IMG/VR virus record: IMGVR_UViG_2847060657_000007
Location: 1-64,000 of that record
Reading direction: 5' to 3' (one strand)
DNA from: a virus
Taxonomy: Duplodnaviria; Caudoviricetes
Length of the DNA: 64,000 nt
Each line of letters begins with the position of its first letter. Positions within the stretch are counted from its first letter, which is position 1. Below the pieces are notes generated by a model that saw nothing but the letters and a program-made list of their open reading frames with translations, searched no databases and was not told the DNA's origin. Position numbers and translations under genes: made by a program. Positions 1 through 64,000 of the stretch are shown in pieces.

Positions 1-288
1 CTATGGTATAACACCGCTGTCTTTCTTCCACCCGAATGCTCCCATCACAAACCTCTGATGTTTTTTATTCCAATCACGTTGATTTTCTTGCAAGGCAACT
101 TTTAATTTTCCTGATAGGCTATCACTTAGTTTTGAGTAAACATGATGAACCTCATCAATATCAATATTCGATTGATGACTCGCTTCAACACTTTTGTTTT
201 TATTGGGCTGAATTTTTTCTTGACCACTGTTACAGGCGGATAGGGCTGTAATGGTTAGGAGAATAATTAATGCATATATACGATACAT
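1..288 (-). pseudogene. Lipoprotein with LprI (DUF1311)-like lysozyme-inhibitor motif; probable frameshift; runs to window edge
   Basis: Lipobox LSAC; motif YSKL..SL...LKVALQENQRDW. Adding one A to the A6 run (plus-strand T 61-66) gives WNKKTSEVCDGSIRVEERQRCYTI with the two Cys expected in LprI-like domains. Confidence 0.55.
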
Positions 289-322
289 AATTTCATCATA
301 AATAATTTGAATTTATCAGTAA

Positions 323-829
323 CTAGATATTATTATTTATTAAGATTACATCTTTTATATCCTCTTGAAATCTGTAACAATAATTTTCTATATTTTCATA
401 ACTGTTTCTATATGAAATAATATTTCCACTAACACATATTAGGTCATTATCTTTCCAATATCTTATAGTTGGTGGATTGTTTATCATATATCCATCTTGA
501 TTTGAAAAATTTGTCACTACTAATGTTAGTGGAAATAATACATTATTTTTAGGATCAAAAACTGCGAAATAATATGAGAATATTTTATCTTTCCTATTAT
601 TTAATGGAATTTTTGATATAATCAAATATTTATTTAAATCAAAATCCGGTTTTTCTTTTTTCTTATTTTGCAATTTTTTAAAAAATTCTTTGTTGCAATA
701 TGATATGGATTGATAATCTGGTTCGCAAATGGTTACTTGGATATCATTTGCCTTGCAAGCTTGAATTAAAAATACAAACAAAAAACCCAATGCTTTTATA
801 GCACAACCGATTAATTGATTTGTTTTCAT
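323..829 (-). CDS. Putative lipoprotein immunity protein
   Basis: Hydrophobic N-terminus with IQAC lipobox; overlaps the stop of the upstream lysozyme-like effector domain; very AT-rich. Confidence 0.6.
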   Translation of the reverse strand: MKTNQLIGCAIKALGFLFVFLIQACKANDIQVTICEPDYQSISYCNKEFFKKLQNKKKEKPDFDLNKYLIISKIPLNNRKDKIFSYYFAVFDPKNNVLFPLTLVVTNFSNQDGYMINNPPTIRYWKDNDLICVSGNIISYRNSYENIENYCYRFQEDIKDVILINNNI

Positions 830-3222
830 TTTTCAACCTCTTTTTTGGTTTGGTGGTATTGTTGAATTCTTTCAAGTACAGCTCTAACACTCTTGGTGGA
901 TTTAGGGCTTGCTCTATTGGTTCTTGAATGATAAAAAGATCTGGCGCCATCAGAAGCCACTCCATCTTGGCACTTGCGACCTTTAGGCATACCTATAGAT
1001 GCCCATTCTTGTGCAGCGCCTTGCATTGCATCGTCAATGCTACCTTTGCCATATTTAATAAAATCCTTCAGCAAAGGTTGTTTGTAAACCAAGTACTCTC
1101 TAAATACTCTTTCTTGCATTTCTGCATTGTATAATTCATCGCCAGTTAATCCAATTTGATTCTTAGCAGCTTTTAGCGTAGATGGTATGGTTTGATATTT
1201 TCCTGTCGCAAACCGCCTTCTCGAATCTGTCCACTTATATGCCTCAGACAAGTATAATAGTTCATTGATAGTTTTGCCTGTTATCGTACCTGGACCATCT
1301 TGCATTTTTCCATATTTAACCCTTTGTCCATTAGGTGCACCTGCATTCCAAGCCTCGTAACTGCCCTCCCCACTAGCGATAATATCTCCCAATTGTTTAA
1401 CTAATTGCTCAAGTGTTGCATTTTGATTATTGGTAACTGGCAAAGGCTTAATAAAAGTCGCCCTATACCCCTCCAATAATATCTCCAAAGGGTCAGCTCA
1501 GTCAGCTCTTCTTTCGTAAATATTGGCTTTTTTAATTGTTAGGTTATCTGCTCTATCTAGGGAGTGTCCTTTGCCAGTAAAATATTCAAAATGCAACATT
1601 GAGATGTTTTTGCCTTTTACTGCCTTAAAAGACATAGGAGGTCCAGAACCATTCGCATTAGCCTTTAATACGCCTGTTACGCCCAATAGCTCTCCTTGAT
1701 TTATGGATTTGCCTATCCTGCCTTTTAGGTGCTCTACCGACTTTGGGTCAAGTTCTCCATATCTAATGATAAATTTTCTACCATCTTCTGTGACATGACT
1801 AATTGTTACTTGATGAGTGCCATGATAAAAATTTTGAACAGCGAGAATTTTTCCAGGTGCTATACTAACCACTACACTACCTGACTTGGCATTGTTGTCA
1901 GCATTTTGAATGCGGGTATACAAGTCTCGCCCAGCGTGCTTACGCCCTACTTTTCTGTTTCAATTAAAAACCGCTTGGGTTGCCCCTTCTTCGCCGAGCT
2001 TTCTTCTCCAATCAAAGTTGGCGTAAGGTTTACCTGGGTCATTTAAGGGCTGTTCTATCAAAGGGAATATAATAGGAGGCTTAGCTCTTTCAACCACCAC
2101 CTTCGGTGTCCCACCCTCTTGACTTCTTTCGTTTTGTTCGGTTGTTTGTACGGGTTTTATTTCTGTTGGTTTTGGTGCTTGGGATGGTGTTTGGGTTTGG
2201 GATGGTTTGTCATTAAACAATCCTGATACAGCGTCTAATGCATCGTCTTTGACTTTGCCCGCTGTTTGACTGACCACATCAACACCCTCATTGAAGATTT
2301 TTGACCCATAGTCAATGGTTTGTTCGAATTTATCTTGTATCGGTTGGGTTTTTTGGTCTAGCCAGTCCATACCATCACCAAAAACCTCTTGTACTTTGTC
2401 TAGTATACCACCACTTTGGCCACTTGTGGAAGGGGCTTGAGTTGGCACAGGTTGTGATGATGGTTTTGTGGCAGGTTGTGCAGGCTTAGGCGTGTTGGGC
2501 AGACCTGTCTTGATGTATTTGCCTGCCTGTATTTTGTTGGGGTCGGTAATGCCATTTAGGCGTTGTAAGTCAGAGATGGACTTGCCACTACGCTGGGCAA
2601 TACTACCCAAAGTGTCGCCTTTTTCTATTTGATAATTTGAGGTGGTGATTTTGGGTTTGGTATAGGGATTGGTTTGGGTGTTTTTGGTTGTTTGTGTTTT
2701 GGTGCCTGCACTTGCATCAGAATCTTGTAAACCACTGTTTTTGGGTGGCACTTTTAAAACCCAGCCCACTTGAATTTTGTTAGGGTCTTTGATTTTGTCT
2801 TTGTTAAGATGATGTAGGATTTGCAAAGTTGTGCTGTATTGCTTGGCAATACCCTCTAGGGTTTCGCCTTTTTTGACTGTGTGGGTTTTACGGCGATAAT
2901 CACCTTGTGTACCTTGTCTTGGCTGTAGTGTGATGGTTTGTTTATAGCATGGTGCTTGTACTCTGGCAATATAGGCATTGCTTTGATTGGGCTTTTGAAC
3001 AATGATGCGAGCAGATAAGGTGGTCATCGCACCTGTTTTTGGGTCTTTTACTGCGATGTCAAGTACACTTCCAATACGACGTCTCATCCATACGCCATAC
3101 CCTTCACCATCAGAGTTGCCGGCACTGATGGTGCGCCCATTTTCACGGATTTCGTGGTAGAGATTGGGCATGGGCTCATTGCACAAATCGTGAAAGAGGA
3201 TGCGAAGGAGGGTGGTGGGCAT
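826..3222 (-). pseudogene. LysM-LysM carrier + M23 peptidase + lambda-lysozyme-like (GH104-type) peptidoglycan effector, interrupted by two in-frame TGA codons
   Basis: ORFs 1960-3261, 1498-1923 and 826-1488 lie in one frame separated only by TGA at 1960-1962 and 1498-1500. Read-through gives QAVFN*NRKVGRKHAGRDLY (M23 HxGxD), MLHFE (HxE), RRAD*ADPL, then ATGKYQ...AQEWAS (lambda-lysozyme-like). LysM repeats HTVKKGETL..IA and YQIEKGDTL..IA. Confidence 0.8.
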
Positions 3223-3224
3223 AG
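2092..3224. repeat. 1133-bp direct repeat, copy 1 (LysM carrier N-terminus); copy 2 at 9361-10493
   Basis: Sequence matches at offset 7269 from the start codon region to codons PKVVV; translations identical. Confidence 0.9.
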
Positions 3225-3273
3225 AGGTCTCTTTTGGGTTGAGGACACTCAATTTGAACAATGTACTTACTGT

Positions 3274-3888
3274 TCAGATGTCAAATCTTGAATATAACCC
3301 TTTTTTTACCAATTCGCCATTCTTTTTGTTGTAAATACTGATGCGGTAATCAATATCAATCACAAATCTTTCAGTTTCTGGTATGTATAGAGTGACATAC
3401 TTGCCATTCTTGTCTGTGGAACGAATAACCATGACAGTAGAGTCTTCACTATCACCTTCTGACATTGTAGAAATAGAAATTAGAGATCCATTTAGACCAG
3501 TGGGGATGATAGTGTTATTTCCGTTGCTACTATGTATAGCATCTTTGTTTACATAAAACAATCTCTCTTCGCTATTTAAAAAATAAACAACATTGTCACA
3601 GTTATATCCTGGCCAAGCACTGCTCCAAGTGGCGTTTTGCATGACAATATCAGCACATTTTAGGTAAGTTTCGGAACTAAAAGGTAGTGACGATGTTATA
3701 ATGTTGTCACTATTTTTTAACAAAATGCCAGTTGCAGGCACGACATCTGTAACCTTACCAAATGATAAATCAATAAATTTTGAACCGTTTTCGTGATTTG
3801 TTTCTTTTGGTGGCAATCCTGTTGCATTGTGAGTGCAGGCGGAGAGTGATAAAATTAGTAGGATAAACTTAAAAGTGTTGATGTTCAT
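3274..3888 (-). CDS. Putative lipoprotein immunity protein
   Basis: Lipobox LSAC; shares SSLPF..YLxC and C-terminal ID..Y.I.IY motifs with the adjacent 3885-4649 protein. Confidence 0.65.
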   Translation of the reverse strand: MNINTFKFILLILSLSACTHNATGLPPKETNHENGSKFIDLSFGKVTDVVPATGILLKNSDNIITSSLPFSSETYLKCADIVMQNATWSSAWPGYNCDNVVYFLNSEERLFYVNKDAIHSSNGNNTIIPTGLNGSLISISTMSEGDSEDSTVMVIRSTDKNGKYVTLYIPETERFVIDIDYRISIYNKKNGELVKKGLYSRFDI

Positions 3889-4649
3889 AAAAAACCCTCC
3901 AAAGGTATTTCTTTTTCTAATTTATCATTTTTTTCACTATAAATATAGATGGTGTAGAACTCATCCAAAATAAAATATTGATCTTTTTCAATATTTATTT
4001 CTTTTTTGATTCCAAAACCATTTATAGCAATTAAAGATATTGTATGCTCTATATTGTCTTTTTTGTCAGAATTAATGTAAATTAGTACCATAATTCCATT
4101 TTTTGATGTCGGTAAAACTATGGTATGTTTATGAGGGTAATTAAGTATATTAGCATAATTTATTAGCTCATTTTCAGTTAAAAAATGAATACGGTCTTGA
4201 CAGATATCATTGTGTGCTTCAACACAGTTTAGATAAAATTTTGAGTCAAATGGCAAGCTAGAAATAATGACATCGTCTGAATTTTTCTTTATTATCTTAG
4301 AATTGTTTTCTTTAAGCATATTGACAGCCAATCTTTCATAACATATTTCATACTCCAACCCAATATTATTTCCCAAAGAATAATTATTTGAAGAACATTC
4401 GTCTTTGACTTCATTTTGCCATATTAAAAATTTTTTATTACCCAATTCATTCCTTAGTGTTTTGTTATGTTCACTATTTTTTAATTTTATCCTTGTGTAC
4501 TCATGACTGGAAGATGTCTCAACACTAGATTCTGAGTTTTGCTTTGCATTATTACTGTCCGAAACTATCATTTCAGAAGATGACCCATTACACCCCAAAG
4601 TTAGTAATGTTAACAAAATTGATAATAGAAAAATATGATGCGTAACCAT
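3885..4649 (-). CDS. Putative lipoprotein immunity protein (LprI-like segment plus domain paralogous to 3274-3888)
   Basis: Lipobox TLGC; W...KDEC...EICY motif; SSLPFDSKFYLNC; abuts the effector stop at 4651. Confidence 0.65.
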   Translation of the reverse strand: MVTHHIFLLSILLTLLTLGCNGSSSEMIVSDSNNAKQNSESSVETSSSHEYTRIKLKNSEHNKTLRNELGNKKFLIWQNEVKDECSSNNYSLGNNIGLEYEICYERLAVNMLKENNSKIIKKNSDDVIISSLPFDSKFYLNCVEAHNDICQDRIHFLTENELINYANILNYPHKHTIVLPTSKNGIMVLIYINSDKKDNIEHTISLIAINGFGIKKEINIEKDQYFILDEFYTIYIYSEKNDKLEKEIPLEGFL

Positions 4650-4650
4650 A

Positions 4651-6228
4651 TTAAAACCCCTTAAATCCTGTAGGCAATATTATTATAAAAGGCTTTGGCT
4701 TATGAATAATTAATTCTTTCACTGTGCCGTGAGCATGTATACTTTTTCCAAAGCCCAATATAAGACCATTTTTTACAGCCTCATCATGAAAAGCATCAAC
4801 CCACTTTTTTCTATTGTAATCATCAGAATAATACTTATTTGCATAATTTAAATGTTCACCAATAATGGAAGGTTTTCCATTTGATCTTTCAATTAAGTAT
4901 TGTCCAACAAATTTGCGCATTCTTTCTGAAACTGCAGAAAACGGCATATTTTCAACAGAACCATAGGGTTTTAGTTTTTTGGGACCTGTTATTTTAGAGA
5001 ACTGCCTATGTGCATTTACTACACTCCTAACAGAATCTCCCCAATATCCAGATTTGGTTCGATTTAAAATGGTATCTACAACACCAGCAGCCTGATCTTT
5101 AAAATACCTATCATCTTTAAATTTTATAACCTCTGTTTCTGTCACTTTCATAATATCAATAATATCCTGCTCTGTTAAAAACAAAGTCTCCCCACCTTCA
5201 TTTTTAACGCCTATACTCGGCTTACTAATCATTCCTGAACAGGACAGCAAATCACTATGCTCACTAGATTTCGCCAGATCCATTAAAGACTTGCCAACAA
5301 GTTCAGAGACAGTTTGTTTAAAATCGGATTTTCTGATGTATTTTTTATCAAGCATTGTTATATCATAGTGCACCCAAGTTGTAGTCCCAGATTTACCACT
5401 TTTGAATACTTTTGGCTCTAAATAGATTCTATTATCCTCCCTGATTTCTAACGCCTTCATCTTTTCTTTCATCACTTTTCTTACAAACTCCATATCATTT
5501 AATTCTCTTGTTCTACTTCCTTTTTTGTTAAAATGAATATCAAGTGCCAGACCCATATGGTTTACCGATGTTCGTCCATTCTTTTTGTTATTGTCTATGC
5601 ACCGATAGCCAGAAAAAATATAAGCAACGCTTAAGTTTCTAGATTTATACTCTTTATCTTTGGTTAGGTAAAACTCTAACGCTTTTAACATCCAAATCAG
5701 AGAACGATGAATGCCAGGGTATTCATTTGCAAAATTTTCTCCAGAAGCAACATTATAACGACCTTTTCCATATCCATCACACGCACCGCAAGGACAAGGC
5801 ATCTTTTCTGTGTAACTGGCTATAGGATACTCTTTGTTAAATTTGTCTAATGCTACTAACAGGCTACCGCAAATTTTGCCTGTCTCGGGAGCTTTCATAT
5901 AATCTCTTTGAAACTGTTTAATGCAATTTGCAGTCATTTCTGTAAATTCATCAGTCGGCAATGCCCCACCAAAACCCGCTAGACGAATATTTATTTCTCT
6001 TATTAGTTCGCTTTTTCCACTTGTAATACAAGCAGGCTTTGTTGCACACTTAGAGGAAACCACCACCTTCGGCGTCCCACCCTCTTGGCTTCTTTGGTTT
6101 TGTTCGGTTGTTTGTACGGGTTTGATTTGTGTTGGTTTTGGTGCTTGTTCTGATGTTTGGGTTTGGGATGGTTTGTTATTAAACAATCCTGATATAGCAC
6201 CCGATATATTATCTGTAACTTCGCCCAC
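4651..6228 (-). CDS. Orphan C-terminal effector cassette: carrier linker + PG-binding domain + M15-type peptidase + SleB/Hydrolase_2-like cell wall hydrolase
   Basis: First ~57 aa match the linker of the LysM carriers (KPSQTQT..QAPKPT.IKPVQTTEQN.RSQEGGTPKVVV) but the LysMs are absent. Then CIKQFQRDY (PG-binding), SGYRC..NH.G.ALDIH (M15), VVDTILNR..SVRSVV..HRQFS (SleB-like). GTG start with weak RBS. Confidence 0.7.
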   Translation of the reverse strand: MGEVTDNISGAISGLFNNKPSQTQTSEQAPKPTQIKPVQTTEQNQRSQEGGTPKVVVSSKCATKPACITSGKSELIREINIRLAGFGGALPTDEFTEMTANCIKQFQRDYMKAPETGKICGSLLVALDKFNKEYPIASYTEKMPCPCGACDGYGKGRYNVASGENFANEYPGIHRSLIWMLKALEFYLTKDKEYKSRNLSVAYIFSGYRCIDNNKKNGRTSVNHMGLALDIHFNKKGSRTRELNDMEFVRKVMKEKMKALEIREDNRIYLEPKVFKSGKSGTTTWVHYDITMLDKKYIRKSDFKQTVSELVGKSLMDLAKSSEHSDLLSCSGMISKPSIGVKNEGGETLFLTEQDIIDIMKVTETEVIKFKDDRYFKDQAAGVVDTILNRTKSGYWGDSVRSVVNAHRQFSKITGPKKLKPYGSVENMPFSAVSERMRKFVGQYLIERSNGKPSIIGEHLNYANKYYSDDYNRKKWVDAFHDEAVKNGLILGFGKSIHAHGTVKELIIHKPKPFIIILPTGFKGF

Positions 6229-6239
6229 TAAATCTCAGA

Positions 6240-7304
6240 CTAATAGCAAGCACCATCGAATTCTGAAAAATCAACCCCTGTAACTTCACATACATGCAAC
6301 TCACTATTACCATCAATATCACTAAACTCTATTTCATTTTTTATTAAAATAAAGTCATTGGATAAAGCGTTAAATGCAAATGATACATTTCTTGTTGCAA
6401 ATTTTCTATCAATACAAGTTTGATAAATGACATTCAAGCTATTTCCATCTCCCCATATTTCTTGTAGACCATCAAGACCACATCCCGATGTTGGTTCTTC
6501 TAACATAATAGTATTCTCGATAATCTTTTGATAGTTATTACCAGTATTTTTCAAAATATTAATGGTGATATTAAAATTTCTTTCATCCATATCAGCTGGC
6601 TTTGTTAATGATATTTTATCAATTAGTCCGTCTTGGTTGAAGTCAAATGATGTCTTTTTATGGTTGTTTTCTAAAATAATTCTGTTATGATCATGATATT
6701 CTTTTTTATTTTTTTCTATATTTTTGTCAAAAATGCAATCAAAATTAAAACTCTCGTTTTTAACTATATTTCTTGATAATATATTATTTGTTTTTCTATA
6801 TTCAATAATAAAAGGATGTCCATAATCATCTTCATTACCAATTTTACAACTTACTTTTTTGGTAAAGTCAAAACCATCTACCTTATTTCTATCAATATCA
6901 TTCTTACTTACAGATCCTAGTTTTTTTTTAAAAATAATAATGTTATTGTTATAGGCAGTCACATCTGTGCTATTAAGAATTAAGCATTTCTCTTTTTGTT
7001 CTAGATTGTCTATACTTTCTCTATTTCCCTTGTTTTTTTCATAGGCATAAAAGTAATCGTTATTAAACTTAAGTTCAATATTTTGCTTTAATAATTCACT
7101 ATAGTTACAGTTAGTATCATGAAATGGTTTTTTTATTTCTTTAAAATCATCATAGGAAAAATGCTTTGAGCTTATATCAGCACTTGATATACTTGATAAT
7201 TTTTCGTTGGTTGTATTATCAATTTTTTTATCTTGATTGATATCACAGGCAGCAAGAAAAAAAATAGAAAAATAAACAAAAATAGAAATTATTAACTTAT
7301 TCAT
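6240..7304 (-). CDS. Putative lipoprotein immunity protein
   Basis: Lipobox LAAC; DFNQDGLID repeat-like motif; second gene downstream of the GH19 effector. Confidence 0.6.
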   Translation of the reverse strand: MNKLIISIFVYFSIFFLAACDINQDKKIDNTTNEKLSSISSADISSKHFSYDDFKEIKKPFHDTNCNYSELLKQNIELKFNNDYFYAYEKNKGNRESIDNLEQKEKCLILNSTDVTAYNNNIIIFKKKLGSVSKNDIDRNKVDGFDFTKKVSCKIGNEDDYGHPFIIEYRKTNNILSRNIVKNESFNFDCIFDKNIEKNKKEYHDHNRIILENNHKKTSFDFNQDGLIDKISLTKPADMDERNFNITINILKNTGNNYQKIIENTIMLEEPTSGCGLDGLQEIWGDGNSLNVIYQTCIDRKFATRNVSFAFNALSNDFILIKNEIEFSDIDGNSELHVCEVTGVDFSEFDGACY

Positions 7305-7556
7305 ATTAAAAGCCTCATTATTGAGTGGTTAAAGTTTCGTGAGTTTTATCACCCACCAAATATTTTTAGTTATTGCATACTATGTGTTATTTTAAATGCT
7401 TTATTATTTACCAAAAGTTGATTTTCAATATTTAAGCACTCAATGGAAATAAAACATCCAATCAATTGACACTTTAATTAGCCCATATGTACACTTTAGG
7501 CAAGAATTCCTCAAAAAGCAACAATTCTTTTGTTTTCAATCAAAAAGTCATCTTTA

Positions 7557-8087
7557 TCATCCAACCAAAATACATTTCAATCTAGTGTTTCCTGCAGAGG
7601 TTTTTTCCAGTATTAAATTTTGTGGCTCAATACCCAAATACCTCATTCTTTGTGATGTTTTTTCAGGCATGTCGCGAATGATAAAATAATAACCAAAATT
7701 CTCATCACCATTATCATTTTCAGAAAACGCGGCAATTCTTAAAATATTCATGTTAAATTTTTTAAAATTTAAATCTAAGCCAGTATATTCTAATATTATT
7801 TTATCTTTATGAATAAAATTATGACCAATGCTATAAAATCCTTGTAATACATAATCAGAATCCTTGATTGTGTATAGTCTGCCACTAATATTTTTACTAG
7901 CAACCTTATCTTTTAATAAAGCACCATAAAAATCTGATAAAAACACACTTTGTTCACTTGAAAAATTGCAACCCAGTGTGGATTTATTGACGAGATTATT
8001 AGGGTTAATTATTTTAGCTTGAGCAATACTAAACAAGCAAGTTATTGCCAATCCAAGCAAGAATTTAAGTGGTTGAGTTGGTTTCAT
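7557..8087 (-). CDS. Putative periplasmic immunity protein
   Basis: Sec signal ending AQA; overlaps the effector 3' end. Confidence 0.6.
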   Translation of the reverse strand: MKPTQPLKFLLGLAITCLFSIAQAKIINPNNLVNKSTLGCNFSSEQSVFLSDFYGALLKDKVASKNISGRLYTIKDSDYVLQGFYSIGHNFIHKDKIILEYTGLDLNFKKFNMNILRIAAFSENDNGDENFGYYFIIRDMPEKTSQRMRYLGIEPQNLILEKTSAGNTRLKCILVG

Positions 8088-10491
8088 AAAAATTTAAACC
8101 TCTGCTTCGTATATCTGATTCTGTCATTATGGGAGCCAAGGATGGATCTGTGTTCTTTTTGTAATAAGCCATTGGCAAGAAATACTCGTATGAGTCTATA
8201 CTTCGTGTATCCACAGTAATCATATTACCCTGATTACCACCTAATCTGAAAAAATTCTTTGAGTTTTGCCGTCCCAAAACAAAGCATACATGACTACCTT
8301 TTTTGGTAACAGCAATTGCACCATATGCAGGAATAGAGATTTTTTGAAAATTTACTTTATCTCTTTTATAGGCATGAGCTCTAACTCTTTCATATATATC
8401 TTTTTGCTCATTAATAGGTAGTGTATAACCACATTCTTTTAGACACGAATTTATAAAAGCAGCACACCATTGATGTATATCTCCAACTAAATTAGGGTAA
8501 GGTATGCCAACAATTTGATGATAGTTATCTGTAATTTTTCCCTCTTTAACCCCCTTCCATTGCCTTCCTTCTCTAATGGCGATTTCCATCCAAGGGGCAT
8601 TAGACTCTGAGATAGCTATTGCTTGAGCTGGCGGTCTTATAATATTACAAGAACTAACTTTAAAAACCCGCAAGCATTTTTTAAACTTATCAACCCTTTT
8701 TTCTCTAGAGCTAGTATTTTTATTTACAATATCTACAGTTTTATGAAAAATATCTATGGAATTACCTTTTTGCGCTACATCTCTTACACCAAAAACAACC
8801 CAATAAGCCATAGAAGCAATTGTGCCCTCCTCAATGTTGTTGATGTTATCGGGAGTTATGATTTTATTGAAATTTGGTAAAAATTTTTTGATAGTATCAT
8901 TAATTTTTTGATACTTATCTTTCCCCGTTACCTGAATAATACCTCCGCCACGATACCTCCAGCCATCTCCTGAACTTACACTTCCATTACCCATTCTGTT
9001 GGCATAGGCAATGTTGGCAATCGCCTCCTGATTTGCTTTTTGACCTGGTTTTCCGCCCCTGCCATATCTTCTTGAAAGCTCTATATTTCCACGAAATGCC
9101 TTAAAATCACCCTTATAAAGAGCCTCCCAACTATAGTTTAAATTTTCACCATTAATTTCAAATTTTTCTCCTATCTCTTGCATAACATGAGCAAAGAAAT
9201 GTGCTTTTTGATTGCAATCATTCATCATAAAAGCTTTACTTGCATAGTTGTAAGCATTAACACAAATTTTAAGCTTTTCAACAGTTGCAGAATCTTGCGA
9301 AAAAAGTTGCTTTAATTCATCAAGTGTCAATTCTTGGCATCCAGAACAGGAACTGGTAGAAACCACCACCTTCGGTGTCCCACCCTCTTGACTTCTTTCG
9401 TTTTGTTCGGTTGTTTGTACGGGTTTTATTTCTGTTGGTTTTGGTGCTTGGGATGGTGTTTGGGTTTGGGATGGTTTGTCATTAAACAATCCTGATACAG
9501 CGTCTAATGCATCGTCTTTGACTTTGCCCGCTGTTTGACTGACCACATCAACACCCTCATTGAAGATTTTTGACCCATAGTCAATGGTTTGTTCGAATTT
9601 ATCTTGTATCGGTTGGGTTTTTTGGTCTAGCCAGTCCATACCATCACCAAAAACCTCTTGTACTTTGTCTAGTATACCACCACTTTGGCCACTTGTGGAA
9701 GGGGCTTGAGTTGGCACAGGTTGTGATGATGGTTTTGTGGCAGGTTGTGCAGGCTTAGGCGTGTTGGGCAGACCTGTCTTGATGTATTTGCCTGCCTGTA
9801 TTTTGTTGGGGTCGGTAATGCCATTTAGGCGTTGTAAGTCAGAGATGGACTTGCCACTACGCTGGGCAATACTACCCAAAGTGTCGCCTTTTTCTATTTG
9901 ATAATTTGAGGTGGTGATTTTGGGTTTGGTATAGGGATTGGTTTGGGTGTTTTTGGTTGTTTGTGTTTTGGTGCCTGCACTTGCATCAGAATCTTGTAAA
10001 CCACTGTTTTTGGGTGGCACTTTTAAAACCCAGCCCACTTGAATTTTGTTAGGGTCTTTGATTTTGTCTTTGTTAAGATGATGTAGGATTTGCAAAGTTG
10101 TGCTGTATTGCTTGGCAATACCCTCTAGGGTTTCGCCTTTTTTGACTGTGTGGGTTTTACGGCGATAATCACCTTGTGTACCTTGTCTTGGCTGTAGTGT
10201 GATGGTTTGTTTATAGCATGGTGCTTGTACTCTGGCAATATAGGCATTGCTTTGATTGGGCTTTTGAACAATGATGCGAGCAGATAAGGTGGTCATCGCA
10301 CCTGTTTTTGGGTCTTTTACTGCGATGTCAAGTACACTTCCAATACGACGTCTCATCCATACGCCATACCCTTCACCATCAGAGTTGCCGGCACTGATGG
10401 TGCGCCCATTTTCACGGATTTCGTGGTAGAGATTGGGCATGGGCTCATTGCACAAATCGTGAAAGAGGATGCGAAGGAGGGTGGTGGGCAT
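8065..10491 (-). CDS. LysM-LysM carrier + GH19 lysozyme + TIGR02594 (NlpC/P60-like amidase) peptidoglycan effector
   Basis: AHFFAHVMQE...ENLNYS...GDGWRYRGGGIIQVTGKDKY (GH19); APWMEIA...WCAAFINSCL...HVCFV...LGGNQGN (TIGR02594); GGAG RBS upstream. Confidence 0.85.
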   Translation of the reverse strand: MPTTLLRILFHDLCNEPMPNLYHEIRENGRTISAGNSDGEGYGVWMRRRIGSVLDIAVKDPKTGAMTTLSARIIVQKPNQSNAYIARVQAPCYKQTITLQPRQGTQGDYRRKTHTVKKGETLEGIAKQYSTTLQILHHLNKDKIKDPNKIQVGWVLKVPPKNSGLQDSDASAGTKTQTTKNTQTNPYTKPKITTSNYQIEKGDTLGSIAQRSGKSISDLQRLNGITDPNKIQAGKYIKTGLPNTPKPAQPATKPSSQPVPTQAPSTSGQSGGILDKVQEVFGDGMDWLDQKTQPIQDKFEQTIDYGSKIFNEGVDVVSQTAGKVKDDALDAVSGLFNDKPSQTQTPSQAPKPTEIKPVQTTEQNERSQEGGTPKVVVSTSSCSGCQELTLDELKQLFSQDSATVEKLKICVNAYNYASKAFMMNDCNQKAHFFAHVMQEIGEKFEINGENLNYSWEALYKGDFKAFRGNIELSRRYGRGGKPGQKANQEAIANIAYANRMGNGSVSSGDGWRYRGGGIIQVTGKDKYQKINDTIKKFLPNFNKIITPDNINNIEEGTIASMAYWVVFGVRDVAQKGNSIDIFHKTVDIVNKNTSSREKRVDKFKKCLRVFKVSSCNIIRPPAQAIAISESNAPWMEIAIREGRQWKGVKEGKITDNYHQIVGIPYPNLVGDIHQWCAAFINSCLKECGYTLPINEQKDIYERVRAHAYKRDKVNFQKISIPAYGAIAVTKKGSHVCFVLGRQNSKNFFRLGGNQGNMITVDTRSIDSYEYFLPMAYYKKNTDPSLAPIMTESDIRSRGLNFYETNSTT

Positions 10492-10493
10492 AG
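9361..10493. repeat. 1133-bp direct repeat, copy 2 of the LysM carrier N-terminus
   Basis: Matches 2092-3224. Confidence 0.9.
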
Positions 10494-10539
10494 TTGTTCT
10501 CCGAGTTGGTTCAATAATATTGTTCTGACCTTTGTGATA

Positions 10540-11268
10540 TTAGTCTTTGTATATTTCTTGTCTTAACCTCTTCCTTAACTGCGATAAATCTTTGGATTGA
10601 CAATATTGCATAACCTTTTTATTAGTGGATTTTTGCCAGCCTATATCTTGGAACTGGTATGCGTCGTAATTTTGTCCGTTTGATGTGCAGCAGGCATAGT
10701 GACCAACTAAAGCCTTGCATTGCAGATTATCTATAAAAGCTTCCTCGATATCAGATTGGGGTAAAAAATTTACAATATCGACATAATTAAGATACGATTT
10801 TTCGCCTGTGTGTGGAAGTTTTTGAAATACTGCATCAACACCATTTATGCCCATATCAAAGTATACTTTCTCTTTATTTGCCAAAATAACATTTGATTGT
10901 TTTGGCATCCAAAATACGGATAAACTTGATGGATTGGGAAATTTTGTATTATTATCATAAAGTTCTATCGCTCCGTTATCTCTAATCCCAACCAAAAAAA
11001 TACCATCTTTCACAACATATAATTCGTTTGGATTTTTTGAATTTAATAACATATCGAACTCCCCATAGTGATGTATTAGGTAATTGTCATAGCGACTATT
11101 ACCATTCACAATCATATTCTCATCATTAATTTTTTTAATGATTTCCTGATTTAATCCAATACTATTTAAATCTGCCTGATCTGCATAATGCAATAAAGAT
11201 ATATTTTCATAATTTCTGCAACTCACCAATAATAAAAACACACCAACAATAAACAAAGATTTTATCAT
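10540..11268 (-). CDS. Lipoprotein, putative immunity to the VgrG1 C-terminal domain
   Basis: Start reassigned to MIKSLFIVGVFLLLVSC (lipobox); lies 11 nt downstream of the vgrG stop. Confidence 0.65.
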   Translation of the reverse strand: MIKSLFIVGVFLLLVSCRNYENISLLHYADQADLNSIGLNQEIIKKINDENMIVNGNSRYDNYLIHHYGEFDMLLNSKNPNELYVVKDGIFLVGIRDNGAIELYDNNTKFPNPSSLSVFWMPKQSNVILANKEKVYFDMGINGVDAVFQKLPHTGEKSYLNYVDIVNFLPQSDIEEAFIDNLQCKALVGHYACCTSNGQNYDAYQFQDIGWQKSTNKKVMQYCQSKDLSQLRKRLRQEIYKD

Positions 11269-11279
11269 AAAAACACTCA

Positions 11280-14200
11280 CTACTTCTTGGTGGTACAAAT
11301 TTTCCAAACCTCTCTTTGTGGAGACATACCTTGAGAATTAGTCTCACTCCAATTAGAGCCATTGTATTTTTGAACCAACTTTTCCCAATCAATAAGTTGT
11401 CTACAACGAGTATAGCCCTGTACAGAAGTTAATTTTGTAGTTGGTCTTAACTCGCCCAGTTGCACAAAATATTGATAGTCTTTCTGTAATTCGCCATCTA
11501 AAGCACTACTAATACCAATTGCACCATTAGCTGCACCTATTCCCGCACTAATGATGCCTCCATTAGTATTGCTCATACCTCTGGTTCCTGCCGTTACTGC
11601 AGCATCGGCACCCCTATCTTGAGCATTTGATTTTTGATCTGCGTCCCACCATTCCATAAACTTGTTCCACCAAGAATCATCATCACTCCCAAGCCACTCA
11701 CACTCTTCATCTTCATCAGGATTGCAAGCAACATTCTCTGGATCGCCATCAAAATCTGTTTCGACCAACTCCAAGCCCCAATCGGCATCTTTAAAACCAA
11801 TAAAGACATCAATTTCTTCTTGATCCTCAGACATGATGGTGCCGGTTCGACCATGTTCATCCAAGACTCCTTCAATAAGCTGACCTGAGCCAAGATGAGC
11901 AACATATTCAATCTCATCAAAGCTATATTGATGAAACAAGTCATACACATCCACTTTATTGCTAAAAGGTTTAACAATATGGGGTAAATTAGGCAACCTA
12001 AACGGCACCCTCTCACCCCCCTCCATCACCTTCTCATTACTCTTGACTTGAAACACCCCAGGTGTTGTGATAAACACGCCTTGTTCGTTCATTTTAAACT
12101 CAGAACCACAGATGTTGATGGATAATTGAGTGGGGCTTGTGATTTGGATTTTACCTTCTGTTGAGATAATCTCTATGTTGTCTTTGGCGATGTGTTTGAT
12201 TTGACCATCTTGAGCTTGTAGTTCTATGTCGTCTTTGGCGGTGTAGTGCTTAATGCCTCCTGTTTGGACAAAGACTCTGATGCCGTTTTGGACGGTTAGG
12301 TTATATTTTGAGGTGGTGGCAAGGCTTAGGTCTTTGTTTGTGGTGATGGCAAGGTTGTTGTCGGTGGTGATGTGAATGTTTTGTTTGGCAGTCAGACTCA
12401 TGCCCGCCAGTGAGGCAAGGGCAATATGTGGGTTTGATAGCTCTGGATGACTTAGGGTGTCATCTGAGTCGTCATCATGGTGATTGGCATGGTCTACACC
12501 CTCCCCTGTCATGCTTGTGTTAAGCTCATCTAAGGTGGGCATGAGCGTGTCATCCAAGGCTCGCTCTTCGCATTGTGCTTGGATGCTACTTTGTATGAGT
12601 GATGAGTGGGTGCTTGTGGCATTCTGTAGCTGAGCTGTGGTCTCTTTAATGTCTTTGATGTGACTTGTGGCATGTGGCCTCCCATGCGTGGTAATCACCA
12701 TGCCTTTATCTGCTCTTATCACCCCATGTCCATCAGTTCTTACCTCAAAGCCCTCGCCTCGGTATTCACCTCGTCCTTGGGGGGTGGTAAGACGTCTGAT
12801 GTGTCCTAGGTTAATCTCGGTGTGTAGGTGGTCGGATTTTAGGTGGGTTTGGAGTTTGTCTTTAGTGTCATCCATGATGAGTTGGTTGGATTTGTCTCCC
12901 CCATACTCTTTGGAGCGGATGCCAGAGAGGACTTTTTCATGAGGGAGGGTGTATAGAGGCATGTTGTTTGGATTGGTCAAAGAGCCTGCCACATAGGGCA
13001 TGTCAGGATTGCCTCCAAAGAAGTCAATGATGACCTCTTGGCCTGCTCTGGGCAGTGCAATGTGCCCATAGTGATCTCCTGCCCAGGTACTGGCGACACG
13101 AAGATAGCAGGTGTTTATCTGACTTAGGTCATCTTTGTCATCACCGGTGCGATTGTCTACAAGGTGTCTTTGGGCGAGTGTGGGTTTGTCCCAGTGGAAC
13201 TTAACTTTGATGCGACCGTATTGGTCGGTGTGTATCTCTTCACCTTCTTGGGCGACGACAGTGGCGGTTTGGGTGCGGGCAGGGGGTCTTGGGCAGGGGG
13301 TTGTGGGTACAAGCGGATGTGTGGCAGGGTATGCAGTAAAGCTTGTATCAGCGGTGTAGTACTGATGGGTGTTGTTGTCTTCATCGATGGGTTTGATGCT
13401 CATCTGTAAGGCGTAGACGACCCAGTCGGTATTCATGCTTTGATGAGGGTGACCTGTTAGGGTAAATAAGTGGGCAACCTGTATGCCCTTTAGTCTGCCA
13501 TGTGCGGTGGCACTTAGGCTTTGATGCCGATAAGCGGCGGTGAGCTGTTCGTTTTTTGTGGCTAGCTCATCACCCCCTGCTCGTCTGCCTTGATGCCATT
13601 CATAGCGTTGTAGGTGATGGATGAGTGCTTGATGTGGTTTGTGTGTGTCAGTTTGCACCCCTTTTATGGTATCATGAGCCATTAGGGGTTCATTAGGGGC
13701 TTTAAACTGATAATCAGATAAGAGACTTTGGGCACAGGTCAGTCTGCTTTTGGGGGTAAAGTGTTCTAGGTATTCAGCATACGCTGGCATACGCTGATTG
13801 GGCAGGTTGAGTGTTAGGGTGTCATAAAAGGGATTGGCGTGTCTTTTTAGGTGACTGACATGGTCGGTGATGATTAGGGTGTGATTGTCTTTGGTGTGTT
13901 CAAAGTAAAAGCTGATGCCATGCTCACTCATAAGGCGAGTGATGAATGCGTGGTCTGATTCGTCATATTGGGTTTGGTAGTCTTGTTTAGGATAGTCATG
14001 GGTGAGTTCAAACTGCCAAGGATAAGGGTAGCAGGATAACACCTCTTCGATGATTTGTGGGATGGATTTGTGTTGGTGGATGTGATAGTTATTTGTTTTG
14101 GTGAGTAGGTAAGTCCATGGAGATAAGGTGAGTTCATAGACGGCATGCCTGTTGTGTGTGGTGAGTTTGGCACAGCCGGTGATGATGCCATGTCTTGTGA

Positions 14201-14573
14201 CTTGTCCTGTGATGGTCCTATCATCGATGGGGTGTTTGTCATTTAAGTCAAGGGATATGCCTAAGGGCGTGCCGATGAGGGCGGTTAGGTCTAAGTGAGA
14301 GGCGACGCTTTGGTAGGAGATGGTGTCTTGGTGGGGGGTAGCCTCTTTGGGGTGGATGATACTGCCATGATAAGCTTCAAAACTGACATAACCTTCTAGT
14401 CCCTCTATACCATGGGCAGGGTTGCCATGTTCGTCTTTGGCTTTGACGATGAGTTTGTATTCAAACAGTCCGTTGATACTCTCTACCCCTTGTAAGCTGT
14501 CGAACCATAGATAAGGAGTGCCAGATACACTTTTGGGCAGATAAACAGAGTGTAGATGAGCACGATGGTTCAT
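11280..14573 (-). CDS. vgrG: T6SS spike VgrG (copy 1), evolved form with DUF2345 region, tip and ~150-aa unknown C-terminal extension
   Basis: QYDESDHAFITRLMSEHGI, TDQYGRIKVKFHWD, LPRAGQEVIIDFFGGNPDMPYV, TEINLGH, GEGFEVRTDGHGVIRADKGM; extension follows an acidic linker. Confidence 0.95.
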   Translation of the reverse strand: MNHRAHLHSVYLPKSVSGTPYLWFDSLQGVESINGLFEYKLIVKAKDEHGNPAHGIEGLEGYVSFEAYHGSIIHPKEATPHQDTISYQSVASHLDLTALIGTPLGISLDLNDKHPIDDRTITGQVTRHGIITGCAKLTTHNRHAVYELTLSPWTYLLTKTNNYHIHQHKSIPQIIEEVLSCYPYPWQFELTHDYPKQDYQTQYDESDHAFITRLMSEHGISFYFEHTKDNHTLIITDHVSHLKRHANPFYDTLTLNLPNQRMPAYAEYLEHFTPKSRLTCAQSLLSDYQFKAPNEPLMAHDTIKGVQTDTHKPHQALIHHLQRYEWHQGRRAGGDELATKNEQLTAAYRHQSLSATAHGRLKGIQVAHLFTLTGHPHQSMNTDWVVYALQMSIKPIDEDNNTHQYYTADTSFTAYPATHPLVPTTPCPRPPARTQTATVVAQEGEEIHTDQYGRIKVKFHWDKPTLAQRHLVDNRTGDDKDDLSQINTCYLRVASTWAGDHYGHIALPRAGQEVIIDFFGGNPDMPYVAGSLTNPNNMPLYTLPHEKVLSGIRSKEYGGDKSNQLIMDDTKDKLQTHLKSDHLHTEINLGHIRRLTTPQGRGEYRGEGFEVRTDGHGVIRADKGMVITTHGRPHATSHIKDIKETTAQLQNATSTHSSLIQSSIQAQCEERALDDTLMPTLDELNTSMTGEGVDHANHHDDDSDDTLSHPELSNPHIALASLAGMSLTAKQNIHITTDNNLAITTNKDLSLATTSKYNLTVQNGIRVFVQTGGIKHYTAKDDIELQAQDGQIKHIAKDNIEIISTEGKIQITSPTQLSINICGSEFKMNEQGVFITTPGVFQVKSNEKVMEGGERVPFRLPNLPHIVKPFSNKVDVYDLFHQYSFDEIEYVAHLGSGQLIEGVLDEHGRTGTIMSEDQEEIDVFIGFKDADWGLELVETDFDGDPENVACNPDEDEECEWLGSDDDSWWNKFMEWWDADQKSNAQDRGADAAVTAGTRGMSNTNGGIISAGIGAANGAIGISSALDGELQKDYQYFVQLGELRPTTKLTSVQGYTRCRQLIDWEKLVQKYNGSNWSETNSQGMSPQREVWKICTTKK

Positions 14574-14685
14574 GGGGGTATCTCCTTATGGGCAAGATGT
14601 CATGTGTGTGATGTGTGTGGTATATATTTCTGGGCTGTGTTGAACAGGCATGCAGGGTTAATGAGAATGATTTAGGAGTGATTGG

Positions 14686-14718
14686 ATTTTAGCATGGGGG
14701 GTGGGAGGGGTCAAGGGG
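14686..14718 (-). promoter_or_regulatory. Consensus sigma70 promoter of vgrG overlapping a G-quadruplex motif; same element at 20410, 26330, 31643 and 37385
   Basis: Minus strand TTGACC-N17-TAAAAT with extended -10 TG; plus strand reads GGGGGG-T-GGG-A-GGGG-TCAA-GGGG. Confidence 0.75.
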
Positions 14719-14824
14719 ACAAGTGTCCAATCTAGATGTTTTTAAGATAGGAAGTGTCTGAGTTTGGGTGCTTGGGAGTAAAAACACAGCTGGAAGCTGT
14801 GTTTTTTGGGGTGTGTTTAACGGA

Positions 14825-15817
14825 TTATTTTTTTGCATTGGCGAGGATTTCTTCTGGGATGAGACTGATGCCATGCTCTGTGAGTTTGTACCAAACATAA
14901 GCCTGTGATTTAGATAAGTGACTTGGGGTTGGGTAAATGGGTGATACATCACCGATGTTTAGGTAGATGACTTTTTTAGTCATGCGGTCTTGGTAATAAC
15001 CCGATACAGTCGCAGGTTGTCCTTCTTGGATGATGCAGGTTTCATCGTATTTGGGTGAGGTGGTTGGTGGGCTATTTTGAGAGGCAACAAAGGCGGCAGC
15101 ACTCTCTGGGGTGATGCCAAGATTGTCTACCACCCTGTTAATGTCCATCATAATCTCAAAGGGTTCTAACTGCGTGATAAAGTTAATATATTCAAAGATA
15201 TTAACCTTTTGGACATTTTGCAGAAGTTGCTTACCACCCAAGGCGATGGCTGGTACAAAGGCATACATCTCATCTTCTTTGAGTTTGCCATAACTGGCAA
15301 GACAGCGGTTAAAGAGAGGGGTGTGGTGGATGTCTCTTTTGTCATAGAGTTTTTTATCTTTGTATGCATCAACACTGACAGCTACGGTTGAGCTAATAGC
15401 TTGGTCTCTTTGTGTTAATTGGCGATTATCTTTAATGGTTGGAAAAATACGAATATAATCTAAATGGATGCCTAGACGAGAAGTGGTATGTCGACCCATT
15501 ACTTCCAAAGTCCCAAACGCCGTTCTACCCAGCACATACCAATCATCGTGGGCATAAAAGGGCGTGGGTTTTAAAATCTCATCCAGCAGGTCAGCATAAT
15601 CATCAGGATTCACAAGCCAAAATCCGCCATCATCAAAACAAGCAAAGCCGATTTGTTCCCAAAGATACCATAAAGGTCTTGGAAAAAAATCACCATAGGT
15701 CTTGATAAAGGCTTGGGTGGGTTTGGCACCTGTTTCTATTTCAACCTTTTCTTCTTCAAGCCAATACTCTATTGCTTCATCAACTTCTTTTTTGGCATCT
15801 AATTCTAACGCTTGCAT
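14825..15817 (-). CDS. Tdi1-like immunity protein (GAD-like + DUF1851) with extra C-terminal domain
   Basis: LWEQIGF..FDDGGFWLVNPDDY (GAD-like); YGKLKEDEMYAFVPAIALGG (DUF1851); TAATG coupling to the upstream DNase. Confidence 0.85.
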   Translation of the reverse strand: MQALELDAKKEVDEAIEYWLEEEKVEIETGAKPTQAFIKTYGDFFPRPLWYLWEQIGFACFDDGGFWLVNPDDYADLLDEILKPTPFYAHDDWYVLGRTAFGTLEVMGRHTTSRLGIHLDYIRIFPTIKDNRQLTQRDQAISSTVAVSVDAYKDKKLYDKRDIHHTPLFNRCLASYGKLKEDEMYAFVPAIALGGKQLLQNVQKVNIFEYINFITQLEPFEIMMDINRVVDNLGITPESAAAFVASQNSPPTTSPKYDETCIIQEGQPATVSGYYQDRMTKKVIYLNIGDVSPIYPTPSHLSKSQAYVWYKLTEHGISLIPEEILANAKK

Positions 15818-17493
15818 TATTTACACCTTTGTAGTTTAACATTCATACGGGTTTGGGTTTTGTCTGTGTCAGCTGGCAGGTCTGCCACGGCTTTGTCAAT
15901 GGCATCTATTCGGGTGAGTTTACGATTGGTCTTATCTATTGTATCATCTTTTGGTTTTTTAATCCATAATGTGCCGATTGATGAATTGACACTTTTTAAC
16001 CCCATCTCCATCGGCACTTTACTGCGACCACCACCGGCCACTTGATCAGGATTATGCAGAGCGGCTAGCGTGCCCATTATATTATTAGTGGTTTCTTGGG
16101 ATTTTTGTTTGGCTTCTGTTTTTGACATACCGCTTTTCTTATACCGCTCATTGTAAAGTTCCAGCAAATATTGTTCATATTCTTCTCTCGTCTGTCTCTG
16201 ATCCAAACCATTGCCACGACCATTTGCCTTAAAGTCATTGCGTGATTGTTCATACTCTGCCACCGTCAAACTGTTAATACCATCTTCTTGGAGTTTTAAT
16301 TGTCTGTCGGTTTCTTGGTTTAAGTATTCATCTACGGTTAATTTGCTTGAGCCTGGTGGATGATCATTTGCAATATTCATTTTTGCTTGACGTCTAGCAT
16401 CTCTTGAATTCACTCTTTTAAAACAACCAACTTTTGTTAACCTCATTGATGTTATGGTAATCTTCTGACTAGGCTGTTGGTGTGTTGCTTTTGTGGGGGC
16501 ATTAGGATTACCGCCAATGTGAATTTCATGCTTAATTCCCTCCATTGCCAAACCGTGTTGAGCAAACAACTCATCTATGCGTGATTGCGTTTGTTCTAGT
16601 ATTTCATCAATATATTTGTTAATTTGCAAAGCAATGTCATCAATCTGTGTGGCAAGTTGAGTCATTTTCGATTGCAGTGACGTTGGGATATTTTTGTATC
16701 CATCTTTTAATTCATAAGAAAACCTATGCAAATATTTCTGAATAGATTCTTTAGCTTTATCTGCATATCCTTGCCAAGGTTTGGTTTGTAGCCATGCAAT
16801 CGGATTGTCCCCCCAAGGAATCTTATCGCCTGCACCAATACGTCTTAGATATGATTCACAGCTTTCCATAATTTGCTTTAGAGTATTAATATCTTTGACT
16901 TCTTTATGTCTAATTATTTTTACCAAAGATTTAAGCACTGAACCAATAAAGGGTATAATGCCAATTGCAGTCAGTGCTAAATTAAACCAATTTTCTAAAT
17001 TTTCCCTTTCGTTTTCATTTGTTAAAATCAATACATTAGCGATAAAATCCCTAACATCTGACACTTGATCAGCAACAGGAATAATACTGATAAGACTTGA
17101 TATGATGGTCTGACTAAGGGTTGGAGTTCTATTAAAGTCTCCAATAATTGCACCCCAAGCAAAAGATACCCATTCAGTAATCTTACCCCATACGCCATAC
17201 AGTCCATTTAATATTTCTACCAAATCAGACATAGCTTCTTCGTGTAATGCTTGCATTTCATTAGTAAGATTACTAAGTCCAGCCTGATTTTTGGAAATAC
17301 TAACAATGTCAAATAGCCTCTTACCAAGATCACTATCATGGATTAGTTGAACACCAACATTACTACCTAAATATTTTTCTAAGTACTCAGATGATTGATT
17401 AAACTCATACTTAATATAATCAGAACGATTATTGATATTTGTCCAAAAATTTCGGTTAGCCAACTCTCTGTCATTATCTTGAATATCACTCAT
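15817..17493 (-). CDS. Tde1-like DNase effector (Ntox15, HxxD)
   Basis: RQLKLQEDGINSLTVAEY and LAALHNPDQVAGG (HxxD); N-terminal hydrophobic GDFN.TPT..Q..IP..DQ..DVRD segment; directly downstream of vgrG. Confidence 0.85.
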   Translation of the reverse strand: MSDIQDNDRELANRNFWTNINNRSDYIKYEFNQSSEYLEKYLGSNVGVQLIHDSDLGKRLFDIVSISKNQAGLSNLTNEMQALHEEAMSDLVEILNGLYGVWGKITEWVSFAWGAIIGDFNRTPTLSQTIISSLISIIPVADQVSDVRDFIANVLILTNENERENLENWFNLALTAIGIIPFIGSVLKSLVKIIRHKEVKDINTLKQIMESCESYLRRIGAGDKIPWGDNPIAWLQTKPWQGYADKAKESIQKYLHRFSYELKDGYKNIPTSLQSKMTQLATQIDDIALQINKYIDEILEQTQSRIDELFAQHGLAMEGIKHEIHIGGNPNAPTKATHQQPSQKITITSMRLTKVGCFKRVNSRDARRQAKMNIANDHPPGSSKLTVDEYLNQETDRQLKLQEDGINSLTVAEYEQSRNDFKANGRGNGLDQRQTREEYEQYLLELYNERYKKSGMSKTEAKQKSQETTNNIMGTLAALHNPDQVAGGGRSKVPMEMGLKSVNSSIGTLWIKKPKDDTIDKTNRKLTRIDAIDKAVADLPADTDKTQTRMNVKLQRCK

Positions 17494-17504
17494 CTTATTT
17501 ATCC

Positions 17505-20297
17505 TTACTTCTGTGTTGCCAACTCATATTCAACCGTTGCCTCTCCTATTGGAGCATTTTTGATAACTGCCTGACCTTTTTCGTTTAAAATACCTGTTTT
17601 TTGTGAGCCATCTGCGAATGTAACTGTATATTTCGCTCCATAGATAGGTGTTCCATCGGCATGCAGATATTCCAAAACCAGATCGGATGGGTCAATCTTG
17701 ACGTTTGGCAAGGTTGGGATTTTTAAGCTCACCCTCTCACCCCCCTCCATCACCTTCTCATTACTCTTGACTTGAAACACCCCAGGTGTTGTGATAAACA
17801 CGCCTTGTTCGTTCATTTTAAACTCAGAACCACAGATGTTGATGGATAATTGAGTGGGGCTTGTGATTTGGATTTTACCTTCTGTTGAGATAATCTCTAT
17901 GTTGTCTTTGGCGATGTGTTTGATTTGACCATCTTGAGCTTGTAGTTCTATGTCGTCTTTGGCGGTGTAGTGCTTAATGCCTCCTGTTTGGACAAAGACT
18001 CTGATGCCGTTTTGGACGGTTAGGTTATATTTTGAGGTGGTGGCAAGGCTTAGGTCTTTGTTTGTGGTGATGGCAAGGTTGTTGTCGGTGGTGATGTGAA
18101 TGTTTTGTTTGGCAGTCAGACTCATGCCCGCCAGTGAGGCAAGGGCAATATGTGGGTTTGATAGCTCTGGATGACTTAGGGTGTCATCTGAGTCGTCATC
18201 ATGGTGATTGGCATGGTCTACACCCTCCCCTGTCATGCTTGTGTTAAGCTCATCTAAGGTGGGCATGAGCGTGTCATCCAAGGCTCGCTCTTCGCATTGT
18301 GCTTGGATGCTACTTTGTATGAGTGATGAGTGGGTGCTTGTGGCATTCTGTAGCTGAGCTGTGGTCTCTTTAATGTCTTTGATGTGACTTGTGGCATGTG
18401 GCCTCCCATGCGTGGTAATCACCATGCCTTTATCTGCTCTTATCACCCCATGTCCATCAGTTCTTACCTCAAAGCCCTCGCCTCGGTATTCACCTCGTCC
18501 TTGGGGGGTGGTAAGACGTCTGATGTGTCCTAGGTTAATCTCGGTGTGTAGGTGGTCGGATTTTAGGTGGGTTTGGAGTTTGTCTTTAGTGTCATCCATG
18601 ATGAGTTGGTTGGATTTGTCTCCCCCATACTCTTTGGAGCGGATGCCAGAGAGGACTTTTTCATGAGGGAGGGTGTATAGAGGCATGTTGTTTGGATTGG
18701 TCAAAGAGCCTGCCACATAGGGCATGTCAGGATTGCCTCCAAAGAAGTCAATGATGACCTCTTGGCCTGCTCTGGGCAGTGCAATGTGCCCATAGTGATC
18801 TCCTGCCCAGGTACTGGCGACACGAAGATAGCAGGTGTTTATCTGACTTAGGTCATCTTTGTCATCACCGGTGCGATTGTCTACAAGGTGTCTTTGGGCG
18901 AGTGTGGGTTTGTCCCAGTGGAACTTAACTTTGATGCGACCGTATTGGTCGGTGTGTATCTCTTCACCTTCTTGGGCGACGACAGTGGCGGTTTGGGTGC
19001 GGGCAGGGGGTCTTGGGCAGGGGGTTGTGGGTACAAGCGGATGTGTGGCAGGGTATGCAGTAAAGCTTGTATCAGCGGTGTAGTACTGATGGGTGTTGTT
19101 GTCTTCATCGATGGGTTTGATGCTCATCTGTAAGGCGTAGACGACCCAGTCGGTATTCATGCTTTGATGAGGGTGACCTGTTAGGGTAAATAAGTGGGCA
19201 ACCTGTATGCCCTTTAGTCTGCCATGTGCGGTGGCACTTAGGCTTTGATGCCGATAAGCGGCGGTGAGCTGTTCGTTTTTTGTGGCTAGCTCATCACCCC
19301 CTGCTCGTCTGCCTTGATGCCATTCATAGCGTTGTAGGTGATGGATGAGTGCTTGATGTGGTTTGTGTGTGTCAGTTTGCACCCCTTTTATGGTATCATG
19401 AGCCATTAGGGGTTCATTAGGGGCTTTAAACTGATAATCAGATAAGAGACTTTGGGCACAGGTCAGTCTGCTTTTGGGGGTAAAGTGTTCTAGGTATTCA
19501 GCATACGCTGGCATACGCTGATTGGGCAGGTTGAGTGTTAGGGTGTCATAAAAGGGATTGGCGTGTCTTTTTAGGTGACTGACATGGTCGGTGATGATTA
19601 GGGTGTGATTGTCTTTGGTGTGTTCAAAGTAAAAGCTGATGCCATGCTCACTCATAAGGCGAGTGATGAATGCGTGGTCTGATTCGTCATATTGGGTTTG
19701 GTAGTCTTGTTTAGGATAGTCATGGGTGAGTTCAAACTGCCAAGGATAAGGGTAGCAGGATAACACCTCTTCGATGATTTGTGGGATGGATTTGTGTTGG
19801 TGGATGTGATAGTTATTTGTTTTGGTGAGTAGGTAAGTCCATGGAGATAAGGTGAGTTCATAGACGGCATGCCTGTTGTGTGTGGTGAGTTTGGCACAGC
19901 CGGTGATGATGCCATGTCTTGTGACTTGTCCTGTGATGGTCCTATCATCGATGGGGTGTTTGTCATTTAAGTCAAGGGATATGCCTAAGGGCGTGCCGAT
20001 GAGGGCGGTTAGGTCTAAGTGAGAGGCGACGCTTTGGTAGGAGATGGTGTCTTGGTGGGGGGTAGCCTCTTTGGGGTGGATGATACTGCCATGATAAGCT
20101 TCAAAACTGACATAACCTTCTAGTCCCTCTATACCATGGGCAGGGTTGCCATGTTCGTCTTTGGCTTTGACGATGAGTTTGTATTCAAACAGTCCGTTGA
20201 TACTCTCTACCCCTTGTAAGCTGTCGAACCATAGATAAGGAGTGCCAGATACACTTTTGGGCAGATAAACAGAGTGTAGATGAGCACGATGGTTCAT
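17505..20297 (-). CDS. vgrG: VgrG (copy 2) with transthyretin-like tip
   Basis: Identical to copy 1 up to ...KVMEGGERV; tip DGTPIYGAKYTVTFADGSQKTGILNEKG. Confidence 0.95.
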   Translation of the reverse strand: MNHRAHLHSVYLPKSVSGTPYLWFDSLQGVESINGLFEYKLIVKAKDEHGNPAHGIEGLEGYVSFEAYHGSIIHPKEATPHQDTISYQSVASHLDLTALIGTPLGISLDLNDKHPIDDRTITGQVTRHGIITGCAKLTTHNRHAVYELTLSPWTYLLTKTNNYHIHQHKSIPQIIEEVLSCYPYPWQFELTHDYPKQDYQTQYDESDHAFITRLMSEHGISFYFEHTKDNHTLIITDHVSHLKRHANPFYDTLTLNLPNQRMPAYAEYLEHFTPKSRLTCAQSLLSDYQFKAPNEPLMAHDTIKGVQTDTHKPHQALIHHLQRYEWHQGRRAGGDELATKNEQLTAAYRHQSLSATAHGRLKGIQVAHLFTLTGHPHQSMNTDWVVYALQMSIKPIDEDNNTHQYYTADTSFTAYPATHPLVPTTPCPRPPARTQTATVVAQEGEEIHTDQYGRIKVKFHWDKPTLAQRHLVDNRTGDDKDDLSQINTCYLRVASTWAGDHYGHIALPRAGQEVIIDFFGGNPDMPYVAGSLTNPNNMPLYTLPHEKVLSGIRSKEYGGDKSNQLIMDDTKDKLQTHLKSDHLHTEINLGHIRRLTTPQGRGEYRGEGFEVRTDGHGVIRADKGMVITTHGRPHATSHIKDIKETTAQLQNATSTHSSLIQSSIQAQCEERALDDTLMPTLDELNTSMTGEGVDHANHHDDDSDDTLSHPELSNPHIALASLAGMSLTAKQNIHITTDNNLAITTNKDLSLATTSKYNLTVQNGIRVFVQTGGIKHYTAKDDIELQAQDGQIKHIAKDNIEIISTEGKIQITSPTQLSINICGSEFKMNEQGVFITTPGVFQVKSNEKVMEGGERVSLKIPTLPNVKIDPSDLVLEYLHADGTPIYGAKYTVTFADGSQKTGILNEKGQAVIKNAPIGEATVEYELATQK

Positions 20298-20548
20298 GGG
20301 GGTATCTCCTTATGGGCAAGATGTCATGTGTGTGATGTGTGTGGTATATATTTCTGGGCTGTGTTGAACAGGCATGCAGGGTTAATGAGAATGATTTAGG
20401 AGTGATTGGATTTTAGCATGGGGGGTGGGAGGGGTCAAGGGGACAAGTGTCCAATCTAGATGTTTTTAAGATAGGAAGTGTCTGAGTTTGGGTGCTTGGG
20501 AGTAAAAACACAGCTGGAAGCTGTGTTTTTTGGGGTGTGTTTAACGGA

Positions 20549-21544
20549 TTATTTTTTTGCATTGGCGAGGATTTCTTCTGGGATGAGACTGATGCCATGC
20601 TCTGTGAGTTTGTACCAAACATAAGCCTGTGATTTAGATAAGTGACTTGGGGTTGGGTAAATGGGTGATACATCACCGATGTTTAGGTAGATGACTTTTT
20701 TAGTCATGCGGTCTTGGTAATAACCCGATACAGTCGCAGGTTGTCCTTCTTGGATGATGCAGGTTTCATCGTATTTGGGTGAGGTGGTTGGTGGGCTATT
20801 TTGAGAGGCAACAAAGGCGGCAGCACTCTCTGGGGTGATGCCAAGATTGTCTACCACCCTGTTAATGTCCATCATAATCTCAAAGGGTTCTAACTGCGTG
20901 ATAAAGTTAATATATTCAAAGATATTAACCTTTTGGACATTTTGCAGAAGTTGCTTACCACCCAAGGCGATGGCTGGTACAAAGGCATACATCTCATCTT
21001 CTTTGAGTTTGCCATAACTGGCAAGACAGCGGTTAAAGAGAGGGGTGTGGTGGATGTCGGTTAAATCATAGGATTTTTCACCTCCAATCTCCCTAATAGC
21101 ACCATTAACCTCTACAACTATGTTAATGGCGTGTTGTCTTTGCGTTAGTTGGCGATTGTCTTCAATAGCTGGAAAAATACGAATATAATCCAAGACAATG
21201 GTTAAATGAGACCTGGTGTACCTACCCATTACCTTCAACTCCCCAAACGCCGTTCTACCCAGCACATACCAATCATCGTGGGCATAAAACGGCGTGGGTT
21301 TTAAAATCTCATCCAGCAGGTCAGCATAATCATCAGGATTCACAAGCCAAAATCCGCCATCATCAAAACAAGCAAAGCCGATTTGTTCCCAAAGATACCA
21401 TAAAGGTCTTGGAAAAAAATCACCATAGGTCTTGATAAAGGCTTGGGTGGGTTTGGCACCTGTTTCTATTTTGATGTTTTGTGATTGCCAGTACTTCAAG
21501 TACTCATCAACTTTTTGCTTAGCATCTAATTCTAAGTCCTGCAT
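20549..21544 (-). CDS. Second Tdi1-like immunity protein (orphan)
   Basis: Paralog of 14825-15817; C-terminal half identical, two N-terminal blocks divergent; cognate toxin reduced to a remnant. Confidence 0.85.
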   Translation of the reverse strand: MQDLELDAKQKVDEYLKYWQSQNIKIETGAKPTQAFIKTYGDFFPRPLWYLWEQIGFACFDDGGFWLVNPDDYADLLDEILKPTPFYAHDDWYVLGRTAFGELKVMGRYTRSHLTIVLDYIRIFPAIEDNRQLTQRQHAINIVVEVNGAIREIGGEKSYDLTDIHHTPLFNRCLASYGKLKEDEMYAFVPAIALGGKQLLQNVQKVNIFEYINFITQLEPFEIMMDINRVVDNLGITPESAAAFVASQNSPPTTSPKYDETCIIQEGQPATVSGYYQDRMTKKVIYLNIGDVSPIYPTPSHLSKSQAYVWYKLTEHGISLIPEEILANAKK

Positions 21545-21693
21545 TATTTACACCTCTCTAATTTAACATTCATACGAGTGTTGGCTCGCTCACTTTCAGG
21601 AATTGCTTTGATGGCTTCATCAATAGCACCCACTCGGGTACGCTCTCTGTCCGATGGGTCTATTGTAGCATCATCAGGCACATTTTTCCACAG
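21544..21693 (-). pseudogene. Remnant C-terminal ~49 codons of an Ntox15 toxin variant
   Basis: Translates LWKNVPDDATIDPSDRERTRVGAIDEAIKAIPESERANTRMNVKLERCK*, aligning with the end of 15817-17493 (TRIDAID...TRMNVKLQRCK); in-frame TAG immediately upstream. Confidence 0.8.
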
Positions 21694-21799
21694 CTAGCAA
21701 ACAACGGTTGCACATTTCGCTATTTTTTTCAATTTCGTGGACTGTTTTTTATCGGTGTAATTTTAGGATTTTTATCCCACTCATTAAAAATACGATACT

Positions 21800-22408
21800 T
21801 TAAGAGTAATGCCAGCCAATTTTTTCTTTTGCATGCAATGTGAAGCTTGCCCCCGACAAAAAGTTTTCTATTGCAGGTTGCAGAAAAGGATATTTGGTTG
21901 CCAAAACTTTATACCTAGCTCTCAACTCAGAACTCCAATAATAAGAACCGGTTGGCATAAATGCAAAACCATTCGCCACACAATCATATATGTATCTCTC
22001 TATTGTTTTTTTAAAATTATCTTTATTAACATCTAATTTTTCCAATAGATTCTCCAAAAAATCTATTTGATTTTTTGGAGGAATTTTGCATGATACTGCT
22101 AATGCAATATCAAGCTGTTCTTGAGAAAATGACTTTTTTTCAAAAAATTCTAATATAGATTTTTTATAATAAATAGGGTTCTCATAAATACTTGCATAAA
22201 GTGTATCTGTATTCAGATTGGTGTAGTGTGAACTAACCTCATTCTCTAGAGCCAAATAAGAAATTTGATTTGCAAAAAAATCCTCAACCATTCTTGTTGT
22301 ATAGACATCATTTTGCTCTTTAAAAGAAATTAAAGGGTAAATTAGAATTGCAAACAATAAATATATACACATCAATGTTACAAAAATCAATATTTTACCT
22401 TTGAACAT
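21800..22408 (-). CDS. Putative membrane-anchored immunity protein
   Basis: Start at MFKGKIL with GGAGG RBS; N-terminal TM helix; overlaps the amidase stop. Confidence 0.6.
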   Translation of the reverse strand: MFKGKILIFVTLMCIYLLFAILIYPLISFKEQNDVYTTRMVEDFFANQISYLALENEVSSHYTNLNTDTLYASIYENPIYYKKSILEFFEKKSFSQEQLDIALAVSCKIPPKNQIDFLENLLEKLDVNKDNFKKTIERYIYDCVANGFAFMPTGSYYWSSELRARYKVLATKYPFLQPAIENFLSGASFTLHAKEKIGWHYS

Positions 22409-23369
22409 TTTTATGCCTCCTAAATGCATCAAATACATGTTTGTCTGAATCCCTAAATCCAGCGTCATTAACTAAAATTTTATGTTCGCCAGCAGAGATG
22501 GTTACCCCTTCCGTAATTACGAAACCAGTGTGTCCTGTGGCGTTGCTATAATTAGCCTTATACGAACCTATGTCTCCAGGTTTGGGGGCGCTAAAATAAT
22601 CCCATCTCGCAGTTAATTTTGTTTTGTCAGCCCAATCCGATGCAAGAGGTGGACCATACTTGGATGTATAGCCTGGAATATATTGACCCACTCCTCTTTC
22701 TAACCATGGGGGTGCAAACTCAGGAGCAGTTAATATCAAAATATCATTAACAAACTGACTGCACTTCCATGCTCCAGCTGGAACAAGATAAGTATTATTG
22801 CCTTGTAATGTGGGGTGCACTGAAGTTTTGCTAACACCCTTAGCCCAAATTGTACTATTTCTATATTTTAAAGCTGTATCCAAAATTCTTTTGGGAATAT
22901 CATTTAAATAGACAGTAACATTAGCCTCACTGTCTTGCTTCTGATTATTTATAATAGTTCTTTTTATGTAGGTTATCTGATATAAACCCTCATCTACCGT
23001 AAATATTAAATCTTCTTTTGAGCGATCTGGTGTCAAAGGAAGATTTATTCTTAACCAAGAACTTGTTATCTTATAAATGTTGTTTTTATTTAATATGACA
23101 GGTTGTTTTTCACCAATCTGTTTATACTGAATAGTATTTCTTGCTCGATTGGTATCAGTTATGATGTAAAAGGTAATATAAAGCTCACCATTTTCTCTAA
23201 TTCTTCCAGGACCAATAGGTATTTGTATAATACCGTTTCTATCAGAAGTGCCAAGCTTTAATTTTTCCTTAGTAATTGCTGCTTCACCTGAAAATTCACA
23301 GAAGAATTCTAGGTTGTTGATTGGATTATTTAGTCTGTCATGAAATATACATTTAATTTTTGTAGACAT
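22395..23369 (-). CDS. Cys-His papain-fold (CHAP/NlpC-P60-like) amidase effector
   Basis: WKCSQFV...PKPGDI...TGHTGFV; start MSTKIKC with GAGGAG RBS 4 nt after the vgrG3 stop; N-terminal FHD..NNPI motif resembles the LysM-carrier N-terminus. Confidence 0.7.
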   Translation of the reverse strand: MSTKIKCIFHDRLNNPINNLEFFCEFSGEAAITKEKLKLGTSDRNGIIQIPIGPGRIRENGELYITFYIITDTNRARNTIQYKQIGEKQPVILNKNNIYKITSSWLRINLPLTPDRSKEDLIFTVDEGLYQITYIKRTIINNQKQDSEANVTVYLNDIPKRILDTALKYRNSTIWAKGVSKTSVHPTLQGNNTYLVPAGAWKCSQFVNDILILTAPEFAPPWLERGVGQYIPGYTSKYGPPLASDWADKTKLTARWDYFSAPKPGDIGSYKANYSNATGHTGFVITEGVTISAGEHKILVNDAGFRDSDKHVFDAFRRHKNVQR

Positions 23370-23373
23370 ATTA

Positions 23374-26217
23374 TCATTCCTCCTCGTCTGAAACAATATG
23401 AATAATACTCCATCCTTGACCTTCATCTCCTACATAAGCATAAATAGCCTCATCACTGTCTTGCCTATATATTGCGGTCAAACCATCTGAATTGGCAGAA
23501 CCTTTTAGGATTAATACACCTTCTTCTGAATGAATCCTGTAATCTTTGCTTATAAATGCTTTTTCGGTGTTATTATCAAGGATTTTCATTGCAACATGAT
23601 ACCCATTTTTCATGGGTAAATTATCAGGCAAGCATACCTGCCTAGAAATAACCCTCTCACCCCCCTCCATCACCTTCTCATTACTCTTGACTTGAAACAC
23701 CCCAGGTGTTGTGATAAACACGCCTTGTTCGTTCATTTTAAACTCAGAACCACAGATGTTGATGGATAATTGAGTGGGGCTTGTGATTTGGATTTTACCT
23801 TCTGTTGAGATAATCTCTATGTTGTCTTTGGCGATGTGTTTGATTTGACCATCTTGAGCTTGTAGTTCTATGTCGTCTTTGGCGGTGTAGTGCTTAATGC
23901 CTCCTGTTTGGACAAAGACTCTGATGCCGTTTTGGACGGTTAGGTTATATTTTGAGGTGGTGGCAAGGCTTAGGTCTTTGTTTGTGGTGATGGCAAGGTT
24001 GTTGTCGGTGGTGATGTGAATGTTTTGTTTGGCAGTCAGACTCATGCCCGCCAGTGAGGCAAGGGCAATATGTGGGTTTGATAGCTCTGGATGACTTAGG
24101 GTGTCATCTGAGTCGTCATCATGGTGATTGGCATGGTCTACACCCTCCCCTGTCATGCTTGTGTTAAGCTCATCTAAGGTGGGCATGAGCGTGTCATCCA
24201 AGGCTCGCTCTTCGCATTGTGCTTGGATGCTACTTTGTATGAGTGATGAGTGGGTGCTTGTGGCATTCTGTAGCTGAGCTGTGGTCTCTTTAATGTCTTT
24301 GATGTGACTTGTGGCATGTGGCCTCCCATGCGTGGTAATCACCATGCCTTTATCTGCTCTTATCACCCCATGTCCATCAGTTCTTACCTCAAAGCCCTCG
24401 CCTCGGTATTCACCTCGTCCTTGGGGGGTGGTAAGACGTCTGATGTGTCCTAGGTTAATCTCGGTGTGTAGGTGGTCGGATTTTAGGTGGGTTTGGAGTT
24501 TGTCTTTAGTGTCATCCATGATGAGTTGGTTGGATTTGTCTCCCCCATACTCTTTGGAGCGGATGCCAGAGAGGACTTTTTCATGAGGGAGGGTGTATAG
24601 AGGCATGTTGTTTGGATTGGTCAAAGAGCCTGCCACATAGGGCATGTCAGGATTGCCTCCAAAGAAGTCAATGATGACCTCTTGGCCTGCTCTGGGCAGT
24701 GCAATGTGCCCATAGTGATCTCCTGCCCAGGTACTGGCGACACGAAGATAGCAGGTGTTTATCTGACTTAGGTCATCTTTGTCATCACCGGTGCGATTGT
24801 CTACAAGGTGTCTTTGGGCGAGTGTGGGTTTGTCCCAGTGGAACTTAACTTTGATGCGACCGTATTGGTCGGTGTGTATCTCTTCACCTTCTTGGGCGAC
24901 GACAGTGGCGGTTTGGGTGCGGGCAGGGGGTCTTGGGCAGGGGGTTGTGGGTACAAGCGGATGTGTGGCAGGGTATGCAGTAAAGCTTGTATCAGCGGTG
25001 TAGTACTGATGGGTGTTGTTGTCTTCATCGATGGGTTTGATGCTCATCTGTAAGGCGTAGACGACCCAGTCGGTATTCATGCTTTGATGAGGGTGACCTG
25101 TTAGGGTAAATAAGTGGGCAACCTGTATGCCCTTTAGTCTGCCATGTGCGGTGGCACTTAGGCTTTGATGCCGATAAGCGGCGGTGAGCTGTTCGTTTTT
25201 TGTGGCTAGCTCATCACCCCCTGCTCGTCTGCCTTGATGCCATTCATAGCGTTGTAGGTGATGGATGAGTGCTTGATGTGGTTTGTGTGTGTCAGTTTGC
25301 ACCCCTTTTATGGTATCATGAGCCATTAGGGGTTCATTAGGGGCTTTAAACTGATAATCAGATAAGAGACTTTGGGCACAGGTCAGTCTGCTTTTGGGGG
25401 TAAAGTGTTCTAGGTATTCAGCATACGCTGGCATACGCTGATTGGGCAGGTTGAGTGTTAGGGTGTCATAAAAGGGATTGGCGTGTCTTTTTAGGTGACT
25501 GACATGGTCGGTGATGATTAGGGTGTGATTGTCTTTGGTGTGTTCAAAGTAAAAGCTGATGCCATGCTCACTCATAAGGCGAGTGATGAATGCGTGGTCT
25601 GATTCGTCATATTGGGTTTGGTAGTCTTGTTTAGGATAGTCATGGGTGAGTTCAAACTGCCAAGGATAAGGGTAGCAGGATAACACCTCTTCGATGATTT
25701 GTGGGATGGATTTGTGTTGGTGGATGTGATAGTTATTTGTTTTGGTGAGTAGGTAAGTCCATGGAGATAAGGTGAGTTCATAGACGGCATGCCTGTTGTG
25801 TGTGGTGAGTTTGGCACAGCCGGTGATGATGCCATGTCTTGTGACTTGTCCTGTGATGGTCCTATCATCGATGGGGTGTTTGTCATTTAAGTCAAGGGAT
25901 ATGCCTAAGGGCGTGCCGATGAGGGCGGTTAGGTCTAAGTGAGAGGCGACGCTTTGGTAGGAGATGGTGTCTTGGTGGGGGGTAGCCTCTTTGGGGTGGA
26001 TGATACTGCCATGATAAGCTTCAAAACTGACATAACCTTCTAGTCCCTCTATACCATGGGCAGGGTTGCCATGTTCGTCTTTGGCTTTGACGATGAGTTT
26101 GTATTCAAACAGTCCGTTGATACTCTCTACCCCTTGTAAGCTGTCGAACCATAGATAAGGAGTGCCAGATACACTTTTGGGCAGATAAACAGAGTGTAGA
26201 TGAGCACGATGGTTCAT
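23374..26217 (-). CDS. vgrG: VgrG (copy 3)
   Basis: Identical core; distinct tip after EGGERV (ILDNNTEKAFISKDYRI...GSANSDG). Confidence 0.95.
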   Translation of the reverse strand: MNHRAHLHSVYLPKSVSGTPYLWFDSLQGVESINGLFEYKLIVKAKDEHGNPAHGIEGLEGYVSFEAYHGSIIHPKEATPHQDTISYQSVASHLDLTALIGTPLGISLDLNDKHPIDDRTITGQVTRHGIITGCAKLTTHNRHAVYELTLSPWTYLLTKTNNYHIHQHKSIPQIIEEVLSCYPYPWQFELTHDYPKQDYQTQYDESDHAFITRLMSEHGISFYFEHTKDNHTLIITDHVSHLKRHANPFYDTLTLNLPNQRMPAYAEYLEHFTPKSRLTCAQSLLSDYQFKAPNEPLMAHDTIKGVQTDTHKPHQALIHHLQRYEWHQGRRAGGDELATKNEQLTAAYRHQSLSATAHGRLKGIQVAHLFTLTGHPHQSMNTDWVVYALQMSIKPIDEDNNTHQYYTADTSFTAYPATHPLVPTTPCPRPPARTQTATVVAQEGEEIHTDQYGRIKVKFHWDKPTLAQRHLVDNRTGDDKDDLSQINTCYLRVASTWAGDHYGHIALPRAGQEVIIDFFGGNPDMPYVAGSLTNPNNMPLYTLPHEKVLSGIRSKEYGGDKSNQLIMDDTKDKLQTHLKSDHLHTEINLGHIRRLTTPQGRGEYRGEGFEVRTDGHGVIRADKGMVITTHGRPHATSHIKDIKETTAQLQNATSTHSSLIQSSIQAQCEERALDDTLMPTLDELNTSMTGEGVDHANHHDDDSDDTLSHPELSNPHIALASLAGMSLTAKQNIHITTDNNLAITTNKDLSLATTSKYNLTVQNGIRVFVQTGGIKHYTAKDDIELQAQDGQIKHIAKDNIEIISTEGKIQITSPTQLSINICGSEFKMNEQGVFITTPGVFQVKSNEKVMEGGERVISRQVCLPDNLPMKNGYHVAMKILDNNTEKAFISKDYRIHSEEGVLILKGSANSDGLTAIYRQDSDEAIYAYVGDEGQGWSIIHIVSDEEE

Positions 26218-26401
26218 GGGGGTATCTCCTTATGGGCAAGATGTCATGTGTGTGATGTGTGTGGTATATATTTCTGGGCTGTGTTGAACAGGCATGCAGG
26301 GTTAATGAGAATGATTTAGGAGTGATTGGATTTTAGCATGGGGGGTGGGAGGGGTCAAGGGGGTGAAAAAATTTGCTTGATTGTTGGAAAAGACAGTTGA
26401 T

Positions 26402-26430
26402 GAAAAGCGTCCAAACAGGAACGCTTTTCA
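26402..26430. terminator. Possible intrinsic terminator after the DUF3396 gene
   Basis: TGAAAAGCGT-N10-ACGCTTTTCA perfect 10-bp arms at 26401-26430, about 40 nt past the stop at 26469. Confidence 0.45.
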
Positions 26431-26468
26431 AATTTAAGAAAATAAAATCAAAAGGTTTTGTATTACAA

Positions 26469-27764
26469 TTATAACACTTCCACCAAAGTCCAAGTAATTT
26501 CCATCGCCTCCACAGTACGCCAGTTTGCATCCATATGAATGAAATAAGGGGCAATGTCACCTTTTTTAAGGACGACATATTGGCGGTAGTCAATGAGTTG
26601 TCCGTCATATTCGTTGATATTGTGGTATCTAAACTGACCACGATTATAATCATACTCGTCTAAATAAATATAACGCCCATCTTGCTGACAAACTTCCCCT
26701 GTCTTGACAGCAATCACATCGCCTGTTTCTGACTTAATAGGCTCTGCGGTAATGTCAGGTTTGCTTTTTTGGGGGAAAGCTCGCCATAAATTAGGATTAT
26801 CAAAGCGTCTTAGCCATAGGTCAGTGAAGTAGGCGTTAAAGGTTTGGTAGCCGATACCACCGTCATATTCGTTCATTCCCCCCAAAGAACCATAATGTCC
26901 ATTTCGCATCGGACGACAAATGTCATTAACATCCAAATAACTTTGTGGAATAGGCTCATCAACTGGTAACAGCTGTGGCACTTCATCGGCAATCAAGAGT
27001 ACGCCATTATCGTATAATTTATGCTCCACTGACTTGGTAATTACTTGTTCTAACAATTTACCTCTACCACCAATACGCTCTGCCAAATCATCACTGATAT
27101 AAGTCCACCAGTCAATGCCACGAATGCCGTGGTGCATAGCAACAGCATCCCAAGTACGAATTGGATTAATACCAAAAAATTTTTTACATTGATTTAAGAA
27201 ATCTAGCCCATATTCCTTTTCGTAACCAATCGCCGTTCCCCAACCCATATAAGCAAAATAAGGATTGAGTTTATAGACACAGTAGTTAAACAAATTGATG
27301 ATATGACCGTGTTTATCTAGGTCAAAAAAATCTGCCCTATCCACCCGAAATCTAAGCTGGCTAATATTTTCAAGTTGCCAGTCTCGTTCAGTCAGACAAA
27401 ACAGCTCATAAGGCACCGCTTCTTGCATGAGCTTATGGTTGCCTGCTGACACAAACCATTCAATAACATCGTCTGGGTCTTTGCGTTCTTCTAGGATTTC
27501 GTTAAAGCTCGGTAATTTATCAAAGGGTTTTTCTGTCCATCTGCGGTTCTTGGAATTAAACCCCCAAGTGATATGCTCGCCAAAGAGTGCCATATACTGA
27601 CTGATACAATCTCTTAAATGCTCTCGTGTTTCTTGTAGGTGTCCATCTCTAAAAAATAAACAAGCGGTCAGATGTACATCATTAACGGTTACTTCTTTGC
27701 CGTCTATGATGTCATAGTAATGAAAGTCTTCTTTGTATTCGTTCATGTCGTTTAGGGTTTTCAT
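26469..27764 (-). CDS. DUF3396 / TsiV-like immunity protein
   Basis: HGIRGIDWWTYISDDLAERIGG and WLRRFD motifs; follows a VRR-NUC effector; GGAG RBS before MKTLND. Confidence 0.75.
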   Translation of the reverse strand: MKTLNDMNEYKEDFHYYDIIDGKEVTVNDVHLTACLFFRDGHLQETREHLRDCISQYMALFGEHITWGFNSKNRRWTEKPFDKLPSFNEILEERKDPDDVIEWFVSAGNHKLMQEAVPYELFCLTERDWQLENISQLRFRVDRADFFDLDKHGHIINLFNYCVYKLNPYFAYMGWGTAIGYEKEYGLDFLNQCKKFFGINPIRTWDAVAMHHGIRGIDWWTYISDDLAERIGGRGKLLEQVITKSVEHKLYDNGVLLIADEVPQLLPVDEPIPQSYLDVNDICRPMRNGHYGSLGGMNEYDGGIGYQTFNAYFTDLWLRRFDNPNLWRAFPQKSKPDITAEPIKSETGDVIAVKTGEVCQQDGRYIYLDEYDYNRGQFRYHNINEYDGQLIDYRQYVVLKKGDIAPYFIHMDANWRTVEAMEITWTLVEVL

Positions 27765-27791
27765 GGGTTTCTCCAAAAAAAGAAAGGGGTG

Positions 27792-28712
27792 CTAGTGTGA
27801 ACCTGCATAGGTAAGACCTGCTCCTAATACCACAAAGCCCGTTGCTGGCGTGCCACCGATAGAAACCACGATGGCTACCGTCACAACTGCCGCACCAAAA
27901 GCAATTTGAGCAATGGTAGGCTTACTTATAAATTTAGGCAAAGGAACATTGTTAGTATAGGTATTTTGTACACTTGCGTAACGAGGTGTTAAAAACAATG
28001 AGTTAAAATCTGTTCGCAGTCTAATAGCTGTGATATATTCTGCATAGGGTCGTGTTCTGGGGTCAATTTTACGAACACCGCAATGACAATCAACTTCTTT
28101 AAGCTCTCTAAATTTATTGGGACCTGCAATTATTTCGTAAGCTTCCCTTTGCTCATCACTCAACTTATCCCCCTCAAACTTAATTTCTACAACTGTATCA
28201 ATATTTTCTTGTGTGGGAATAAATTGCTTTAAATCCGCTTGACTGCCTTTGCCTTCTGCAAATTTTTTAACCAAGTTGGCAACCTCTGTATCACTAACTT
28301 TTAGGATAATACAATCAGGAATTCTAAGGTTGCCTTTAATACCCACTCCCTCCTCTATTTCTCTGATGGCAGCCCCCAAAGGGAAACGGCTAGGGCGTAA
28401 TCCCTCTCCCGCCTTATTGCTCATCAAGGGTGTTGGTGGCTCTCGGTTCATCAAATAGCCTACTTCCGCCTTAAATCGCCATAGATTTAGGTGAAAATCC
28501 TCATCCTTCCAAATATTTTCTGTACAAGCTCTTTGCTTTAATGAGTAGCCTGCTAGACTTACTTTTGGAAACTCTTTTGCAATACAAATATGCGTACACA
28601 GATAAGTTTTATCATTACCCTCACCAAGCTGAACAATAACGCCTTGCTTTTGTTTTGTCGGTTTTGTGATAGATGCCTTGGTTCTTGGCGTTGCTCCACT
28701 ACTTCTCCCCAC
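27792..28712 (-). CDS. VRR-NUC (PD-D/ExK) nuclease effector, TseV-like
   Basis: RIPDCII...VVEIKFEGDKLSDEQREAYEIIAG; hydrophobic C-terminal helix; overlaps the vgrG4 stop. Confidence 0.8.
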   Translation of the reverse strand: MGRSSGATPRTKASITKPTKQKQGVIVQLGEGNDKTYLCTHICIAKEFPKVSLAGYSLKQRACTENIWKDEDFHLNLWRFKAEVGYLMNREPPTPLMSNKAGEGLRPSRFPLGAAIREIEEGVGIKGNLRIPDCIILKVSDTEVANLVKKFAEGKGSQADLKQFIPTQENIDTVVEIKFEGDKLSDEQREAYEIIAGPNKFRELKEVDCHCGVRKIDPRTRPYAEYITAIRLRTDFNSLFLTPRYASVQNTYTNNVPLPKFISKPTIAQIAFGAAVVTVAIVVSIGGTPATGFVVLGAGLTYAGSH

Positions 28713-31530
28713 GGTAGGTCTCTCCAGTCATTTGATGATACGGCATAGTATCGTCAGCATATTCCAAAATGTCAAGCATTATTTGCTCAGGTCGCATTGT
28801 GTAAACGGTCTGAGTTTTACCCCCATCGTCGGTTACACCTTTTATTTTTTGACCGTCTGATGTAGTGATAAGGTAGGGTTGATTTGGTATCGGATTACCC
28901 TTATTGTCTTGAATAATAAAAAATTCTGAATGTGGTTTTGGCAGGGTTGGGATTTTTAAGCTCACCCTCTCACCCCCCTCCATCACCTTCTCATTACTCT
29001 TGACTTGAAACACCCCAGGTGTTGTGATAAACACGCCTTGTTCGTTCATTTTAAACTCAGAACCACAGATGTTGATGGATAATTGAGTGGGGCTTGTGAT
29101 TTGGATTTTACCTTCTGTTGAGATAATCTCTATGTTGTCTTTGGCGATGTGTTTGATTTGACCATCTTGAGCTTGTAGTTCTATGTCGTCTTTGGCGGTG
29201 TAGTGCTTAATGCCTCCTGTTTGGACAAAGACTCTGATGCCGTTTTGGACGGTTAGGTTATATTTTGAGGTGGTGGCAAGGCTTAGGTCTTTGTTTGTGG
29301 TGATGGCAAGGTTGTTGTCGGTGGTGATGTGAATGTTTTGTTTGGCAGTCAGACTCATGCCCGCCAGTGAGGCAAGGGCAATATGTGGGTTTGATAGCTC
29401 TGGATGACTTAGGGTGTCATCTGAGTCGTCATCATGGTGATTGGCATGGTCTACACCCTCCCCTGTCATGCTTGTGTTAAGCTCATCTAAGGTGGGCATG
29501 AGCGTGTCATCCAAGGCTCGCTCTTCGCATTGTGCTTGGATGCTACTTTGTATGAGTGATGAGTGGGTGCTTGTGGCATTCTGTAGCTGAGCTGTGGTCT
29601 CTTTAATGTCTTTGATGTGACTTGTGGCATGTGGCCTCCCATGCGTGGTAATCACCATGCCTTTATCTGCTCTTATCACCCCATGTCCATCAGTTCTTAC
29701 CTCAAAGCCCTCGCCTCGGTATTCACCTCGTCCTTGGGGGGTGGTAAGACGTCTGATGTGTCCTAGGTTAATCTCGGTGTGTAGGTGGTCGGATTTTAGG
29801 TGGGTTTGGAGTTTGTCTTTAGTGTCATCCATGATGAGTTGGTTGGATTTGTCTCCCCCATACTCTTTGGAGCGGATGCCAGAGAGGACTTTTTCATGAG
29901 GGAGGGTGTATAGAGGCATGTTGTTTGGATTGGTCAAAGAGCCTGCCACATAGGGCATGTCAGGATTGCCTCCAAAGAAGTCAATGATGACCTCTTGGCC
30001 TGCTCTGGGCAGTGCAATGTGCCCATAGTGATCTCCTGCCCAGGTACTGGCAACACGAAGATAGCAGGTGTTTATCTGACTTAGGTCATCTTTGTCATCA
30101 CCGGTGCGATTGTCTACAAGGTGTCTTTGGGCGAGTGTGGGTTTGTCCCAGTGGAACTTAACTTTGATGCGACCGTATTGGTCGGTGTGTATCTCTTCAC
30201 CTTCTTGGGCGACGACAGTGGCGGTTTGGGTGCGGGCAGGGGGTCTTGGGCAGGGGGTTGTGGGTACAAGCGGATGTGTGGCAGGGTATGCAGTAAAGCT
30301 TGTATCAGCGGTGTAGTACTGATGGGTGTTGTTGTCTTCATCGATGGGTTTGATGCTCATCTGTAAGGCGTAGACGACCCAGTCGGTATTCATGCTTTGA
30401 TGAGGGTGACCTGTTAGGGTAAATAAGTGGGCAACCTGTATGCCCTTTAGTCTGCCATGTGCGGTGGCACTTAGGCTTTGATGCCGATAAGCGGCGGTGA
30501 GCTGTTCGTTTTTTGTGGCTAGCTCATCACCCCCTGCTCGTCTGCCTTGATGCCATTCATAGCGTTGTAGGTGATGGATGAGTGCTTGATGTGGTTTGTG
30601 TGTGTCAGTTTGCACCCCTTTTATGGTATCATGAGCCATTAGGGGTTCATTAGGGGCTTTAAACTGATAATCAGATAAGAGACTTTGGGCACAGGTCAGT
30701 CTGCTTTTGGGGGTAAAGTGTTCTAGGTATTCAGCATACGCTGGCATACGCTGATTGGGCAGGTTGAGTGTTAGGGTGTCATAAAAGGGATTGGCGTGTC
30801 TTTTTAGGTGACTGACATGGTCGGTGATGATTAGGGTGTGATTGTCTTTGGTGTGTTCAAAGTAAAAGCTGATGCCATGCTCACTCATAAGGCGAGTGAT
30901 GAATGCGTGGTCTGATTCGTCATATTGGGTTTGGTAGTCTTGTTTAGGATAGTCATGGGTGAGTTCAAACTGCCAAGGATAAGGGTAGCAGGATAACACC
31001 TCTTCGATGATTTGTGGGATGGATTTGTGTTGGTGGATGTGATAGTTATTTGTTTTGGTGAGTAGGTAAGTCCATGGAGATAAGGTGAGTTCATAGACGG
31101 CATGCCTGTTGTGTGTGGTGAGTTTGGCACAGCCGGTGATGATGCCATGTCTTGTGACTTGTCCTGTGATGGTCCTATCATCGATGGGGTGTTTGTCATT
31201 TAAGTCAAGGGATATGCCTAAGGGCGTGCCGATGAGGGCGGTTAGGTCTAAGTGAGAGGCGACGCTTTGGTAGGAGATGGTGTCTTGGTGGGGGGTAGCC
31301 TCTTTGGGGTGGATGATACTGCCATGATAAGCTTCAAAACTGACATAACCTTCTAGTCCCTCTATACCATGGGCAGGGTTGCCATGTTCGTCTTTGGCTT
31401 TGACGATGAGTTTGTATTCAAACAGTCCGTTGATACTCTCTACCCCTTGTAAGCTGTCGAACCATAGATAAGGAGTGCCAGATACACTTTTGGGCAGATA
31501 AACAGAGTGTAGATGAGCACGATGGTTCAT
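28699..31530 (-). CDS. vgrG: VgrG (copy 4)
   Basis: Identical core; tip IQDNKGNPIPNQPYLITTSDGQKIKGVTDDGGKT. Confidence 0.95.
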   Translation of the reverse strand: MNHRAHLHSVYLPKSVSGTPYLWFDSLQGVESINGLFEYKLIVKAKDEHGNPAHGIEGLEGYVSFEAYHGSIIHPKEATPHQDTISYQSVASHLDLTALIGTPLGISLDLNDKHPIDDRTITGQVTRHGIITGCAKLTTHNRHAVYELTLSPWTYLLTKTNNYHIHQHKSIPQIIEEVLSCYPYPWQFELTHDYPKQDYQTQYDESDHAFITRLMSEHGISFYFEHTKDNHTLIITDHVSHLKRHANPFYDTLTLNLPNQRMPAYAEYLEHFTPKSRLTCAQSLLSDYQFKAPNEPLMAHDTIKGVQTDTHKPHQALIHHLQRYEWHQGRRAGGDELATKNEQLTAAYRHQSLSATAHGRLKGIQVAHLFTLTGHPHQSMNTDWVVYALQMSIKPIDEDNNTHQYYTADTSFTAYPATHPLVPTTPCPRPPARTQTATVVAQEGEEIHTDQYGRIKVKFHWDKPTLAQRHLVDNRTGDDKDDLSQINTCYLRVASTWAGDHYGHIALPRAGQEVIIDFFGGNPDMPYVAGSLTNPNNMPLYTLPHEKVLSGIRSKEYGGDKSNQLIMDDTKDKLQTHLKSDHLHTEINLGHIRRLTTPQGRGEYRGEGFEVRTDGHGVIRADKGMVITTHGRPHATSHIKDIKETTAQLQNATSTHSSLIQSSIQAQCEERALDDTLMPTLDELNTSMTGEGVDHANHHDDDSDDTLSHPELSNPHIALASLAGMSLTAKQNIHITTDNNLAITTNKDLSLATTSKYNLTVQNGIRVFVQTGGIKHYTAKDDIELQAQDGQIKHIAKDNIEIISTEGKIQITSPTQLSINICGSEFKMNEQGVFITTPGVFQVKSNEKVMEGGERVSLKIPTLPKPHSEFFIIQDNKGNPIPNQPYLITTSDGQKIKGVTDDGGKTQTVYTMRPEQIMLDILEYADDTMPYHQMTGETYRGEK

Positions 31531-31762
31531 GGGGGTATCTCCTTATGGGCAAGATGTCATGTGTGTGATGTGTGTGGTATATATTTCTGGGCTGTGTTGA
31601 ACAGGCATGCAGGGTTAATGAGAATGATTTAGGAGTGATTGGATTTTAGCATGGGGGGTGGGAGGGGTCAAGGGGGGGTACTATTTATGGAAAGTGCCCG
31701 AATTCGGACACTTTGGAGGCAACTTAAAGTTATGATTAGGGCAAGTGTGATTGCTTGGTTTT

Positions 31763-33079
31763 TTAATGACCAAAAATTTTAGCAGTTCTTCTGACCTGAT
31801 TGGCTCGTTTGGACATTATGCCCATTCTAAGTAGAAACAACCCTGCTCGCAATGGTGCGGCAGCAACATTGACACCCGGGATAAGCAATGCCAATGTTGC
31901 ACCAATTTCTAGTGCTAAAATAACCTTATCTGTTGTGGTTAACACAGGAAATGCAGATGGTTTTGGTCTTTGTATTGTAATGATTTCTGGTCCAAGTTCC
32001 ACGGATGGCAAATTATTCTCCAAGCTGTGCGATGATACAGGTTCAATTTCATTGGATTTGGTTGGTACGATAGATGTTGGTACATCCATATCATTCATCA
32101 GATATTCAGCTGCATCGTCTAAATCTTTTTTGCTAATTATTTCAATCGCTTGCCCCGTTTGGGTATCAATATAAACACCATTGCCATTTTCTGAAATAAC
32201 AAGTTCCACATCTTTAAACAGCCACGGTGCCAAGTTTTCTAGCTCATCAACTGTCTGTTTGCTAACAGACATCTCAAGTTCTTGGCGACTGTATTTGACA
32301 TCACCCAGCAAATCAATGACAGGCAGATTTTCAAACACCCATCGCTCAAGTTTATAAGCATCAGGCAGACGCTCTTTGGCAAAGATGGGCACCAATTCTG
32401 GCGAAAAGGCATACTCAGCATCCTCCTGCTCTTGCCAGTTATCATCTTCTGTGATGTGTAGGACGGAGAATCTGTCCTCACCTGCAATGTACTGGTAGTC
32501 CTTTTCTTGTCCTTCAGATAAAGAATCGTTGGGGAATTTCATCTCTACCACGCGCTTGATGTTATCGGCATAATTGTGGTTATATACACTATACTCAGCA
32601 GAAACTTCACCCCCTGGCCAGCGACGCTCGGCATTTTTGACAATAATCAAATCAGGGCGACGGCGATAGGCATTTGGTACCACCCCCTCTTTATAGACCA
32701 ATCGACTGTTCCAACCATTGGTGTGGCGGCGGTTATAACCCTTAGATGAGTCTCGTCCTTTTGCCTTGTTTTGGGTGAGATGAGGAATGGCGGGGATGGG
32801 GTTGGTCTCTCTAAAATCAGGGTCAGGCACGCTAAATGTGACCTCCGACTTATAATGCCATCGGTAATCAGCATGCTCTTGGTCTAGCTTAATCAGCAGA
32901 TGAAACGCCGCTTGAAAGCTGCGAAACTCTTTTTTATCCTCAGTAGGCAAAGGGATATTAATGCCTTTCATATGCTTTAAGACAAAATCACACTTTACCC
33001 AAATATAGCCTTTGTCAGGGGCATCCACCACGGCATACTCTGGGTCATTTTTTACTCGAGTAATATATTGGCTCATCAT
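31763..33079 (-). CDS. Second VRR-NUC nuclease effector, TseV-like
   Basis: RRRPDLIIV...VVEMKFPNDSLSEGQEKDYQYIAG; start reassigned to MMSQY after an AGAGG RBS; hydrophobic C-terminus. Confidence 0.8.
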   Translation of the reverse strand: MMSQYITRVKNDPEYAVVDAPDKGYIWVKCDFVLKHMKGINIPLPTEDKKEFRSFQAAFHLLIKLDQEHADYRWHYKSEVTFSVPDPDFRETNPIPAIPHLTQNKAKGRDSSKGYNRRHTNGWNSRLVYKEGVVPNAYRRRPDLIIVKNAERRWPGGEVSAEYSVYNHNYADNIKRVVEMKFPNDSLSEGQEKDYQYIAGEDRFSVLHITEDDNWQEQEDAEYAFSPELVPIFAKERLPDAYKLERWVFENLPVIDLLGDVKYSRQELEMSVSKQTVDELENLAPWLFKDVELVISENGNGVYIDTQTGQAIEIISKKDLDDAAEYLMNDMDVPTSIVPTKSNEIEPVSSHSLENNLPSVELGPEIITIQRPKPSAFPVLTTTDKVILALEIGATLALLIPGVNVAAAPLRAGLFLLRMGIMSKRANQVRRTAKIFGH

Positions 33080-33084
33080 CACCT

Positions 33085-34332
33085 CTATAATGGATTGGGC
33101 ATAACAATCGCACCGCCATCCTCTCGGCTCATCAGACGCCACTTGACTGCACGGCGCAATCTTTTTTTACCATTTTCAAGATACATCCCCTCCTCTGGAA
33201 AAGGCATGCCTTGTTGTAGATACATACTTTGCCATTCGCCCTCACCAAAAACAAAATCCACAGGTTGCCACATCCCACTGTGTGGCACAATGTGATAAGG
33301 GTGATAGTCAAGTGCCTGCCCAAAGATAGGAACCAAATTTAGCTTATTGCCGTTGGGGTTTAATACCCCTTGTTCAAAGTTGTCATTGTCCCAGCGTCTA
33401 AGCCAATAATAGGCATTAATCCACTGCAATGCACCACTGCCATATTGTGTATGGGGTGTTTGAATGGGGCGTGTTAAATGGGCTGCCACAACATAAGCAA
33501 GAGGTAGGGGCTGATGTTTGTTGGCAACTCTTGGCAAACTGCCAGCTTGGATGACCATAGTCTGCCCCACCCTCTTCACCTCAACCTGTGGGTAGGCTTT
33601 AAGCGTTTGGGCATAATAAGGTTGTTCTAGTACTTTGTCCACAAAGGGCTGTCCGATAAAGCTAAGCCAGCTGATGCTGCGAATGCCACGATACCAGTCA
33701 CTTGCTGAGAACGCCGAGCCATCAGCGGTAATGCCCCAATACTCTCTGGCAACATCCGCCTCATAATATGCATAAGGGTGTCTGTCGTAGGGTAATCTTG
33801 TGCTAAGCCCTGCATAGCCGTGAAACAGCTCACCGTCATAAGTGCCAAGTACATCCTCCACCCACTCTTGAATCTCGGCTCTGCCCTCTGCATCATAAAG
33901 TAAACTAACTGGCAGATGAATTTTTAGATAGCTAAAAAAATGGTCTGCCAGCGTCCCAATAAAATAATCTTCGGCAAACTCGCCTGAGGTATTGGAAGTG
34001 AGGTGCCACTCGATGGCTTCTCTATAATTTTCAAACGCCAAAAACTTAGCCTTAGTACTCTCAAAGCTTTTGTCGGTTAATTTCACAAAACCTCTTGAGC
34101 CTTTTTTAAAATGAGCTTTCATCGGATAGCGAGCTTTAAACCGTTCTAATAGGTTAATTGTTTTTAATTTTTTTTCTGGACTATTATCATTTTCAAAATA
34201 AACCAAAATGATAAACGACAGTTTGGCATAAATATCGCCTGTCTGTTTTTGCCATAAAATCTTATCTTCTGCCTTTTTTAGCTCCTCTATAATCGCCTCA
34301 TCGGTGGGTGGGGTGTATTCAATATTAACCAT
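33085..34332 (-). CDS. DUF3396 / TsiV-like immunity protein
   Basis: FHGYAGL, GIRSISWLSFIG and WLRRWD motifs; lies between vgrG5 and a VRR-NUC gene. Confidence 0.75.
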   Translation of the reverse strand: MVNIEYTPPTDEAIIEELKKAEDKILWQKQTGDIYAKLSFIILVYFENDNSPEKKLKTINLLERFKARYPMKAHFKKGSRGFVKLTDKSFESTKAKFLAFENYREAIEWHLTSNTSGEFAEDYFIGTLADHFFSYLKIHLPVSLLYDAEGRAEIQEWVEDVLGTYDGELFHGYAGLSTRLPYDRHPYAYYEADVAREYWGITADGSAFSASDWYRGIRSISWLSFIGQPFVDKVLEQPYYAQTLKAYPQVEVKRVGQTMVIQAGSLPRVANKHQPLPLAYVVAAHLTRPIQTPHTQYGSGALQWINAYYWLRRWDNDNFEQGVLNPNGNKLNLVPIFGQALDYHPYHIVPHSGMWQPVDFVFGEGEWQSMYLQQGMPFPEEGMYLENGKKRLRRAVKWRLMSREDGGAIVMPNPL

Positions 34333-34419
34333 AAAAAGCTCCTTGTATTGCTTGATATTCTTGAGGTTGGATAAAGTGTTGAGAGTTGATTTGGTTGGAT
34401 TATAACAAATTATAAATCA

Positions 34420-37272
34420 TTAATCATCAATGTACTCAAAAAATAACTCCACACTGTCCTTGCCCGCCACATATAATGTGCGGGTTTTGATTGGCTTAGG
34501 TTTGTCGTTAATAAGCTCTAGGCTTTCAGCCTGAACTGTAGTTACTATCATAGTTTCACCACGAGCATTTGTTCTACCTTGAATTTTCCTATTATCACTG
34601 ACATTTATCTGATACGGATAGTTCGCTAATGGTTTGTTGGTTCTGCTGGAGGTGATGATATATTGACCAACAAATGGATGTCTAAGCTTGGGCACCTCAT
34701 ACCCCACATACTCACCCCCCTCCATCACCTTCTCATTACTCTTGACTTGAAACACCCCAGGTGTTGTGATAAACACGCCTTGTTCGTTCATTTTAAACTC
34801 AGAACCACAGATGTTGATGGATAATTGAGTGGGGCTTGTGATTTGGATTTTACCTTCTGTTGAGATAATCTCTATGTTGTCTTTGGCGATGTGTTTGATT
34901 TGACCATCTTGAGCTTGTAGTTCTATGTCGTCTTTGGCGGTGTAGTGCTTAATGCCTCCTGTTTGGACAAAGACTCTGATGCCGTTTTGGACGGTTAGGT
35001 TATATTTTGAGGTGGTGGCAAGGCTTAGGTCTTTGTTTGTGGTGATGGCAAGGTTGTTGTCGGTGGTGATGTGAATGTTTTGTTTGGCAGTCAGACTCAT
35101 GCCCGCCAGTGAGGCAAGGGCAATATGTGGGTTTGATAGCTCTGGATGACTTAGGGTGTCATCTGAGTCGTCATCATGGTGATTGGCATGGTCTACACCC
35201 TCCCCTGTCATGCTTGTGTTAAGCTCATCTAAGGTGGGCATGAGCGTGTCATCCAAGGCTCGCTCTTCGCATTGTGCTTGGATGCTACTTTGTATGAGTG
35301 ATGAGTGGGTGCTTGTGGCATTCTGTAGCTGAGCTGTGGTCTCTTTAATGTCTTTGATGTGACTTGTGGCATGTGGCCTCCCATGCGTGGTAATCACCAT
35401 GCCTTTATCTGCTCTTATCACCCCATGTCCATCAGTTCTTACCTCAAAGCCCTCGCCTCGGTATTCACCTCGTCCTTGGGGGGTGGTAAGACGTCTGATG
35501 TGTCCTAGGTTAATCTCGGTGTGTAGGTGGTCGGATTTTAGGTGGGTTTGGAGTTTGTCTTTAGTGTCATCCATGATGAGTTGGTTGGATTTGTCTCCCC
35601 CATACTCTTTGGAGCGGATGCCAGAGAGGACTTTTTCATGAGGGAGGGTGTATAGAGGCATGTTGTTTGGATTGGTCAAAGAGCCTGCCACATAGGGCAT
35701 GTCAGGATTGCCTCCAAAGAAGTCAATGATGACCTCTTGGCCTGCTCTGGGCAGTGCAATGTGCCCATAGTGATCTCCTGCCCAGGTACTGGCAACACGA
35801 AGATAGCAGGTGTTTATCTGACTTAGGTCATCTTTGTCATCACCGGTGCGATTGTCTACAAGGTGTCTTTGGGCGAGTGTGGGTTTGTCCCAGTGGAACT
35901 TAACTTTGATGCGACCGTATTGGTCGGTGTGTATCTCTTCACCTTCTTGGGCGACGACAGTGGCGGTTTGGGTGCGGGCAGGGGGTCTTGGGCAGGGGGT
36001 TGTGGGTACAAGCGGATGTGTGGCAGGGTATGCAGTAAAGCTTGTATCAGCGGTGTAGTACTGATGGGTGTTGTTGTCTTCATCGATGGGTTTGATGCTC
36101 ATCTGTAAGGCGTAGACGACCCAGTCGGTATTCATGCTTTGATGAGGGTGACCTGTTAGGGTAAATAAGTGGGCAACCTGTATGCCCTTTAGTCTGCCAT
36201 GTGCGGTGGCACTTAGGCTTTGATGCCGATAAGCGGCGGTGAGCTGTTCGTTTTTTGTGGCTAGCTCATCACCCCCTGCTCGTCTGCCTTGATGCCATTC
36301 ATAGCGTTGTAGGTGATGGATGAGTGCTTGATGTGGTTTGTGTGTGTCAGTTTGCACCCCTTTTATGGTATCATGAGCCATTAGGGGTTCATTAGGGGCT
36401 TTAAACTGATAATCAGATAAGAGACTTTGGGCACAGGTCAGTCTGCTTTTGGGGGTAAAGTGTTCTAGGTATTCAGCATACGCTGGCATACGCTGATTGG
36501 GCAGGTTGAGTGTTAGGGTGTCATAAAAGGGATTGGCGTGTCTTTTTAGGTGACTGACATGGTCGGTGATGATTAGGGTGTGATTGTCTTTGGTGTGTTC
36601 AAAGTAAAAGCTGATGCCATGCTCACTCATAAGGCGAGTGATGAATGCGTGGTCTGATTCGTCATATTGGGTTTGGTAGTCTTGTTTAGGATAGTCATGG
36701 GTGAGTTCAAACTGCCAAGGATAAGGGTAGCAGGATAACACCTCTTCGATGATTTGTGGGATGGATTTGTGTTGGTGGATGTGATAGTTATTTGTTTTGG
36801 TGAGTAGGTAAGTCCATGGAGATAAGGTGAGTTCATAGACGGCATGCCTGTTGTGTGTGGTGAGTTTGGCACAGCCGGTGATGATGCCATGTCTTGTGAC
36901 TTGTCCTGTGATGGTCCTATCATCGATGGGGTGTTTGTCATTTAAGTCAAGGGATATGCCTAAGGGCGTGCCGATGAGGGCGGTTAGGTCTAAGTGAGAG
37001 GCGACGCTTTGGTAGGAGATGGTGTCTTGGTGGGGGGTAGCCTCTTTGGGGTGGATGATACTGCCATGATAAGCTTCAAAACTGACATAACCTTCTAGTC
37101 CCTCTATACCATGGGCAGGGTTGCCATGTTCGTCTTTGGCTTTGACGATGAGTTTGTATTCAAACAGTCCGTTGATACTCTCTACCCCTTGTAAGCTGTC
37201 GAACCATAGATAAGGAGTGCCAGATACACTTTTGGGCAGATAAACAGAGTGTAGATGAGCACGATGGTTCAT
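34420..37272 (-). CDS. vgrG: VgrG (copy 5)
   Basis: Identical core to EGGE; tip TNKPLANYPYQINVSDNRKIQGRTNARGET. Confidence 0.95.
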   Translation of the reverse strand: MNHRAHLHSVYLPKSVSGTPYLWFDSLQGVESINGLFEYKLIVKAKDEHGNPAHGIEGLEGYVSFEAYHGSIIHPKEATPHQDTISYQSVASHLDLTALIGTPLGISLDLNDKHPIDDRTITGQVTRHGIITGCAKLTTHNRHAVYELTLSPWTYLLTKTNNYHIHQHKSIPQIIEEVLSCYPYPWQFELTHDYPKQDYQTQYDESDHAFITRLMSEHGISFYFEHTKDNHTLIITDHVSHLKRHANPFYDTLTLNLPNQRMPAYAEYLEHFTPKSRLTCAQSLLSDYQFKAPNEPLMAHDTIKGVQTDTHKPHQALIHHLQRYEWHQGRRAGGDELATKNEQLTAAYRHQSLSATAHGRLKGIQVAHLFTLTGHPHQSMNTDWVVYALQMSIKPIDEDNNTHQYYTADTSFTAYPATHPLVPTTPCPRPPARTQTATVVAQEGEEIHTDQYGRIKVKFHWDKPTLAQRHLVDNRTGDDKDDLSQINTCYLRVASTWAGDHYGHIALPRAGQEVIIDFFGGNPDMPYVAGSLTNPNNMPLYTLPHEKVLSGIRSKEYGGDKSNQLIMDDTKDKLQTHLKSDHLHTEINLGHIRRLTTPQGRGEYRGEGFEVRTDGHGVIRADKGMVITTHGRPHATSHIKDIKETTAQLQNATSTHSSLIQSSIQAQCEERALDDTLMPTLDELNTSMTGEGVDHANHHDDDSDDTLSHPELSNPHIALASLAGMSLTAKQNIHITTDNNLAITTNKDLSLATTSKYNLTVQNGIRVFVQTGGIKHYTAKDDIELQAQDGQIKHIAKDNIEIISTEGKIQITSPTQLSINICGSEFKMNEQGVFITTPGVFQVKSNEKVMEGGEYVGYEVPKLRHPFVGQYIITSSRTNKPLANYPYQINVSDNRKIQGRTNARGETMIVTTVQAESLELINDKPKPIKTRTLYVAGKDSVELFFEYIDD

Positions 37273-37523
37273 GGGGGTATCTCCTTATGGGCAAGATGTC
37301 ATGTGTGTGATGTGTGTGGTATATATTTCTGGGCTGTGTTGAACAGGCATGCAGGGTTAATGAGAATGATTTAGGAGTGATTGGATTTTAGCATGGGGGG
37401 TGGGAGGGGTCAAGGGGACAAGTGTCCAATCTAGATGTTTTTAAGATAGGAAGTGTCTGAGTTTGGGTGCTTGGGAGTAAAAACACAGCTGGAAGCTGTG
37501 TTTTTTGGGGTGTGTTTAACGGA

Positions 37524-37889
37524 TTATTTTTTTGCATTGGCGAGGATTTCTTCTGGGATGAGACTGATGCCATGCTCTGTGAGTTTGTACCAAACATAAG
37601 CCTGTGATTTAGATAAGTGACTTGGGGTTGGGTAAATGGGTGATACATCACCGATGTTTAGGTAGATGACTTTTTTAGTCATGCGGTCTTGGTAATAACC
37701 CGATACAGTCGCAGGTTGTCCTTCTTGGATGATGCAGGTTTCATCGTATTTGGGTGAGGTGGTTGGTGGGCTATTTTGAGAGGCAACAAAGGCGGCAGCA
37801 CTCTCTGGGGTGATGCCAAGATTGTCTACCACCCTGTTTTAACATTCATACGAGTGTTGGCTCGCTCACTTTCAGGAATTGCTTTGATG
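37524..37889 (-). pseudogene. Deletion-fused remnant: Ntox15 tail (IKAIPESERANTRMNVK) joined to the 3' third of a Tdi1-like gene
   Basis: 37838-37889 matches 21562-21613; 37524-37838 matches the 3' end of 20549-21544; about 0.7 kb is missing at the junction near 37838. Confidence 0.8.
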
Positions 37890-37923
37890 TTCGCCATCAA
37901 GCAGTTGGTGGGTTTTGGTGAAT

Positions 37924-38322
37924 TTAATCATAAATTATATCAAATTCTTCTGATGCAATTCCCCAACCCAAAATCCCAGAAACAAGCAGATAACATTGCA
38001 TTTTAATTGGTGATTGAATGGGCTTTTCTACGCATAGCCTATTATCTTTATTTTGACATACATTTAACTTGAATTTGACTTGATGATTATGTATTAATAC
38101 ATCATGATCCTGAATTCTGTCATCATGATCATTTGTGCATATCATTCTTTTTGCAGGATTTTGGCTTATATCTTCATAATCAAATCCATTAAGACTTTTG
38201 ATATCAGCAACACCCATTAAGTCTATATTGTCATTTTCTAATCTAATGGATTGCAATTGTACAGATATTTTTTGTGGCTCACAAGCCACTAAAAATATAC
38301 AAAGAAAAATAAAATATTTCAT
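37924..38322 (-). CDS. Lipoprotein, putative lipase immunity
   Basis: Lipobox LVAC; ATGA overlap with the lipase stop. Confidence 0.65.
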   Translation of the reverse strand: MKYFIFLCIFLVACEPQKISVQLQSIRLENDNIDLMGVADIKSLNGFDYEDISQNPAKRMICTNDHDDRIQDHDVLIHNHQVKFKLNVCQNKDNRLCVEKPIQSPIKMQCYLLVSGILGWGIASEEFDIIYD

Positions 38323-39533
38323 GGTCTCACCTTCTTTAATTCGTTTATCAAAATATCTGATGCTGAATGCGTATTGTTTTTAAAATACTTACTAGAAATC
38401 AACATTGTTTGTGCCTGATAGTGATGAGCACTGGAAGTTACTTGGTAGGTAGCTTTCGCTGTATCATCATCATACCAACGCCCACCAAGGTCGGCAATAA
38501 TATCACTATCATCATTCGTTGTTGGTTTAGAATACACATTAATCCAAATATTACTAATTGGATCTGGTTCAAAAATATAAATATCAGCCTTTCCCACAAA
38601 GCCCATGGGTGTAGGGGTCAATAAAATTTTACTAAGTCTAGTGCCGACAAGATCTATTGTAATCAAACAATTCACTTTACATATCTTATTTTTTGACAAT
38701 TCCTCAGCCAAACCAGCAACATTCCATCCTCTAAAACTATGCCCAACCAAATTAATCTGGGTTTTTGGCTCTTTTTTTAGAATTTCTTTAATATCTGACA
38801 TAAGATTGAGCAATAGATGATCGCCATATTTTTTTGCGATACTATAATTACCGTAAGCCTCTTCATAACCATAGTATTCAAAGGAGGCATTAACAACATC
38901 TCTTGGCAATATCTTCTTAAAATCTGTTAGACAATCCAACATAATATTGGTTGGATTATTGAGATATTCATATTTTTTAGGAATGTAACGTTCAAATCTC
39001 TCTTTACTAAACTTATATTTATCCATGGCTCCACCAACAAAAGCTGTAAAGCTAGCTTTTGGAGCATTAGTATTGATATTTTGGGTTTTATGTGTATTAG
39101 CACTTTGCCCATTCACCCCCTGAGTTACACCCCATGTCAAAACAGTAGGAGTCCCTCCTTCATAAAACCAATTGCCATAAATGTCTCGTACTTTTTTGAA
39201 ATCACCCTTAGTGCCTTTTTGATATGTCTCAAACCCAACATTATTACTCCTATTATTCGGATTGCAAACTACTTTATCAATACCAGTTTTAGCCTCAAAA
39301 AGCACAACAGGGTCCATCTCAATGGCTAGATAACCATTTTTATCATGTCGTGAATTTCTCTTAAATTTCACCTGTTTCATTTTAATTGGCTGACTGTATT
39401 CTCTGGTTACACCCTTAAAGTAGGCAAACTTTGTCGCAATCACAGTGCAACGAAAACTATCCGCCGTCAAAGGATGTTTAATCATAATGCGTAATTGTGC
39501 ATAAATATTTTTCTCAGGGGCTGGGTTTGACAC
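38319..39533 (-). CDS. Alpha/beta-hydrolase (Tle-like lipase) effector, possibly inactivated
   Basis: INLVGHSFRGW (degenerate GxSxG), LITIDLVG, late AHH His; upstream context cut by IS481. Confidence 0.65.
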   Translation of the reverse strand: MSNPAPEKNIYAQLRIMIKHPLTADSFRCTVIATKFAYFKGVTREYSQPIKMKQVKFKRNSRHDKNGYLAIEMDPVVLFEAKTGIDKVVCNPNNRSNNVGFETYQKGTKGDFKKVRDIYGNWFYEGGTPTVLTWGVTQGVNGQSANTHKTQNINTNAPKASFTAFVGGAMDKYKFSKERFERYIPKKYEYLNNPTNIMLDCLTDFKKILPRDVVNASFEYYGYEEAYGNYSIAKKYGDHLLLNLMSDIKEILKKEPKTQINLVGHSFRGWNVAGLAEELSKNKICKVNCLITIDLVGTRLSKILLTPTPMGFVGKADIYIFEPDPISNIWINVYSKPTTNDDSDIIADLGGRWYDDDTAKATYQVTSSAHHYQAQTMLISSKYFKNNTHSASDILINELKKVRP

Positions 39534-39560
39534 ATTTTGCTCCTTTTTTAATTGTTAACA

Positions 39561-40461
39561 TGTAAAATAAACCCCCGTTATTTACAGTATTAAGGTAAAA
39601 TACTGCAAATGAACATACACAAAAACACAAGACTGCTTCCCCACCATAGGAAAGCCATTTGAACTGCTTACCATAAGAACAAGCAATCAGTGACTTCACT
39701 GGCACTCGAGTACAAAGTATCAAGACCTACCATTTACAAGGTCTTAAAACTTGCTCGCATTAAACTCCTTAAGCCTCAAACCAGTACCAATAATCGCTTT
39801 AAACAAGCCAAGTATGGCATTAAACGCTTGGCTAAGGTTGAAAAATCCATTCAAGACAAACTCAAAAGGCAAGCCAAGCGATACAACAAGTCCTATTTTG
39901 GTGAGATGGTTCATGTAGATGCCAAACGCTTACCTTTACTTAAAGGACAAAGTACAAACAGTCCTAGAGAATATCTGTTTGTTGCCGTAGATGACTATTC
40001 TTGTGAACTGTATGCTGCCATACTGCCTGACAAAACAGCCTTTGGTGCAGCACAGTTTCTGGTAGAGCAAGTGATAGAACCTTGTCCTTACCAAATTGAT
40101 GTTATTTACTCTGACAATGGCACTGAATTTAAAGGCACAACACAGCATGAATTTGTCAAAGTATGTTATGATAACCACATCAACCAAAAATTTACCAAAG
40201 TAGGCAGACCACAAACCAATGGCAAAGCTGAACAGGAGATACGAACATTGATGGAGCTTTGGCATCATCAACATGAGTTTGTCAGCAGTGAACATAGAAA
40301 GCAAGAATTAACCAGATTTCTTAATTTCTATAACACTGTTAGACCACATTCATCTTTAACCAAAAAAGATGAGATTACAGGAAAAACTTTGACTTTTACG
40401 CCTTATGAATGGTTAGAGTTTTATTTTAAACAAAGTGTAAATAACGGGTGAGGTTTTTACA
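39561..40461 (+). mobile_element. IS481-family element with pseudogenised transposase
   Basis: 26-bp imperfect IRs starting TGTAAAA; frame ATG 39609 (MNIHKNTRL) with in-frame TGA at 39660, then HVDAKRL/SDNGTEF/QTNGKAE integrase core; no target duplication seen. Confidence 0.85.
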
Positions 40462-40559
40462 GATAATTTATAAATATAAAAAATAAATATATTGGTTTTA
40501 TTGATAGCTTTATTATTTATCAAGGAATTTTACAGTTTTTCAATACAAATTTAAACAAC

Positions 40560-40591
40560 AAAAAGCCCAAACCTTTCGATTTGGACTTTTT
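40560..40591 (-). terminator. Hairpin terminator downstream of the tRNA-Gly fragment
   Basis: AAAAAGCCCAAA-loop-TTTGGACTTTTT, 6 nt from the CCA end. Confidence 0.6.
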
Positions 40592-40597
40592 GAAATT

Positions 40598-40642
40598 TGG
40601 AGCGGGAAACGAGATTCGAACTCGCGACCCCAACCTTGGCAA
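40598..40642 (-). tRNA. 3' half of tRNA-Gly(GCC) only; probable attachment-site remnant
   Basis: Minus strand TTGCCAAGGTTGGGGTCGCGAGTTCGAATCTCGTTTCCCGCTCCA; breaks at the anticodon loop; no D-arm or 5' acceptor strand upstream. Confidence 0.85.
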
Positions 40643-40804
40643 TGTCAGCCACCAAAGTCGCCTAGATAACCTTAACCCTTAAAAACAAGCCATAACAAGC
40701 ATTTATGGTTTGTTTTTTTGTAAAAATTATTTGCCAATAAAGGTAATTTTAAGTAATATTGTAAGATATTATCACATCAATCACTCTATCAATGAGGACT
40801 AGTC

Positions 40805-41125
40805 ATGGTAGCAGGTTCAGAAATTAAAATAAATGAGCATGGTGTATTCATTACCACACCGAAGATTTTCAAAGTCAAAGCAGAGACAACAAAGCTTCTG
40901 GAGGGTGAGCAGGTACCCATGCCCAACTTGCCCTTCTTACCCAAGCTCTACACGCTGTGTTTTTACTTTACCAATGATGATAATGTGCCATATGCTCATA
41001 CTACTTATACTGCCCACAATAAAGTAACGGGCGAGCTATTCGAGGGGATTACTGACGATAAGGGCAAGACACAAGTGTTTTATACAGACTCCCAAGAGGA
41101 TATCGAAATTCATCTAGATATTTAA
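40805..41125 (+). CDS. Orphan VgrG C-terminal tip (106 aa)
   Basis: GSEIKINEHGVFITTPKIFKVK aligns with GSEFKMNEQGVFITTPGVFQVK; tip GITDDKGKT; GAGGA RBS; in-frame TGA four codons upstream. Confidence 0.75.
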   Translation: MVAGSEIKINEHGVFITTPKIFKVKAETTKLLEGEQVPMPNLPFLPKLYTLCFYFTNDDNVPYAHTTYTAHNKVTGELFEGITDDKGKTQVFYTDSQEDIEIHLDI

Positions 41126-41134
41126 GGAGTTATT

Positions 41135-42931
41135 ATGTTGCAAAAAGAATATAAAACCACCACCGCCAGCACAGCGACAGATGCTCCGACTTGCAAGGTG
41201 GTCATCTCTGGTGTCCCTCGAAAATTTTTGGTACATTTTCGCAAACCTCTTGTTGATGACCCTTGGGGTTCTGTGAGCGAGCAAGTGCAAAACTTTGGTT
41301 TTGACTGGCTTCGAGATGAGTACATCCATGACATCGTCTCTGTCCTAGAAAATAACAATGAGCCCACACGCTTATACAGGGGCGATATTGACAAACTTAA
41401 AAAAGAATATACCCATCTTTGGTTTGATGACCCACAGCCTGTCGAGGTTTTAAGTAGGATTAAGACCTGCGGTGTCGATGAATATATCCCATCATGGCTG
41501 GCAGTATTTGCTGAGAAGCATAAGCCCGAAGGCGTAACACACACCCATGCTAAACTCCATCTACAGATAGACCAAGAGGCAGTAGACATGGATAGACCAC
41601 TTGCCAAAGATGGCACGGTACTGATATTTACCCCCAGTGATGATGGTGTTGAGATTTATTTTAGAGACAAGTCTAGAGACAAGAACATTCTAAAGGTGCC
41701 ACTGGAGATATTTTTGGAAAAAGGTCAACTCACCCGTCCTTTGGGCAAAGACACCTCCATTAAATACTATGCCGACCCAACCAAACAGCTTACCATCAAG
41801 GTCAAAACCCCCAGTGATAAGGTTCGCCATATCTTGGTAACCGCCAAACATAATAATCACAGCCGAGATGTTGGTGTTCTACTCATCTATCCCAATCATG
41901 AGATACCCGCCGCACACATTCAAGTAGTGCAATTTGCCATGATACCAAACAGCTACGCCATGCCAGAGCTTAGATATCAGGATAGACTAAGATCAGAAGC
42001 CTTTGGTCAGGCACTTATCAATCTAACCTTTGAGAGTAAGGTTTTTAACATGAGGCTTCATGAAAAAATACACACACGCCACCATCAAAGAGAGATAGAA
42101 GAGTTTTTAAAAAAATACGAATGTAGAAAAACCAGAACAAATAGCTACCCAAATCTGTTGGCTTTTAATAACACTCCTATAGATCGGCAAAATAGGTCAA
42201 ATTTTGACTTGGATGTTCGGCAGTTATTTGAGCAACTGTATCCCAATACAGCACTACAAAGCAGTGCCATCTATGGCCACTGGACGGAGAGCAATCAAAA
42301 TAAAACTACCCATCTCATATTTACCGATGTCAAGCCTGTTACCATGAATGTGGCAGTACCAACCTGCGAACCTGACGAGACAGGAAAAATACCTTCCACA
42401 GAGTATATTCATTCAGATAGCAGTGTTACTGGTGCCATTGGCGGTGTTGTAACACCACGCCCCTTTACAGAAGATGAAATCTCTTGTGGTTGTTTTGCAG
42501 GTATTCCTAACGACAAGTTATTAAACCAAGCCGATTATGTCAGTGGCAATACCGCCATCATCTATGCTGTCGCACAAAATGATATTTATGCGATATTTCA
42601 CGAGCTTGGACACAGCTTTGGTCTGCCTCATACTTTTGACAAGCCACCAGAATTAGATAAACTCAAAGCCAGCAAAGGACATCTAGACGAGAGCCACGCC
42701 AAAGCCATCCTAAACCACTTTCCCACATATCAGTTTTATCAAGGATATACAGATAATGTGATGGATTATGAGGGGAGAATACCGTCATCTAAAACTCAAC
42801 GAGATAAAGAAGCACCAGAGTATCCAACAGTCAATGAATATTCAGGTAAAATGAATTCTCTGTTTAAGTGGCAATGGAATATCCTCCGTGCTGACAGAAG
42901 CCTAACCATTCCCAAGAATAAGGAGTTATGA
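41135..42931 (+). CDS. Zinc metallopeptidase T6SS effector (HExxHxxGxxH)
   Basis: FHELGHSFGLPHTF and Met-turn NVMDY; follows the vgrG tip; N-terminal GFDWLRDEY shared with the PAAR effector. Confidence 0.8.
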   Translation: MLQKEYKTTTASTATDAPTCKVVISGVPRKFLVHFRKPLVDDPWGSVSEQVQNFGFDWLRDEYIHDIVSVLENNNEPTRLYRGDIDKLKKEYTHLWFDDPQPVEVLSRIKTCGVDEYIPSWLAVFAEKHKPEGVTHTHAKLHLQIDQEAVDMDRPLAKDGTVLIFTPSDDGVEIYFRDKSRDKNILKVPLEIFLEKGQLTRPLGKDTSIKYYADPTKQLTIKVKTPSDKVRHILVTAKHNNHSRDVGVLLIYPNHEIPAAHIQVVQFAMIPNSYAMPELRYQDRLRSEAFGQALINLTFESKVFNMRLHEKIHTRHHQREIEEFLKKYECRKTRTNSYPNLLAFNNTPIDRQNRSNFDLDVRQLFEQLYPNTALQSSAIYGHWTESNQNKTTHLIFTDVKPVTMNVAVPTCEPDETGKIPSTEYIHSDSSVTGAIGGVVTPRPFTEDEISCGCFAGIPNDKLLNQADYVSGNTAIIYAVAQNDIYAIFHELGHSFGLPHTFDKPPELDKLKASKGHLDESHAKAILNHFPTYQFYQGYTDNVMDYEGRIPSSKTQRDKEAPEYPTVNEYSGKMNSLFKWQWNILRADRSLTIPKNKEL

Positions 42932-43581
42932 TGAAATACTTTATCGCCACGCTATTTGCTCTTATCCATACAACTGCCTTTTCGGCACCACCTTATGAGT
43001 CAGCAGATTATTATAGCGAAAAACATTGCACTCCTAAGCATACATTTGAATATGACTATATACCGCCTCCACCTGTATACATAGGCATACCCCATGACAG
43101 AAAAGTTAAACTGATGTCTTTTGATGAATTCTTGACCCGTTTTGAAGTATCTTTGGATAAACATACAGATGAGCTGAGTCGTTGGGTTGTAAAAGAAAAT
43201 AAAGCTCACATCATGCAGTTTAACGAATTAAACAGCTATCTTTATATCGGTAGAAGCCATGGCATGGTTCACTATTTACAATATTACATGCGTCATGAAA
43301 CAGAAAAAGATAAGAAAAGAACGCATACTTTATCCGACGATGACAAAATGGCAATGATAGAAACCATTAATTTGGTTGTTCAAGACCATCAAAAATCCCA
43401 AGAAATATTAGACGAACTCTATAAAAGATATTTAGGGCGATTAGAGCTTGTTGTCGATGGATATATCTCTGTTTTTTTAGAGCATGATGGGAAGTATTTT
43501 TCTTTAAGGGGTATTAACACTCATTATCATCCTATAAAAAGATGTAATTTTAAAGTAGTGTATGCCTTATCTATTCTTTAA
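42928..43581 (+). CDS. Periplasmic immunity paralog 1
   Basis: Signal peptide MKYFIATLFALIHTTAFS-A; ATGA overlap with the effector stop. Confidence 0.75.
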   Translation: MMKYFIATLFALIHTTAFSAPPYESADYYSEKHCTPKHTFEYDYIPPPPVYIGIPHDRKVKLMSFDEFLTRFEVSLDKHTDELSRWVVKENKAHIMQFNELNSYLYIGRSHGMVHYLQYYMRHETEKDKKRTHTLSDDDKMAMIETINLVVQDHQKSQEILDELYKRYLGRLELVVDGYISVFLEHDGKYFSLRGINTHYHPIKRCNFKVVYALSIL

Positions 43582-43641
43582 ATGGCAATGGAATATCCTC
43601 CGTGCTGACAGAAGCCTAACCATCCCCAAGAATAAGGAGTT

Positions 43642-44283
43642 ATGATGAAATACTTTATCGCCACTTTATTTGCCTTTATCCATACAACTGCTTTTTCAGC
43701 ACCGCCTTATGAGTCAGCGGATTACTATAGTGAGACGCATTGTGTGCCAAAATGGCAAGTGCGGCATAATTATATACCTCCAACTCCGTATATCGGCATA
43801 CCTGACGATAGGGAGGCTGAACTGATGTCTTTTAGTGAGTTTTTATCTCGCTTTAATGTGTCTTTAGATAAACATACAGATGAGCTAAGTCGTTGGGTTG
43901 TAAAAGAAGGTATTAGTCATATTATGCATTTTAAGGAATTAAATAGTTATCTTAGTATTGATAGAAATAATGAAGTGGTTTACCGTTTAACATATCTCTC
44001 GTCAGATGATGAAAATACCAAAAAACACAATTTAACCAATCATGACAAAATGGCAATGATAGAAACCATTAATTTGGTTGTTCAAGACCATCAAAAATCC
44101 CAAGAAATATTAGACGAACTGTATAAAAGATATTTAGGTCAGTTAGAGCTTGTTGTTGATGGAGAGATTATAGCTTTTCTCGAATATAATGGTAATTATT
44201 TTTATTTAAGAGGCGTCAATACCCATTATCATCCCATAGAAAGATGTAACTTTCAAGAAATATATGCCTTAACCATTCTTTAA
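43642..44283 (+). CDS. Periplasmic immunity paralog 2
   Basis: Same family (VQDHQKSQEILDELYKRYLG); preceded by a copy of the effector 3' end. Confidence 0.75.
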   Translation: MMKYFIATLFAFIHTTAFSAPPYESADYYSETHCVPKWQVRHNYIPPTPYIGIPDDREAELMSFSEFLSRFNVSLDKHTDELSRWVVKEGISHIMHFKELNSYLSIDRNNEVVYRLTYLSSDDENTKKHNLTNHDKMAMIETINLVVQDHQKSQEILDELYKRYLGQLELVVDGEIIAFLEYNGNYFYLRGVNTHYHPIERCNFQEIYALTIL

Positions 44284-44347
44284 ATGGCAATGGAATATCC
44301 TCCGTGCCGACAGAAGCCTAACCATCCCCAAAGAATAAGGAGTCATC

Positions 44348-44980
44348 ATGAAATACTTTATCGCCACTTTATTTGTCTTTATCCATACAACCGCTTTTTC
44401 AGCACCGCCTTATCAGTCCGCCGAACATTATCATGCTGGAACTTGTGATTTTTATAGCACGCTCATTTTTCCGCGGACACCGCCTTATATTGGTATACCC
44501 CTTGATAGAAATGTAAATCTTATTCCTTATCAAGAATTTATGGAGCGTCTAGAACCTGTTTTAGGTCAATATATAGACCCAAGAAGCCGTTGGGCTGAGA
44601 GTGAGGGTTTGCAACAATTTTTGGCTTTAAAGGATTTTGGTAGTGAATTGTATCTTTTTAAGAAAAACAAAAATATTTATAAAATCAGCTATATTACATC
44701 AAATACTATAGATATTGAAAATCAAAATCTGAGCAATTCTGACAAAATGATGATTTTGGATACAATTAATATTTTTGTTCAAGACCACCAAAAATCCCAA
44801 GAAATATTAGACGAACTCTATAAAAGATATTTGGGACAGTTAGAGCTTGTTGTTGATGGATATATCTCTGTTTTTTTAGAGCATGATGGGAAGTATTTTT
44901 CTATGAAAGGTTATAATATAAATTACCATCCGATAGAAAGATGTAACTATAAAATTATTCACTCAATTAGTATCGAATGA
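44348..44980 (+). CDS. Periplasmic immunity paralog 3 (most divergent)
   Basis: Same signal peptide and C-terminal block; divergent middle. Confidence 0.75.
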   Translation: MKYFIATLFVFIHTTAFSAPPYQSAEHYHAGTCDFYSTLIFPRTPPYIGIPLDRNVNLIPYQEFMERLEPVLGQYIDPRSRWAESEGLQQFLALKDFGSELYLFKKNKNIYKISYITSNTIDIENQNLSNSDKMMILDTINIFVQDHQKSQEILDELYKRYLGQLELVVDGYISVFLEHDGKYFSMKGYNINYHPIERCNYKIIHSISIE

Positions 44981-45061
44981 ATGTACATTAATGTTTTAAA
45001 TTCTGCTCTATTTTTTTGCACCAACAGAAGCCTCACCATCCCCAAAGAATAAGGAATCATC

Positions 45062-45709
45062 ATGAAATACTTTATCGCCACGCTATTTGCTCTTATCCAT
45101 ACAACTGCTTTTTCAGCACCGCCTTATGAGTCAGCAGATTACTATAGTGAGACGCATTGTGTGCCAGAATGGCAAGTGAGATATAATTATTTCTCTCCAC
45201 CTGTATACACGGGCATACCTCATGACAGAAAAGTTAAACTGATGTCTTTTGATGAATTCTTGACCCGTTTTGAAGTATCTTTGGATAAACATACAGACGA
45301 TCTAAGTCGTTGGGTTGTAAAAGAAGGTAAAGATCACATCATGCAGTTTAACGAATTAAACAGCTATCTTTATATCGGTAGAAGTCATGGCATGGTTCAC
45401 TATTTACAATATTATATGCGTCATGGAACAGAAAAAGATAAGAAAAGAACGCATACTTTATCCGACGATGACAAAATGGCAATGATAGAAACCATTAATT
45501 TGGTTGTTCAAGACCATCAAAAATCCCAAGAAATATTGGACGAACTGTATAAAAGATATTTAGGACAGTTAGAGCTTGTTGTCGATGGGTATATCTCTGT
45601 TTTTTTAGAGCATGATGGGAAGTATTTTTCTTTAATAGGTGTTAATACTCATTATCATCCTATAAAAAGATGTAATTTTAAAGTAGTGTATGCCTTATCT
45701 ATTCTTTAA
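45062..45709 (+). CDS. Periplasmic immunity paralog 4 (mosaic of 1 and 2)
   Basis: SETHCVP.WQVR segment like paralog 2; remainder like paralog 1. Confidence 0.75.
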   Translation: MKYFIATLFALIHTTAFSAPPYESADYYSETHCVPEWQVRYNYFSPPVYTGIPHDRKVKLMSFDEFLTRFEVSLDKHTDDLSRWVVKEGKDHIMQFNELNSYLYIGRSHGMVHYLQYYMRHGTEKDKKRTHTLSDDDKMAMIETINLVVQDHQKSQEILDELYKRYLGQLELVVDGYISVFLEHDGKYFSLIGVNTHYHPIKRCNFKVVYALSIL

Positions 45710-45858
45710 ATGGCAATGGCACATCCTCCGTACTGGCAGAAGTTCAATGACACCAAACATCCATCATTTGCTTCCACCACAATTATGATTTGGTTGTGGA
45801 CTTTTGGTGAGATATTTTGTTATGATATTGCTTTTAAGCCACCAAACAAGGAACCGAT

Positions 45859-48510
45859 ATGTCTCAAATCAACCGCTCTGCTTTATTTGCCAAACTAAAT
45901 ACATCACTATATAAGAGCCTTGAAAGTGCTTTTATGTTTGCCAAGTTGCGTGAAAATAGGTATGTTGAACTCTCCCATTGGATATATCAAATATTACAAA
46001 TGGACGATACGGATTTACGATTCATAGAGGGTCATTTTGAACTAAATCACGACTATCTAATAAGCGACATTGCAAACCACTTAAAAACCCTAAAAACAGG
46101 CTATGAACAGGTCAGTGACTTCTCTGATGACGTCATGACACTCATTGAAGAGTCATGGCTGTACGTCTCCATAAACTTTAATCAAACACGCATCACCACA
46201 GGTCATCTTATTTACACACTGTTAGAATCCAACCAGTTTAAACACCAACTTCTTAGAATCAGTTCCGAATTTGGCAAAATCAATACTCAAAAGCTGTATG
46301 ACGACTACAACCAAATATGCCAACATTCCATTGAAAAACCCACAGCTCAGGAAGTCTCCTTGTCACCCAGTGACCCAACGGGGCAATCTGCCTTGGCACG
46401 TTTTGGCACCAATCTTACCGAGCAGGCACGACAAGAGAAGTTAGACCCCGTTACAGGCAGGGATAACGAAATCCGCCAAATGGTGGATATACTCTCTCGC
46501 AAAAAGCAGAACAACCCATTATTGACTGGTGAGGCTGGTGTAGGAAAGACTGCTGTCGTTGAAGGTCTTGCTCTAAAAATTGCTCAAGGCGATGTGCCAA
46601 ACCACCTAAGAGAAGTTGAAATCATCTTACTTGATATCGGTGCACTCAAGGCAGGAGCAAGTGTCTCTGGTGAGTTTGAAAATCGCCTAAAAGCAGTTAT
46701 CAAAGAAGTCCACCAAAGTCCCAAGCCTATCATCTTGTTCATTGATGAGATTCATACATTAGTGGGTGCTGGCGGTGCTGCAGGTACAGGCGATGCCGCC
46801 AATCTTTTAAAACCCGCTTTGGCAAGAGGCGAGCTTCGCACCATTGGTGCAACCACATGGTCAGAATACAAAAAATATTTTGAAAAAGACCCCGCACTTA
46901 CCCGAAGATTTCAAGTCATTCAAGTGCCAGAACCCAACCAAAAAGTGGCAACTGATATGCTAAGGGGCTTGGTGGACAGACTAGAATCCCATCATCAGGT
47001 ACTCATCTTAGAAGATGCCGTGCAAACTGCTGTCAAATTCTCAGCTCGCTATATTCCTGCACGACAATTGCCAGACAAAGCTATTAGCATTCTTGATACC
47101 GCTTGTGCTAGGGTTGCCGTCAGCTTAAACAGCACCCCCCTGTCTATCACCACCAAAGAAGAAAGCATAAAATCCATCGAACAGCAGATTCACCAGCTTC
47201 AAAAACAACAAGAATCAGGCTACCTAACCGATGGCGATGTCATTGCACAAAAACAGCAACAAATCCAAGCCATACAGTCAGAGTTGGATGTTATCAATGC
47301 ACAATATCAAGACCAAAAACAACTTGTCGAGGCACTTCATGCAATCAGAGCATCCATAACCTCATCGGATGATGATAAACCAGAAGAAATAAAAGCCCTC
47401 AAGGCAGAGCAACAAGCACTTATCACAAAACTTCAGACCATACAAAAACAAGAGACATTGGTTCATCCTGTGGTAGATTCTCATCTCATCGCTCAAATCA
47501 TTGCTGAATGGACAGGCATTCCCATTGGAAAAATGATGGATGATGAAGTGCAAAAAATCCTTCATTTATCAGAAACGCTCAACCAACGAATCATCGGTCA
47601 GCCTCATGCAACTGATATGATAGCCAAACGCATACAGACCGCCAGAGCCAATCTAGACAACCCCAACAAACCGATTGGCGTCTTTATGCTAACAGGACCC
47701 TCTGGCGTGGGCAAAACCGAAACCGCCCTCGCACTGGCAGACATCATGTATGGCGGTGAACAAAACCTCATTACCATCAACATGAGTGAATACCAAGAAC
47801 CTCATACCGTCTCCACGCTTAAAGGTGCCCCTCCAGGATATGTCGGCTATGGTGAAGGTGGCGTACTGACTGAAGCCGTTCGCAGACGTCCTTATAGTGT
47901 TGTCCTGCTAGATGAGATAGAAAAGGCTCATCCCGATGTTTATGAGATTTTCTTTCAGGTCTTTGATAAAGGATTTATGGAAGATGGCGAGGGTCGCTAT
48001 ATTGACTTCAAAAACACCATCATCATCCTAACCACCAATGTCGGCTCAGAGCTTACCCTAACTTTATGTCAAGACGAGCTTCTAAAACCCGATATAGAAG
48101 GACTGGCTACGGCATTAAGAGAGCCTCTATTGCAGACTTTTCCGGCGGCACTTTTGGGTAGAATCCAAAACATTCCCTACTACCCACTCAATCACGAGAT
48201 GATGTCACACATCATCACCCTGCAACTAAACAAAGTCATCAAACGCATGCAGGATAATCATAACATCACATTAAGCCATGATGATGCCGTCATCACCCTC
48301 ATCGCCAACCGCTGTCAAGAAATAGAGTCAGGCGGTCGTATGATTGATGCCATCATCACCAATCACATCCTGCCCATGATAAGTCATGAGATACTTTTAT
48401 CTATCGGCAATCCTAGTCCCATAAGAAACATGACATTGACCGTTGTTGATAATGAATTTAAACTTACCATTGATAGACACACTCAACATGAAGACATCCC
48501 ATGCCCCTAA
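45859..48510 (+). CDS. clpV: T6SS ATPase ClpV (TssH)
   Basis: [15 protein letters not shown]-terminus; GEAGVGKT and GPSGVGKTE Walker A motifs; [23 protein letters not shown]. Confidence 0.92.
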
Positions 48511-49353
48511 CCCGTTACTACATCCTAGAAAACGACACCACCACAGCAGGCGGTATCGTCCAGACAACCACCAATCCCATTGTCTTTAATGTAGATGGCA
48601 AAAAGCAAAGCTGTATCGGCGATGATGTCTGGTGTTCTGCTTGTCAATCAATGGGCAAAATTGTACCAACAGGTCCAAGATTGTCTTTTTCTTTGGGTGG
48701 AGCAATGCCTGCTTTAAATGATGATTTGTGTCTATGCAAATGCACTCCACCACCAAAACTTGTGCATTCACAGACAAGTTTTAAAGAGATTATTGATGAT
48801 AATAGACTTGCCCAATATCGCCAAGCACAAGCACAGTATCGCCAAGCAAAATTACAAAACAATCTAACCAGCACCAAGGCTAACGATAACTTGCCAAACT
48901 TTACCGTGCATTTTAGAAGACCTGATGATTATCAAGGGAGGTATGGGTTTGATTGGTTAAGAGATGAGTATATTTATCCTTTGGTTGAGGTTAATAGCAA
49001 AAAACAGCGATTATTTCAAGGGTTGGATATTAAAAACTTAATTGGCGAATATCGCAAATTTAAAACGCAATCCATAAAAGAATTGGATAATATAGACAAT
49101 CCAAACTATACCCCTACTTGGCTAACCCTATTTGCCCCGACCAATTCTGTTGGTGTTAGTCAAGTCTCATTAAAGTTGCGTATAGATTCAGATGAAACCA
49201 ATCCGCAATCTTTAACCGATAATGGTATAGCCTTATCTTTTGAGTGTAGTCAAGGACTGCAGATAGCCACACCTACACTATCATTGGGTCAAGCTTTATC
49301 ACAAATGACCAAACAACAAATCCATTTTGATGATACCATTCTTATTCAAGAAG
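48501..49353 (+). pseudogene. PAAR-domain effector truncated by IS30
   Basis: N-terminal PAAR (GDDVWCSAC...DLCLCKCTPPP); then GFDWLRDEY domain homologous to 41135-42931; frame ends at the IS30 end (49354). Confidence 0.8.
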
Positions 49354-50422
49354 CTTGAATTATCAAACCAACTGCAACACTTCATCAAAATAAACCTCAT
49401 AAGGTGTTTTCCAGTTTAAACACTTTTTGGGTCTATGATTGGGTTCATTTACTTTACTGATAATATCGCTTTCATGCCACTTGCTTAAATCTTGATGCTT
49501 AGGGAAATATTCTCTAAGCAGTCCATTGGTATTTTCATTGCTTCCCCTATCCCAAGGGTGTCTTGGTGGGGGAAAGTAAAACTCTACATTTAACTGCTGA
49601 CTGATTTTTTCATGATAAGCAAACTCTTTGCCTCTATCAGGGGTAATTGTATGGACTTTTACATCCTTTAATAAATCAATCATTGCAGTTTGTACATGTT
49701 CTGCCCTCTTGGCAGGTAATCTTCTGCACCACAGATAACGGCTTTTTCTATCTACTAAGGTGAGTAGACAATGACCACCAGAGATACCTAAGACAGTATC
49801 CACCTCTATGTCACCTGTCCGCTCTCTTAAATCAGCCATCTTTGGACGTTCTGATAATTCATGACTGATCTTAATTTTACCACGCTTTTCATCATGAGTC
49901 TTAGCATGTCTTGTCTTACCTTTATGGCGTAGCTTACGACGTGCCAATCTGCCACCTTCATCAAACCATCCATGATAAATGGCTCGATAAATTGTATTGG
50001 CACTTATTTGGTGTTTTGTATTCTCAAGCCTAAGACGATTGCTGATTTGCTCTGGAGACCACCTGTGACTCATAAACTTATCATGCACCAACTGATATAA
50101 CTCTTTGTCATCTAATTTAAACTTAAGTTTGCATGCTTGACGTTTTTTATCATAGTTTATCTGAGCCGTGTTAGCGCTATACGCTTGGTTTAACTTACAA
50201 TTTCTTGATATTTCTCTTGAAATTGTTGAGCAAGAACGTCCTAACATGCTTGCGATTTTACTGGGCTTTATGCCTTGTGCAAGCATTAACATTATCTTTT
50301 CTCGTTCATTTATGCTAAGATGTTTGTAGGTGTTCATGGTTACTTTTTTATTTGTGTGGTAACAATATTATCAGTAATGATGAACATCTTTTCATTTGTT
50401 GCGGTTGGATTGTATGTTTAAG
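49354..50422 (-). mobile_element. IS30-family element, transposase 49363-50337 apparently intact
   Basis: HLSINERE...STISREI HTH; DIEVDTV/TPDRGKEF/RGSNENTNGLLREYFPK; 26-bp imperfect IRs CTTGAATTATCAAACCAACTGCAACA and CTTAAACATACAATCCAACCGCAACA. Confidence 0.9.
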
Positions 50423-50424
50423 GG

Positions 50425-50457
50425 TTAATACTGTAAATAACGGGGGTTTATTTTACA
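50425..50457 (-). mobile_element. Isolated left end of the IS481 element
   Basis: Reverse complement of 39561-39593 (TGTAAAATAAACCCCCGTTATTTACAGTATTAA), cut next to the IS30 end. Confidence 0.8.
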
Positions 50458-50919
50458 CATAGTCTTCTAAATATTTTTGATAAAACTTATCAAACATCTG
50501 CTCAGATTTTTGTTTATCATCGGTAATGATGTTAAGTAAAGTGACAACCTTTTGGCGTTCCCCATCGTAAATATAGGGGGTATATTTTTCTAGGCTGTCC
50601 CGATATTGGACGGAAAAAAATAATATTCCATTCTAACAAGCCTATCGGAACAAGCATCAAATCCTTTGCTAGCCTTTTTTCATTATTTACCAAATCTTGT
50701 GCATGATATTTTTCAACACGCTCAAAAAAGCTTCTCTATTTTCAAACAATGCTCTGCCCTTATAACACTCTGGTGGGCCTGCAAATGCCACATTAAAACA
50801 CAGTGCCATAAGTGGTATGATAAACAGTTTAAGATATCTCATTTGGCTACTCCGATGGATTTGGTTAAATTGATGTCGTTGTGTATTTTAGTCCATTGCT
50901 ATTTAAAGAGTGAGCATAA

Positions 50920-51516
50920 TCATCGCTCTGACCTCCTTCTAATATCAATCCAATAAATTCCAGTATTGACATCTTTATCATGCCCCTGTAATCTACCGTG
51001 AAAATTAATAATAATATCGTCATAAATATATTGGGAGCCAATATAGCACCAATAGTCATAACATTCTTGCTTGGTTTGACTTAAAAAATCACGATATAGT
51101 TTATAAAAAATAGCCTCAGCCTCTTTCTCGTTATCGGTAGCAATCTTAATTAAGGTAATAACTCTGTCTTTTTCAAAATCAAATATTAGATGCTCCTCAG
51201 GGTCTTTATCATAAAACAATGAAAACTCCTGCGGAATACGACCGCCACTATTTACCACCTTTGAGTGTTCAAAATATCCAAGAAAAAAGTATCGTAGCCC
51301 AACACTAAAAGGGATATCAGGTGACACATAATGCTCATCAAAATAATAATTTGAACCGCTTATTAAGCCATATTCAATAAAATTTTTATCATCATATTTT
51401 TCAATGCGTTCTACAAGCTCCAAATCAGTTAAAAATATAGGGAGATAACGACCAGCGTAACTTATTTGTGAATAAACACAAAACGCAAAAATACATAATA
51501 AATGGGTGAATTTCAT
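50920..51516 (-). CDS. Putative periplasmic immunity protein
   Basis: Signal peptide MKFTHLLCIFAFCVYSQISYA; 4 nt downstream of the metallopeptidase fragment. Confidence 0.6.
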   Translation of the reverse strand: MKFTHLLCIFAFCVYSQISYAGRYLPIFLTDLELVERIEKYDDKNFIEYGLISGSNYYFDEHYVSPDIPFSVGLRYFFLGYFEHSKVVNSGGRIPQEFSLFYDKDPEEHLIFDFEKDRVITLIKIATDNEKEAEAIFYKLYRDFLSQTKQECYDYWCYIGSQYIYDDIIINFHGRLQGHDKDVNTGIYWIDIRRRSER

Positions 51517-51520
51517 AAAG

Positions 51521-51972
51521 TTACTTCCATTCAAGGTTGTTGTCATTGTTCATAATATCCCAATGATGTTTAAAAAGAGACCATTGAGTGCCTTTATGTA
51601 AATTACCATCGCCATTTTTGGTATGTTCATAGTCCATGATGCTGTCAGTATAACCTTGTGAGAAGATTAATCCTACCTCATCTTCAAAAGTATGCGATAA
51701 CCCAAAACTATGCCCCAGTTCGTGAATGAGTGTATGAGTATCACTTTGATTAAATAGCACACAGACATTTCCCCAATGATTGCATACTCTGTCTGTATGA
51801 CAAGCGTTGTAACCATCGGTTACTTCATGCTTTTGAGCAATCCCTGCCAATTGACTATCAAATCCAGCAATGGCATAATCACTAAATATAAGATGTGTAT
51901 GTTTTTGATAATTTTTGCTATCAGCATATTCTTTTATTCCTGATAGTAATAATCTGTGCAACCCAACCAAGT
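51521..51972 (-). pseudogene. C-terminal fragment of a Zn-metallopeptidase effector
   Basis: IHELGHSFGLSHTF, QGYTDSIMDY, SLFKHHWDIM; paralogous to the 41135-42931 C-terminus; 5' part replaced by an IS30 end at 51973. Confidence 0.8.
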
Positions 51973-53832
51973 CTTGCATTATACCCACCAAACCCCAAAA
52001 TAACACTTCAAACCTTCTTCGATTGTATCAAACTCTGACAAATGACTTCTAAGTCATCTCTTAATCGTTGCCCAAGTTTGCTCTATTGGGTTTAGCTTGG
52101 GTGAGTAAGGTGGTAGTGGTAAGATGATGTGTTTGTATGGTATGTTATTGATAAGCTCTTGCAAGTGTTTCATTCTGTGAAATCTTGCATTGTCTAAGAT
52201 GATGATACAAGGCTTGCCTGTTTGTTTGGTGTGATTGTTAAGACAAGGCAGTAGCATTTGTTCAAACCACGTTTCAAACAAAGCACTTGTCATTGTATTG
52301 TTGTAGATGAGTGGAGCAATCAGGTTTTTGGCTTTGCCCCCTATTTGTCCTGCCACTAAGGAGACTCGTTGATAGCGTCTGCCACTGACTTTATCATAGG
52401 CTCTTTGACCTTTTAGGCTTCTTGCATGAGTACGGTGCAAGTAAGTATCAATGCCTGTCTCATCTATATAGACAAGCTCGTAACCTTGTTTGGACGTAGC
52501 TTGTAGTTGTGTTAATTTGTCTTGGAAGTCTTTGACTTTGTTTGGGTCTTGCTCTTTGTGGGTTGTGGTCTTTTTTTAAGAGTAATGTTCATTGCTTTGA
52601 GTGCTTTATGGATTGCCATATCACTACACCCAAATACTTCACCAATTTCACGTAGGTATTTGTCAGGATTTGCTTCTACCTAAGCAAGAAGCTCTTTTCT
52701 GTCAAACTTTCTGGGTCTGTTGGTGGGTTTTTTACAAGACAAATTGCCTGTTTCTTTAAGTTGTCGTCTCCAACGAAACACGGTGTGTCTTGATACACCA
52801 AAAGCTTCTATAACAAGGTCAATGTTCTTGCATTTGTCATCATAAGCCAAGGCTTTTTGTCTGATTTCTAGTGAATAAGCCATATAAGTAGTGATTGGTG
52901 AATGGTGATGGAGATATGGGGATAATTGGTGTTGTTTTAAGGTTTGTTGGTTATACAACCCAACCGCAACACCAAATAACATAAAGAAGCGTTCATCAAT
53001 TTAATGTATTATTAAGTCACCACACAAAATAAAGCATTAAAGAGCATGAACACTTCTTACAAACATCTTAGCATAGATGAGCGTGAAAAGATAATGGTTT
53101 TGTTATCTTTGGGTAAATCTATGGGTATAATTGCCAAACAATTAAACAGAGCCAAGTCCACCATTTGCCGTGAAATCAAGAGAAATGGCGGTGTTGACAA
53201 TTATTTGGCAATCAAAGCAACTTGTCTTTACCAAACAAGAAGACAAGCCTGTCGCCCGAGCTTAAAGCTCACCAATCCGTATGTATTTAACTTGGTACAA
53301 GACAAGCTATTTAACCATCAATGGTCGCCTGAGCAAATACAGCATCGCTTAGCCCTTGAAGGTAGCCAAATAACGGTGAGTTATGCAATCATCTATCGGG
53401 GTTTGTATCAAGGCTTGTTTTGTTACTTTGGTAGATAGATGTAGTCGTTTTTTAATTTGCACAACCGTCAAAGCCAAAAAAGCAACCTTGGTCAGTCAAG
53501 CCATCATCAATGCCTTAGTGAATCAGCCTGTGCATACAATCACACCAGATAGAGGGAAAGAATTTGCCAAACATCGAAAAATAACAGACCACTTAAAAGC
53601 AACCATCCACTTTCCACCACCAAGACAGCCTTGGCAAAGAGGAAGCAATGAAAACACCAATGGGTTATTAACAGAATATTTCCCCAAAGGGTCTGATATT
53701 AACCAGTGGGACAATCAATACATACAAACAAAGGTCGCCAAACTCAATCTGCGACCTAGAAAATGTTTAAATTGGCGAACACCTTATGAGGTCTATTATC
53801 AAAAGGTGTTGCAGTTAGTTTGATGATTCAAG
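51973..53832 (+). mobile_element. Second, defective IS30-family element (internal deletion) with IS630 nested in its left IR
   Basis: ORFs 53046-53438 and 53383-53823; the segment between YQGLF and ACFVTLVDR, including the DTV motif, is missing; IRR TGTTGCAGTTAGTTTGATGATTCAAG; IRL split as CTTGCAT...CAACCCAACCGCAACA. Confidence 0.8.
51982..52953 (-). mobile_element. IS630-family element, pseudogenised
   Basis: MAYSLEIRQKAL HTH with nonsense TAG at 52680; A7 slippery site (LKK); YIDETG, ILDNARFH, YSPKLNPIE; TA-flanked imperfect IRs. Confidence 0.8.
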
Positions 53833-53853
53833 GGTTAAATTGGGTACGGATTT

Positions 53854-53881
53854 GTACGAGCGAATTGCAATTCGCCCGTAC
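53854..53881. repeat. REP-like palindrome
   Basis: GTACGAGCGAATTGCAATTCGCCCGTAC. Confidence 0.5.
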
Positions 53882-54266
53882 GGTTTAATGGTAAATCCCA
53901 TATCGTTTTGAAGTTTATAAATTATAACTTTTCGCCAATGGAATTTTATTAAAACAACTTAAATGTTTAATGCAATCTTATCAATTTTATTTACCCAAAA
54001 ATCCTTATTTTGATTTTGAGCACAAAATAAACCCCACCACAATAAATTAACCACACTCTCTGCAATAAATGGGATAATTCGAAATGATAAGGTATGATGT
54101 GGGATAGGGTATTTGAAAGAGCGTTACACTAGGTGAAACAAATTGACAGGTCAAAAACTTTTTTGAGATGAGAAAAGGTGGGTGTCATCATTCGCCTTAT
54201 ATACCTTCCTTATTTTAGCACATAAGGCAGTATAAATACTATGGGGTTTTATTTAAGGAAAATAAA

Positions 54267-55175
54267 TCAATCCAAAATCTCTAAACATGCCAAGCCTTCC
54301 AGCATAAAGTTAATATACTTTTTGGTTTGGTTGAGTGCTGGCTTATGAGCCATAATAAAGACTTGATGTGGTTTTTTACTAACCAACTTTCTGATATTTT
54401 CTATGCTAAACCTGGTTAGTTCTGTCCTTTCAATCAATTCCTTTGAAATAAATATTGTTGGTCTTATGGCACATCCAGCACTTTCTTTGAGACTTAACAA
54501 ATCCTTATCACTCAATGTATCGGCAAATCTAATAAGAAAATCGCCACTGTTTATCTCGTTTATCCAAGCCTTGCCATAATAAATACGCCAGCAATCATCT
54601 TCAAGCTCTGATAAATCTTGCCCTGCTATTTCAATAAAAATGTCTTGTAAACCCTTTCTTTCTTGAAAGGGTATTGGCAAGGTCAAAAGATAGTTCTCTT
54701 GATTTAAAAAAGCAGACACAATAACAGACAGTCTTTGTCTGCTATTTACTTTTCTTTTGTGGGTGTTATTATTCTGTTTTGGGCTGTGTCTTTTGATTGA
54801 TTGCAAAGAGTTACGGTCTAAGTCATCATCGTACTGCTTTTTTGGTGCTGGTTCTGTTAGGTCAAATAGGATTTCACCACTTTGCACATTTTGATAATGA
54901 CTGTCATTATCTGATTGGTTACGGGTAATCTTGGCAAGGTTTTCTTGTCTGCCTAACTTGCAATCAATCTTGTGATTTTCTACTGAGCGAAAGTGTGGCT
55001 CTACTTTGCGTTCGTTTTTAGGTTTGGATAGATTGACACAAGTTACCGCTATGCCACACAAAGGGCAAGTAAAATTCTTTTGGCTTGCAATCTTGCCAGC
55101 CTGATACGCAATATCAGCGTCTTTGGGATTGATGACTTTTTGTAAATCCAATGAGTAGGCGTTAGGTAAGGTCAT
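54267..55175 (-). CDS. Hypothetical protein with N-terminal CoiA-like zinc-finger motif
   Basis: FTCPLCG...PHFRSVENHKIDC (CxxC...H...H...C); 302 aa open frame. Confidence 0.55.
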   Translation of the reverse strand: MTLPNAYSLDLQKVINPKDADIAYQAGKIASQKNFTCPLCGIAVTCVNLSKPKNERKVEPHFRSVENHKIDCKLGRQENLAKITRNQSDNDSHYQNVQSGEILFDLTEPAPKKQYDDDLDRNSLQSIKRHSPKQNNNTHKRKVNSRQRLSVIVSAFLNQENYLLTLPIPFQERKGLQDIFIEIAGQDLSELEDDCWRIYYGKAWINEINSGDFLIRFADTLSDKDLLSLKESAGCAIRPTIFISKELIERTELTRFSIENIRKLVSKKPHQVFIMAHKPALNQTKKYINFMLEGLACLEILD

Positions 55176-55261
55176 TGTAGTGCCTGGTGGTTGCTAATTT
55201 GAAATTTATCATAGCAATTTTTAAGAAATGGCACAAGATGGATAAAGTGGCAAAAGGTTTA

Positions 55262-56025
55262 AAAAGTGCCGATGTCGACACATTTGAAAATATTGGACAA
55301 AAGCGACGATGTCGTCGTTTTATCTCTGTTTTTGGATTAATTCAATAAGGTAATGCTGGCATTGCTTTTGACCATCGTTAGCTTTTAAATGTGCCACTGG
55401 CGGTACATTTAAGACTGGTAGCGGTTATCACTTCTATAAATTACCCGACGTCGGGTAATTTAGAAAATGAAACAGTCTTTCAAATGTCCCGCTGGCGGGA
55501 CATTTGAAACAGCGTTTTAAAAAAATCAGATAAGAACAATAATTACATAAAATGGACGCCAGCGTCCATTTTAAACATTTAAAATAGCGGTCAAAAATGG
55601 TCATAACCGCCTTCATTAGCATTGTTGAGAGTTGAACCAACATTCAATAAAAAAAGAGTATAATAAAGCTTGTCTTTTATGTTTGCAGACATCTGCGAAA
55701 CAGTCATCAAAATTATCAACCAATAGCAAAAATCCCGACATCGGGATTTTTGGGTAAAAGTGACGCCAGCGTCATATTTGAAATGTTAGAAAAGTTCCGC
55801 CAGTGGGATTTTTATAAATCGGACGATGTCGTCCGTTTTGATAAAATGCTGAGCAAAAGCGACGCTGGCGTCGTTTTTATAAGTGGTTTGATTTTTGAAA
55901 CGCTGTTTCAAAGGTAACGACATCGTTACCTTTGAAAGGCTATTTCATTTTGACGTTAGCCTCTTAAAATGCACGCTGTCGTGCATTTTGGACAATCTTT
56001 TAAATCGGAAAACGTTTTCCGATTT
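55262..56025. repeat. Array of 13-14 degenerate ~24-bp palindromes, AAA-N5-CG(A/C)-(TG/CA/CG)-(T/G)CG-N5-TTT
   Basis: Copies at 55262, 55299, 55387, 55438, 55482, 55549, 55729, 55756, 55790, 55816, 55855, 55910, 55966 and a variant at 56002. Confidence 0.8.
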
Positions 56026-56223
56026 GCCAATAAAAAACCGCCCCAAAGCCTTAAACATCAAGGCTTTGGGGCGGTAGCGAGAACGCTTAAATGAAACCAA
56101 CCGTTGCACTTGTTGGCGGATGTATTATAGCCCAAAATGGGGAAAAGCGAAAACGGTTTTCGCTTTTAGACGGTGATTTTTTAAACCTGTTTGAGAAAAT
56201 TTGAATCAAAAAGTAAAAAATGC

Positions 56224-56252
56224 TTGACAATGTCCCATAAAATTAGCATAAT
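56224..56252 (+). promoter_or_regulatory. sigma70 promoter of the satellite-like operon
   Basis: TTGACA-N17-CATAAT. Confidence 0.7.
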
Positions 56253-56407
56253 GATTGTGTTACTGCAAAATCAGTAGCCAGCCGTGAGAAGCTGAGTATT
56301 AACAACAGGCTAGCAAGCCGTATTTGTCATTATCGCAGTCTACAATGATTGCTTTATGTAATGATAAGCGGTTTTTTGTTTGCACCCCTTTTATACCTTT
56401 TCTTTTT

Positions 56408-56487
56408 ATGGTGGATAAGGGGCAAGGCGGGCTTATGCTCGGCTGGTGTCTGTTGTGCCAGTTTCTCACCCTTGTCCTTTATCCATC
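56408..56487 (+). ncRNA. c4/CI-type antisense RNA (P1/P4-like immunity region)
   Basis: Closing stem GGTGGATAAGGGGCAAGG / CCTTGTCCTTTATCCATC; loop CAGTTTCTCAC is complementary to the upstream leader GTGAGAAGCTG; leader ACTGCAAAATCAGTAGC typical of ash/c4 regions. Confidence 0.65.
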
Positions 56488-56546
56488 GCCCTATACGTGA
56501 GAAATATAGAGCGGTATTTTACGATACAACAGAAAAGGTAATCCCT

Positions 56547-56819
56547 ATGACCACTTCCAATCATTCCCATTCTGGCAATCCTAATTTTAATAGCACCAGT
56601 CAACACCCCATCAGACCAAAGCCAAGCTGTGTTTGGCAAAATGGGCAATGGCTACTTAACGACGAAGCCTACAATCACCTTTTGAATGTGCGTGATACTT
56701 TGCTTGCATTTAGTAGCTATGCTCGTATCAATAACGATAAATGCAGTGATGCCCTATTAAACACTTTGGGTATGCTATCGGACATGATGACCAGCACCCT
56801 AGAAGCCCAAGAGTCCTAG
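56547..56819 (+). CDS. Small phage/satellite protein downstream of the c4 region (possible longer ash-like frame from 56349)
   Basis: ATG with AAAGGT RBS; 90 aa; position matches icd/ash-type genes. Confidence 0.45.
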   Translation: MTTSNHSHSGNPNFNSTSQHPIRPKPSCVWQNGQWLLNDEAYNHLLNVRDTLLAFSSYARINNDKCSDALLNTLGMLSDMMTSTLEAQES

Positions 56820-57015
56820 TCAATATCGTTGCAATCCTTTGATTAAAACCGCCTAAAAATACTTTTGGGCGGTTTTTGTTTTTAAAGTATTTTCTTAAAA
56901 CGTTTTCATGGAGAGTTTGTCGCCTGTTTTTGTAAAATGTTTTTAAAAATTTGGCAAGCCTTTTAGGTCTGCTTGATTTTTTTGTTATTTTATTTATCAC
57001 TTTTTAAGGTGTTTT

Positions 57016-57363
57016 ATGAGCAAAATCAATGCACAAGATGAACAGCAGTACGAAATGGTGATGGCAATCTCAGAATTTTTAAAAAATGAGAAGCTAGTCG
57101 CCAATGATTGTGATGGTGTGGCAATGCGATTGTATGAATGCCTGCAAAAGGTTTTTGGTGGTTGCAACATCTATTTTAAAAAAGGTGTTGTTGGGCAGGC
57201 GGACGAAGAAGGTCGGCAAATGCTGATAGACCAAGACAGAGGGCTTAGTATTCATCAAATTGCCCAAAAATATCAAAAGACCTGTCAATCCGTCTATAAA
57301 AAACTCTCAAAGGCACGAGCAGAAAGACGCAAGCAAAATAATGAAAACTTTGGAGCTTTATAA
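57016..57363 (+). CDS. Mor/C-family transcription activator
   Basis: FGGCNIYFKKG followed by HTH GLSIHQIAQKYQKTCQSVYKKL. Confidence 0.65.
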   Translation: MSKINAQDEQQYEMVMAISEFLKNEKLVANDCDGVAMRLYECLQKVFGGCNIYFKKGVVGQADEEGRQMLIDQDRGLSIHQIAQKYQKTCQSVYKKLSKARAERRKQNNENFGAL

Positions 57364-57374
57364 GGTGGCAAACA

Positions 57375-58085
57375 ATGAATAACTTAGAAGTAAAACGCTT
57401 TCAAATTTCAAGAACGGGCGTGCATACAGACAGTAACGGCAATGAACATACTTTTTCTGATACGCTATTTAATAAACTGGTAACACGATTTAATCAACTG
57501 GCAAATCATGGTAATCAACAAACACCCTTATATCTTGAACATCCCCAAAGCAAAGCTGATAATGACCCAACACGCCATCAAAGCTATGGTTATGTGTCTA
57601 GCCTTGAATTGGATAATGGGCGATTGTATGCGGTGGCGTGGGTTAATCGTGAGCTTATCAATTTGGTAAAAAGTGGGCAATATAAGGCGGTATCAGCTGG
57701 CTTTATGAAAGTGGGTGATGATTTGTGGCTAGACCATGTCGCTTTTGTCAAAAGACCTGCGGTAAAAGGCATGGAAGTGCTTAGTTTTTCAGAGCATTCT
57801 TTTGTGCAAAACTGTGTAACAGCATTGGTAAATACCCATAATTTTAATGCTGGCAATACCATTCATGAAAATGCTTTGTCGTGGATGAATGCTTTTAATA
57901 CTGATTATGAAACAGCAGTTATTTCGGTGATGCGTGAGCAAGCAAATACTGCTAATTTTTCAAAAAGAAACAGCAATAACCAATCCTATCAGTTGCACCA
58001 AAAAGCGTTAGCTTACCAAGCCCAATACGGCGTAAGTTATGAAGTGGCGGTGCGTGAATGTTTAAAACAAGGGGCTACTCTATGA
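57375..58085 (+). CDS. Mu-like prohead protease/scaffold (I/Z-like)
   Basis: PLYLEHP...YGYVSSL...KSGQYKAVSAGF...LDHVAFVKRPAVKGM; C-terminal LHQKALAYQAQYGVSYEVA scaffold-like helix. Confidence 0.7.
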   Translation: MNNLEVKRFQISRTGVHTDSNGNEHTFSDTLFNKLVTRFNQLANHGNQQTPLYLEHPQSKADNDPTRHQSYGYVSSLELDNGRLYAVAWVNRELINLVKSGQYKAVSAGFMKVGDDLWLDHVAFVKRPAVKGMEVLSFSEHSFVQNCVTALVNTHNFNAGNTIHENALSWMNAFNTDYETAVISVMREQANTANFSKRNSNNQSYQLHQKALAYQAQYGVSYEVAVRECLKQGATL

Positions 58086-58711
58086 GCAAATCAACCATTA
58101 AAAATGATATTGCTAAAATTAAAAACGAAATTCAAAAATGGCACGATGAATTAAAGCAGTTGAATCAAGAAAAATCAAGCTATGAAATGCAAATCAAAGA
58201 ACTTGAAATGATGCCTGTAAACCGTGCGGATTTTGGTGTATTGCTGAAAGAATCTATTGCACAAGAAGCAAATAACTACACCAAAAACATTGCTCAAAGC
58301 CTATTGCAACCTGAATTTTCTGATAAAGAAATGCAAGAAAAGCACAATGGATTTAAGGCAATGAATGAAAGAAGTCTTAAAGACTTTGAGTGGTGCAAGA
58401 ATAATCAAAGATTTGAATGGTTGTTTAATGCTTTTCGTAGCCATAAAAACATAATCACACCAAGCAATAGCACAGAAACAAGGCAAATGTTATGTTGGTT
58501 AATACCTGATGTGGTGTATGAAAAAACCATGCACATTATCAATACCGAAATAGGCGACGAATGGGGGAATGATGATTTACCAAGCATTAGTGAAAGATAT
58601 GAACTAATTTTATCATTAAAGGAGAAAATTAGTTCATGCCAAAATCGGATTGATGAATTACAAGGGGTTATTGATGAGATGAGTTCAATAACAATTAAGC
58701 CTGAAATTTAA
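58082..58711 (+). CDS. Hypothetical coiled-coil protein of the satellite-like operon
   Basis: ATGA-type overlap with the protease stop; heptad-rich termini. Confidence 0.55.
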   Translation: MSKSTIKNDIAKIKNEIQKWHDELKQLNQEKSSYEMQIKELEMMPVNRADFGVLLKESIAQEANNYTKNIAQSLLQPEFSDKEMQEKHNGFKAMNERSLKDFEWCKNNQRFEWLFNAFRSHKNIITPSNSTETRQMLCWLIPDVVYEKTMHIINTEIGDEWGNDDLPSISERYELILSLKEKISSCQNRIDELQGVIDEMSSITIKPEI

Positions 58712-58714
58712 GTG

Positions 58715-58754
58715 AAAAAAACACCTTTAATGTAAAAAATTAAAGGTGTTTTTT
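58715..58754. terminator. Bidirectional terminator-like hairpin
   Basis: AAAAAAACACCTTTAAT-N7-ATTAAAGGTGTTTTTT between convergent genes. Confidence 0.65.
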
Positions 58755-58838
58755 GTTTTGTGTCATAAATAAATTGAAATGCCTTTACACCAAGTGAAAG
58801 AAAAATTTTGTTTGTTTTATTGCAAACATTTGATAGTT

Positions 58839-60419
58839 TTATCGTGTTGCGTAACAACAAAACGCTTCAATGACCTTAAAGACATTATCGCCAAATCCAC
58901 CAACATTTAACACATCATTGCCATTTTTGGCTTGGGAAGAGGTATAAGGCTGTAAATCCACGCATATTAGCTTGGCATTAGGGCAACGCTTTTTTAAAAT
59001 TCGCCATTCTTTCATCATTTGTGTGCCACGCCCAGACTGCTCGTCCGCCCACGATTCATTGTCCGAAAAATAAATCATCACATCAATCTTTGCTTTTTGG
59101 CGATTTAATTCGGCAAGCGGTAAGGCGGTGTGTGTTCCGCCCCCGCCAAACTTGGCAAGCCGTTCGGCTAAGGCAAGCACATCAACGGCAGGCGGTGTTT
59201 GGGCGGTGTCCGCTTTGCCAAAGGCGGATTTTAGGCGTACACTAAAAGGTTTTTTGCCTGTGATTTGACTAATATTATCATTAAAATCAATCACTTGGTG
59301 CAAACGGGTATCAAAGGGCATAATCATCGCTGTGGGGTTGGCAACCTTCATCGCAGACGCAAACAAACTTGCCACATCAATGCACCGCACCTGCGATGTC
59401 GCCCCACGCCGATAGCCCATTACGGGCGAGTGCATAGAGCCTGACACATCTACGCCGATGGCGATTTGCCCGTCAAGGCGTGGCACATTGGCAAGGGCGT
59501 GGCTCATCGCCGTTTTTAGGGCGTTTTTGATGACGGCAGGAACATCATCGCCCAGAGCCTGCCAAGTGGCGTAAAGCTGATAGGGAAAGGCACGGGCGTG
59601 TTTGACCGCCTGCTCGTCCGCTAATTTATCCGCCAGCATTTGCGCCATACCGTCCACGCCAAACACGCCGTGACGGACAAAGGTGTTTAAATTCATTCGC
59701 ACCATTTGCCACGAGCCTTGTTTGGCAAGGCCTGCCCAATGCTCCGTTGTCAAATCAAGCGACATCAGCCACTCAATGGGCAAGTCGGGCAAGGGCTGTT
59801 GGTTGTCCTTTTGAAAGTCAAGGAGCGAGCGAGCAAGGGGCGGTAAGTGATTGTAATTAAAGTCTTTTTGCAACGCCCATTTGATAAGGGCTTCGCTCTT
59901 GTCATCAAAAGGTTTTGGGTGGCTTAGGCGAATGACATCTCTTAGGGTGGGTTTATTGCCGATATTGGCGTTAATAAATTGTCTGTCGCTAGCGGTAAGT
60001 AACCACTCATTCACCAAATTTTTGGCAAAATTACCCAAACTTTTACGCCCAACCGCCCCGCCCCGCATTACCTGAACAAAGTTTCTAAGCTGTTTGCCAT
60101 TATTGACAATGTCCTTAAAAATGGCTTTGGCAAAGGGCTGACCGTCCGCCTTAACGCACAAAATCGCCAAAAGCACAACGGGCGTGTCTTTCATCAAGGC
60201 GTGCTGACGGGCGTATAGGGCAAGTTTTGCCAAAAATGCGTTGTCAATTTTGTGTGCCAAATCAATGACTTCGCCAATCTGCTCGCCCCCTGTGACATAA
60301 AAAGTCTGGTTAAAAGTCCCCGTACACACAAGCTGAGCAAGGGCTTGTTTGGGGCTTAACTCGTACGCCTTGCCCCCTTGGTGGTTGGTGGTTTGGGGGT
60401 TAAAAATGTTGGTGTTCAT
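58839..60419 (-). CDS. rsr: Ro60-related RNA-binding protein (TROVE + vWA)
   Basis: NHQGGKAYELSPKQALAQL..TG.FN.TFY; LRNFVQVMRGGAVGRKSLG; QMVRMNLNTFVRHGVF; vWA DVSGSM...SDNESW; GGAGA RBS. Confidence 0.92.
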   Translation of the reverse strand: MNTNIFNPQTTNHQGGKAYELSPKQALAQLVCTGTFNQTFYVTGGEQIGEVIDLAHKIDNAFLAKLALYARQHALMKDTPVVLLAILCVKADGQPFAKAIFKDIVNNGKQLRNFVQVMRGGAVGRKSLGNFAKNLVNEWLLTASDRQFINANIGNKPTLRDVIRLSHPKPFDDKSEALIKWALQKDFNYNHLPPLARSLLDFQKDNQQPLPDLPIEWLMSLDLTTEHWAGLAKQGSWQMVRMNLNTFVRHGVFGVDGMAQMLADKLADEQAVKHARAFPYQLYATWQALGDDVPAVIKNALKTAMSHALANVPRLDGQIAIGVDVSGSMHSPVMGYRRGATSQVRCIDVASLFASAMKVANPTAMIMPFDTRLHQVIDFNDNISQITGKKPFSVRLKSAFGKADTAQTPPAVDVLALAERLAKFGGGGTHTALPLAELNRQKAKIDVMIYFSDNESWADEQSGRGTQMMKEWRILKKRCPNAKLICVDLQPYTSSQAKNGNDVLNVGGFGDNVFKVIEAFCCYATR

Positions 60420-60463
60420 AACCAATCTCCATTTATGAAGTTATACAAAAAGATAGAAAAATT

Positions 60464-60695
60464 TGGTGGACACGACGGGATTCGAACCCGCATCTGTGCT
60501 GTTACTGCCATTTTTAGTCGTACAGCCGAGCAGTCTTATTGGAAACGCGCGCCAGTAGTAGACCATTTGCCATAGCCAGTACCTGCATCTGCAACCGTAC
60601 CAAGACCCCCGCTTGCGAACAACACCCAGTTTTACCCAGACTACCCAAGACCCAATCGTTTTTGGTAGCGTCGCCCCCTGTATGACAGCGTGCCC
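60464..60695 (-). ncRNA. Unannotated 232-nt tRNA/tmRNA-like RNA upstream of rsr
   Basis: 5' GGGCACG pairs with 3' CGTGTCC followed by A-CCA (G3-U70 wobble); T-arm GCGGG-TTCGAAT-CCCGT; starts about 15 nt below a sigma54-like -12 box. Confidence 0.75.
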
Positions 60696-60708
60696 GTATT
60701 TATCATTA

Positions 60709-60725
60709 TCCAAATCTTGTGCCAA
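60709..60725 (-). promoter_or_regulatory. sigma54-type -24/-12 promoter
   Basis: TTGGCAC-AAGAT-TTGGA: correct GG spacing, GG instead of GC at -12; divergent from rtcR. Confidence 0.6.
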
Positions 60726-60753
60726 CTTGGGAAATTTTGGGAAAAATAGTTTT

Positions 60754-60766
60754 TAAGTAATTGATT
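60754..60766 (-). promoter_or_regulatory. IHF-binding site
   Basis: AATCAATTACTTA is an exact match to WATCAANNNNTTR and lies between the promoter and the putative UAS. Confidence 0.55.
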
Positions 60767-60829
60767 TTTAATGGATTAAAATTTTAACATTGGAGAAATT
60801 TTAGTATTGGCTTGTAAAAATTTTGGGAA

Positions 60830-60853
60830 AAATCTATAATATTAGATAGATTT
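60830..60853. promoter_or_regulatory. Candidate RtcR upstream activating site
   Basis: Inverted repeat AAATCTAT-N8-ATAGATTT, 105-130 bp upstream of the -24 box. Confidence 0.45.
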
Positions 60854-60879
60854 ATATTTTTTTATTCTAGGTAATTTTA

Positions 60880-61038
60880 ATGGAAAATTTAGAAAATGAT
60901 AAAATCACAACCCAAAATCAAGGGCGTTTTGATGATGTTTTTGGCATTTTAACCGCCACAACAGGGGCGAGTGTTGAAGAAATGAACGAAGCCATTATTG
61001 AAAGTGCGTGTGAATTTAACAAAGATTTGGAAGATTAA
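60880..61038 (+). CDS. 52-aa small ORF resembling the C-terminal half of AbrB/VapB-type antitoxins
   Basis: MENL...FDDVFGILTATTGASVEEMNEAIIESA; stop 2 nt before the rtcR ATG; below the ORF-track cutoff. Confidence 0.45.
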   Translation: MENLENDKITTQNQGRFDDVFGILTATTGASVEEMNEAIIESACEFNKDLED

Positions 61039-61040
61039 TA

Positions 61041-62627
61041 ATGAAAAAATCGGTCATGCTTGGCTTTTTGGGTACGGTGCTGGACGATGGATTTAGCCAA
61101 AGACGGCACGCCAAATGGCGACCGAATGTCAATGTGCATAGGGTAATGGCGTTTGACCGTGTGGAGCTGTTTATTTCGCCAAAATATCTGGCACTTGCCG
61201 AGCAAGTGGTGGCGGACATTAAGGAGATTCGCCCAGAAATCACGGTCAATTTGGTGGATATACCCCTTGACAATCCGTGGGATTTTGGCGAAGTGTATGA
61301 AAAATTAGCAAGTTGGGCGGACAGCTATCCTTTTGATATTGAACAAGAAAATTATTTTACCCACATTACCACAGGCACGCACGTTGCCCAGATTTGCCTG
61401 TTTTTATTGGTGGAAAGCCGCCAAATTCCAAGCCTACTTTTGCAGACCGCTCCGCCCAAAGACAGCCCTTGCCAAGTGGAGACGATTGATTTGGATTTGG
61501 CTCGTTATGATGCCCTAGCCAGTCGCCTAAGCAAGGTCAAGGACGATGCGGTGCGGTTTTTGAAAACCGACATTGCCACCAAAAACCCCACCTTTAACGC
61601 CCTAATCGGGCAAATTGAACAAGTGGCGATGGGTTCAAAGTCGCCCATGCTGATTATGGGGGCGACTGGGGCGGGCAAATCGCAACTGGCACGGCGAATT
61701 TATGAGCTTAAAAAGGCTCGGCATTTGGTGGCGGGGCGGTTTGTGGAAGTCAATTGTGCAACTTTGCGGGGCGATATGGCGTATTCGGCTCTGTTTGGGC
61801 ATAAAAAAGGGGCGTTTACGGGGGCGATGACGGCACGGGACGGCTATCTTTTGACCGCTCATCAGGGCGTGCTGTTTTTGGACGAGATTGGCGAGCTTGG
61901 GGCGGACGAACAGGCGATGCTTTTGACTGCGTTGGAAGACAAACGCTTTTATCCGATGGGATCGGATACGCCTGTACACAGCGATTTTTGGCTCATTGCA
62001 GGGACAAATAAGGATTTGAAAGCGTGTGTGCGGGCGGGAACATTTCGGGAAGATTTGTACGCCCGTATCAATGTTTGGCAATACACCCTGCCCGCCCTAA
62101 AAAACCGCAAGGAAGACATCGCCCCCAACATCGCCTATCAGCTTGACATTGCAGGCTTTGAGCTTGGGCGGAAAGTGCGGTTTGGCAAGGAGGCGTATGA
62201 GCGGTATTTGGCGTTTTGTATGAGTGATGGGGCGGTTTGGCGGGGCAATTTTCGGGATTTATCGGCGAGTATTTTACGCCTTGCGACTTTGGCAAATGAT
62301 GGCAAAATCAATGAAAAATTGGTTAATGATGAAATTGGGCGTTTAAAAGAATTATGGGCGGACGATGATAATCAACTTGACAAAAAGTCCAATATTAATA
62401 TTAACCCCGAATTGTTAAATAAAATCAATGCCCAACATTTAGATGAATTTGATAAAATGCAATTATTAAATGTCATTAAACTTTGCCAATCCCACCCCAC
62501 GATGGCAAGTGCAGGACGGGCATTGTTTAATCATTCACGGCTGGATAAGGCAAGTGGTAATGATAGCGATAGATTAAGGAAATATTTGAGGAAGTTTGGG
62601 GTGAGTTGGGGGGAGATTAAGGGGTAA
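61041..62627 (+). CDS. rtcR: RtcR, CARF-domain sigma54-dependent activator
   Basis: KWRPNV, DNPWDFGEVY, HITTGTHVAQICLFLL (RtcR N-domain); GATGAGKS, LFGHKKGAFTGA, FLDEIGEL; NDSDRLRKYL. Confidence 0.95.
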   Translation: MKKSVMLGFLGTVLDDGFSQRRHAKWRPNVNVHRVMAFDRVELFISPKYLALAEQVVADIKEIRPEITVNLVDIPLDNPWDFGEVYEKLASWADSYPFDIEQENYFTHITTGTHVAQICLFLLVESRQIPSLLLQTAPPKDSPCQVETIDLDLARYDALASRLSKVKDDAVRFLKTDIATKNPTFNALIGQIEQVAMGSKSPMLIMGATGAGKSQLARRIYELKKARHLVAGRFVEVNCATLRGDMAYSALFGHKKGAFTGAMTARDGYLLTAHQGVLFLDEIGELGADEQAMLLTALEDKRFYPMGSDTPVHSDFWLIAGTNKDLKACVRAGTFREDLYARINVWQYTLPALKNRKEDIAPNIAYQLDIAGFELGRKVRFGKEAYERYLAFCMSDGAVWRGNFRDLSASILRLATLANDGKINEKLVNDEIGRLKELWADDDNQLDKKSNININPELLNKINAQHLDEFDKMQLLNVIKLCQSHPTMASAGRALFNHSRLDKASGNDSDRLRKYLRKFGVSWGEIKG

Positions 62628-62635
62628 TTTGGGGG

Positions 62636-62662
62636 TGTAAGGTGCGTAATACGCACCTTACA
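62636..62662. repeat. REP-like palindrome / terminator
   Basis: TGTAAGGTGCGT-AAT-ACGCACCTTACA, 12-bp perfect arms between convergent genes. Confidence 0.55.
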
Positions 62663-62664
62663 AA

Positions 62665-63109
62665 TCAACAAAGAACCACATTTAATTTTCTTTCTTTTAA
62701 AATATCAACAATGATGTCTTTTTCTTTAAAATTACTTTCATTAAAATCACACCAATAGACAGTAATATCCTTAACGCCAAAAATATCAAAACAATCATCA
62801 AATCCATCTAAGTCAGAACCAAAATACCCACCAATACCCACCAATACCCACCAATTGTTCAGAAAAATAACATAAAAATGAATTTTTGCTTTGTATGTCT
62901 TTGCCAGAAATGTGAATGGTTTGGTTGTATTTATGATGTTTTCTATTATAATAATAACAAGCCCTTAGCCACTCATATTTTTCTTGTTCTGAATAATTAA
63001 TCCAGCACTTTTGTTGTTGTTTTATCATCTTATTTATGTGATACAATAATTTATCATGAGAAATCCCACTTTCATCATTGATAAAATATTCTTCCAATAA
63101 AACTTTCAT
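62665..63109 (-). pseudogene. Barstar-family protein frameshifted by a 10-bp tandem repeat expansion
   Basis: ATACCCACCA x3 at 62824-62853; removing one unit restores VGIGGYFGSDLDGFDDCF...IIVDILKERKLNVVLC* (145 codons). Confidence 0.75.
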
Positions 63110-63198
63110 GTAATGCTCCATTTTACAGCAAACATTCTTCACTAACAAAAAGAAACACAAAAACCAAAAATTAAAGTGTTTGCCTTATCAATTAAAAA

Positions 63199-63645
63199 TC
63201 AACCAAAAACCAAATTGATAAAATTATGTTCGTATAACTCATTGTTTTTATCAATACAAATTTTACTGACAAATAAATAATCAATCCAATCCGTATTTGG
63301 CAATAGGCTATTTAATTCATTAACAATTTGGGTTTCTGATTTTTCTTGAAAAATTTTTTTAATAAATCATTTACCAAAGAAATCACATATTGATTTCTTT
63401 GGCACTCATCGGACAGCTGGTATTCTTGAATTTTTTCAAAAAAATTTATGGGCAATAAAACCACCATCTGAGTCAATATAATCATTACTCCAAAAGATAT
63501 AACCACTCCATTTTGGGTCAATAATCAATTTATCAAGTTCATGATGTATTTCATTACCCCGCTCTTCGCTATGATTACCACCCACAAGTTCATTAATTAA
63601 CTGTGTAATTTTTTCTTTTTGAATGGCGTTCATAGCTTTATCCAA
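63199..63645 (-). pseudogene. Tandem-domain bacteriocin-immunity-like protein with two homopolymer frameshifts
   Basis: Joined frames give ...ELDKLIIDPKWSGYIFWSNDYID... and ...ELNSLLPNTDWIDYLFVSKICID...; shifts at A/T runs near 63440 and 63355. Confidence 0.55.
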
Positions 63646-63658
63646 TCATTATCACAAA

Positions 63659-64000
63659 TCACCCCAACACCCCCTGCACACCCTGCCAACCAACCTTCAC
63701 CCCAAGTCCGACCAGCACCCACAGGATAAGTGTGCGAAATTTGGCGGACGGCAGGCGTTTGCCAAGCCTTGCCCCGATGACAATGCCAAGCACCGACAGC
63801 ACGGTTAAGCCGATTATCATCGTCCAAGTTTGGGTAGGCACTTCTAATAAAACTTCTTTTAAAACAATGGCTTGTACCAATTTATTGACAAAATAACACA
63901 AATTCCCAACTTTGATAATCGTGTCCTTATCATCGGTCATTGAAAGTAGATACATCAAAAGCACGGACGACATCGCATTGGTTGCCCCGCCGACCACGCC
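63659..64000 (-). CDS. TauE/SafE (TSUP) family membrane protein, 3' part
   Basis: GGATNAMSSVLLMYL; hydrophobic helices; FRTLILWVL..LG; 5' end lies outside the window. Confidence 0.7.
   Translation of the reverse strand, partial: GVVGGATNAMSSVLLMYLLSMTDDKDTIIKVGNLCYFVNKLVQAIVLKEVLLEVPTQTWTMIIGLTVLSVLGIVIGARLGKRLPSAKFRTLILWVLVGLGVKVGWQGVQGVLG

Follow-up and report, generated by a model that had tools for sequence, protein, structure and literature searches.

A tRNA-like RNA of about 230 nt with an alanine identity set, encoded in RNA-repair operons of Proteobacteria

The locus between rtcR and rsr

The window, by which we mean the whole 64,000 nt stretch of DNA analysed here (positions 1 to 64,000 of IMG/VR record IMGVR_UViG_2847060657_000007), includes an RNA gene that lies on the minus strand between the divergently oriented regulatory gene rtcR and the Ro60 gene rsr. 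The features of this part of the window are the following.

58839..60419, minus strand: rsr, encoding a Ro60 orthologue of 526 aa (Pfam vWA_Ro60 and TROVE)
60464..60695, minus strand: the complete 232-nt RNA gene (G1 at 60695, last A of CCA at 60464), recognised from its sequence and from a full-length match to covariance model R1 (221 bits)
60709..60724, minus strand: sigma54-type -24/-12 box, TGGCAC-aagat-TTGGA, recognised from its sequence
61041..62627, plus strand: rtcR, encoding the divergent sigma54 activator (Pfam RtcR, 2.2e-61; Sigma54_activat, 1.4e-48)

Read on the minus strand, 60464-60695 starts with GGGCACG and terminates with CGUGUCC-A-CCA (the 3' terminus is GUCCACCA), and the two ends form a seven-pair acceptor stem made up of G1-C72, G2-C71, G3-U70, C4-G69, A5-U68, C6-G67 and G7-C66. 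An acceptor stem with G3-U70, a discriminator A, an encoded CCA and a T-arm had been proposed for this stretch from the sequence alone, and all four were confirmed on the minus strand. The start of rsr lies 45 nt 3' of the RNA on the same strand, with no terminator in between, and rtcR starts 346 nt upstream of the RNA on the opposite strand. The sigma54 box, in which G replaces C at -12, is 13 nt before G1, and the position of the box places the predicted transcription start 3-4 nt before G1. The RNA thus sits immediately behind a sigma54 promoter, beside rtcR and ahead of rsr, in agreement with the original prediction of an RNA at the head of an RtcR-controlled Ro60 operon. RtcB is absent from the 85-kb record, and the module in the window has Ro60.

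The record is labelled as a provirus. The same rtcR-RNA-rsr locus is found in at least 26 complete chromosomes (2.7-2.96 Mb) of the window's species, where no gene has been called for the RNA, and the other flank of the window locus consists of ordinary cell genes, for example TauE. We read the window locus as host DNA adjoining Mu-like phage remnants.

Family membership, fold and acceptor end

When the window and the RNA alone were compared with Rfam 15 using both gathering and E-value thresholds, no family was matched, and ARAGORN found no tRNA, no tmRNA and no tag in the window. The earlier view that the RNA lies outside the known families was thus upheld by Infernal and ARAGORN, neither of which returned a high-scoring match. 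Relatives were collected from a starting set of 80 loci encoding Ro60 relatives, retrieved with an alignment of Ro60 relatives, and four contigs with the closest Ro60 proteins; a single Ro60 protein used as query had given no match in genome contigs or viral contigs. A BLAST search of the Ro60-locus set with the RNA gave full-length matches of 67-78 % identity, and the carriers were Moraxellaceae-like contigs, five Variovorax genomes, three Undibacterium genomes, Ideonella, a Pseudomonadota MAG and a Hyphomicrobiaceae MAG. Alignment and folding of 14 sequences (MAFFT/RNAalifold) produced a single consensus fold with compensatory changes in 34 of its 65 pairs, and the covariance model R1 was built from this alignment. 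Within the starting loci, R1 scored members at 113-260 bits and everything else, including tRNAs and the T-arms of YrlA genes, at no more than 31 bits.

The family was enlarged by a motif scan of metagenome contigs and by model searches of genomes, and the full-length relatives overall score 89-260 bits against R1, compared to 31 bits at most for everything else. It consists of 56 full-length members, 52 of them distinct, which range in size from 162 to 301 nt (median 233) and come from Alpha-, Beta- and Gammaproteobacteria. Members were present in 6 of 151 Moraxellaceae species genomes and in 4 of 151 genomes of the Variovorax family, and the five carrier genomes checked hold a single copy each. 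The Eleftheria terrae megaplasmid carries an unannotated copy 22 nt before its RtcB gene. No match was found in viral contigs by the motif scan, or in phages or E. coli genomes by BLAST.

Support for the fold comes from 46 distinct sequences, in which 98.3 % of the cells pair, compared to 36-51 % when the partners are slid by 1-3 columns. Changes on both sides are seen in 36 of the 65 pairs, and none of 500 shuffles reached the observed values. The folding energy of the single sequence is no better than that of shuffled sequences (z = +0.55) and is uninformative, so the support beyond chance is comparative. As the metagenome members were gathered using a central-domain motif, conservation of this motif is inflated in alignment A3, and the motif varies among members that were found without the scan. 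The stretch 60464-60695 is a real, conserved, structured RNA, and its family is missing from Rfam 15; for this class R1 provides a covariation-backed model of 231 positions. The parts of the RNA, listed here from its 5' end, are as follows.

60689..60695, minus strand: acceptor stem, 5' strand GGGCACG, positions 1-7, pairing with 60468-60474
60670..60686, minus strand: D-like hairpin, positions 10-26, with a 3+1 bp stem and GG in the loop; covarying pairs GC/UA/AU/CG across the family
60641..60668, minus strand: hairpin H3, positions 28-55, with a 5-bp stem CUACC/GGUAG (28-32/51-55); compensatory changes in 3 of 5 pairs
60626..60639, minus strand: hairpin H4, positions 57-70, of the CUGG-GUAAAA-CUGG type (in the family also CUGG-GUAAAA-CCAG); compensatory changes in 3 of 4 pairs
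60618..60625, minus strand: long-range helix H5, 5' strand, positions 71-78, pairing with 60496-60503; compensatory changes in 7 of 8 pairs
60527..60611, minus strand: central domain, positions 85-169, with a helix of 11 bp, an apical hairpin and internal loops that are conserved, GUUUCC among them; 10 of 11 pairs of the basal helix covary
60504..60526, minus strand: hairpin H10, positions 170-192, with a variable loop; compensatory changes in 4 of 7 pairs
60496..60503, minus strand: 3' strand of long-range helix H5, positions 193-200; a linker of 4 nt (60492-60495) comes next
60475..60491, minus strand: T-arm GCGGG-UUCGAAU-CCCGU, positions 205-221, invariant except for a GU/GC change at the closing pair
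60464..60474, minus strand: acceptor 3' strand CGUGUCC (60468-60474), discriminator A (60467) and encoded CCA (60464-60466); A73 and CCA each in 51 of 52 distinct relatives

The 8-bp helix H5 closes the inner domains and occupies the place of the anticodon stem of a tRNA or of helix P2 of tmRNA. The loop of H3, which is 18-23 nt long, opens with AAAAACG in the window RNA and with AAAAAYG in the family. The size range of the family includes a 162-nt relative, L225, from which the whole central domain is absent, and the Ideonella relative has an insertion of 60 nt in H10. A candidate pseudoknot would join the H3 loop (AAAYG) to CG.UUU of the central internal loop; these bases pair in 99 % of the cells compared to 52 % or less when slid, in a pairing that was picked after a scan of all column pairs and includes double changes in only three cells.

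Two nested helices had been suggested for the part of the RNA that replaces the anticodon arm. One of them, GGUCUU/AAGACU, is part of the 11-bp covarying helix, but the other, GCUACCA/UGGCAGU, did not hold: CUACC pairs with the GGUAG of H3, and UGGCAGU belongs to the hairpin 170-177/186-192. The CGAC near the 5' end, which was likened to the D-loop region of tmRNA, forms the 3' side of the D-like stem, covarying with its partner (GUC/GAC versus GGC/GCC), and there is no conserved UCGAC.

In the 46-sequence alignment the acceptor pairs 1-72, 2-71, 3-70 (G-U) and 7-66 are invariant and the pairs 4-69, 5-68 and 6-67 covary; the acceptor stem occurs in seven variants, with compensatory changes at these three pairs. 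Comparison of homologous loci therefore bears out the conservation of the stem and of G3-U70, together with covariation. G3-U70, like A73 and the encoded CCA, is kept in 51 of the 52 distinct members. The exceptions are a divergent member, L215, which has G3-C70 together with G73, and L082, in which CUA takes the place of CCA. Given L215, alanine identity is not universal in the family.

Alanyl-tRNA synthetase recognises its substrates by G3-U70 and A73, an identity set that works even in minihelices. As the G3-U70 pair survives while the neighbouring pairs covary, it is under selection as a G-U pair. In the YrlA genes of the same loci, position 3-70 can be G-U, A-U, G-C or C-G, so the strictness of G3-U70 is specific to the tRNA-like RNA family described here. 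The alanine identity set of the original prediction is present, and all of the sequence elements of the identity rule for alanyl-tRNA synthetase (a 7-bp stem with G3-U70, A73 and CCA) are conserved in the family. At the level of sequence, the RNA carries every known mark for alanine charging, and an open acceptor end with G3-U70 and A73, which sets it apart from YrlA, makes it most likely that the RNA is recognised by alanyl-tRNA synthetase and probable that it is charged by this enzyme. The retention of G3-U70 could have a cause other than the synthetase.

Operon context and transcripts

The RNA is always encoded on the strand of the repair genes, and the family loci include five arrangements. 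In the first, found in the window, in Undibacterium and in three metagenome contigs, a divergent rtcR is followed by the sigma54 box, the RNA and rsr. In the second (Variovorax, Ideonella and others), the order is rsr, YrlA, RNA and rtcB. The third, seen in 15 loci in which Ro60 is absent, has a divergent rtcR and a Band-7/SPFH gene, with the RNA 12-96 nt later and rtcB a further 20-50 nt on. In the fourth, from the Moraxellaceae, the RNA lies between rtcB and rtcA, with a PIN-domain gene also in between in one case. The fifth consists of a sigma54 box, the RNA and a gene for a fused kinase and T4 Rnl1-type ligase. In the Band-7/RtcB loci L227 and L228, the spacers encode small proteins and no RNA.

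An rsr gene is within about 1 kb in 26 of 59 family loci, with Ro60 upstream of the RNA in 19 and directly downstream of it in seven. About half of the relatives are without a nearby Ro60 and have a Band-7, RtcB, RtcA or kinase-ligase gene as neighbour instead. The claim that the RNA works with Ro60 consequently fits the window, where rsr adjoins it, but does not extend to these relatives, and no protein partner common to all of the loci was found.

In all loci in which the RNA is the first element, a sigma54 -24/-12 box ends 13-16 nt before G1. Where the RNA follows another gene or YrlA there is no such box, and it must therefore be cut from a longer transcript. Contigs that cover the RNA were recovered from bovine metatranscriptomes. 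Two runs of one study gave contigs of 222 and 212 nt that cover 60466-60687 and 60469-60680, respectively, and hence the RNA alone, and two runs of another study gave contigs with one end within rsr, at 60250 and 60285, and the other at 60669 and 60680, which join the RNA to the start of rsr. None of the RNA contigs extends past 60690, that is, to the promoter. Four substitutions fall within the RNA in the metatranscriptome contigs, of which two keep or improve a pair, one disrupts a wobble pair and one lies at an unpaired position. The contigs fit a transcript that starts just before G1, runs into rsr and yields a stable RNA of approximately the predicted size. The predicted transcript is covered by them but its exact ends cannot be derived, as the contigs are assemblies from mixed samples of relatives that are about 97 % identical, and could also stem from DNA.

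Related RNAs and possible roles

The family bears on what the RNA-repair operon (RtcB, RtcA, Ro60) repairs and on the purpose of its tRNA-shaped RNAs. YrlA cannot be charged because its acceptor stem is closed. Many RNA-repair operons also hold an open-ended tRNA mimic with alanine identity, kept almost without exception across three proteobacterial classes, and this mimic is frequently what the RtcR promoter yields first of all. The RNA of about 230 nt folds independently, is stable and is non-coding. We consider it reasonably likely that it is a dedicated tRNA mimic that serves as a cofactor of RNA-repair modules under RtcR/sigma54 control and that its open acceptor end is used. In Salmonella, RtcR firing follows tRNA damage. 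Once RtcR fires, transcription starting 3-4 nt before G1 would yield the RNA as the first product, or the RNA would be cut from a longer transcript, and RNase P would trim its 5' end, taking off either the short leader or whatever was transcribed upstream. With its encoded CCA, the RNA would then have a tRNA-type 3' end that alanyl-tRNA synthetase could charge, and the conserved body (two extra hairpins, the long closing helix and the central domain) would most likely bind proteins of the module, with Ro60 as the partner in the window and Band-7, RtcB or the kinase-ligase in other loci. Processing, charging, the cofactor role and any part in ribosome repair are what we infer from these features, and a scaffold role like that of YrlA would be the conservative reading within the cofactor model. 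In this form it becomes testable whether repair modules exploit the acceptor end of such a mimic, via charging, EF-Tu or access to the ribosome.

YrlA is a tRNA mimic that is bound by Ro60 (PMC4201824), and is a permuted tRNA in which the acceptor stem is closed by a loop and the ends form the Ro60-binding stem (PMC4201824; bioRxiv 10.1101/312249). It has also been proposed that tRNA-like RNAs are cofactors of RNA ligation (bioRxiv 10.1101/312249). Like YrlA (RF02553), the RNA examined here is a tRNA mimic encoded on the strand of rsr in RtcR/sigma54 operons. The T-arm, GCGGGUUCGAAUCCCGY, is identical in the two, and many YrlA genes have a near-identical acceptor 3' strand followed by ACCA, which suggests, on the basis of sequence, either that the tRNA-like modules descend from a common ancestor or that one partner reads the T stem of both. 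However, YrlA is about 115 nt long, is circularly permuted and has GNCGAA(N)G in its Ro60-binding end stem, whereas the RNA is about 230 nt long, has open ends in the acceptor stem, includes extra domains and has no conserved Ro motif.

The identity of the RNA as a YrlA was rejected on topology, Ro motif and model score. The ends of the RNA pair as an acceptor stem and nothing follows the CCA, so it is not permuted; the true YrlA arrangement was observed in L046, L051, L067 and L044. The YrlA model, which has a gathering threshold of 69 bits, found no match at E <= 1 over the 8 kb from 56000 to 64000, nor at E <= 10 on the RNA alone. GNCGAA(N)G occurs in 4 of the 52 members, in the apical loop rather than near the 5' end, and is absent from the window RNA. 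The apical loop itself (GGCAAAUG in the window RNA; GGCGAAYG in three relatives) was considered as a Ro60 motif and set aside, as too few members have it. In addition, a model-confirmed YrlA directly adjoins the RNA in three loci, namely those of Variovorax, Ideonella and L225.

The original prediction held that the known partners of Ro60 are not CCA-ended in this way, which was too strong, since YrlA of Mycobacterium smegmatis is cleaved by RNase P and then receives CCA (PMC4201824). The cleaved form is, like our RNA, a Ro60-associated mimic in which the acceptor stem has 7 bp, the 5' end is of the RNase P type and the CCA is free, but it arises by cutting of the closed loop, giving an RNA in two pieces to which CCA is added later (PMC4201824), whereas here the RNA is in one piece with an open end and an encoded CCA.

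These comparisons bear on the possibility that the RNA is a Y RNA of another topology, that is, a relative of YrlA with acceptor-stem ends that would be the host's Ro60 partner and would tether Ro60 to PNPase or another effector. The contigs that join the RNA to rsr, and so indicate co-transcription in the window, the lack of a YrlA match within 56000-64000, the T-arm and acceptor 3' strand shared with YrlA and the proximity of rsr in 26 of the 59 loci are all consistent with it. Nevertheless, we think it unlikely, as the RNA is not a replacement for YrlA in the three loci where the two lie side by side, the 15 Band-7 loci are without Ro60 and others have only RtcB/RtcA or the kinase-ligase, and neither the Ro motif nor the YrlA model finds support in the RNA.

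A second type of tRNA mimic, b7a-tRNA, is described second-hand (bioRxiv 10.1101/312249) as having been predicted by Burroughs & Aravind in 2016 beside Band-7 and RtcB genes, and sometimes Rsr, as unvalidated, and as one that is said to 'strongly resemble an authentic tRNA'. Going by that description, it is like the RNA in being a tRNA-like RNA of Band-7/RtcB operons, at times with Rsr, the setting of the third arrangement above. The RNA is three times longer and lies downstream of Band-7, and is set apart from b7a-tRNA by that second-hand description, so that the two may overlap. In 19 Band-7 loci from 401 Pseudomonadota genomes, we found tRNA-like genes of about 75 nt upstream of Band-7, with odd anticodon loops and often in tandem, and no member of the family of about 230 nt. 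We think that these shorter genes correspond to b7a-tRNA, as far as a second-hand description allows, and that the RNA of about 230 nt represents a further class. Hence, the RNA adds a third class to the tRNA mimics of RNA-repair operons, beside YrlA and b7a-tRNA (the latter compared by description). The literature searched contained no paper linking such an RNA to rtcB, and as far as could be checked there, the family is undescribed. The earlier claim of novelty therefore applies to the family of about 230 nt but not to the kind of RNA, as tRNA mimics in RNA-repair operons were already known.

The RNA was also predicted to be tmRNA-like, and this description suits the acceptor and T-arm half and the overall topology. 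The RNA shares with the tRNA-like domain of tmRNA (RF00023, RF04321) the G3-U70, A73 and CCA of the acceptor end, a T-arm whose stem is GCGGG/CCCGC and, in place of the anticodon arm, a long helix closing a large insert. However, it differs from tmRNA in that there is no tag frame and there are no PK1-PK4, and in having a D-like stem where tmRNA has none. The only candidate tag frame, starting at position 126 (GCA AAU GGU ... UAA), was examined and dropped, as its stop is lost in Variovorax and the frame is not conserved; variation in the putative tag region follows base pairing and not codons. The tmRNA model RF00023 gives 12.4 bits on the window RNA, over a 15-nt piece of the T-arm, and 15-25 bits on the relatives, the same as on ordinary tRNAs and well short of its gathering threshold of 47. 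With lax filters, the best resemblance of the RNA alone in Rfam was to the acceptor piece of permuted tmRNA (22 bits). The tRNA model RF00005 found no match, and the RNA lacks an anticodon arm and has 232 nt compared to the 70-95 nt of a cloverleaf. All five carrier genomes tested have a separate canonical tmRNA (191-214 bits). Identity with tmRNA was rejected on the frame, the scores and the separate tmRNA.

These features also have to be weighed for a second alternative, according to which the RNA would be a tmRNA-like rescuer without a message. Charged with alanine, it would enter ribosomes that RNA damage has stalled, at their empty A site and with EF-Tu, perhaps with SmpB or with its own extra hairpins replacing the anticodon arm, take over the nascent chain and pass the ribosome to the repair enzymes. 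We regard this as improbable. The topology shared with tmRNA and the resemblance to the permuted tmRNA acceptor piece are in line with it, as are two permuted-tmRNA calls that ARAGORN seeded at a relative's 3' end. In some bacteria RtcB is paired with the rescue factor PrfH, which we also count for this reading. Against it are the reading frame and stop that are not conserved, the absence of an ARAGORN tmRNA and RF00023 scores that ordinary tRNAs also reach, the D-like stem, the canonical tmRNA that the carrier genomes keep, and the 162-nt member that does without the entire central domain. Improbable as it is, were it true it would amount to a second, damage-specific pathway resembling trans-translation that couples ribosome rescue to repair by RtcB, Ro60 or Band-7.

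A further alternative, which we consider very doubtful, is that the RNA would act as a bait or amplifier, either as a decoy for tRNA-cutting toxins or as a source that is cleaved to give 2',3'-cyclic-phosphate ends which feed back on the CARF domain of RtcR. It draws on the many loci in which the RNA is the first thing made from the RtcR promoter, on the 5-bp stem of H3, which resembles an anticodon stem and bears a large exposed loop, and on the response of RtcR to damaged or nicked tRNAs, as outlined in PMC7790460 and PMC10159003. Nonetheless, at 18-23 nt the H3 loop is unlike any anticodon loop, and it would be left unexplained why the central domain and G3-U70 are so strictly conserved.

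Finally, that the RNA is a cis-acting leader controlling rsr, a decayed tRNA or tmRNA gene or the remnant of a phage attachment site might be suggested by its location in the 5' untranslated region of rsr in the window and by the provirus label of the record. We find this scarcely credible, because the RNA was not found in the phage or viral collections, most relatives are downstream of rsr or Band-7 or lie between rtcB and rtcA, RNA contigs cover the RNA alone and the strong covariation excludes a decayed gene.

Repair genes and tRNA-like genes in related loci

The 232-nt tRNA-like RNA and its covariance-model relatives lie next to several types of repair gene in the loci compared with the window (L-numbers, each in its own numbering). 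In several of these, a gene encoding a P-loop kinase (AAA_33) fused to a T4 Rnl1-type RNA ligase is found directly 3′ of the RNA (L082 5814–6854, L136 4730–6214, and also L090, L212 and L213), occupying the position held by RtcB in other family loci. A PIN-domain gene, located between the RNA and rtcA in L089 (2665–3114), forms part of one rtcB-RNA-PIN-rtcA unit and thus places a nuclease within a repair operon. Arrays of 5–12 tRNA genes or T-arm-bearing elements were present ≤2.5 kb from the Ro60 gene, rsr, in L075, L063, L078, L081 and L035, which are Acidobacteriota and Caulobacterales MAGs.

Loci L226–L244 contain tRNA-like genes of ~75 nt, often in tandem, between rtcR, which encodes the sigma54 activator, and a Band-7 gene, after which comes rtcB. 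Examples are:
L228 2917–3062
L241 2992–3138
L243 3074–3147
For several of these genes, the ARAGORN call has an 'anticodon' of 2 nt. Matched by description, they are probably the Band-7-associated tRNA-like RNA (b7a-tRNA) predicted by Burroughs & Aravind; they are a separate kind from the 232-nt RNA of the window.

Annotation of the RNA family

ARAGORN also reported 'permuted tmRNA' genes in L100 (459–1129) and L160 (9495–9961), with implausible tags. Both calls were seeded on the T-arm, acceptor and CCA end of family members and are probably false, and automatic annotation could likewise mislabel the family RNA as permuted tmRNA.

L134, a Band-7 locus that includes a family member, has a canonical sigma54 box (TGGCAC-N5-CTGCA) between rtcR and the Band-7 gene (9355–10060), and the ~500 nt after it contain a T-arm-like element, GUGGGUUCGAUUCCCGC, where ARAGORN gives no call. 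Judged from sequence, this region may encode an additional unclassified RNA.

Extent of the provirus and flanking features

Remnants of Mu-like elements and ISs, convergent with rsr, occupy 53383–58711 of the window and include:
within 53383–58711, a piece of an rve integrase
57016–57363, Mor
57375–58085, a Mu-like protease or DUF2213 protein (weak)
The rtcR-RNA-rsr unit, like TauE on its far side, has the appearance of host DNA, so the provirus label of the record is probably too wide.

A 52-aa open frame (60880–61038, +), which begins MENLENDKITTQ and stops 2 nt ahead of the rtcR start codon, has no Pfam match on record; the annotation of the species' complete genomes lists it as a gene too (L246 9382–9540).

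A C4 antisense RNA (RF01695) was matched above threshold at 56404–56493 (+; 59 bits), with weaker matches to the a1/b1 target of C4 and to isrK just upstream (56246–56327, +). Together (56246–56493, +) they resemble, in sequence, a P1/P7-type immunity RNA cassette, and this candidate lies where the window derives from phage.
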